This document shows positions 1-36,871 of a DNA stretch of 36,871 nucleotides, piece by piece. Made by a program: the position numbers and the translations under genes. The notes beneath the pieces are model-generated. The model was not told the origin of the DNA and ran no database searches. It worked only from the letters and a program-made list of their open reading frames with translations. The first letter of the stretch is position 1. Each line of letters begins with the position of its first letter. This stretch comes from a virus (taxonomy: Duplodnaviria; Caudoviricetes). The DNA lies in the IMG/VR virus record IMGVR_UViG_3300037692_000098, positions 1-36,871 of that record; one strand, given 5' to 3'.

Positions 1-69
1 AGGCGTGGGGGCCGGTATCGTGTCGACGGGGGGCCGTTGAACGCGTTCCGGGAACGGTTCGGACTATAG
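1..69 (+). CDS. 3' end of a truncated upstream gene (...RRGGRYRVDGGPLNAFRERFGL*)
   Basis: Frame 1 is open from the window edge to TAG 67-69; same stop-codon/ribozyme junction as at 963-965. Confidence 0.6.
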   Translation, partial: RRGGRYRVDGGPLNAFRERFGL

Positions 70-125
70 GACGAAACGGCCGCCCCCGGCGGCCGTCTAG
101 GGGTTGTGCCCCTACTGACGAGTCC
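69..125 (+). ncRNA. Hammerhead ribozyme, type II (HHR1)
   Basis: Stem II GGAC(69-72)/GTCC(122-125); GAAA 73-76; stem III ACGGCCGCC/GGCGGCCGT; GUC cleavage triplet 95-97; stem I TAGGGG/CCCCTA; core CTGACGA 115-121. Confidence 0.95.
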
Positions 126-143
126 AGAATTGAGGAGTCACCT

Positions 144-965
144 ATGGACACGAAAACTGCTTACCGTTGCTGGCGCTTGCGCGGGTATCCCGCGCAAGAG
201 TCACTTGCGTTCGCCCGTCGCGACATAACCGATAAGGTCCGCCGGTACGTTCCCGAACGCCCTAGCCTGACTTGGCAACCGAACGACCCGAAAACCGCCT
301 ATGTGTACACGCCAGAGGCGTTCGGGTTGCGCCTTGTTGGTCGCGTCGCGGCGGATACGCCGCGCGGCAATATCTGGGATACGTCCGAGTCTTGCGGTTG
401 GTACACGGACCCGGACGAAATGTCCGCGCGCGATGGAACGGGCCTTTGTTGGGGCGTGGTCTACCAGTTGCCGGGCCGCCATGGTCGCGCCCGGTTTGTC
501 GCCGGCTATCAGTTCGGCGGGACGGACGGGGGGCCGCTTGTCGACTTCGGCAAGATATTCGAGTCCGCGTCCGATTGGAACGCGGCGCGCGCGGCCTCCT
601 ATGCGGCCGACTCCATGGCGCGGACGGCCGCCGAAAAGGAAAAGGACTATCAGACCGCGTGGTTGTGCGGGCAAGCCTACGCGGACGCGGGGGAAGAGAT
701 CGAGCGACTCCGCACGGAGATCAAAGAGGCAATCCGGCAATGGCGTGACGCCAAGGCCGCCTTGCCGAACGCGGAAACCCGTTTCGGCCGGCTTTGCGCC
801 TTGATCCGGGACGACGTGGCGGACGCCTTGGCGGATATCCGCGCGGCACGGGAAACTCGCCGCAAGGCTATCGAAGGGGAAGCCTATGGGCATTCGGTCT
901 ACATGGGGGAAATCGAGCAAGGGGCCTTTTGTGAGGCGACCGGACTCGAGACAATGCCGGCTTAG
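144..965 (+). CDS. Hypothetical early protein (273 aa) flanked by two hammerheads
   Basis: GAGGAG RBS then ATG; helical coiled-coil-like C-terminal half; no family recognised. Confidence 0.85.
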   Translation: MDTKTAYRCWRLRGYPAQESLAFARRDITDKVRRYVPERPSLTWQPNDPKTAYVYTPEAFGLRLVGRVAADTPRGNIWDTSESCGWYTDPDEMSARDGTGLCWGVVYQLPGRHGRARFVAGYQFGGTDGGPLVDFGKIFESASDWNAARAASYAADSMARTAAEKEKDYQTAWLCGQAYADAGEEIERLRTEIKEAIRQWRDAKAALPNAETRFGRLCALIRDDVADALADIRAARETRRKAIEGEAYGHSVYMGEIEQGAFCEATGLETMPA

Positions 966-1019
966 GACGAAACGGCCGCCGCGCGGCCGTCTAGGGGTTG
1001 TGCCCCTACTGACGAGTCC
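965..1019 (+). ncRNA. Hammerhead ribozyme, type II (HHR2)
   Basis: GGAC(965-968)-GAAA-stem III ACGGCCGC/GCGGCCGT-C991-stem I TAGGGG/CCCCTA-CTGACGA(1009-1015)-GTCC; differs from HHR1 only at the tip of stem III. Confidence 0.95.
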
Positions 1020-1035
1020 AACAAGAGGAGTCCTC

Positions 1036-1485
1036 ATGACCAAACCCAAGGAAAACCCGCGCGCCTTCATAGTCGCGTATCGGGACAAATTCGGGTTTCC
1101 CAAGTTCGCTATGCCGGGCTTTTTCGATGCGTCCGAAGCGGCGGCCCTAGCCGATATTGATCCGGCCTATGAAGCCTTGCGGTATTCCGACTATATCCAG
1201 CAAGCGGACATTGACGATTTGTCCGAACGTAAAGGCCGCGCGCGGGAACATCTCGCCCCGGCAAAGCCGGCCCGCGTTGCGGTTGTTACGGGAACGTTTC
1301 CCGAACCGCGCGCGGCCGTCACGGCTAAACTGTTGTCCGCCGGCTATGCGGTTCGGGCGGCCGTGACGGGGGCAACGACTCACGTTGTCGCGGGGGACCA
1401 TCCCGGCGGGAAGGTAAAGGCCGCCCGGTATTACGGGATACCGGTCCTAAGCTTGCCGGACGCCTTGGCGGCCGCGCATGAATAG
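1036..1485 (+). CDS. Small protein with C-terminal BRCT domain (LigA-type)
   Basis: GAGGAG RBS, ATG 1036; VVTGTF...R...G..V..AVT..TTHVVAG..PGGKVKAA...GIPVL matches the BRCT pattern. Confidence 0.85.
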   Translation: MTKPKENPRAFIVAYRDKFGFPKFAMPGFFDASEAAALADIDPAYEALRYSDYIQQADIDDLSERKGRAREHLAPAKPARVAVVTGTFPEPRAAVTAKLLSAGYAVRAAVTGATTHVVAGDHPGGKVKAARYYGIPVLSLPDALAAAHE

Positions 1486-1687
1486 GCGTGATCAAGACCG
1501 CTTGCGCGGCATACTGGCGGCCGATAGGGCGGCCCGCGTGCTCCAATGGGCAAGCCTAGCCGGGGGCGTTCTGGCGGCCTTCAAATACGGGCTGGCGGCC
1601 CTAATCCTAGCCGGGGCCTTGTCCGCCATGTTCCGGCTGGCACGTCCGACCCTGCCCCCCGATCTAGAGCGGCAGATTTATCGCTAA
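1478..1687 (+). CDS. Small membrane protein (69 aa)
   Basis: Overlaps upstream stop; hydrophobic segments; followed by a terminator. Confidence 0.7.
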   Translation: MNRRDQDRLRGILAADRAARVLQWASLAGGVLAAFKYGLAALILAGALSAMFRLARPTLPPDLERQIYR

Positions 1688-1695
1688 GCGAGCGT

Positions 1696-1729
1696 AAGGC
1701 CCCCGGCGGTAACCGGGGGCCTTTTCCTT
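1696..1729 (+). terminator. Intrinsic terminator
   Basis: AAGGCCCCCGG-CGGTAA-CCGGGGGCCTT then TTCCTT. Confidence 0.8.
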
Positions 1730-1868
1730 GCCCCCACACGGCCGAAACGACGGCCGGCGGACAACCCCCCACAAATCACAGTCAGGCCCCTACACGGCCC
1801 GCTCTAGGACCGTCCGTGTACACGTCCGCGCCCGATCCGGGGGCCGCCGGGGGTGACGGGCGACGGTA

Positions 1869-1899
1869 GAACAAAGCATGAACAGAACAAACCATGAAC
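1869..1899. promoter_or_regulatory. Two tandem alphaproteobacterial LexA (SOS) boxes
   Basis: GAAC-AAAGCAT-GAAC (1869-1883) and GAAC-AAACCAT-GAAC (1885-1899) fit GAAC-N7-GAAC; intergenic. Confidence 0.7.
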
Positions 1900-2160
1900 A
1901 GAATTATTCGAGCGCGGCCGCCGGTACGCGCGCGGCGATCCGGAAGCGAGCGACCACGGCCGTACTTCGGAGGCGCTGCCGGTACGCGCCCACTACTTCG
2001 GGGACCTAACGCAACACCATACTTTGGTGGCCCAACGCGATATCGGGCTGCGAAACTTTGGCCGGCTAGCCCGTTCTCGATTTTTTCGCCAGTCAGCTAC
2101 CGGATCGGCCTCGGCCGTGCGATTATTCAAGCGTAGGCCATCAAATCGAAGGGAACGACC

Positions 2161-2448
2161 ATGACTGCCCCAACCATGCGCGCCAAGATGCGCGTCGCCG
2201 ACATCAACTCGTATCCGAGGACCGGCGAGGTCTCTCAGGAAACGCTCACCATGTACGCCGTTGGCCGCTCCGAAGGCTATCCCGAGGACGGCAGCGACGA
2301 GAACAACACCTACGCCCGTTTCACGCCATCTGGCCGGCTCGAACTGTCCATCGCCAACCCGACGCTCTTCGGCAAGTTCAAGGTTGATGACGAGTATTAC
2401 GTGGACTTCACGCTGGCCAAAGCCGTCGAACCGAAAGCCGGATCGTAA
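2161..2448 (+). CDS. Hypothetical phage protein (95 aa)
   Basis: GAAGGGA RBS, typical high-GC codon usage, beta-rich sequence ending EYYVDFT. Confidence 0.8.
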   Translation: MTAPTMRAKMRVADINSYPRTGEVSQETLTMYAVGRSEGYPEDGSDENNTYARFTPSGRLELSIANPTLFGKFKVDDEYYVDFTLAKAVEPKAGS

Positions 2449-2457
2449 AGGCCCGAC

Positions 2458-2505
2458 AAAAAAGATCGCCGGGACGATGGGGGCCAGCCCACGTCCCGGC
2501 GATCT
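2458..2505 (-). terminator. Intrinsic terminator facing the - strand
   Basis: 14-bp stem AGATCGCCGGGACG/CGTCCCGGCGATCT with an A6 run on its left (U-tract on - strand). Confidence 0.6.
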
Positions 2506-2571
2506 CACTCTGGAGTCCTCTGCCGTCCATCCGGGGGGATGAACGCGAGGAATTTAGAGGAAACCTGACCC

Positions 2572-2715
2572 ATGAGCAAGATCGAAAAACGACCCGACCG
2601 ACAACCCGTCCGGCAAATCGAGGCCGAGGCTGTTTCCCGGATCAACCGATTGCCGCCGGGCACTTTGGCGACCCCGCCAGTACCCGTGTTGACGCGCCCG
2701 CCCAAATCACCGTAA
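2572..2715 (+). CDS. Small ORF (47 aa, MSKIEKRPDRQ...PPKSP), below ORF-track cutoff
   Basis: GAGGA RBS upstream of ATG 2572; terminator downstream. Confidence 0.45.
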   Translation: MSKIEKRPDRQPVRQIEAEAVSRINRLPPGTLATPPVPVLTRPPKSP

Positions 2716-2750
2716 ATGGGCCGTCAGGAAAGCGTAGTCCCAAACGCGGG

Positions 2751-2798
2751 GGCCGAGATCGCATACGCTCTAGGGTGGACCGCGATCTCGGCCTTTTT
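2751..2798 (+). terminator. Intrinsic terminator
   Basis: GGCCGAGATCGC/GCGATCTCGGCC 12-bp stem followed by TTTTT. Confidence 0.7.
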
Positions 2799-2973
2799 CC
2801 AAAACGGATTCGTCCAAACGGATTCGACTTTTTGAAAATCGAGAGGGGGGTTGAGCGAACCCCGAGCGAAAAAGACCCGGCGGGTTAGGCCGGGCCAAGT
2901 GCTTCGGGAAGCCGACCATGCCGACCGGCGACTTCGGTACTCTAGCCCGGCGTCGAAAAAATTGGAAGGGCGA

Positions 2974-3002
2974 CTTGACTGGCAACTTTCGGTAGCCTAT
3001 GT
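2974..3002 (+). promoter_or_regulatory. Sigma70-type promoter
   Basis: CTTGAC-N17-CTATGT, near the rhizobial RpoD consensus CTTGAC-N17-CTATAT, about 40 nt before ATG 3042. Confidence 0.8.
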
Positions 3003-3041
3003 AGGGCGGGTACGGCTAACCCCAACCGAAGGAACTAAGCC

Positions 3042-4184
3042 ATGAACACCCTGATGCAAGTCTCCAACCAGTGGGCCACTCGTCCGGCTGACGAACGCTT
3101 CACGTCCCTCCCCGAATTGCTGAACAAGGTCGATGGCCAGCGTCAGCGCTCACTCTCGACCGTCGTCTCGTCGCGCCAGATCAAGGTGCAGCCGGCCGCC
3201 GCCGATGAGCGCAAGGGCATTGAGATCATCGGACCGAACGGTAAGCCTGCCATCCCGACCCATTGGTCGTTCGGCCAGCTTGCTTCGCTCTCCGGCGCTC
3301 CTGCGTCCTACCTGCGCAAGCTCCCGGCACCGCTCGTCGCAGACTGCATGAACTATGGCCTGCGCTTCAACCGCGATGCCGAGGACGTTGGCGTGTTGCT
3401 GACCAAGGAAGACGCCGAAGGTCCGGCCATCGGCTCCGTCGGCACTGGTCAGGTCTCCCGCTTCGAGCTTCGTGCCGCCACTGGTCCCGGCTACGGCCGC
3501 GTCTGGAACTCCGAGATCGTTGAAGCCTTGATGCACAAGTTCGGCGACGGCCGCACGGGCGACTTCCGCGTGCCGGGCGAGTTCGGCAAAGAGGTCGACA
3601 TCACCAAGGCCAACACGACGATCTACGGCAGCGACCGCGACATCTTCGTCTTCCTCGCGGACGAGAAGCACCGCATCGACATGCCGAACCGTCGCAATGG
3701 CGAAACCGGCTCGCTCGCACGCGGCTTCTTCGTCTGGAACTCCGAGGTCGGTTCGCAGTCCATCGGCGCAGCGTTCTTCCTGTTTGACTACGTGTGCCAG
3801 AACCGCATCGTCTGGGGCGTGCAGGACTTCAAGGAAATGCGCCTGCGTCATACCAAGTCGGCCCCGGATCGGTGGCTGGAAGAGATCAGCCCGGTCTTGG
3901 TCGAGTATTCGAACGCCTCGTCCGCCCCGGTCATGGAGACCATCAAGGCGGCTCAGGATAAGAAGTTCGCCGACGATCTCGACGACTTCCTCGCCAAGCG
4001 TTTCACCAAGTCCGAGGCGACCGCCGTCAAGGCCGCCCACGAACGGGAAGAGGGTCGGCCTATCGAGACCCTGTGGGACGTGGTGACAGGCGTCACGGCG
4101 CATGCCAAGACGCTCCCGCATCAGGATAGCCGCGTCGCCATGGAACGGGTCGGCGGCAAAATCCTCGATCTCGTCGCAGCCTAA
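3042..4184 (+). CDS. DUF932/DUF945-family protein
   Basis: W..RPADERF.SL, PTHWSFGQL, LRAATGP.YGR, RGFFVWNSEVG, VC.NR..WG motifs; AAGGA RBS. Confidence 0.85.
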   Translation: MNTLMQVSNQWATRPADERFTSLPELLNKVDGQRQRSLSTVVSSRQIKVQPAAADERKGIEIIGPNGKPAIPTHWSFGQLASLSGAPASYLRKLPAPLVADCMNYGLRFNRDAEDVGVLLTKEDAEGPAIGSVGTGQVSRFELRAATGPGYGRVWNSEIVEALMHKFGDGRTGDFRVPGEFGKEVDITKANTTIYGSDRDIFVFLADEKHRIDMPNRRNGETGSLARGFFVWNSEVGSQSIGAAFFLFDYVCQNRIVWGVQDFKEMRLRHTKSAPDRWLEEISPVLVEYSNASSAPVMETIKAAQDKKFADDLDDFLAKRFTKSEATAVKAAHEREEGRPIETLWDVVTGVTAHAKTLPHQDSRVAMERVGGKILDLVAA

Positions 4185-4249
4185 ACAGGGACGACGAGTG
4201 TTCCCCGGCGCGGAGACGACTCCTCCCCCGCACCGGGGGGCTATAAGAG

Positions 4250-4360
4250 GACAGGTTTCGAGGGTCGGGCTTACTTCAAGTGTGGCATGGGGCGCGTTCC
4301 CACCGCAGACTGAAGAACAAGGCTCGGCGCGCAAGGGTCGCCCGCCCCTCGTGACCTGTC
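4250..4360 (+). ncRNA. Putative structured RNA (long stem with three-way junction)
   Basis: GACAGGTT.CGAGGG.CGGGC pairs with GCCCG.CCCTCG.GACCTGTC and encloses two inner helices; G-U wobbles favour the + strand. Confidence 0.55.
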
Positions 4361-4387
4361 ACAACGAATTTCACCGGACGGGATTGC

Positions 4388-4858
4388 ATGGACATCCAGA
4401 CCTTCCTTCGCCAGCGGATTGAGGCGTGGGGCCAGATCGGCCACCCGGCCTTGATGGAGCGCTTCATCGACCGCAACGGCACCGTCTTCCAGCCACGTCC
4501 CTTCGCGGGCCTGCGCATGATGCCGACGCTATGCTTCCAGAACTGCATGGACCTGCTGTTCATGCAGGCAGGGCGCGGACTGCTCTACGCTGAAGGCTAC
4601 GGTTGGCGGCAGGACTTCCCGTTGCTGATACACCACGCGTGGCTGGTGACGCCCGACGGCAAGGTAGTCGATCCAACGTGGGTGCACCCCGAGACCTACC
4701 AGTACATCGGGATCAGTCTGCCGCGCGACGAGGCGTGGGCGGTGGTCGAAGAGGCCGATCACTACAGCGTGCTCGACCCCGGCATGATCAATCTCGACTG
4801 GATGTTCGGCCGCGACCCCGGCCTACGTGACTTTCTACCCGAACCGAGAAGCGCATGA
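4388..4858 (+). CDS. Putative transglutaminase/papain-like (Cys-His-Asp) protein
   Basis: CFQNC...YAEGY...IHHAWLV...VVDPTW motif spacing. Confidence 0.6.
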   Translation: MDIQTFLRQRIEAWGQIGHPALMERFIDRNGTVFQPRPFAGLRMMPTLCFQNCMDLLFMQAGRGLLYAEGYGWRQDFPLLIHHAWLVTPDGKVVDPTWVHPETYQYIGISLPRDEAWAVVEEADHYSVLDPGMINLDWMFGRDPGLRDFLPEPRSA

Positions 4859-5097
4859 CCAGTCAACGCCGAGAGCCGGAAGTTATCGACGGTCGAATTT
4901 ACCCGCGAGAAGATATGTCCGACCCAATCCACGCGAAGCTGTCGGAGATCGCGGGTAAAATGGACCCGACGTTGCTGCGCTTGTTGTTGATCGAGGTCTA
5001 CGGATACTTTGATTTCCCGAAGCCGATCAACCGCTTCTGGCCGACAGTAAAGTTGCAGGAGTTCATCCTGCGTGCCGAAAGGATTTTGGCCCGATGA
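4855..5097 (+). CDS. Hypothetical protein
   Basis: ATGA overlaps at both ends. Confidence 0.65.
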   Translation: MTSQRREPEVIDGRIYPREDMSDPIHAKLSEIAGKMDPTLLRLLLIEVYGYFDFPKPINRFWPTVKLQEFILRAERILAR

Positions 5098-5528
5098 CCG
5101 AGACCACACTGACACAGGACATCTACGCGGCGCTTCAGCGAGCCTTGACCGGGCCGAAGACCGGCGATACGCGCCGATACGGAACCTCGGCTGACCGACT
5201 CGAATATCTCACAGACGCGGTTATGATTGCTATCCGGAAGCGCAACGCCCGAACTGATCTGACAATCAATGGCATCACCTACCGCAAGATCGATGTCGTC
5301 AAGGCACTGGCGGTTTATCAGTCATCCAAGGGCGCGCTGGAACAGTGCCAACGCATGCTCGACGACGCGCTGCCAAAGTTCAATTGGGGGGCCTCAGCGC
5401 TCGATGCCAACGCGGTCAAACTGCTGAACGACGCCCCGATAGCCGTTCGACTCGCCCTCTCGAAATACGAGCGGCGCGAAACAGATTCGGTTCAACGAAA
5501 TCGCCCTCTTGGAAAGGACCCAACATGA
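5094..5528 (+). CDS. Hypothetical protein
   Basis: ATGA overlaps; contains LPKFNWGASALDANA. Confidence 0.75.
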   Translation: MTETTLTQDIYAALQRALTGPKTGDTRRYGTSADRLEYLTDAVMIAIRKRNARTDLTINGITYRKIDVVKALAVYQSSKGALEQCQRMLDDALPKFNWGASALDANAVKLLNDAPIAVRLALSKYERRETDSVQRNRPLGKDPT

Positions 5529-5977
5529 GCGAGAAAGACCAACTGCAAGCCGCCGTCGAGCGCATCCACGACGAGAACGACTTCGCCGCCGGCATCAGCG
5601 ACCTCGTACTTGAACAAGCCTCCGACCGTGCGGCCAACCCCGGCAAGCCCGTAGCGTATGAGCGTCCGGTCGTCGATCAGGTCTCGGAAATGACCGCCTT
5701 TCGCTCCATGGCCGCCGGATACGAGGCGTTCATCGCCGACGTAGACAAACGCAATAGGCTCATCGACGAGGAAGTCAAAAAGCTCCACGCCCGAGCCGTC
5801 GAACTGCTGGACACCAAGAAGGCTAACCAAGCCGTCCGGGCGTCCAAGGTCACGAAGCTGGCCGGAGTTCGCCAGACAATCCGCCAGATCGAGGACGCCG
5901 ACCGCGCCCGTGCCCGCGCGGCCGAAGATGCTGAAGCCGCCAAGGCCCGGCAGGACGAAGACCGGAGCCTCCAATGA
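5525..5977 (+). CDS. Hypothetical coiled-coil protein
   Basis: AAGGA RBS, ATG 5525 (ATGA overlap). Confidence 0.75.
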   Translation: MSEKDQLQAAVERIHDENDFAAGISDLVLEQASDRAANPGKPVAYERPVVDQVSEMTAFRSMAAGYEAFIADVDKRNRLIDEEVKKLHARAVELLDTKKANQAVRASKVTKLAGVRQTIRQIEDADRARARAAEDAEAAKARQDEDRSLQ

Positions 5978-6219
5978 CCACCCGGATCGAGAACCAGCTA
6001 ATCGCTATCGTGCACGAGTTCGACGACTCGGCTCCGGTTCCGACGCCGGAGACCGTCATCGGCGAACTTGGATTCGACAGCCTCTGGATCGTAGAGATCA
6101 TGCTGGCTTGTGAAAACGAGTGGCCGGGAACCCACTTCGACGAGGACGACGTTGAGTTCTTCACGGGGTCGATCCATGGCCTCGCGATCCTCGTCGAAGA
6201 ACGACTGGCGGCGCTCTGA
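5974..6219 (+). CDS. Acyl carrier protein-like
   Basis: 81 aa, very acidic, ELGFDSLWIVEIMLACENEW matches the ACP phosphopantetheine site (LGxDSL...E). Confidence 0.8.
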   Translation: MTTRIENQLIAIVHEFDDSAPVPTPETVIGELGFDSLWIVEIMLACENEWPGTHFDEDDVEFFTGSIHGLAILVEERLAAL

Positions 6220-6572
6220 TGGCGCAACGCTTCACCGTCACCGTCGACCCGGAGCAAATCCGGCAGTTCGAAACGGACTACGCCGGCTACCAACGGCGAC
6301 TGTACGATGAGATTTTCCGGACCTTGGGTCTGCACGAGGGAGATATGACCAGCGAACGCCCTCCGGAACCCGAGCCACGCCAGAAGGTTGGGCTCTGGTA
6401 CTCCCCGTCGGTCGACGAAATCCACGTCCACTACGGGCCGCGCGTGCTTCTCGACGAACACGCCCGACCGGCGAACGTCGCACCTGATGCGTCCGGTAGG
6501 TGGGAAACCATGGATGACGCGCTGGATCACTTCAAGCACGTCGACGACGTTTTCGCGAGGATGGAACCATGA
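6219..6572 (+). CDS. Hypothetical protein
   Basis: TGATG overlap, operonic. Confidence 0.7.
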   Translation: MAQRFTVTVDPEQIRQFETDYAGYQRRLYDEIFRTLGLHEGDMTSERPPEPEPRQKVGLWYSPSVDEIHVHYGPRVLLDEHARPANVAPDASGRWETMDDALDHFKHVDDVFARMEP

Positions 6573-6793
6573 ACGAGTACCCAAAACGCACGTCATGCGT
6601 CACCGTCGTATTCATCGACGGCGAAGCGAAGCAATACGAAATCAATGCCGGCTCGGGCATAAGTCAATATCTCGCACAACAGGTAGGCGCTACGGGCGTG
6701 TTGACGTTGCTCAACGGAGCGCAGACCTACAATATACCTGTGACGCAAATCCGCGAATACAGCATCACGGAAAACGAAGAGAAGCAGTCATGA
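6569..6793 (+). CDS. Hypothetical protein
   Basis: ATGA overlaps. Confidence 0.75.
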   Translation: MNEYPKRTSCVTVVFIDGEAKQYEINAGSGISQYLAQQVGATGVLTLLNGAQTYNIPVTQIREYSITENEEKQS

Positions 6794-7194
6794 ACGTCGT
6801 TTGGTGGGAAGACCGAGCCGAACACCCGACCGCCGACTACGTAAAGCCGGGCACCTGCGCAGCATGTGGCGGCGATTGCGGGCAGTGCGGCGGGACAGGC
6901 GGCAGCGTCACGGAACGCCGATCTGACGGCTCCTGCTGCTTCGTCTGGCCGGCCGAGCAACGATTACCAACGGCGCTCTATCTTATTGCGCCGGACGGTA
7001 CACTCCGTCGGATCAAGACCTACGGCGATCTGGCTGACTATAACCGCGAATGCCATCGCGCGGCCAAGGGCTTTGCGTGGCTTGGCTGGCTCGGCATTGT
7101 CAGCCTCGCCATAGCCATTCTGGCGTTCCTCGTCCTATGGGGCACGGCCGTCTTCAAGATTTTGAGCTTCTCCATCACAGGACCCGGATCATGA
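6790..7194 (+). CDS. Cys-rich (CxxCxG) protein with C-terminal transmembrane helix
   Basis: ATG 6790 (ATGA overlap); CAACGGDCGQCGG; hydrophobic C-terminus. Confidence 0.7.
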   Translation: MNVVWWEDRAEHPTADYVKPGTCAACGGDCGQCGGTGGSVTERRSDGSCCFVWPAEQRLPTALYLIAPDGTLRRIKTYGDLADYNRECHRAAKGFAWLGWLGIVSLAIAILAFLVLWGTAVFKILSFSITGPGS

Positions 7195-8165
7195 GAGAGC
7201 AATTCGACTACGGACAGTTCCGCGCGGCTGGCCTTGAGACCGTCGAGAGCGCCAACGAGATCATCGCGGACTACCAACGGCAAGGGCTGACCCTCACGGT
7301 CAGGCAGCTTTACTACCGGTTCGTCGCCAAGGGCCTGATCCCGAACAACTTCCGGTCCTACAAGAACCTCGCCAACACCATCGACATCGGCCGCCGACGC
7401 GGGTTGATCGATTGGGCGGCCATCGAAGATCGCACGCGGAACCTCGAAAAGCCGAACGTCTGGCGAGACCCGGACCAGATCATCTCGGCCGTGGCCGAGC
7501 AATATCGAGAAGACTTGTGGAAGACCCAGCCGCGCTACATCGAAGTCTGGGTCGAAAAGGAAGCCCTCGTTGGCGTCATCGAGAGCGCCTGTGAAGAGCT
7601 TCGCGTCCCCTTCCTTGCCTGCCGGGGCTATCTGTCACAATCCGAAGCCTACGACGCGGGAAAGCGGTTCCAGTTGGTTTCTCGACAGGGGCGCAGCCCG
7701 CTTATCTTCCATCTCGGGGATCACGACCCGTCTGGTCTCGACATGACGCGCGACAATGCCGAACGCGTCCGGGAGTATTCTCGCGGAGCCGTCGAAGTCA
7801 TCCGACTAGCGCTCAATCGAGATCAGATCGACGAGTACGATCCGCCGCCCAATCCGGCCAAGGAAAGCGACAGCCGGTTCGACGCCTACCGAGAGGAACA
7901 TGGCGACGAGTCGTGGGAGTTGGACGCGCTCGAACCGTCCGTCCTGATCGATCTCATTCAGTCGGCCGTCCGGGAACAAATCGACGAGCCCTCGTGGGAC
8001 GCGGCCCGCGAAGCCGAAGAAGAGAACAAGCGCAGCCTCTCTGACGCCGCGCAGGACTGGTCGGCGGTCGCCCGCTACCTGAAATACCGGGACGAGGGCG
8101 TGACCGATGACGGCCCCGATCCGACGATTGAAGATCGCCTCGCCGAGTGTGAAGATCGAGACTGA
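7191..8165 (+). CDS. TopoVIA/Spo11-like winged-helix + TOPRIM protein
   Basis: LTVRQLYY, EVWVEKEAL, RGY.S, LGDHDPSG, RLAL..DQI, WELDAL motifs. Confidence 0.8.
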   Translation: MREQFDYGQFRAAGLETVESANEIIADYQRQGLTLTVRQLYYRFVAKGLIPNNFRSYKNLANTIDIGRRRGLIDWAAIEDRTRNLEKPNVWRDPDQIISAVAEQYREDLWKTQPRYIEVWVEKEALVGVIESACEELRVPFLACRGYLSQSEAYDAGKRFQLVSRQGRSPLIFHLGDHDPSGLDMTRDNAERVREYSRGAVEVIRLALNRDQIDEYDPPPNPAKESDSRFDAYREEHGDESWELDALEPSVLIDLIQSAVREQIDEPSWDAAREAEEENKRSLSDAAQDWSAVARYLKYRDEGVTDDGPDPTIEDRLAECEDRD

Positions 8166-8180
8166 AGCCGGAGAGATCGG

Positions 8181-8696
8181 ATGATCAACCTCATTGCCGC
8201 CGTCGGCCTGCATGGCGAGATCGGTTTCGAAGGTCGCATCCCGTGGCTGTCCGATCCGAACATCGCGAACGTGACCAAGGCCGATCTGGCGTGGTTCGCC
8301 AAGCAGACGGAGGACGACGTTTTGGTCGTCGGCGGCAGGACCTATTCCGAGATGCTGAACATGGGGTTCGACGCCCGGACTCGTGCCGTTTGGTGTTGGC
8401 ACCGGACCGAGACGCCCGTAGAGGTTATCGACACCATCGACCAGCGCTTTCCTGACAAGGCGATCTGGATTTGCGGGGGTGCCAAGACCTACGCGGCGTT
8501 CATGCCCTATGTTCAGCGCGCCTACATCAGCGTCATCCCGTGGTCCGGCCCGGCCGATACCTTCATGCCGCCGATCCTGAAGAATTGGGGCTACACTGGC
8601 GGCCCGGCCTTCCCGACCGGCCCGAGGTACTTCGGAGAACACGGGCCGACCATCGATTGGTCGGCCCGCCATCCACCGCCGCCGCCGAAAAGGTAA
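8181..8696 (+). CDS. folA: Dihydrofolate reductase
   Basis: LIAAV...IG..G.IPW, DLAWF...T, VVGGRTY, WICGGAKTY, ADTF motifs. Confidence 0.85.
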   Translation: MINLIAAVGLHGEIGFEGRIPWLSDPNIANVTKADLAWFAKQTEDDVLVVGGRTYSEMLNMGFDARTRAVWCWHRTETPVEVIDTIDQRFPDKAIWICGGAKTYAAFMPYVQRAYISVIPWSGPADTFMPPILKNWGYTGGPAFPTGPRYFGEHGPTIDWSARHPPPPPKR

Positions 8697-8699
8697 ATC

Positions 8700-8906
8700 A
8701 TGGAACCCGGCGCAAAGTGCATCTGCCAATACGACGACTGGTACAACGCCTTCGGCGACAAGAGCACGGCTCTCTTCTGCGGCATGCGGCTCACCGTCAA
8801 GGCCCGGAAGAACTTCTACGGCGCGCTCTTCGTCTCGTTCGAGGAAACCCCCGAGGACAACTTCTTCCAGATCGAAGGCTTCAAACCCATGAGGAACCTC
8901 AATTGA
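8700..8906 (+). CDS. Hypothetical protein
   Basis: AAGGT RBS, operonic. Confidence 0.7.
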   Translation: MEPGAKCICQYDDWYNAFGDKSTALFCGMRLTVKARKNFYGALFVSFEETPEDNFFQIEGFKPMRNLN

Positions 8907-9235
8907 CCGATCTCGACGGCCTCGAACTGCTTCGCTCTTCCTATGAGAGCCGGAAGGCCACCGCGAAGACGGCGCAGGATCAGGCGGATATCGCCAGAGC
9001 CGAATACGAAAAGGCCCTCGAACCGCTGATAAAGGGCCATATCGTCGAGTACACCGAGGGGTTCCACCAGAAGCGGAAAGTCCGGTTCGTCGTCGAGCGC
9101 GTCTACGTCCATGCCATCAGCGGCCGGCATATCACCGTGACTGGCGAACGTGGCTCGCGGCTCCATGTAGTCGGCGAATGGCGGGGCAAACTAACCGCCC
9201 AGACCATCACCGATCTCGGGCCGTTCCAGCCGTGA
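8903..9235 (+). CDS. Hypothetical protein (TTG start)
   Basis: GAGGAA RBS, TTGA overlap; C-terminal part of ORF 8471..9235. Confidence 0.65.
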   Translation: MTDLDGLELLRSSYESRKATAKTAQDQADIARAEYEKALEPLIKGHIVEYTEGFHQKRKVRFVVERVYVHAISGRHITVTGERGSRLHVVGEWRGKLTAQTITDLGPFQP

Positions 9236-9459
9236 ACATCGTCGGGAATTTCGTCAAGGACGCGAAAGTAACCGATGGGCTTTTGGTCGCCCTTCGCAAC
9301 GGCTATCTGCTATGGGCCGGACCGGTGACGAAAACTCCGCTGGATTCCTTCCCGGAAGGAACCGACCTACACGTTCACCCGGCGCTCTACGACCGGATCG
9401 AGACGACCGCCGCCGCAACCGGAGAAGGAATCCCCCATGACCCTCAAGCGAGTTCCTGA
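9232..9459 (+). CDS. Hypothetical protein (GTG start)
   Basis: GTGA overlap. Confidence 0.6.
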   Translation: MNIVGNFVKDAKVTDGLLVALRNGYLLWAGPVTKTPLDSFPEGTDLHVHPALYDRIETTAAATGEGIPHDPQASS

Positions 9460-9763
9460 ATCCATCGCCCGCAAGATGGGCGACCCAACCGCCATCAGCC
9501 AAGCCCGCAAGGACGGTCGTCCGCAGTATTACGACATCTTCCCCGGCGATATCTGCCAATGCTACCTGTGCCTGAAGGAAGGGAAGACGGACCAGTACCC
9601 ACGCGGGTCCGGGTTCATGGCCGATCCCGGCAATAGTCCGGAGGACGACGGCGGCGTCTACACGATCTGCTTCATGCACCTGCCTGAGAACGCGGTCATC
9701 CACGACCCCGTAGTCAACATGACCCGGACCAAAGACGGGCAGAACAACTGGCGCGAACAATGA
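9437..9763 (+). CDS. Hypothetical protein, possibly Zn-binding
   Basis: AAGGA RBS; CxxC...CxxH. Confidence 0.75.
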   Translation: MTLKRVPESIARKMGDPTAISQARKDGRPQYYDIFPGDICQCYLCLKEGKTDQYPRGSGFMADPGNSPEDDGGVYTICFMHLPENAVIHDPVVNMTRTKDGQNNWREQ

Positions 9764-10407
9764 GGAACCCGACCATGCTTGACACCACACCGATCTACAC
9801 CACCATCGTCTTCGCGCCGGCCGGCTCCGGCAAGAGCAAGAACGCCGAGGCCATGGAAGCCGCCTACGGGCTCTCCGGGATCATCCCGAAATGGTCGGGC
9901 GATCCTAAGAAGCTCAAGAAAGGTGCGCTCCACCTGACTACCAAGCGCCCCGAGAAAACCCGGACGGCCTTGGAGAAGATCGTCGGCTTCCCGCTCCGGA
10001 TCGTCTCGCTCCGGGTGGCGGAAGAGATGGTCAAGATCAACGGTGGCGCGTGGGTCGTCCCGGTCCCGGATCGTCTTTGCGTCGATCCGCGCAGTTCGTT
10101 TTTCAATTCGGTCTTCAAACGGATCGCAGTCCGGTTCGACGGCGAACTCCGTAAAGGCGATGTTCACGAGTACTGCATCAGCGAGGGTTGGATCATGGTG
10201 CGCACGCCGGGCGAAGGTAACCGGTGGAAGATCGAGAACGGCGAGTACGTCTTGACCAAGCTCAAAGGTCGCGTCCAGCCGTTCGTCAAGCCAACCTCGT
10301 ATTATTCGCGCGCGGTTCCGACCACGACCGATGTCGAGCGGATCGCGGCGGCCGAGGACAAGCGCGCCCGGAAAGCTGCAAAGCTTGCTGAACGAGGTCG
10401 CTTGTGA
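9760..10407 (+). CDS. P-loop domain fused to DUF3297-like domain
   Basis: APAGSGKS Walker A; PDRL.VDPRS.FF...VRF.G...V.EYCISEGW is DUF3297-like; start may be the ATG at 9775. Confidence 0.65.
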   Translation: MRNPTMLDTTPIYTTIVFAPAGSGKSKNAEAMEAAYGLSGIIPKWSGDPKKLKKGALHLTTKRPEKTRTALEKIVGFPLRIVSLRVAEEMVKINGGAWVVPVPDRLCVDPRSSFFNSVFKRIAVRFDGELRKGDVHEYCISEGWIMVRTPGEGNRWKIENGEYVLTKLKGRVQPFVKPTSYYSRAVPTTTDVERIAAAEDKRARKAAKLAERGRL

Positions 10408-10622
10408 CGACCAAACAACAGGTCATCGACGCCCACCGGAAACACCCGGATTGGGACGACCTGATGATCGCGCTCGTCCTCGGGTGTGAGGACGAGTACG
10501 TCCGCGCCACGGCTCAACGAAATAGCCTGATCTTGCCAAGTCGATGGCGGCGAGCCGTGCTTGGTGAAACCTTCCGGGGACCGAATGGTGAAGTCCTCGT
10601 TGCGACGGAGAGACTGGAATGA
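10404..10622 (+). CDS. Hypothetical protein, possible HTH
   Basis: GTGA overlap; HPDW...IA..LGC..EYVR pattern. Confidence 0.65.
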   Translation: MTTKQQVIDAHRKHPDWDDLMIALVLGCEDEYVRATAQRNSLILPSRWRRAVLGETFRGPNGEVLVATERLE

Positions 10623-10915
10623 CCGAGTATTGTCACTGCGGGAGCGTAGAAGAGGCGGCGAAAGCGGCCGAAAAGCTCTTCGTTCAGATCGCGGGTACGG
10701 ACTGCCCGGTCTGGGCATTCCAGATCGCAGTCATCTTTCGGCGTCTGTGTATCAACAACCTCGCGGATGCCGAGCTTACCCGGTCGAACCTCAAAGACCT
10801 CGCGAACATGATACTCCTAGACGCGGAGCCGCACCTGCTGCCCACAGACGAGCTTACAGCGCAAACATTGGCCCGCCGGACGGAACTGTACGGCGAAGAC
10901 CATTGCCACGGCTGA
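10619..10915 (+). CDS. Hypothetical protein
   Basis: ATGA overlap. Confidence 0.65.
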   Translation: MTEYCHCGSVEEAAKAAEKLFVQIAGTDCPVWAFQIAVIFRRLCINNLADAELTRSNLKDLANMILLDAEPHLLPTDELTAQTLARRTELYGEDHCHG

Positions 10916-10945
10916 CGGCCGTCTGAGAAGGAAGGGTGTACACGA

Positions 10946-11272
10946 ATGCCTGAAAACCCCAAGGTCCCGCCAGATGACTTTACGCTGGGTAGCCTTTTGG
11001 CAATCAAAGCGGCGGCGCATTGGATACGAGAACAAGGCACGAACGACCTCGCCGTCGCCTTGGAGCGCGAATGGGACGCCGGAATCGTCGGTGAGATGTA
11101 CTTAGCGAAGATTCGGCAGGAACAATCCGTACGCACCGTCGAAACCCGAGGGACGGCCGTGGCTAAGGGTTACACGGGCGACGAGTGTTCCAATTGCGGC
11201 GGCATGCACATGCGCATCTCCGGCCACTGTATGGTCTGCGAAGACTGCGGCGAGACGACGGGGTGCTCATGA
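10946..11272 (+). CDS. Small protein ending in an NrdJ-like C-terminal Zn ribbon
   Basis: KGYTGDECSNCG...R.SG.C..C..CG.TTGCS* resembles the extreme C-terminus of class II ribonucleotide reductases. Confidence 0.7.
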   Translation: MPENPKVPPDDFTLGSLLAIKAAAHWIREQGTNDLAVALEREWDAGIVGEMYLAKIRQEQSVRTVETRGTAVAKGYTGDECSNCGGMHMRISGHCMVCEDCGETTGCS

Positions 11273-11937
11273 GCCTCACGAACCTTGAATTGATCTGGCG
11301 CGAGGCGGATGCCACCGACCTGTCCGAAGGTCGGCGGGCTTATCGGATGTATCACGACACCCTTCAGGACTTCGCCGAACACTTCGAGCAGCCCTTTGAC
11401 CGAGTCGTCGCCGCGTTCGTCTCGCTCAGCCCAAACGCCGACTACATAGGCAACATGCGGTCGCTGGTTTCTCTGCTGCAAGGCGTCCGTAATGATGCTC
11501 CGGTCGAGACGATCACGGTCTCGACCTACAAGCACTGCCGGGACCGCGCCCACGGTTATCTTATCGGGGCCGCGACGTTTGTCTCGAAGACACGTGGCCT
11601 CAAGGTGCTGTCCTTCTACCGGAATATCCTCAATCCCGAGGACCCCGAGCCCGTGACCGTCGATGGACACATGGTTTGTTGCTGGGAGAACAAAAACGTT
11701 CCGATGAAACAGGCGCTCGTCAAGTCTCGAAGCCACTACCGAGAGATCGCAGATGGCATTCGGCATTTTGGCGCGATCCGAGGGCTCTTGGGAAATCAGG
11801 TCCAAGCGACACTGTGGTTCACCCGAAAGCGGGTCTTTCGGGTGAAGTACACCCCGCAACTCGACATCTTCTGCGACCCGGCGGACATATGGAAAATCCG
11901 CATGGACCCGAGAACGACGAGGCCCTATGGCACATGA
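11269..11937 (+). CDS. HhH-GPD DNA glycosylase-like phage protein
   Basis: AAF..LSP, G.KV.SFYRNI, VTVDGH, Y..IA....QA..W motifs. Confidence 0.6.
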   Translation: MSLTNLELIWREADATDLSEGRRAYRMYHDTLQDFAEHFEQPFDRVVAAFVSLSPNADYIGNMRSLVSLLQGVRNDAPVETITVSTYKHCRDRAHGYLIGAATFVSKTRGLKVLSFYRNILNPEDPEPVTVDGHMVCCWENKNVPMKQALVKSRSHYREIADGIRHFGAIRGLLGNQVQATLWFTRKRVFRVKYTPQLDIFCDPADIWKIRMDPRTTRPYGT

Positions 11938-12461
11938 AGTTCATCGCCCTGAACCACGGGTATTCGACCAAGGTATCGGATGTCGATTACGACTGGCTGA
12001 TGACCTACTGCTGGCGAGCCGACACCCACACGGCGAGCGGAAAACCCTATGTTTGTACGACCGTCACGCTGGAAGACGGCAAACGGACGACGGTCTACAT
12101 GCACCGGCTGATTACCGACTGCCCGATGGAGTACCGAGTCGACCATTGGGATCGAGACACGCTCAACAATCAGCGGCCGAACCTGCGGATCACCAACTTC
12201 GACGGCAACCACGCGAACCGTGCGGGCTGGGGGAGAGCCGGGTACAAAGGCGTGACCCGGCGCGGCCGGCGTTGGAGGGCGCGGATAACGTTGTCCGGGG
12301 TCGAAAAGCATCTCGGCTATTTCGACTCTGCCGTGGCCGCCGCACTGGCCTACGACGAGGCCGCCGTCGAACGCTTTGGCGAGTTCGCCTATCTGAATTT
12401 CCCTGAGAACTACCAGACAGCCATCCCGGACTACGACATCCCTGATGACATACCCTTCTAG
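11934..12461 (+). CDS. HNH-AP2 homing endonuclease
   Basis: MHRLI...VDH.DRD.LNN...NLR (HNH) plus YKGV...WRA.I...HLGYF....AA.AYD.AA...FGEFA.LNFP (AP2). Confidence 0.9.
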   Translation: MKFIALNHGYSTKVSDVDYDWLMTYCWRADTHTASGKPYVCTTVTLEDGKRTTVYMHRLITDCPMEYRVDHWDRDTLNNQRPNLRITNFDGNHANRAGWGRAGYKGVTRRGRRWRARITLSGVEKHLGYFDSAVAAALAYDEAAVERFGEFAYLNFPENYQTAIPDYDIPDDIPF

Positions 12462-12471
12462 GAGCAAGACC

Positions 12472-13038
12472 ATGACCACCCATCCTGACCTACGCAGCGC
12501 GAACATCGCCCGGCAAGCCGAGTGGGACGCCGCCGGCCTCGTTAACAATACTGGCCACCGCATGAATGAACTGGCCGGCGAGATCGGCGAATTCTGCAAC
12601 GTGATCAAGAAATTCCGCCGGGCTGAACTCGACATTCCCGGTTCTCGGGCCGACCTCGAAATGTACACCGACGAACTCGGTGACGTGGTGATCTGTCTCG
12701 ATCTGCTGCTGATGACCCTCGGCGAGCGCTCGGCGGCACCTGACATCCCGAGCCTTCAAGCGTTCAATCCGGAGATCGCCATCGGCGACTCTGGCGTTGG
12801 TCTCCGCATCTTCCAAACGGCCGGCCTGCTGTTCACCGCCGTCGAGCTATACGAAGCCAGCCGACGTATTAGTATAGGTCTCTCGGCCTTCCACCGACGC
12901 ATCCTCATGCACGCGGAAACGATCATGACGACCTGCTACATGGCGGCTATGATCGCCAAGGTCGATCTTCCCCGCGCGGTGGCGGATAAGTTCAACAAGA
13001 CGAGTCGTATTCGCGGGTTCGACACCTTGCTCCGATAG
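12472..13038 (+). CDS. MazG-like NTP pyrophosphohydrolase
   Basis: NELAGEIGEFCNVIKK...DELGDVVI, C-terminal DL..AV..KFNKTS; GGAG RBS. Confidence 0.8.
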   Translation: MTTHPDLRSANIARQAEWDAAGLVNNTGHRMNELAGEIGEFCNVIKKFRRAELDIPGSRADLEMYTDELGDVVICLDLLLMTLGERSAAPDIPSLQAFNPEIAIGDSGVGLRIFQTAGLLFTAVELYEASRRISIGLSAFHRRILMHAETIMTTCYMAAMIAKVDLPRAVADKFNKTSRIRGFDTLLR

Positions 13039-13039
13039 C

Positions 13040-13068
13040 CTTGACTGCCAACCACTGGTAGCCTATAT
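13040..13068 (+). promoter_or_regulatory. Sigma70-type promoter
   Basis: Exact CTTGAC-N17-CTATAT, intergenic. Confidence 0.85.
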
Positions 13069-13102
13069 CTCACGGCACAAACGACCACGAAAGGGATCAC
13101 GA

Positions 13103-13720
13103 ATGGCACGGCCCGTACACCGCACGGCTCGCAAGGATTACCCGGACAGCGGGATCGCCAAGGGAGACCAATACTGGTACGTGAAGATCAAGACCGGGCC
13201 GCGCTCGTCGCGCGTCATGCGGTCGAAGACTCCGTTCCGGCGGTCGCAACTCACGCAGTCCGACTACCTGTCGCAACTCTACGATTGGGAGGACGGCAAG
13301 GCCGCGATCTCGTCCATGGATGAAACGCAGGAGTTCGCCGACACCATTCGGACTCTTGGTGAAGAGCAAGGCGAAAAGCTCGACAACACGCCCGAGGGGC
13401 TTCAGCAAGGCGACAGCGGTCAGATGCTGGAAGCCCGCCGCGACGCCTGCGAAGCCGCCGCCGGAGAGATCGAAGAGATCGTCTCGGAATGGGAGTCCGC
13501 CAAGGACGCGTGGGAATCCGAAATCGAGACCTATAAAGCCAATCTGGAAGACTACCGCGAACAGGAGCGCAAGATCGACGCGGAAGAAGATCGCTCGGAA
13601 GACGAGGAACTGACCGAGCCGGACTTGCCGGATCACACGCTCGATAACGGCGACGACGCCTACGAGTTCGATGACGACGAGTTCCTTGATCGCGTTAGGG
13701 ACGTGTCGGTCGATGACTAG
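13103..13720 (+). CDS. Hypothetical protein with basic N-terminus and very acidic C-terminus
   Basis: AAGGGA RBS directly after a promoter. Confidence 0.8.
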   Translation: MARPVHRTARKDYPDSGIAKGDQYWYVKIKTGPRSSRVMRSKTPFRRSQLTQSDYLSQLYDWEDGKAAISSMDETQEFADTIRTLGEEQGEKLDNTPEGLQQGDSGQMLEARRDACEAAAGEIEEIVSEWESAKDAWESEIETYKANLEDYREQERKIDAEEDRSEDEELTEPDLPDHTLDNGDDAYEFDDDEFLDRVRDVSVDD

Positions 13721-14084
13721 GTCTGAACTGACTCCCCTGTCGTTGGATCAGGCCGCCGTCGAATGGCAGCGGTGCGTGATCCAGCGGCATCCCCACGTTC
13801 GCGTGCAGGACGCGCGTCGAGCCGTCACGACCGTCATCCAGCGGGCTCGCATCCTGTCGGCCGTAAACAAGCTGAACTTCCCCGAGGTCGCTGCGTTCCT
13901 GCTTGACCGCTCGCTCTCGTGGGCACTCGACGGAAAGCGCATGGACAAGATAGAAGCGGACCTGCCAAAAACCCTCGGCGATCTGGGTATGCTCAAGATC
14001 GTCGAGGGCGGCAAGGACGGCGAACCGCTCGAAATGTCCGAACTCAAACGGGCGCTCGCCGTCCCCAAATTCCGCTTGAACTGA
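13713..14084 (+). CDS. Hypothetical protein
   Basis: Operonic; start uncertain. Confidence 0.6.
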   Translation: MTRSELTPLSLDQAAVEWQRCVIQRHPHVRVQDARRAVTTVIQRARILSAVNKLNFPEVAAFLLDRSLSWALDGKRMDKIEADLPKTLGDLGMLKIVEGGKDGEPLEMSELKRALAVPKFRLN

Positions 14085-14337
14085 GAGGAACCCATGCCGG
14101 GACCGGTAAGCGACAGCTTCAAAGGAAAAGCCGCCCACGCGCCATATGTTCCGTCGTGGTGCTATCCAAACGACAGCCCGAAAATGTGCCCATGTGGCCA
14201 CCACGAGGGCTACCATAACGACGCAGGAGAATGCCTACACGCCAAGGGTGAGAATGATCGCCCGGCCTGCGGCTGTACAGGTCTCCCGGCCGACTGCCGA
14301 ACCCCAGACACCGACTTCTAACTGAGAGGAACCCATG
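14079..14337 (+). repeat. 18-bp direct repeat AACTGAGAGGAACCCATG (14079-14096 and 14320-14337)
   Basis: Identical copies containing RBS and ATG flank gene 14094..14321. Confidence 0.85.
14094..14321 (+). CDS. Small Cys/His-rich protein
   Basis: GAGGA RBS; CPCGH....H.....C...CGC. Confidence 0.75.
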   Translation: MPGPVSDSFKGKAAHAPYVPSWCYPNDSPKMCPCGHHEGYHNDAGECLHAKGENDRPACGCTGLPADCRTPDTDF

Positions 14338-15006
14338 ACCCTATTCGCCGCCCAAGAGGGCACCTTTCTGATCGAGCGCGATCCGGCCAAGCCAACGGAC
14401 GTGACGCGCATTCCGGTCATCGGCTGGCAACATATCCAAGGCAATATCGCCTTCCCGGTATGCGTCATCAACCACGGCGGGTTGACCCACAACAAAGCGA
14501 TCTTGCACCCCGAGGGGTTTGTGACCGACCCGGTTCACGGGCTCGTCTGCGGATCGCTCGACGAGTGGCTGAATTTCATGAGGACCGCCAAGAGCACCGA
14601 CAAGGTTCTCAATCCGCCCTCGCCGGCCGACATCCTTGAACGCGTGTCGGTTCCACCGGAGGTAACTGACGAACGCATGGCGGCCGAGCGGAAACGGCAA
14701 GCCAGCCTCATGCCTGATCTGGATCAGGACGAGAAGAGCAAGCCCGGCCCGGCCCCCAAACCGAAGGCCGCGCCGGACGCCGACATTACCTTCGGCACCA
14801 AGAGCTTCAAGACCAAGAGCTTCTGGCAATGCGAAGCCGGCGTCTTCACCATCGACGGCGGCGAGGTCTACCCGAAGGACTCGAAATGCACCAAGGTCAC
14901 GCGCAACGAGTACGACGACGCACGTCGGGCTGGTGCTAAGGTTATCGATCCGCACGCCGCACCCGAGCCGGGTGACGACGAGGACGACGGAATGGATATG
15001 ATCTGA
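14335..15006 (+). CDS. Hypothetical protein
   Basis: GAGGA RBS; acidic tail ending DMI. Confidence 0.8.
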
Positions 15007-15329
15007 TGGCTAAGCATGATGATGATGACGATCTGGTCGGCAATGGCGGCCTTGGCGGCGGAAACCGCAGTGGAGTCGCGCGGGATCAACTGCGCGCCTT
15101 CGTCGAACGTATCGAGCGATTGGAGGAAGAGAAAAAGGCCATCGCCGACGACATCAAGGAAATCTACGCCGAGGCGAAGGGCAACGGGTTCGACACCAAG
15201 GTTCTGCGGCAAGTGATCCGTATCCGGAAGCAGGATCAGGCCGAGCGCGCCGAACAAGAGGCCATTCTCGACCTCTACCTGCACGCGCTTGGCATGGTGG
15301 GCCACTCCGATGACGACGACGAAGAGTAA
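15006..15329 (+). CDS. gapR: GapR/DUF2312 (UPF0335) nucleoid-associated protein homolog
   Basis: [49 protein letters not shown]...EAILDLY..ALGM. Confidence 0.92.
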
Positions 15330-15522
15330 CCGCACGCTGAACCTCGGCTCGCTCATGGTGACAGTCCACCCTAACGGCCTTGTTACCCTGAGCCTGCCGG
15401 TGATCCGCAACGGAAAAGCGGTGTCAGTGGTCTCGGGCGAAACCATCCGGCAAATCGCCGAGTTCGTCGGCGCTCCGGAAACCGAGGACGAGGACTACGA
15501 CGACGCTTTGGACCTGATCTGA
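15310..15522 (+). CDS. Hypothetical protein
   Basis: Fills the operon gap; start uncertain; ends DDALDLI. Confidence 0.6.
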
Positions 15523-15749
15523 TGACCCAGCGCCGGCTCAATCGATTTGAACGGATGTTGGTCAAGGCGCTGCGAGCCGAGAACATCCCCTACGAGATCG
15601 TCAGCCGGACCAAGCACCGCCAGCTATTCGTCGCCGGGAACCGAATCCACACCTTTTCGCGTGGAACCCGGGCAATCGACGGGGCCAAGTGCGAGACACA
15701 AATAAGCAATATCGTTCGCCGGGCAAAGGTCGTATTCGATGAACACTGA
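15522..15749 (+). CDS. Small basic protein (possible HicA-like fold)
   Basis: TGATG overlap; RTKH..L motif only weakly suggestive. Confidence 0.6.
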   Translation: MTQRRLNRFERMLVKALRAENIPYEIVSRTKHRQLFVAGNRIHTFSRGTRAIDGAKCETQISNIVRRAKVVFDEH

Positions 15750-16386
15750 CATTCTCCCGGACGGACACACGTTCGCCGGACTCCGCCGGAATCGTTATCA
15801 GGCAATGCTCGTCGACGTGCCGTGGAAGTACCTCACGTGGTCGAAGAAGGGCCGAGGTCGAAGTGCCGACAGGCACTACCCGACCATGACCATCGACGAG
15901 ATCAAGGCGCTTCCCGTTCGCGATCTGGTGGCGAAGAACTGCGTGATGTTCTTCTGGGTGATCGACAGCCACGTCCTGCTGGCGCACGAGATCATCGAAG
16001 CGTGGGGGTTCAAGTACAAGACCGTCGGGCTCTATTGGGCGAAGACGAACAAGGACGGTTCGTTCTTCATGGGCTCAGGCTTTTGGACCCGAGCGAACCC
16101 GGAACACGCCTTCGAGTGCTACCTCGGCGAAGAAAGCGAGGTCGAGCGCTGCTTCCTGAACACCGTCGGCAAGCCAAAGCGAACGAACAAGGACGTGCGC
16201 CGGCTGATCGTCAGTCGGCGTCGAGACCATAGCCAGAAGCCAGACGAGACCCACGAGCGGATCGAGCGTCTGGTCGACGGACCATACCTCGAACTGTTCG
16301 CCCGGCGCTGGCGCGACGGCTGGTCCTGCTGGGGGGACGAACTCAACAAACCGGGACGCGATCCAGAGATGGAAACCTTGATATGA
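15739..16386 (+). CDS. MT-A70-family N6-adenine methyltransferase
   Basis: DVPW (variant of DPPW), HYPTM...I..LPV, WGF.YKT, HSQKP, YLELFAR...GW..WGDE. Confidence 0.9.
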   Translation: MNTDILPDGHTFAGLRRNRYQAMLVDVPWKYLTWSKKGRGRSADRHYPTMTIDEIKALPVRDLVAKNCVMFFWVIDSHVLLAHEIIEAWGFKYKTVGLYWAKTNKDGSFFMGSGFWTRANPEHAFECYLGEESEVERCFLNTVGKPKRTNKDVRRLIVSRRRDHSQKPDETHERIERLVDGPYLELFARRWRDGWSCWGDELNKPGRDPEMETLI

Positions 16387-16401
16387 AATGGAGTCCACCC
16401 A

Positions 16402-16764
16402 GTGAGAATCACCCTGCATGACGGCGACGTAATCGAGATGCCCTTCGAAGGCGCGGCGGCGGGCGGATATCGCGCCAAGAGCATGGAGTTCGGAGCCGAC
16501 GACCTCACGACCATGCGTCGTCTGCTGGTCGCGAACCCCGAGCACTTACTGGTGATCCTCCGGCAACTTGAGAGCCGCATGCGCCGGATCGACCAAATCT
16601 TCCCCGGCGACGGCGAGCCTTTCGATCTGGCGCAGCCCCGGAATGCGCTCGAAGTTTTAGACCGCATTCCGATAGTGGCCGCCGAAGAGTCGTTTTCCTT
16701 CGTCCGGATCGGCGACGCTATCTTCGAGGCCCAACCGTACGAACGAAAGGGGCCGAAACGATGA
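16402..16764 (+). CDS. Hypothetical protein
   Basis: GGAG RBS, GTG start. Confidence 0.7.
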   Translation: MRITLHDGDVIEMPFEGAAAGGYRAKSMEFGADDLTTMRRLLVANPEHLLVILRQLESRMRRIDQIFPGDGEPFDLAQPRNALEVLDRIPIVAAEESFSFVRIGDAIFEAQPYERKGPKR

Positions 16765-16976
16765 TCCGCCGCGTTGGCGACGGCATGGTCGAAGTCACCG
16801 GCACGGCCGCGATGTTCTGCGGGCCGTGGGTGAAGTGTCGCGTCCGGAAGGTCCAAACTTGCGTCCTCACCCGCAAGATCATTCCGCCGGGAGCCGAGGC
16901 ATACCGACCAATGACGAACACCGCCCAGCGCTCCGAACGCGTCAAGGCGGCCGAGATGGAGAGATATCTGAGATGA
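16761..16976 (+). CDS. Hypothetical protein
   Basis: ATGA overlaps. Confidence 0.65.
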   Translation: MIRRVGDGMVEVTGTAAMFCGPWVKCRVRKVQTCVLTRKIIPPGAEAYRPMTNTAQRSERVKAAEMERYLR

Positions 16977-17485
16977 CTACGGCCGTGACCGGGCATCGAC
17001 CGGACAAGCTCGGTGGGTACTCCCGCGAACTCGACAATGCTTTGTCGGCCTTCGCTATGGGCGTGCTGACCCAGCGGCGGCCGTCCAGCGTTCTTTCGGG
17101 CATGGCCTTGGGTTGGGACCAGTCTGTCGCTATCGCCGCTGTACGGCTCGGAATCCCGTTCGGAGCCATCATCCCGTTCGAGGGGCAAGAGAACCGTTGG
17201 CCGAAAGCCGCCCAAGAGACCTATCGGCGTCTCGTCAACGCCGCGAGCTTCGTTCATGTTGTCTGCGAACGTTGGCAGGTCGAAGATGGCGGCGCGTCGT
17301 GGGCGCTCCAAGAGCGGAACCGCTGGATGATCGACAACACCTTGGATGTCATCGCCCTGTGGAACGGAGACCGCTCCGGCGGGACGTACAACTGCATCCA
17401 GTACGCCAAGGAAGGCCGGCGCGAGATCGCGAACGTCTGGCTCCAATGGGAAGACTGGTGGGAGAGCGGAGCATACTTGATCTAG
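16973..17485 (+). CDS. SLOG superfamily protein (YspA/DUF1273-like)
   Basis: AVTGHRP, SGMALGWD, IPF..QE.RW, RN.WM.D, GGT.NC..YA. Confidence 0.85.
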   Translation: MTTAVTGHRPDKLGGYSRELDNALSAFAMGVLTQRRPSSVLSGMALGWDQSVAIAAVRLGIPFGAIIPFEGQENRWPKAAQETYRRLVNAASFVHVVCERWQVEDGGASWALQERNRWMIDNTLDVIALWNGDRSGGTYNCIQYAKEGRREIANVWLQWEDWWESGAYLI

Positions 17486-17745
17486 TGACTAGGATTTGGA
17501 ACAAAAACACGGAACGCTACCCGGCAGACGCGATCTACATTGGCCGGGGTTCTCCGTGGGGAAATCCATTCGTCATCGGCCGCGATGGCGACCGGGATGA
17601 TGTCTGCGACCGTTTCGAAAAGGAAGTCCTGCCGACGCTCGACATTGAACCTCTCCGTGGTCACGACCTCGTTTGTTTCTGCCACCCGAAGCGCTGCCAC
17701 GGGCGCGCTATTTTGGATAAACTCGATTGGGACTGGCTCGTTTGA
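17485..17745 (+). CDS. DUF4326-family protein
   Basis: YIGRGSPWGNPF...R......F...LRG.DL.CFC.P..CHG. Confidence 0.88.
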   Translation: MTRIWNKNTERYPADAIYIGRGSPWGNPFVIGRDGDRDDVCDRFEKEVLPTLDIEPLRGHDLVCFCHPKRCHGRAILDKLDWDWLV

Positions 17746-18210
17746 ATGGCCGACCGGAGTCGACTCGTGAAGCTTCTCGGAATGCTCGGCTCAGACTTCG
17801 AGGGCGAGCGCGCGAACGCGGCCGCCATGATCGCCAAGCTCGCCAAGGCCGAAGGCAAGACCATCGCCGATCTGGTAATGACCGGCGGCGAGACGATCAT
17901 CTACCGGGATCGCATCGTCGAGAAGACCGTCTATCGAGATCGTCCGGCCGAGAAGACCCCGGACGATCTGCGGAACTACCGGCCAGAGCACAAGCGGAAG
18001 AAGGCGAGCCGGTATGATGCCGCCGGGGCGCTCGCGGGGCTCCGGTGGGCACGAGACTTCGAGGAACACCTATCCGGGTGGGAGATGGACTTTATCGAGG
18101 ACATCCTGCGCAAAACCCAGAGTGACTACGACCTGACCTATCAACAAGTCGCGGCTGCGTGGCGCATCATCAACAAGGTCCGGAAAATCGAAGGGGAGTC
18201 CTTGGTATGA
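17746..18210 (+). CDS. Hypothetical protein
   Basis: KLLGMLGSDFEGERANA N-terminus; LS.WE..F C-terminal motif. Confidence 0.75.
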   Translation: MADRSRLVKLLGMLGSDFEGERANAAAMIAKLAKAEGKTIADLVMTGGETIIYRDRIVEKTVYRDRPAEKTPDDLRNYRPEHKRKKASRYDAAGALAGLRWARDFEEHLSGWEMDFIEDILRKTQSDYDLTYQQVAAAWRIINKVRKIEGESLV

Positions 18211-18413
18211 TCAAGCACGAGACGGTGCGCACCGACCACGACGACAACCCGGACTTCGCCAATCCACGGGCGCTCAAAGCCGCCATGGAGTACCAGTGGG
18301 AACGGCGGGGGCTCTGTTGTGCCACCGGAAAGGCCCGCTGGTTACAAACGGACGAAGACGGCCGACTCCACGGCGCGGGACACAAACTCGGAAAAGTCGG
18401 AGAATTGGAATGA
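18207..18413 (+). CDS. Hypothetical protein
   Basis: GGAG RBS, ATGA overlap. Confidence 0.65.
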   Translation: MIKHETVRTDHDDNPDFANPRALKAAMEYQWERRGLCCATGKARWLQTDEDGRLHGAGHKLGKVGELE

Positions 18414-18625
18414 CCCTGTTGAAAGACGGCCGTAACCGCCAAATCCAATGCGATTTTTGCTCGGAGACTACGGAAGTCTACGATACCGACGACTTCGACA
18501 TGATGCTCGGCGTCGCCAAGGACGAAGGTTGGGAGATCAGCATCCACGGCACGAGATGGGTGCACAAGTGTCCCGACTGCCGACACGGCGGGCTCGCCCG
18601 ACAGCGAGAGTTGCTAGGGTTCTAG
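18410..18625 (+). CDS. Small C4 zinc-finger protein
   Basis: CDFC...GW......H.CPDC; last + strand gene, stop overlaps the converging gene. Confidence 0.75.
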   Translation: MTLLKDGRNRQIQCDFCSETTEVYDTDDFDMMLGVAKDEGWEISIHGTRWVHKCPDCRHGGLARQRELLGF

Positions 18626-19044
18626 GACTTTGGCGTGTCCCGCGCATTGGACAAAGCGGTCAAGGCCGATACCTGCGTAAGCACCTGCGACATCTGGTCG
18701 TAGAGCTTATCCATCTTGTTCGACAGTTCATCGATCTGCTTGGCGCTCGTGCCGCTGTCCTTATCCGTGCTCAGCTTCAGAACGGCCAAGTCCGTGGAGA
18801 ACTGGCCGATCATCGCCGACAGTGATTGCCGGGCGCTGGTTTCCCGATCTAGCTGCGCCTGCAAAGGGGTCACGACGCTGGTCAGCCGGACATCGATCAA
18901 GCCCTTCACCTGATCGGAGAACCACCCCATGTAGAGGAAGCCCAGAACCGCGATGACGGGCAGGGACAAGGCCATGGATATGCGGGCTATGAGCAGCAAG
19001 ATGACATTCTCGGCTAGTTTGCGTGGGCGACTGGTCGGTTCCAT
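18622..19044 (-). CDS. Membrane-anchored coiled-coil protein in lysis cassette (holin/antiholin candidate)
   Basis: N-terminal TM segment, AAGGA RBS, position after spanins. Confidence 0.6.
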   Translation of the reverse strand: MEPTSRPRKLAENVILLLIARISMALSLPVIAVLGFLYMGWFSDQVKGLIDVRLTSVVTPLQAQLDRETSARQSLSAMIGQFSTDLAVLKLSTDKDSGTSAKQIDELSNKMDKLYDQMSQVLTQVSALTALSNARDTPKS

Positions 19045-19086
19045 AAAGTCGTAATCCTTCGTCGTATCTCGGTTTCTGGGATCGGT

Positions 19087-19347
19087 TCAGTCTGTCTGGT
19101 TATTGCGCCCTAGCTCGATACCTCTGGCCAACGTGGCGGCACTTTCTTCGCTCTTCGCAATCCCCTCGGCCACGCCTTCCTTTCGCGAGGATGCCCGAAT
19201 GATCTCGATCATGGAGTTCGTGTTCGTCTCCGTCTTGTCGACCTTCGATCTCGTCGAGAGGGCGACGTGAATGCTGTAAATCACGCCGAACAACGTCAGG
19301 ATCGACGGGATTGTTCCGATGACTGCGATGATGAGAGCTTCGCTCAT
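19087..19347 (-). CDS. Single-TM protein, holin candidate
   Basis: MSEALIIAVIGTIPSILTLFGVIY; ATGA overlap with o-spanin stop. Confidence 0.6.
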   Translation of the reverse strand: MSEALIIAVIGTIPSILTLFGVIYSIHVALSTRSKVDKTETNTNSMIEIIRASSRKEGVAEGIAKSEESAATLARGIELGRNNQTD

Positions 19348-19667
19348 TTCACAAGTCCCTGTGCGTATCTCTTCATGAGGTCCAGATACCACGCACGGAA
19401 AGACCAGATGACGCGCTCGTCTTGTTTGCGCGCGGCTCTTTCGACACCCGCGATCTCGTACTCGCTCATGTTTGCGTAGGCCCCCTCGTCGACCGGGGCG
19501 GTCTTCACGTAGGCTGGCGGGTCCGGAAGGTTCCGGCTCGACGCATCTTCTGTTGGCCTACCTAATGTCGAGCAAGCGCTCAAGACGATCAGGAGGGATA
19601 GGGTCGTCGCCGCCTTGCTCAGCGAGTAGAGCCCGAAGCGCTTGCAAACTCTGTTCGTTCTCAACAT
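19344..19667 (-). CDS. o-spanin (Rz1-like lipoprotein)
   Basis: Lipobox LSAC, Pro-rich segment, overlaps i-spanin in another frame. Confidence 0.75.
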   Translation of the reverse strand: MLRTNRVCKRFGLYSLSKAATTLSLLIVLSACSTLGRPTEDASSRNLPDPPAYVKTAPVDEGAYANMSEYEIAGVERAARKQDERVIWSFRAWYLDLMKRYAQGLVK

Positions 19668-19878
19668 TGGCCGCTTCCATCTCAATCGTCTGTTTTTCGG
19701 CTTGCGCTTTCGCCTCGGCGGCGATCTTCACGTCTTCCCGCATAATGGCGATCTGCGCGTTCAAAGACTCGATATCGGCCTCTCGCCAAGCCGCATTGTA
19801 CCCGGCTCGATACATCCCGAACAGGAGCCCCAGAACCGCAACGACCACAACTGCATACGGCCAGAGCCTCCAAAGCAT
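19558..19878 (-). CDS. i-spanin (Rz-like)
   Basis: N-terminal TM plus coiled coil, directly after endolysin. Confidence 0.75.
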   Translation of the reverse strand: MLWRLWPYAVVVVAVLGLLFGMYRAGYNAAWREADIESLNAQIAIMREDVKIAAEAKAQAEKQTIEMEAANVENEQSLQALRALLAEQGGDDPIPPDRLERLLDIR

Positions 19879-21074
19879 TACTGTCGCGCCCCCGACTGGA
19901 AAGCCTCGGTGCCTTTCTTCTCGCCATTCCGAGCGACCAGATAGATCGACGCAGCGATCCCAGCCGCCAGCAATAGCCAGACGTACGACGGCACGTCTGT
20001 CAACCCCTCCTGCACAGGTTTAAGCTGGGAGATAGCCCCGGAGAGGTTATCCCCCACCCCCGACAGAAGCGCCGCACCGCCGGCCGTGATGGATGAACCG
20101 AGCGCGACGATCTTGGAAATCCAATTCGACTTGACCTCCGGGACTTCGGCGCGAACTTCCTTGTCGGTCGCGAGCGCCCGAGCATCCGCGATTTCACGCG
20201 GCTTCGCGACCATCAGCGCCGCAAGAAACTCGTTGTTGATCTCTGGCACGAGCGGCAAATCGTTGTCGAGCCGGAAGGCGAGGATTGCGCCTTTCGTTTT
20301 GGTCGCCATGATGCCGTCGACCGTCCCAACTTCTTTGTACCCGAGATCGCTCAAGCGCTGCTGCGTCGAGAGAATGACGGTCTTGTCCGTGATGGCGGTC
20401 GAAGCAGGAGTCGGCCGGTACGGTGCCGGGTACGGGGCCTCGGGTTGCTCGGCAGCGTCGCGCGACCACGGCGTATCCGGAATCTTCGCCCACTTAGCGT
20501 AGTTCGCCGCGAGCTTGGTATCGTACTGGTTCTTGGCATAGCCGGGACCGTTGTAGACCCGAGCGACGACCGCCCACCGATGGGCGCGCAGATCGTCGTC
20601 AATGCCCGTAGCAACGAGGAACTGGATGGCAGCTTCGAGGCAGTTTTCCTCGTCATCCATGAACGCGCGGACCATGGTCTGCACGTCCGGATAGCCGCAT
20701 TCCTTGTAGTTCTCGCCGAGGATTTGGAAGAGACCCCACGAGCACGACAACAGCGCGGCCGTCTCGTTGATCTTGATCGCCCTCAACAGGCGCGGATAGC
20801 TGTCCTTCGGGTAGGGCTTCGTGCCCCAGCGCTTGTAGGCCAGACCGGCCTCGACGGCGGCGTCCCGCTCGGCCCCGGAGAGGTTGCGGTAGAAGACGTG
20901 CGGCTCGAACAGAATGACGGGCCGGCCCTTGCGGTCGTAACCCGTGCCGGTTGTTTCGGTATCGATGAAGGCGTGAAGCTCATCCTCGCCGACGCCGATC
21001 TCGGCACCGCGCTTCGGAAGGTCGATATCGTCGAGTTTTTTGGCCCGTCCAACGAAGCCATTCCAATCAGTCAT
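19878..21074 (-). CDS. Endolysin: DUF3380-type muramidase + peptidoglycan-binding domain + C-terminal TM helices
   Basis: ILFEPHVF, SWGLFQILGEN, ARVYNGPGY..N.YD; Q.RL..LGY..G.VDG; probable start ATG 21074. Confidence 0.88.
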   Translation of the reverse strand: MTDWNGFVGRAKKLDDIDLPKRGAEIGVGEDELHAFIDTETTGTGYDRKGRPVILFEPHVFYRNLSGAERDAAVEAGLAYKRWGTKPYPKDSYPRLLRAIKINETAALLSCSWGLFQILGENYKECGYPDVQTMVRAFMDDEENCLEAAIQFLVATGIDDDLRAHRWAVVARVYNGPGYAKNQYDTKLAANYAKWAKIPDTPWSRDAAEQPEAPYPAPYRPTPASTAITDKTVILSTQQRLSDLGYKEVGTVDGIMATKTKGAILAFRLDNDLPLVPEINNEFLAALMVAKPREIADARALATDKEVRAEVPEVKSNWISKIVALGSSITAGGAALLSGVGDNLSGAISQLKPVQEGLTDVPSYVWLLLAAGIAASIYLVARNGEKKGTEAFQSGARQ

Positions 21075-21111
21075 CGTCAGCCCCAAATTTATCGCGACTC
21101 CCGTATAGCCT

Positions 21112-21140
21112 ATTGACGGTTGCGTATCCAGCACCTATTT
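21112..21140 (+). promoter_or_regulatory. Sigma70-type promoter
   Basis: ATTGAC-N17-CTATTT upstream of gene 21184. Confidence 0.6.
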
Positions 21141-21183
21141 CCGTGTACACGAGACGCCAGAGACCACCGTTGGAGCGCGACCG

Positions 21184-21528
21184 ATGCCGAAAGCAACACA
21201 CCACTGCCGCGAGTGCGGAAACGCCATAGCCGCCGACCGGAAGCCGAATGCGAAGTTCTGTTCCGACGGGTGCAAGGCCGCATGGAACAACCGCCGCAAA
21301 AAGCGCGGCGCAGACATCTACGATCTCTGGATGGCCATGCGGTACGAGCGCGACGAAGCCAAACGACTCGGCGTGTGGAAGGAAATGTGCCGCCTCTCCG
21401 AGAAGTGGCACGAGCAAGACACTGCCGCCGGCATTGTCTCGTACGAGAGTCCGACCGTGGTCCTGCAACGCCTCAAAGACAACGGGAAGCTACGTCGGGG
21501 GCGGATATATCCCGGCAAGCGACACTGA
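21184..21528 (+). CDS. C4 zinc-finger protein, inverted within the late operon
   Basis: GGAG RBS; CRECG...KFCS..CK..WNNRR..RG. Confidence 0.8.
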   Translation: MPKATHHCRECGNAIAADRKPNAKFCSDGCKAAWNNRRKKRGADIYDLWMAMRYERDEAKRLGVWKEMCRLSEKWHEQDTAAGIVSYESPTVVLQRLKDNGKLRRGRIYPGKRH

Positions 21529-21531
21529 GGA

Positions 21532-22179
21532 TCAGCCGAACACTCTGGGGTGTGCGGCCACACCGCCCGTATCCGAGGCGATATAGAAGTAGCACCGGTT
21601 CTTGGCCGACCGGACCAACGGCGCGTACAAATTCGGCCAGCGTACCCGACTCGGTCTGAGACCCTTGGCTAGCATGGCAATCTGATCTGCGGCCAACCGA
21701 ACGCCTTTCCAATACGCCACTTCTGCGAATTCCCCGGTGTAGTTGGCCCAGAAACTATCGACGTTATCGCCCAAAGTATTTTGAACTGTGGCGCCGATGT
21801 TCCACGCGACGCTCGCGGCGGCGGTCTGTTCCAACACGCCGTCGATGAAGAGTTGGCTGGTCGAACTCAACGCCGTCTGGAAGTTGAATGCAATATGATG
21901 CCAATCGCCGTCATTCACGTCACTCGTCGAACGCAGGTTATCTGCGAAAGCGTTCGTAGAGGCGCTGTATCCAGCGACCAAGATTTTGTTCGGCCACAAC
22001 GAGTGATTCAGGATGAACCCGTAGCCGTTTCGACTCGAGGTCGACCAACAACTTATCGGCACCACGGAGGTCGTCACTTGTGTAGTCCGCATGAAAAACG
22101 CGATACAACCTTCCGTGGCGTTATTATCACCACCCCATTGAATGCGATCCGTTAGCGTAGAAAAGCTCCGAGCCATCAC
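21532..22179 (-). CDS. LamG/ConA-like lectin-domain protein (tail-associated)
   Basis: VNDGDWHHIAF...QLFIDG...G.F.EVAYW...L...QI..L. Confidence 0.75.
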   Translation of the reverse strand: MMARSFSTLTDRIQWGGDNNATEGCIAFFMRTTQVTTSVVPISCWSTSSRNGYGFILNHSLWPNKILVAGYSASTNAFADNLRSTSDVNDGDWHHIAFNFQTALSSTSQLFIDGVLEQTAAASVAWNIGATVQNTLGDNVDSFWANYTGEFAEVAYWKGVRLAADQIAMLAKGLRPSRVRWPNLYAPLVRSAKNRCYFYIASDTGGVAAHPRVFG

Positions 22180-23096
22180 TATGTCCCAACCACGCTAACT
22201 CGGAGGACTTCGGCGTCGCCGACGGCCGTATCAGTCGCCACATTTCGACGAAGACGTAACCTGAACAATTCTCCCCCGGCGAGGTTGTCCATGTTCGCCC
22301 CGTGGGCAATGTTCAACGTCATGACCATCAAAATGCCCGCCGTCGCGGGAACCGTTATCGCCGTTACCACCTGCGCGGTAGCGAAACTGTTCGCACCAAG
22401 ATCGTCCGTCAGAGCTTGCAGTCGTTCGATACTGACATCCCACCCGAGCGTACCGGCGACGGCCGAGGTCATGGCACACCAGATCGTCACGGTGATACCG
22501 CCACCGGCATAACCCGCCGGGAGAACACCCGAGAATATCGCGGTCTCCTGCGCAGTGTCGTCGAAGTCAAGAACAGGGCGTTCGTTACGCGTGTCGAACG
22601 TGGCGTAGCCGGTCAGCGGTGGTTCATTATCGAGAGCGGACCACTCGATTGTGTTGTTCGTGCCGCCTCCCTGGGTTATCCACTCGACGGCATCCTCCAA
22701 CGCGTTTACCGCCAGCACCTTGCCGGCGTTGCCCACAAAGCCGGGGAAACTGGCCGAGCCGCCGCCACCCGAGAAGACTTGCCACGCCGCACCGTCGAAT
22801 TGATACAGGTTCGACGCGTCGGTCACGTAGATCATGTCGCCTTCAATCGGGACGATGTAGACCCATGTCCCATCATCTCGGATGGCGATCTCGTCGCCGT
22901 TCGCGTCGGCCGTCGGGACGATGTAGATATCCCCGTTGGTCGGCGATCCCGGAAGACTGGTCGTCTTGCTGATGGCCTTGCCCTGAACGAGCACGGAGAG
23001 CGTACGCAGGTTGGTATCCATCCCGGTATTCCAACCATCTTCGCCGAGGGTCCAGAATGCCGAGAGGCCCAAACCCGGAAGCGTTCGAGAGGTCAT
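22179..23096 (-). CDS. DUF2793-domain tail fibre/adaptor protein
   Basis: P.SP.NGD.YIVP...IA.RDDG.W....P.EG...Y.FDG.AW. Confidence 0.75.
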   Translation of the reverse strand: MTSRTLPGLGLSAFWTLGEDGWNTGMDTNLRTLSVLVQGKAISKTTSLPGSPTNGDIYIVPTADANGDEIAIRDDGTWVYIVPIEGDMIYVTDASNLYQFDGAAWQVFSGGGGSASFPGFVGNAGKVLAVNALEDAVEWITQGGGTNNTIEWSALDNEPPLTGYATFDTRNERPVLDFDDTAQETAIFSGVLPAGYAGGGITVTIWCAMTSAVAGTLGWDVSIERLQALTDDLGANSFATAQVVTAITVPATAGILMVMTLNIAHGANMDNLAGGELFRLRLRRNVATDTAVGDAEVLRVSVVGT

Positions 23097-25966
23097 GCAG
23101 ACTCTCCATAGTTGTAGCCATAGGCGTAGCCATACCCTGACTCGATGATGATGAAAAGCTCGTGACCCTGCAACGAGGTATAGCCATCACGGACCGCTTC
23201 GACCTTAACCCACGCCGCCCCGGCCCCCAAGAACTCCGCATGGGTCAGGTCGTAGGACGCTCCGGTGACCCCGATGATCGTGTTGATGACCGCTCCGGCG
23301 GCATCCGTAAGCGTAATCGTCGTAGTCTGACCGGCCTCGGGGGCCACGTCCGCCGCGTCCCACGCGAGAATGATGGATTCTTCGTCGAGCCGGCTCCGGC
23401 GCGACCATGTGAGCGCCACAGGATCGGTTGCTTCACTATGGACAACCCCGAAGGCCGTCCCGTTGGCTTTCACGTTCGCCGGCCGGGACGGAAGATACGG
23501 TCGATCCATAGCGGTCACTTGGAGAAGCGTCGCGTCGGAGATGTCCAGCACGCCTTTGGAGGTCCGAGGCAGGACGTAGTAGTCGACGACTTCCGCGACA
23601 GATCGGGCCTGACCATCCATGTAGACTTGATCGGGATCGAGGAACCAGACCGGCGTCCCGATGGGCCACGCCTTCGGTATGGTGTCCAGAACGCCCCGTT
23701 CGATGCTGATGTTTGTCGCATCTACCGCCGTGACCAAGGCAAGCTCGATCTCGGTCTCGTCGCCGTCCCCGATGAGGATGAGATTGCCCGACCGAGGGTC
23801 GTGCCCCTGAGTGCGCGAAAGCGTATACGGGATGGTCGATGACACTTCCTGCGCCAAAGCCGTCTCGATAGTCGCGCGCGGGATGATGGTCTTCTCGCCG
23901 AGCGATCCGATGATGGTGTTTCCGGCCGCGTCCGTGATCTCGCCATAAAGCTCGTGGGACGCCGTGTCGGTCCCGGACTGCGCCGCGAGAACGCCGATGT
24001 AGACGGCCGGATAGACCAACAACTGGTCCGCGACATCCCCGCCGCCGAGATACCGCGCGGTCGTAAAATAGGACATCGTGTACCCGAATTGCGCCAAGGC
24101 CGGAGACGGGTTCTCGCTCGGGTCGATCCAAGAGGTCGGGCCGGGAATCGTGTACTGCGCCGTCGCCAGCGCGAAGATGTCTTCCACCAACGAGACCTTG
24201 ATCGAGGCGGCTCCCGGCTTCCCGTAGTCGACCGGGCCGACCCGCATGACGATGGACTCGACGTTATCCTCGGGCGACGCAACCTTGACGACATCGCCGG
24301 GAAGCAGGTCCCAATTCGCGCGGTCGGTTTCCACGTCGCAGGATGCCAGCGGGGCCGAGGCGACCCGGAGATCACGGTTCGCCACGAAGCTCGCAAGTTC
24401 GATGGTCCGGACGCCGTAGTAGTTGCGGCTGTCCGAGACTATGCCGCCCTGCATGGCGATGTTGCCAGTATCCTGAACGGTCAGGGACGTATTCTCTTCC
24501 GTCTCTGGGTCGGTCCACGAGACCACCAGTTCGTTGATCGTTTCGCCCCAGAGCTTCCGCTTGAAGTTCGTGATGTTGGCGTTGTCCGGAGTGATCCACC
24601 GCAGGATGTCCGGGTCGTAGTCGTTTCGGATGAGCTTGAGGGTAAGAAGCCCGGTGCGCGGATTGACGAAGAGCGCGCCTTCAATGTGGTTCAGAACTTC
24701 AGTCACGAAGGCTTCGATGTCCGTCTGTCGGGTCCAGATGATCGACAGCCCGAACCCTTCCCAGAACAGCGTGTGCGAAGCGGCCGTGAACGACGCGAGA
24801 TCGATAGCCGAAGGATCGGCTCCCATGCCCCACGTCGTGTTGATCAAGCTCTCGTAGATGATATGTGCAGGATTGCTGTCAAAAGCTCCCGCCATAGTCG
24901 GAAAGAGCGCGGAATTTACGGCATTCACGAACGCGGCAGTATTTGTCCCAGAGACTACCGGAACACCGTCACTCGGCGTGTTGTCGAGTTTGTACGTCGT
25001 GCCGCCTGCGAGATCGATGTTGAAGCCGTAACAGTCGACCTCCGTGCCCGCACCCACAGAAAACGATCCGCTCGTCTGATTCAAAAGATCGGCCATGGTC
25101 GCGGCAGCGGTATCGTCTGTCCCGGGGGTTGCCGCACCGTCCGTGATAAAGAGCATCACCCGTTTTTGGATCGCCGGCACGGAAAGCGTGGCGGTAAAGA
25201 ACGACATCGCCGCTATCGCTGCGAGGTTGAAATTCGTTGCCGACCCATCCGCAACGAGCGCGTTTACCCACGTGATCATCGCGTCGATATCACTGGGGCT
25301 GGCATTGAGTTTTTCTAAATATTCCGTGGTGTTCGACCAGCCGACAAAGCCGACATCAACCCGTGTACCACCGGCCTGCAAGAATGACTTAACACCCTGA
25401 AGGACCTCGGTAATCGCCGCCTTCGCCGTGGTGATCCGGTTGGACTGCGGAGGCCCCATGGACCCGGAAAGATCGAGCGCGAAAAGGATAGCACGGCCAT
25501 CGACATACTGGCCTCGGTAAATGCGGGCGTATTGGTCTTCCAACCCGAGCGAGGTCCGCGACACTCTCGCCCACGTCCCCTTGAGATACGGGGTGTTGGC
25601 TGACCAGTAAAAACCGCGACCTGAGCCGCTTCCACCGGTCATGAAGAAGTTCGCGATCCCCCGGTAGGCTGGCATGTCAGCCACCGAAAGCCCGAACTTA
25701 CTGGCGATCCAACTCGGTACGGTTTGCGTGACGTTGCCCGGCATGAAGGACACCGCGCCGCTAACGCCCCCTTCCTTTTGCTCGCCGCCGAAGATGTTCT
25801 CTTGGCTGATCGTGAAGGTGTTCTCGCCGGTTTGGTTTCCCGTCCAGACCTCTTTTTCTCCGACATAGATCGCCGACATGTTGTCGATTGGCCCGGCGCA
25901 AATGCCGAACTGCATCGACAGGTAGTATTGGGTGACCTGAGTTTCTGCCCCGCCTTTTTTACCCAC
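23093..25966 (-). CDS. Tail tip/central tail protein with vWA insertion
   Basis: MGKKGG start, PAYRG, NPAHIIYE, LKLIR.DY motifs; ALDLSGSM...FITDG MIDAS. Confidence 0.85.
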   Translation of the reverse strand: MGKKGGAETQVTQYYLSMQFGICAGPIDNMSAIYVGEKEVWTGNQTGENTFTISQENIFGGEQKEGGVSGAVSFMPGNVTQTVPSWIASKFGLSVADMPAYRGIANFFMTGGSGSGRGFYWSANTPYLKGTWARVSRTSLGLEDQYARIYRGQYVDGRAILFALDLSGSMGPPQSNRITTAKAAITEVLQGVKSFLQAGGTRVDVGFVGWSNTTEYLEKLNASPSDIDAMITWVNALVADGSATNFNLAAIAAMSFFTATLSVPAIQKRVMLFITDGAATPGTDDTAAATMADLLNQTSGSFSVGAGTEVDCYGFNIDLAGGTTYKLDNTPSDGVPVVSGTNTAAFVNAVNSALFPTMAGAFDSNPAHIIYESLINTTWGMGADPSAIDLASFTAASHTLFWEGFGLSIIWTRQTDIEAFVTEVLNHIEGALFVNPRTGLLTLKLIRNDYDPDILRWITPDNANITNFKRKLWGETINELVVSWTDPETEENTSLTVQDTGNIAMQGGIVSDSRNYYGVRTIELASFVANRDLRVASAPLASCDVETDRANWDLLPGDVVKVASPEDNVESIVMRVGPVDYGKPGAASIKVSLVEDIFALATAQYTIPGPTSWIDPSENPSPALAQFGYTMSYFTTARYLGGGDVADQLLVYPAVYIGVLAAQSGTDTASHELYGEITDAAGNTIIGSLGEKTIIPRATIETALAQEVSSTIPYTLSRTQGHDPRSGNLILIGDGDETEIELALVTAVDATNISIERGVLDTIPKAWPIGTPVWFLDPDQVYMDGQARSVAEVVDYYVLPRTSKGVLDISDATLLQVTAMDRPYLPSRPANVKANGTAFGVVHSEATDPVALTWSRRSRLDEESIILAWDAADVAPEAGQTTTITLTDAAGAVINTIIGVTGASYDLTHAEFLGAGAAWVKVEAVRDGYTSLQGHELFIIIESGYGYAYGYNYGESA

Positions 25967-26159
25967 GGTCGTCGTCTTTCTCTACCGTGGCGATGACCCG
26001 CATGGCGTGCCCATCCCCGATCTCGCGCAGCCGTTCGATGTCGATCCCATCCTTCAGGAAGGCCCGAAAGTCGAGATCGTGCAGTTCGAACCACGTACGA
26101 ATCTTCGGCGCACAGTAGCCTGCCCGGCGGATATCGGTCACGGTCACGATCCGGCTCAT
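25959..26159 (-). CDS. Small tail-tip assembly protein
   Basis: DIR.AGYC....R.WF..H.LDF..FLK.GI motif; conserved position. Confidence 0.75.
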   Translation of the reverse strand: MSRIVTVTDIRRAGYCAPKIRTWFELHDLDFRAFLKDGIDIERLREIGDGHAMRVIATVEKDDDRG

Positions 26160-26455
26160 ACCTTGATCGTTTTCGTCTGCTTGCTCTTTTCCCCGTACCA
26201 TAGGATGTTCAACCCCTTGACCGTGACCGTGCCGAACACAACGGGAACGGGTCTCCCCGAATCGGCGGTCGGATCGTCCAAATCCGAAGCGGCCTGCGGT
26301 TTGTCCGCCTGCGTTTTCGGCATGATGAGATAGGACACAATCGAAAGCGCCAGCCCCACCAAAAGCCAAATCCACCACGCGCCGTGTTGGTCGCGAATGA
26401 ACCTGTGGAGAAGCCGATTGAATCGGCGCAATCGATGCTTCGTTTTCCAGCGCAT
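26156..26455 (-). CDS. Small tail-tip protein with hydrophobic segment
   Basis: PTA..GRPVPVVFGTV.VKG.N.LWYG motif; TGATG overlap. Confidence 0.75.
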   Translation of the reverse strand: MRWKTKHRLRRFNRLLHRFIRDQHGAWWIWLLVGLALSIVSYLIMPKTQADKPQAASDLDDPTADSGRPVPVVFGTVTVKGLNILWYGEKSKQTKTIKV

Positions 26456-27324
26456 CAGTAGAACTCGCTGCTCGCGGATTTGATCGGGTTCTTGGTGGGT
26501 ATCCACTTGCACCCACCGTAGTTCTGGCCGTTGTTGTGGAGGTTGGTGCAGTCGCCGACGCCATCTCCGGTAGGGCTGGTTTGGTGATTACACCCAAGGG
26601 TCACGTTGACGGTATCCCCGACCGCCAGATCGAGCAAGGCACCCGCGAGAGTGAGCGTATTGCCCGAAGTCTTCAGGATCATCCGCGTAACCGTTTCTCC
26701 GGCGGCGCTGGTCCAACTGAACTCGCCTTGCCGGTACTTCTCGGCCGAATGGGCGTTCCATCCCGGGGCGAGTGTCACGTCATACCCGGACACGGCCGTA
26801 ACTGTCCCCGTGACCGTCGCCGCCGCACGGCTCGCCCGGCAATCCGGGCCGTAGAGATAGTGCGGGCACGGAATTTGATAGAACCGCCGAAGCCCAGATC
26901 GACGAAGGCTCGTCGAGACCGGCTCGGCCGACATGACCCGCTCCGATCCATCACGCTCGTAGGAGAGTACCCGGCCTGCCCACGCGACCAAGAACTCGTT
27001 GTCGGGATCGTCGAGATGGCCCTGCCTGATCGTCAACGTGACTACGGCTGCTGGCGGGTAGTCCCGGAATATCTCGGACATCGACAGGTCTTTCGCCGCG
27101 CGGAGCGAGAGCGCCGATTTGTCGAGCGTCCCGGACGATTTCACGCTCTCTCGCGAGATCGGAACAGCCTTGTACACCTTATCGCCGTCACCGTCGTTGA
27201 AGGTGATGTCGTTTTCGGCGTTCGTGTAGGCGTAGTAGGACCCCGCCTGAGAGCCGTACCGAAACAGATAAAGCTCCACCGGTTGTCCGGAATAGCGACT
27301 GGTTTCCTTGTCGGCAAAGGCCAT
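26455..27324 (-). CDS. DUF2163/BR0599-family tail hub protein
   Basis: PVELY.F, C.H.LY...C, GC.H...C...N..NYGG...IP..NP. Confidence 0.85.
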   Translation of the reverse strand: MAFADKETSRYSGQPVELYLFRYGSQAGSYYAYTNAENDITFNDGDGDKVYKAVPISRESVKSSGTLDKSALSLRAAKDLSMSEIFRDYPPAAVVTLTIRQGHLDDPDNEFLVAWAGRVLSYERDGSERVMSAEPVSTSLRRSGLRRFYQIPCPHYLYGPDCRASRAAATVTGTVTAVSGYDVTLAPGWNAHSAEKYRQGEFSWTSAAGETVTRMILKTSGNTLTLAGALLDLAVGDTVNVTLGCNHQTSPTGDGVGDCTNLHNNGQNYGGCKWIPTKNPIKSASSEFY

Positions 27325-27328
27325 GAGT

Positions 27329-28678
27329 TCACTCGGCGGCTAAGGCTTCCAGCGTCCGAAACGCCAGAGCGAATTGAGCGACCCCCGCCGTTTCCCACTG
27401 GATGGTGAGCGTGTCGGAAGCCAGACGACAGACCGGAAGATAGCTCACATAAGCGATGTCTTCCGGGGCCATCGTTGTAGACCAATTGTTGGCACAGTTG
27501 AAGACCGAATCCGAGCCCGACAACACCACGTTGCTGATCGTGTTGGCCTCATAGCTCCCGTTCTTCAGCTTGACGAACACGGCTTTGTTGACCTCTCGGG
27601 AACTCGTTCGATCCCCCAGAGCGTACACCCCGTAGTCGTGCGGGCCGGCGGTCTTCAGCGTCTTCGTGCCAACCGTTAGGTTGGCGATAGGCACGAGATC
27701 GGCCAGCCCGGTAGGCGTGTAGAACTCTCCCTGCATGCCCTTCATGCGCCGGAAGAAGTCGACGACCTCTTTGACCTCGGTCTGAGATCGACCGAGATAC
27801 GTGCCGCGCCAATTCCGGTACATGAAGGTCGAAAGCGAGAACAACGCAACGCGGCCTTGGTCGTAATCGACGAACTCCCGGCTCGATCCGAAATCGAGAT
27901 TGACCGTGCTTTTCCAGTTGGGGGACTTCAGGAAAAGCTCCCGGCCGTTGAACGTGTCCGTGGCCGCCGGGGGATCGGGGTAGTAGAGCGACCCCGGATC
28001 GACGTTCAGCGTGACATCGCCGATTGCCACGCCACGCGCAGCCATACCCAGCTTCGTCCCGACATCGATCCGGCAGGCTTCCGTCGGTCGCAACCGCGCG
28101 CCGGCTGGATATGTCGCGCCGACAACGCCGTACGTCGTGACCGTCGAGCCTGCCACGCTCTTGACCTTAACCAGCGCCCGGACCCCGTTGTTGTACGAAA
28201 GCTGGCATACCGCGTCTGCGACCAACCAGTCCGGGACACTCGACACGTCGAAGGTGTTTCCACCGGCCGTCAGATCGCTTTCCGTGTACACCGAGACCAA
28301 GGGATTGGCCGCGTACGTGATCTGGTCGAACCGGTCAGTGATGAACCGCTGGGCCGCCCGGAAGTCGTCACGGACCGACATGGCCTTGTAGGACCACGAC
28401 TTGCGCGGATTGGTCCGTCGCGCGCGGCGTTGTTCGGTCAAGCTGCGGAACGTGATGATGTCGGTCTTGAACTCGTAGACCTCTTCGACCTCGTTCTTCC
28501 AGTTCGGGACAATCGGCCAGCGTAGCCCGTTATCGAACGAGAGTTCCGGTGACGCGACAATCGCCGTCGAACCTACCGGTGCCGTCGCGAGCAAGTTGTA
28601 GACGATGACGTAGGCCGGGCTCCCGACAACCGCCGCGCTGCCCGTGACGTCCCCCGTCGAGAGTGATGCATCTGTCAT
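27329..28678 (-). CDS. Distal tail/virion structural protein
   Basis: PNW....E..EF.T.I....EQR...R..PR and G....FY.P motifs; position after tape measure. Confidence 0.75.
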   Translation of the reverse strand: MTDASLSTGDVTGSAAVVGSPAYVIVYNLLATAPVGSTAIVASPELSFDNGLRWPIVPNWKNEVEEVYEFKTDIITFRSLTEQRRARRTNPRKSWSYKAMSVRDDFRAAQRFITDRFDQITYAANPLVSVYTESDLTAGGNTFDVSSVPDWLVADAVCQLSYNNGVRALVKVKSVAGSTVTTYGVVGATYPAGARLRPTEACRIDVGTKLGMAARGVAIGDVTLNVDPGSLYYPDPPAATDTFNGRELFLKSPNWKSTVNLDFGSSREFVDYDQGRVALFSLSTFMYRNWRGTYLGRSQTEVKEVVDFFRRMKGMQGEFYTPTGLADLVPIANLTVGTKTLKTAGPHDYGVYALGDRTSSREVNKAVFVKLKNGSYEANTISNVVLSGSDSVFNCANNWSTTMAPEDIAYVSYLPVCRLASDTLTIQWETAGVAQFALAFRTLEALAAE

Positions 28679-28687
28679 GCGCTATCC

Positions 28688-29059
28688 TCACGCGGGAGCC
28701 GGCAAGCGAATGTCGAATGCCGGCAGCGAGAAGGTCTGCCCGGCGGTCACTGCGACCAACGCGTCGAGTGAGTTTGCGACCAAAAGCCTCGAATTGACCG
28801 TATCGGCGATGGCGTAGTGCGTGGCGTTCCCGGAGGACGAGATCGCCCCGGTTCCGGTAATGGCAGCCACGGTCACCTTTCGCCCGTCGGGTGTGGCGGC
28901 CGCCGGAGCGCCGATAGACGGAGTGGCGGTTCCCAAGCTCACCGCCGCGATCCCGGCGTATGTGGTCGGCTGGGCCGTACAAATGTGGAGGATGTTCGCC
29001 TCGGTATCGAGGGCGTTCAAGCCTGCGTCGTAGACCCGATCTCCGAAAAATGCGCTCAT
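28688..29059 (-). CDS. Small virion structural protein
   Basis: ATGA overlap; Ala/Thr-rich beta protein (GRKVTVAAI...G.ATHYA). Confidence 0.75.
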   Translation of the reverse strand: MSAFFGDRVYDAGLNALDTEANILHICTAQPTTYAGIAAVSLGTATPSIGAPAAATPDGRKVTVAAITGTGAISSSGNATHYAIADTVNSRLLVANSLDALVAVTAGQTFSLPAFDIRLPAPA

Positions 29060-32000
29060 GGATTCATCGCCTGTTTGACTGCGGCCGGGTTCGCCCTGAC
29101 CCAATTGAGGAAAGCCCGCTCACCGACCTTGGAGTTCAACGCCTCTTCGATGAAGCTCCCCGTGTCGAAGGCATTCACGATCTTGAGGCCCATCGACGCC
29201 GGGTCGCTCTTCGCGCCGCCCGCCGCCGCGCCGCCGTTGAGGATATTGCGCGGATCGGATGTCGACAACACTTCTTCGTTGTTCTTCAGGATGTACGGAA
29301 CTTCGCCCGGCTGAAGACCGGCGATGCCGCCGCCATGGAGCCGTGCGGCGTTCATGAAGATCATTGGGTCGACTGTTCGTCGTTCGGACGATCCACGCCC
29401 TACGACCGCGCCAGTGTGGGCAATACCAACGCCACCGACGCCACCGAGCCCGAAGCTCCGCAGCGCATTGAGGATGGCCTGCTGAATGATCATCTGGGCG
29501 ATTTGCCGTAGGAAGTCGGCCGCGAACTTGAGGAACGCGTCGCGGGCCGCCTCACCGATGTTCTGCCCTTCAGCCACGGCCTGTGCGAACTGGTCGAACG
29601 CGCTCGTCAACCCCGAGGCGAACAACTGCCCAACCCGGCTCCAATCCAAGAACGCCGTTTGCGCCGTCGTGTGCATCTTGACTTTGAGCGTGTCGAGCTT
29701 CGTCAGTGCGACATCGGCCTGCGACCCGCCAATCGCCTGCCACATTCCCTCAGCCTTGGTGATGGCTTCAGTCAGCTTGGCGTTAACGTCCTCAAGCTGC
29801 GCGCCCAACTCCTGCACGCGGCCATCGTCGCCCGCCTTCCGGGCGTCATTGATCTCTTTGATCAACGCCTGCTGCTGGGAATAATAGGCGTTCGCCTGCG
29901 ACAGCGCCTCATTGGCCTGCTGGATTTCGGACTTCTGGTCCGTGACCTGCTGCTTCGAATCGTAGAGCTTCCCGGTGATCTCCCGGATCGTCTCAAGCTC
30001 TTGCTTGGTCAACTCGTGCCCAGCCGCGCGGGCCTTCTGGGTCTCTTCGAAGATCGCCTTCTGGATCGTGGCCTCGCGGGTCATCTTCCCGGCGTTCTCG
30101 GCCTCTTGCTGCTGGATCGAGAGACGGTTTTGCAGGTCTTCGGTGTACTTCTGATCGGCCTCGATCTGCTTTTCGATGCTGCCGGTGGACGAGAAGACCC
30201 CGGCTTCGAGGTTCCGCCGGTTCTGGTTGATCCCGCCGTTGTCCCGGCCGAGCGCCTGAATAGCCTTGGTGATGACCTCGTTGCTGCCTGACTGGAAAGC
30301 TTTGACGATCCGGTCGGGCAAAGACCCGTAGTTGTACGAAATGCTCGCCAGTGCGCCTTGCTGCTGCGGCGTAAGCTGGTTGAAGGTATCGGCCCCGATC
30401 TTCCCGGAGATTTCGCTGAAGATGTCCTCGATCCGGCGGTTGAGATCGCGGTTCGCGTCCTGAACACTGACGCGCATGCCGTCGACGACCTTTTGGATCG
30501 AGCCGTCGGCGAGCGTGACCGTATCGGACGAAAATCCGACCCGTGGCCGCCCATCGGTGTCCGTGAACGTCGTAGCTTGGAAACCCTCGGTCTGCATGAT
30601 GAGTTTCTTGGCTACGTCTCGACCGGTGCCCAACCCGCCGAAAGCTTTGTCCGCTTCCTGCTGGTAGAGTTGGCTCAGCGAGTTGTTGTACGCGGTCGTG
30701 GCCGCGTTCACTTCGCCCATGGACGACGCGAGTTTCACGGCCGCCTCATAGGCCGCCTCAAGTTTCACCCGCGCCTTGTCCAGCGTCGAACTCAAGTTGC
30801 TGTCGAGATCGGGGACGATCCCATTCAACGCATCCAGCGCCTCTTGGAACTGCTGGGCTTTCTTCGTCGCGGCGTCGAGCGCTTCAGCCGCCTTGTCCGA
30901 TCCGTCCGACAGCCCGAGGACAGCCTTGGCGGCCTCGTCGGTCGGGTCCTTGAACAAAGCAAGAACAGCTTCGGCTTCCCTGACGTTCTTCTCGACCTCG
31001 GCCGCGCTATCCGCGACCGCCAAAAGCTGCAAGGCTACGCCACGATCCAACTTCGGATCGGCCTGCGCGAGCGCGTCGATTTCTTCCTTGAAGCTCTCGG
31101 CGGAGATTTGACCGGCCTTGAACAAGCCGACCAAAATCTCGATCTGCTTGGTCGTGCCGGCCGTGTCGACGCCAAACACGTCCACCGGAGCTTTCGCCTG
31201 CGACCGAATTTGGTTCAGCGCATCGCGGAGCTTCTGAAGATTGGCGATAGCCTGCGTGGTGCTGCCACGGGCGATCTCGTCGGCCCAGTTGCCCGCCTCT
31301 CCGGCCGCCGCGTCATAGGCGTTCTTGACGGCATCGACCATCTTCCGATGCTCGTCCATGGCCACCGTAGCTTCGTCCGCCTGAGTTACCCACAGGCCGA
31401 TAGCTATCGAGATCGCCGTGATCGCCAGACCGATACCCGTAGACGACAACAACGCCCGGAGAGCGAGCGTCAGTCCACGGAACGCCGTCGTCGCGAGCCC
31501 GACTGACACTGCCGCGCCTTCGGACGACGCCGCCGTGGCGATCATCGCCGCGCGCGTGGCGGCCATGATCGTCCCGACCCGCTGCATCCGCGTAGTGAGT
31601 TGAACGAAACCGCCGGCAAGCGCGATGAGCAAGGGCGCGAGCTTGATACCGATGAAGGCCGAGGCCGCCACGACCAAGAGCTTGAAGTTCTGAACCGCCA
31701 ACCCGATGGCGCTGGTGAGTACGCCGAACCCTTGTGAGATGCGCCCCGCGAACGTCTGGAAATCAACGTCACGCAGGAGCGCTGTAAGGTCGCGCAATAG
31801 GTTGGTGAAGGCTTCGAGGAACCCGGCGTTACCGAAGGCCAACAACGCCTCGAACGCAGCGTTTTGGAACTGCCCGAGCGCCGTGATCGTGGTCTTCAAA
31901 GCTTCCGGCAACGTCGCCTTGAACCGACGATCCAACTCATCCGCGAAGTTGACCAGCGCATCACTGCTGATCCGGCCGTTCTCAATGTCTTTGTAGAACT

Positions 32001-33999
32001 GCCTGAGTTGATCGTCCGCGTAGCCGAGACCCGCCGCCATAATTCGAACAGCACCGGGGAACCTGTCCCCGAGTTGCTGCCGAAGCTCTTCCATTTGGAC
32101 GGTTCCCTTACCGACAATCTGGCTGAGCGCAACGAAGGTGCCTTTGACATCCTCCATTGATAGATTGTTGACGCGCGCCGCCTCGGCAACGGAGATAAAG
32201 ATTTTCCGGGTCTTCTCGCCTTCGAGGTTCGTCCCCTGCGTCGCGACAGCGAACTTCGAATACTCGTTCGCCATGACGCCGAACTGGATACCCAATCGCT
32301 CGGCGTTACGCCGCAAGAAATCGAGGTCGTCAGCCGTCTTCCGAGCGTCGCCCGTGTTGATGACGTTCAACCGGTTCTGAGCCGATTGGAGCGTCTGGTA
32401 GGCATCTACGGTCTGCTTCAGGATGTTGATGACCGCATAGAATCCGGCATAGGTCGTGATGAGCGCCAGAACTTCGCTGCGGAGACGCTGGGTCCACGAG
32501 AGGGCCTGCCGAGACTCGCCGTAGAGCTTGCGGTACGCCGCCGCCAGCGTGTTGGTCTGCGCTGTGGCGGTCCCGGCGGCCGATCCGGCACTTCGGATGG
32601 ATGTTCCGGTCGTACGGACTTGCACGCCGGCCCGATTGACGTTCGACGAGAACAGATTGTAGCTCTGGGCGGCCTGCGCGGCCCGCTCACGCACTTGAGC
32701 GAGCGCCGTGCCTGTCTGCCCCTGAATGGCGACAAACGCCGCCTGCTTGGCCTTCAGGCCCTCCACACTCGTCGCGGTCTGCTTGAGGACCCCGGAGAGT
32801 TGATGCAGCGCGTCCCGTTGGGTGATGTATTCCTGTTTCGCCTGCGCCGCGCCGGCCCGAGCCTTGATGAAGCTCTCGGCCATCTCGCGGGTCGGAACGC
32901 CAACCCGGCTGATCTGCGCGGCCAGCTTGCCGGCCTCAGTCTGAAGTTCGACCCATGTGCGCTTGGTTTCAAGCAGTGTCCGGCGCTGCTTGTCGAACGA
33001 CGATTGAAGCGCGGCTCCCGATTTCGAGGCCAGTTCGAGCATGGCCGCGTCGGCCTTGTTGGCCGCCACGGCGAACTGTTGCAATTCAGTCTCGGCCCGG
33101 ACGATCTTCTCGCCCTGTCGAGCGAGCGCCCCGTCCGTCTTCTCGGCGGCCGCAGCCAAAGAGTTCTCGTTACGTTCCGCGCCCTTCGAGGCGGTCTTCA
33201 ACTGCTCGTAGTTCGTCGTGATCTTCGCAAGGACCGCGCTCTGCTTGGTGAACGAGGCCGCTCCGGCATCCGACCGCTGTTGCAGCGCGGCGATGGCCTC
33301 ACCCGTCTGCACCATGCCCTGCCGGGTAGCCGCGAGACGTTCCCACAAACCGTTCAGCGTGGCCGTCTGCTTCTCGACCGCCACGCTGGCCGCCTCAACG
33401 CGCGTTCGAAAAGTCTGCGTCGGGTTGGCCGTTTTGCTCAGTTCATCGGAGAGCGTCCGGTACTTCTGCGCCGCCGCCGCAACACGTTCCTGCTGCTTGA
33501 CGATGGACGTTGACAGGCGATCCTCGGCCGACGCGAGCCGGGTCCGCTCTGCGTTCGCTTTTGTGAGCGCGGCAGTAAGCTCATTCTGCACCGCCCGCGT
33601 CTTGTTGAGGGCCGCCTGCTGTTTGGCCTGCGCGGCGGCTGCGCCGGCCGTCTTCGCCGTCAGCTTCTCGGTCTGGAACTGCGCACGATCCAGTTGTGCG
33701 GCCGTCTCAGCCGAGGTCTTTTCGAGCGCGGATAGCTCGGACTTGAGCCGACCGACAGCGGCCGAAGCCCGGTCGAACTCTTGCGTGATCTTGTCGCCGC
33801 CGGAGAGCCCCTTAAGTTCAGAGTCGAGCTTGGCGAGCGCCGTTCCGAGAGCCCCGAGGGTGCTGTTCGTCTTACCGGTGCTCGTCCCGAGCTTATCCTG
33901 CGCTCCGATGAACTCGTTGATGGCCGCCGTGATCGAGTCGACCACACTGGCGGCTTCATCTTTCGCGCGGATTACGAGATCAACGTCTTTCCGCGTCAT
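29056..33999 (-). CDS. Tape measure protein with lysozyme-like domain
   Basis: 1647 aa, Ala-rich helical; SQI..KG.V..EELR.QLGDR tape-measure motif; H.GG motifs near C-terminus. Confidence 0.93.
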   Translation of the reverse strand: MTRKDVDLVIRAKDEAASVVDSITAAINEFIGAQDKLGTSTGKTNSTLGALGTALAKLDSELKGLSGGDKITQEFDRASAAVGRLKSELSALEKTSAETAAQLDRAQFQTEKLTAKTAGAAAAQAKQQAALNKTRAVQNELTAALTKANAERTRLASAEDRLSTSIVKQQERVAAAAQKYRTLSDELSKTANPTQTFRTRVEAASVAVEKQTATLNGLWERLAATRQGMVQTGEAIAALQQRSDAGAASFTKQSAVLAKITTNYEQLKTASKGAERNENSLAAAAEKTDGALARQGEKIVRAETELQQFAVAANKADAAMLELASKSGAALQSSFDKQRRTLLETKRTWVELQTEAGKLAAQISRVGVPTREMAESFIKARAGAAQAKQEYITQRDALHQLSGVLKQTATSVEGLKAKQAAFVAIQGQTGTALAQVRERAAQAAQSYNLFSSNVNRAGVQVRTTGTSIRSAGSAAGTATAQTNTLAAAYRKLYGESRQALSWTQRLRSEVLALITTYAGFYAVINILKQTVDAYQTLQSAQNRLNVINTGDARKTADDLDFLRRNAERLGIQFGVMANEYSKFAVATQGTNLEGEKTRKIFISVAEAARVNNLSMEDVKGTFVALSQIVGKGTVQMEELRQQLGDRFPGAVRIMAAGLGYADDQLRQFYKDIENGRISSDALVNFADELDRRFKATLPEALKTTITALGQFQNAAFEALLAFGNAGFLEAFTNLLRDLTALLRDVDFQTFAGRISQGFGVLTSAIGLAVQNFKLLVVAASAFIGIKLAPLLIALAGGFVQLTTRMQRVGTIMAATRAAMIATAASSEGAAVSVGLATTAFRGLTLALRALLSSTGIGLAITAISIAIGLWVTQADEATVAMDEHRKMVDAVKNAYDAAAGEAGNWADEIARGSTTQAIANLQKLRDALNQIRSQAKAPVDVFGVDTAGTTKQIEILVGLFKAGQISAESFKEEIDALAQADPKLDRGVALQLLAVADSAAEVEKNVREAEAVLALFKDPTDEAAKAVLGLSDGSDKAAEALDAATKKAQQFQEALDALNGIVPDLDSNLSSTLDKARVKLEAAYEAAVKLASSMGEVNAATTAYNNSLSQLYQQEADKAFGGLGTGRDVAKKLIMQTEGFQATTFTDTDGRPRVGFSSDTVTLADGSIQKVVDGMRVSVQDANRDLNRRIEDIFSEISGKIGADTFNQLTPQQQGALASISYNYGSLPDRIVKAFQSGSNEVITKAIQALGRDNGGINQNRRNLEAGVFSSTGSIEKQIEADQKYTEDLQNRLSIQQQEAENAGKMTREATIQKAIFEETQKARAAGHELTKQELETIREITGKLYDSKQQVTDQKSEIQQANEALSQANAYYSQQQALIKEINDARKAGDDGRVQELGAQLEDVNAKLTEAITKAEGMWQAIGGSQADVALTKLDTLKVKMHTTAQTAFLDWSRVGQLFASGLTSAFDQFAQAVAEGQNIGEAARDAFLKFAADFLRQIAQMIIQQAILNALRSFGLGGVGGVGIAHTGAVVGRGSSERRTVDPMIFMNAARLHGGGIAGLQPGEVPYILKNNEEVLSTSDPRNILNGGAAAGGAKSDPASMGLKIVNAFDTGSFIEEALNSKVGERAFLNWVRANPAAVKQAMNP

Positions 34000-34357
34000 C
34001 TGGGGGGTCGCTCCCGTGATCTGGCGGGCCTTCTAAGACCCGCGTCTCGACATTGAGCTTGTCCACCAGTTCTCGGAATTGGGTTCCCATCTCCTTCGAC
34101 AGAACAGAGCCAATTGCGGACTGAAGTAGATTCGCGTCGGTGACGATACTGCCATTGACCCGCTCAATAACCAAGGCCGATTCGTCGCCTAGCATTCCAA
34201 GCGGGTACAGTCGCGCGTCCGGGTGCCCGTGATCGAGCAACAGGCTCACATTGCGTCGGAGTCCCCAAAGCCACCCTCGGAAACTTGGAGCCTCACCTGC
34301 TGCATCAGCCCCGCTGCGCCCGTCAGCATCCGAATGATGGACTCCGCGAAGTTTTTT
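33980..34357 (-). CDS. Tail assembly chaperone, frameshifted extension (T-like)
   Basis: -1 frame is open from the slippery site at 34351-34357 to the stop at 33980. Confidence 0.75.
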   Translation of the reverse strand, partial: KKLRGVHHSDADGRSGADAAGEAPSFRGWLWGLRRNVSLLLDHGHPDARLYPLGMLGDESALVIERVNGSIVTDANLLQSAIGSVLSKEMGTQFRELVDKLNVETRVLEGPPDHGSDPPDDAERR

Positions 34358-34719
34358 AGTTCTGCTTCGCTGGTGAAGGTAAGGTTAAACATGGCTTCCA
34401 GCGCGCGCGTTTGCTGCTGGAAATTGAGCCGCGAGGCGATCTCGGCCGCTTCGGCGGACGTATCATCCGAAGCCAGTGCAATGGCTTTGCCGACCAAGGC
34501 CGGGAACTGCGGAACGAGGTCTCGAATGATCGTCTTGACATCTTCTTCCGTGAGCGGCGTTTCCCGCGCGGCCGTGATCCGCCCGAAAGCGAGGGCCATC
34601 TCCGGACCGTAGGCGTTGGCCAACGTGATCAGATCGGCGAACGATAGCCCGCGAACGGTGAAGGACCCGCCTTTGACCGTGATGGTCTCGGTGGGGATTT
34701 GAAGGTCTCGAAGTCCCAT
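34246..34719 (-). CDS. Tail assembly chaperone (G-like)
   Basis: F.VRGLS..D motif; lies between tail tube and tape measure. Confidence 0.85.
   Translation of the reverse strand: MGLRDLQIPTETITVKGGSFTVRGLSFADLITLANAYGPEMALAFGRITAARETPLTEEDVKTIIRDLVPQFPALVGKAIALASDDTSAEAAEIASRLNFQQQTRALEAMFNLTFTSEAELKNFAESIIRMLTGAAGLMQQVRLQVSEGGFGDSDAM
34351..34357 (-). other. Programmed -1 ribosomal frameshift site A AAA AAC
   Basis: In-frame X XXY YYZ heptamer (CTA AAA AAC) in the chaperone gene preceding the tape measure. Confidence 0.8.
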
Positions 34720-34748
34720 TTTGTACTCTCTCTGTCAGGATGAGAACA

Positions 34749-34768
34749 CGCCGGGCCGTAGCCCGGCG
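34749..34768 (-). terminator. UNCG hairpin after tail tube gene (weak terminator or stabiliser)
   Basis: CGCCGGGC-TACG-GCCCGGCG then TGTTCT on - strand. Confidence 0.5.
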
Positions 34769-34796
34769 CAGGCCCGCCGTAGAAGGCAGGGGAGGA

Positions 34797-35939
34797 TTAG
34801 GCGTAGGCCGGCCGGCCGTCCAGATAGATCGCTTCGCCGTTCGCGGTCTTCAGGAACGACAGGTTGAACGGAATCTGCTGCCACTGGTCGCCCTTGAGCG
34901 CGTAATCGCCGTTCGGAGAGACCTTCACGTAGGGCATGTAGTAATCGTAGTCGGTGCCCTTCGGGTTGTTGGCAATGTACCGCATCGCGCCGGTTACCGG
35001 CTCCGAACCGGAGATCACCCGCTCGCGCGTGTGGGCCGCAACCGAATAAACCACGTCAATGTCCATGCCGTCGGTGATCGCGCCGCCCTCAACGAACGAC
35101 AGGAACCCGAGGTCGTAGTTCATCGTATAGTCGGTGCCTTCGATAAACGACGTACCAGTGCCACCGGTCATGGTGGCGTTGGCCCACGAAGCGACCGTCG
35201 AAGCCTCAGTCGTCGCGATGGCGTTGCCGGCCGTTCCTTCAACCAGCGCGGTCGCGGTCAAGACACCTGCCGTGTTGGCCGCACTCACGTCCGGATGCTG
35301 CACGGTGCCGGTGCCGTAGGTCGTACCCGGCGTGCCGCTATCCATGATGGCCGCGACCAGATTGGCCGCCGTGCCGGACTCATCCACGCCGATATCAACG
35401 TCGTAGGCCACAACCGGAACGGTGCGGAGCGTGTACGTGATATCGCCGATGGTTACCGTGTCACCGTCGGCACCCGGACCCGTGAGGGTCAAAACCCCGG
35501 TCGCGGCGGCGAGCGTCGCACCGTTGAGCGCAACGTTGAAACCGATCTTCGAGACGCCCTGATACCCGGTCGGGTTCGAAGCAGTGATGCCAAGCTGGTA
35601 GCTGCTGCCGGCCGCCACCCCAGACAGGGTTTCGGTTGCCAGAGAAACGCTGGCCTGCGTGAGCGTGACGCTCGACCCGAAGAAGAACAGCGCGACGTTT
35701 CGGGGGTCGATGTTGTCGGTGATCAGCGAACCGGTACGGGTCGTGGTCAAGGCCACGCTATCGTCCAGTTCCTTGACGCTCTCGTCGGAGTCGTAGTGAT
35801 CGAGCGAATCCGACGCGATGGTCAAGTTCATTTCCGGCGTGTTGCCGATGTAGAAGAAGCCTGCGGGGGTGTAGGTCCCGGACACAAAGCGAGAAAAGTA
35901 GACCTTTCCGCGCCCAAGCGTGTAGTTTTTCGTCGCCAT
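34797..35939 (-). CDS. Major tail tube protein
   Basis: NYTLGRGKVYF, YIGNTPE, P.GDYALKGD.WQ motifs; GAGGA RBS. Confidence 0.88.
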   Translation of the reverse strand: MATKNYTLGRGKVYFSRFVSGTYTPAGFFYIGNTPEMNLTIASDSLDHYDSDESVKELDDSVALTTTRTGSLITDNIDPRNVALFFFGSSVTLTQASVSLATETLSGVAAGSSYQLGITASNPTGYQGVSKIGFNVALNGATLAAATGVLTLTGPGADGDTVTIGDITYTLRTVPVVAYDVDIGVDESGTAANLVAAIMDSGTPGTTYGTGTVQHPDVSAANTAGVLTATALVEGTAGNAIATTEASTVASWANATMTGGTGTSFIEGTDYTMNYDLGFLSFVEGGAITDGMDIDVVYSVAAHTRERVISGSEPVTGAMRYIANNPKGTDYDYYMPYVKVSPNGDYALKGDQWQQIPFNLSFLKTANGEAIYLDGRPAYA

Positions 35940-35967
35940 GATGCTTTCCTCGTTTCAGTGGCCGCGA

Positions 35968-36477
35968 TTACTCTTCGTACGGGTCGGCCAAGTTCTCCAC
36001 CATATCTAAGGTGATCGTCAACCAAAAGTATGCCTTGGCCGAAATCTCATCGGGCGGACGAACGACACCCGCGCCGATTCGCAGTCCCGTAATGAAATTC
36101 CCGAGCCCAAGGATACCGTCTTCGGGCTCGTCTGCATAGGCTTTGCGCTTCTCTATCGCCAACCGCTTCTTGGCGTCCGCCATGAAGTAATGCGCTGGGT
36201 CTGTGGGGTTCGTTGGGTCGTCCTCGACGAACCCTTGGATCATCAATTCCCAACCGCCCGACGAGAACTCGCTGTCCGTAGGAACCGCGTCTTGATCAAG
36301 CGGTATCGGGACTTCGAGAATAGAGATTAGGGGCAGAGGATCATTGTCGCCGAAGACCACACGCCCTCGATAGACATGATCGTTGATGTCCGTGGCATAC
36401 CCGTTGGCCGTGGTGATCTCTTTGAGCACGTCCGTAAGGTTCGAAAGTACCCGAAGCCGGAGCGGGATCGTCGTCAT
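35968..36477 (-). CDS. Tail terminator/completion protein
   Basis: IT.ANGY..D...VYRGR..FG..DPLP, NPTDPA, VVRPPD..S..AYF. Confidence 0.75.
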   Translation of the reverse strand: MTTIPLRLRVLSNLTDVLKEITTANGYATDINDHVYRGRVVFGDNDPLPLISILEVPIPLDQDAVPTDSEFSSGGWELMIQGFVEDDPTNPTDPAHYFMADAKKRLAIEKRKAYADEPEDGILGLGNFITGLRIGAGVVRPPDEISAKAYFWLTITLDMVENLADPYEE

Positions 36478-36871
36478 CCAAAGACCTCCAAAAGCCGCAG
36501 AAACTCGTCGCTCAAATCATCGACCAAGCTGGGGGCGAGATCGCTGGCAACGCCGGAGCCATCACGCGCTCGGAAGACCTGATCAACGGACGGACCATAT
36601 AGCAGGTAGAGCCCTTTATCCAGTCGACGAACCTCGGCCTTGTTGCGGATCGTCTCACCGGCTCGAAGACGGATCGCCAGCCCGAGATTGTACTTCGTAT
36701 CCACGTCGGCCCGGCCCTGCGGGAGCTTGATCAGGAAGGCCCGGCGCATGAAGCGGACCTTGCCCGGCGTCACTTCAATGCTTACACCGTGGCCGTGCGT
36801 GGGGTTTCCCTGCACAAATCGAGCGAGAGACGTTGATCTGGCTCGCGCCGTGATCTTGCCCTGAAGCTTGT
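36474..36871 (-). CDS. Neck/minor tail protein, 5' truncated
   Basis: RAF.IKL, N.GLAIRL, LLYGPSVDQVF; frame runs off the window edge. Confidence 0.7.
   Translation of the reverse strand, partial: KLQGKITARARSTSLARFVQGNPTHGHGVSIEVTPGKVRFMRRAFLIKLPQGRADVDTKYNLGLAIRLRAGETIRNKAEVRRLDKGLYLLYGPSVDQVFRARDGSGVASDLAPSLVDDLSDEFLRLLEVFG

What the first reader, a model, noticed from the sequence alone, without database searches (positions are those of the whole stretch)
69..1019. Tandem hammerhead ribozymes punctuating a phage early operon and bracketing a single gene
Seen: two complete type II hammerheads (69-125, 965-1019), identical except at the tip of stem III. Each has the layout stop codon TAG (its G is the first base of stem II) - ribozyme - 6-7 nt - GAGGAG RBS - ATG. 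Known: hammerheads cleave after NUH, leaving a 2',3'-cyclic phosphate and a 5'-OH, and occur in some phage-related loci with unclear function. Inference: cleavage after C97 and C991 releases an 894-nt monocistronic RNA (98-991). It would have a 5'-OH plus stem I hairpin ahead of the RBS, and the stem III hairpin at its 3' end. This looks like a protein-free mRNA processing and stabilisation cassette for early genes. More copies may lie upstream of the window.
Basis: partly seen in the sequence, partly recalled or inferred. Interest (0 to 1): 0.92.

Follow-up and report, generated by a model that had tools for sequence, protein, structure and literature searches.

The report
Two hammerhead ribozymes bracketing phage gene
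Two complete self-cutting hammerhead RNA motifs sit on either side of one gene in this uncultured phage and likely chop a long message into single-gene pieces, an arrangement already described in phages in 2011 whose purpose is still unproven.

Summary
Two canonical type II hammerheads lie at 69-125 and 965-1019, with predicted cuts after 97 and 991. They are the only ones in the window, and 0 of 40 random controls gave one as strong. The stop codon-ribozyme-RBS-ATG layout is real but common: 28 of 57 viral loci found with the motif carry 2-11 copies. Perreault et al. 2011 described hammerheads flanking single prophage genes, showed cleavage, and proposed the same processing idea. This scan has noted such arrays on other DNA. 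The ribozymes are not tied to this gene: 1 of 31 homolog loci has one. Contigs from the source sample and a related strain show further copies next to other genes. In one pair of related arrays, two whole cassettes differ with breakpoints in the ribozymes. Cleavage, stabilisation and 'early' timing are untested. The cultured Streptomyces phage Wentworth carries six such elements, a ready test system. Verdict: new member of a known kind; interest modest.

The parts
69..125 (+). Type II hammerhead ribozyme motif, copy 1; predicted cut after C97
965..1019 (+). Type II hammerhead ribozyme motif, copy 2; predicted cut after C991; loop I (998-1001) can pair 4 bp with the 3' tail (1021-1024)
67..69 (+). 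TAG closing a 22-codon frame open to the contig edge; its A is the conserved A 5' of stem II and its G the first base of stem II
132..146 (+). GAGGAG ribosome-binding site (132-137) and ATG (144) of the bracketed gene
   Evidence: start agrees with homolog N-termini
144..965 (+). Bracketed gene, 273 aa, phrog_8188 (unknown function); predicted beta-sheet domain plus long helical hairpin; no solved-structure match
98..991 (+). Predicted 894-nt single-gene RNA between the two cut sites (inferred product)
   Evidence: arithmetic from motif positions, not observed
1025..1038 (+). GAGGAG ribosome-binding site (1025-1030) and ATG (1036) of the next gene
1036..1485 (+). 149-aa gene with a C-terminal BRCT-like domain; with copy 2 it forms the unit missing from relative L087
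1478..1687 (+). 69-aa hydrophobic ORF overlapping the previous stop by 8 nt, with no ribozyme ahead of it
1698..1725 (+). G+C-rich hairpin followed by T residues, likely terminator closing the block
   Evidence: seen in sequence; not called by the strict scan

Best explanation
Two canonical type II hammerhead motifs bracket one gene and likely cut the phage's long message after positions 97 and 991, which would release a single-gene RNA and give each downstream gene the same short leader. Shown: the motifs, their place between a stop codon and a ribosome-binding site, further copies in related contigs, and cassette-sized differences between related arrays that break in the ribozymes. Inferred: each motif folds and cuts soon after it is transcribed (cyclic phosphate upstream, 5'-OH downstream, by established hammerhead chemistry). 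The downstream RNA would then start with the stem I hairpin, the core and the RBS, 46 nt (copy 1) or 44 nt (copy 2) ahead of the ATG, whatever gene lay upstream. Translation and decay of each gene would be uncoupled from its neighbours, so accessory genes can be gained and lost as ribozyme-RBS-gene units, probably by recombination between the near-identical copies. The pair here is most likely the distal end of a longer array cut off by the contig edge.
For: Perfect core and three stems in both copies; 0 of 40 controls as strong. Covariation: 0 of 500 shuffles reach the observed pairing, and slid controls pair 28-46%. Conserved A 5' of stem II (77 of 85 copies with a 4-bp stem) and U at position 7 after the cut (104 of 127), both present here. 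SD plus start within 70 nt in 113 of 127 copies, upstream stop ending within -10..+1 of stem II in 91 of 127, and a single ORF covering >=75% of 61 of 84 inter-ribozyme segments; these three counts have no chance control. Published triple arrays cleaved at all sites in vitro and one also in E. coli; a halovirus transcript 5' end maps within 3 nt of its hammerhead site (PMC3088659). L020 vs L056 differ by two cassettes with alignment breaks in the ribozymes. L087 keeps copy 1 with compensatory stems but lacks copy 2 and the BRCT gene. Predicted SD accessibility rises from 0.32-0.34 to 0.68 after cutting for copy 1, little for copy 2 (0.36-0.44 to 0.50).
Against: No cleavage or transcript end was observed. 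In 2D folding with flanks the hammerhead fold lies 2.6-7.6 (copy 1) and 1.1-4.4 kcal/mol (copy 2) above the ensemble, against medians of 2.5 and 3.1 in 125 other copies; copy 1 with both flanks is worse than the upper quartile. Copy 1 has no loop I pseudoknot (2 bp), which matters for speed in tested type II ribozymes. 30 of 31 homolog loci carry the gene with no hammerhead, so processing is dispensable for it. Adjacent copies usually share only 11 exact bases (median; 4 of 81 share >=30), short for homologous recombination. The cassette evidence rests on one pair of arrays plus L087; three other pairs of near-identical arrays showed no difference.
Confidence: 0.6

Rival explanations
1. Cutting is a regulated switch: competing pairings hide the RBS and start codon in the uncut RNA, and ribosomes ending on the overlapping stop codon set the timing, so cleavage turns the next gene on.
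For: Copy 1: the upstream strand is predicted to pair over the AUG and the stem II strand with the SD; SD accessibility doubles after cutting. Copy 2: a 7-bp coding-region strand competes with stem II and the core. The stop codon overlaps stem II.
Against: The two copies have different competitors and copy 2 shows little change. The SD context GGAGTC occurs ahead of the homolog gene in 8 of 24 loci with no ribozyme, so the pairing need not be selected. The competitor of copy 2 is coding sequence in a conserved motif. The exact stop overlap occurs in only 24 of 127 copies and follows easily from the conserved A-G at that place.
Confidence: 0.13
2. Cutting speeds decay: the ribozymes make early messages short-lived, as glmS cleavage does, and so limit expression of host-takeover genes.
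For: glmS self-cleavage is followed by degradation (PMC6765202 passage). RNase E often cuts by direct entry whatever the 5' end. That a 5'-to-3' exonuclease (RNase J) attacks 5'-OH ends is recalled, not checked.
Against: Each product would carry a strong hairpin at both ends, and one ribozyme per gene is more than a shut-off timer needs. The host and its RNases are unknown.
Confidence: 0.1
3. The elements matter mainly as DNA repeats (hinges for gene-cassette shuffling, or selfish spread), and RNA cleavage is tolerated rather than useful.
For: 38-nt identity between the two copies; indels breaking at the elements; patchy presence among relatives; precedent of PeSL cassettes in T4-type phages (PMC2839356 abstract).
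Against: Across arrays the catalytic core and pairing are kept while exact identity between neighbours is lost, the signature of selection on the RNA fold. All copies in a locus lie on one strand, in 28 of 28 multi-copy loci.
Confidence: 0.09
4. The two ends of the released RNA re-form one hammerhead (or are joined by a host RtcB-type ligase), giving a circular single-gene mRNA.
For: In the type II layout the released RNA carries both halves of a ribozyme, and here both copies have the same stem II; 58 of 81 adjacent pairs elsewhere are cross-compatible (biased upward by the search pattern). Tandem hammerheads make circles in retrozymes (PMC6155905 passage).
Against: 23 of 81 adjacent pairs cannot cross-pair. 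Predicted probability of the closing helix is 0.02. Perreault et al. looked for circular or spliced products and found none (data not shown).
Confidence: 0.06
5. The two-copy arrangement is an assembly artefact of a collapsed repeat.
For: Public contigs break at the 38-nt repeat, and none spans the whole stretch, so the exact gene order through the repeat is not proven.
Against: One contig of the likely source run covers 97-992, and one from another study has the gene with a ribozyme at both ends. The copies differ at the stem III tip.
Confidence: 0.02

Closest known systems
Clustered hammerhead ribozymes flanking single genes or short gene blocks in prophages (Perreault et al. 2011, PMC3088659; passages plus sections 7 and 11 part 1 read, supplements not read)
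   Same: Type II architecture, intergenic position, several copies bracketing single genes of varying identity, and the same proposed role (processing long phage transcripts into gene-length mRNAs).
   Different: Their tested arrays were prophage loci of C. scindens, A. caulinodans and A. tumefaciens. The copies here have a 4-bp stem II, mostly no pseudoknot (>=4 bp possible in 19 of 127, vs 10.8 +/- 3.0 with shuffled partners), and score below the Rfam cut-off.
Rfam RF02276 Hammerhead_II
   Same: Full-length match to the model with all core bases.
   Different: 28.0 and 29.7 bits, under the gathering score of 37; the model has a 2-bp stem II.
PeSL promoter/stem-loop cassettes of T4-type phages (Arbiol et al. 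2010, PMC2839356; abstract read)
   Same: Short repeated regulatory units between non-essential genes at which genes are gained and lost.
   Different: PeSLs are promoter plus terminator and were shown to recombine and form DNA mini-circles; the units here are ribozyme plus RBS, and recombination is inferred.
Retrozymes (tandem hammerheads giving circular RNAs; PMC6155905 passage)
   Same: Tandem near-identical hammerheads 0.6-1 kb apart.
   Different: Retrozymes are eukaryotic, non-coding, and use type I or III; here a protein gene with RBS lies between type II copies, and circles are not shown.
RiboJ-type synthetic ribozyme insulators (recalled, not checked in a paper)
   Same: A self-cleaving ribozyme just ahead of an RBS that removes upstream sequence and leaves a standard leader.
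   Different: Engineered, placed after a promoter; a functional analogy only.

Membership tests
Type II hammerhead ribozyme | Core CUGANGA, GAAA and UH around a three-way junction | tested here: met
   no core deviation in either copy
Type II hammerhead ribozyme | Stems I and III closed by loops, stem II open | tested here: met
   stems of 7/4/8 and 7/4/7 pairs, covarying across 33 copies
Type II hammerhead ribozyme | Loop I / 3' tail pseudoknot (common, not universal: about 40% of all hammerheads) | tested here: inconclusive
   4 bp possible in copy 2, 2 bp in copy 1; an A-U contact between the A 5' of stem II and the U at position 7 is suggested by conservation, its geometry recalled
Type II hammerhead ribozyme | Score at or above the Rfam RF02276 gathering threshold (37 bits; a curation cut-off) | tested here: not met
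   28.0 and 29.7 bits, full-length, E 0.0075 and 0.0026; bears on automatic Rfam annotation, not on the ribozyme class
Type II hammerhead ribozyme | Site-specific self-cleavage | not testable with these tools
   needs in vitro transcription or raw RNA reads
Clustered phage hammerheads (Perreault 2011) | Two or more hammerheads close together, intergenic, flanking single genes | tested here: met
Clustered phage hammerheads (Perreault 2011) | Phage or prophage context | tested here: met
   tail, tape measure, neck and endolysin families in the window; the record is a virus record
Clustered phage hammerheads (Perreault 2011) | Flanked genes are not constant | tested here: met
   no window gene in the 57 motif loci; 1 of 31 homolog loci has a ribozyme
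Retrozyme / circular RNA element | Non-coding interior between type I or III hammerheads | tested here: not met
   interior is a conserved 273-aa gene; type II
Retrozyme / circular RNA element | Circular RNA product | not testable with these tools
   no RNA reads available
PeSL cassette | Strong sigma-70 promoter plus terminator in each unit | tested here: not met
   no + strand promoter-like site in 1-4500 and no terminator call at either element

The most novel reading that the evidence does not exclude
The ribozyme-RBS unit is a natural insulator and recombination hinge whose type II layout lets the two ends of the released RNA rebuild one hammerhead and ligate, so the phage makes nuclease-resistant circular mRNAs, one per accessory gene, without any protein.
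Probability: 0.06. Interest if true: 0.85.

Novelty: new member of a known kind. Interest (0 to 1): 0.27.

Why it matters
The role of self-cleaving ribozymes between phage genes is a stated open question (PMC6765202, PMC6155905 passages). This locus adds one tidy example but, from an uncultured phage with an unknown host, cannot settle it. Two by-products are more useful. These elements fall below the Rfam cut-off and so are missed by routine annotation although they are common in viral contigs. And a cultured phage with a laboratory host (Streptomyces phage Wentworth, MH019216) carries six of them, which makes the question testable in infection.

Tried and rejected
Rfam gathering scan of the window: nothing; e-value scan of 3000-36871: 3 weak unrelated hits. 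Single-protein locus search in viral contigs: no match; the alignment search worked. Idea that the ribozyme truncated the gene and supplied a new stop: rejected, homologs end at the same column. Idea that the gene needs flanking ribozymes: rejected (1 of 31 loci; none near the S-ESS1 or phiCbK homologs; no other ribozyme family at gathering score in 19 of the 31 loci scanned). Idea that the SD context co-evolved to pair with stem II: not supported. The constrained energies forbade the A15.1-U16.1 pair and overstated the penalty; one search replaces them. Function of the bracketed protein: no Pfam family over cut-off, no PADLOC hit, no usable Atlas hit, no PDB match at E<=0.001; viral matches are uncharacterised. 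Rfam-model search of 4 related genomes missed even the known L087 copy (150 of 3539 candidates scored); the pattern search found it as the only intergenic-type copy on that contig. No RNA holder listed. Contig depths (6.7 for the bracketed gene, 8.0 for an alternative upstream piece, 12.2 downstream, 30.4 for the repeat) hint at coexisting variants but are not copy numbers and were not used as evidence. Paper searches (listings only, except papers cited as read) showed no in vivo study of the purpose of phage arrays and no mention of the Wentworth array; most subscription papers are outside the library.

Full report
Observation. Both motifs are present as described. A descriptor search for all three hammerhead topologies over both strands of the window returned exactly two hits, type II, cutting after 97 and 991, with stems I/II/III of 7/4/8 and 7/4/7 pairs. 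40 Markov controls gave 3 hits in all and none of comparable strength. Rfam RF02276 matches both over its full length at 28.0 and 29.7 bits, under its cut-off of 37. A model built from 33 copies, these two included, finds no third copy. The copies differ only at the tip of stem III and share 38 identical bases. The gaps to GAGGAG are 6 and 5 nt. The TAG at 963-965 is the natural end of the 273-aa gene; the TAG at 67-69 closes a 22-codon frame running off the contig.

Context. The window is a partial tailed-phage genome: small and replication-type genes on the + strand, tail and lysis genes on the - strand (46 ORFs chosen by hand from 269 listed). A tail assembly protein is closest, at about 30% identity, to Rhodobacter phages; the host is not determined. 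The block reads ribozyme, gene 144-965 (phrog_8188), ribozyme, BRCT-like gene 1036-1485, small hydrophobic gene 1478-1687, then a terminator-like hairpin at 1698-1725 that the strict scan did not call. No + strand promoter-like site was found in 1-4500. Homologs of the bracketed gene lie in the terminal repeat of phiCbK and near the genome end of S-ESS1, which fits early expression but does not show it. The protein folds with confidence (pLDDT 94.8) but matches only uncharacterised phage proteins.

How common is the layout? A pattern built on the motif found 57 viral loci. 56 of 57 hold at least one full hammerhead by my descriptor and 28 of 57 hold 2-11, always on one strand; several loci overlap or come from near-identical genomes, so these are not independent. 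Among distinct copies, 113 of 127 have an SD-like motif and start within 70 nt, 91 of 127 have the upstream stop within -10..+1 of stem II and 24 of 127 have the exact overlap seen here (4 of 131 copies with no long upstream frame left out). 61 of 84 segments between ribozymes are essentially one ORF. These counts lack chance controls. An A precedes the 4-bp stem II in 77 of 85 copies and U follows six stem I pairs in 104 of 127. The A and G of the TAG are thus ribozyme consensus, and the stop overlap needs only one added base. On 33 hand-picked copies 98.3% of cells pair and 12 of 14 pairs change on both sides.

Relatives. Only 1 of 31 loci with a homolog of the bracketed gene has a hammerhead; the model search of 54 loci agrees and adds one element, identical in three loci, just after DUF932. 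That locus, L087, has the same TAG-ribozyme-RBS-gene layout with compensatory stems, but no second ribozyme and no BRCT gene in that slot. Public DNA contigs laid on 1-3200 show, in the likely source run, a different sequence leading into a copy-2-type ribozyme. In a second study they show a different gene start behind a copy, 503 further bases upstream of position 1, and the bracketed gene followed by 174 extra bases before its downstream ribozyme. So more copies exist, and the bracket is not always one gene long. Contigs break at the repeat, so the order through it is not proven. Arrays L020 and L056 differ by two cassettes (493 and 273 nt between ribozymes), and the alignment breaks within the ribozyme-RBS repeats; three other near-identical pairs showed no difference.

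Mechanism. Most likely each motif cuts soon after synthesis, leaving the downstream gene with a 5'-OH, a hairpin and a fixed 44-46-nt leader, and the upstream gene with a 3' hairpin and cyclic phosphate (chemistry as in PMC6765202). This would uncouple each gene from its neighbours and let genes come and go as units. Folding is not unopposed: with flanks, the hammerhead fold lies 1-8 kcal/mol above the 2D ensemble, against a median of about 3 elsewhere, and the model ignores tertiary contacts. Copy 2 can form a 4-bp loop I/tail pseudoknot, copy 1 cannot. Predicted SD accessibility rises on cutting for copy 1 but barely for copy 2. Stabilisation is plausible but open: RNase E cuts a 5'-hydroxyl oligonucleotide poorly, yet direct entry is pervasive (PMC4191395 passages). 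Circles are possible in principle, but 23 of 81 adjacent pairs cannot cross-pair, the closing helix has predicted probability 0.02, and the 2011 study found none.

Comparison with what is known. Perreault et al. 2011 (passages, sections 7 and 11 part 1) reported multiple hammerheads flanking single genes in prophages, proposed processing into gene-length mRNAs, and showed cleavage of three arrays in vitro and one in E. coli. Its supplements, not read, may hold close relatives of these copies. Reviews from 2017 and 2019 (passages) call the biological role open. PeSL cassettes (abstract) are the precedent for shuffling at repeated regulatory units. Earlier notes of this scan report the same kind of array in other genomes and none for this genome; they were treated as leads. 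A 2026 preprint on ribozyme discovery had no phage passage.

A test system. A DNA search of cultured phages gave 9 weak records, of which I followed one. Streptomyces phage Wentworth has six model hits in a 12-kb stretch, each just ahead of an annotated gene; five have an intact core and one a U4C change, and four pass the strict descriptor.

Verdict. A real and well-formed feature, a new member of a kind known since 2011. Cleavage is very likely, its purpose unproven. Interest 0.27.

Noticed in passing
L126:4943-11178 (Streptomyces phage Wentworth, MH019216, about 52.8-59.1 kb): Six type II hammerhead elements, each just ahead of an annotated gene and its RBS, unannotated in the record; one has a U4C core change. 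Cultured model for testing array function.
   Followed up: partly
L020 vs L054/L056: Related seven- and eight-copy arrays differ by two whole gene cassettes with breakpoints in the ribozyme-RBS repeats.
   Followed up: yes
L022 / L051:1035-5992: Eleven hammerheads in 5 kb with varied stem II sequences, many incompatible between neighbours.
   Followed up: partly
L012:1650-3057: Alternating type I and type II hammerheads (two each) in one array.
   Followed up: no
window:2804-2833 and L087:2909-2938: A 30-nt hairpin-containing stretch is 93% identical between the two phages inside an otherwise divergent, largely non-coding region upstream of DUF932; possibly a terminator or a protein-binding site.
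   Followed up: no
window:1730-3040: About 1.3 kb, mostly non-coding and G+C-rich apart from a 95-aa gene at 2161-2448; a related strain has many small indels here. Candidate origin or packaging region.
   Followed up: no
L061:2797-2900, L062, L063, L073 (just after the homolog's stop): A shared hairpin-like intergenic motif precedes the next RBS in these ribozyme-less relatives; a different punctuation element.
   Followed up: no
L080:572-680 and L082:707-817: A shared promoter-like intergenic repeat lies downstream of the homolog in one locus and upstream in the other, suggesting promoter cassettes in place of ribozymes.
   Followed up: no
L114:10008-10066 (same in L115, L120): A type II hammerhead directly after the DUF932 gene; a weak second model hit lies just upstream of that gene.
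   Followed up: no
window:1036-1485: Small stand-alone BRCT-like protein; its BRCT part also matches PADLOC model PDC-S48 (E 3e-12).
   Followed up: no
L088:7058-7144: C4 antisense RNA (RF01695) above the gathering score in a related prophage-like contig.
   Followed up: no
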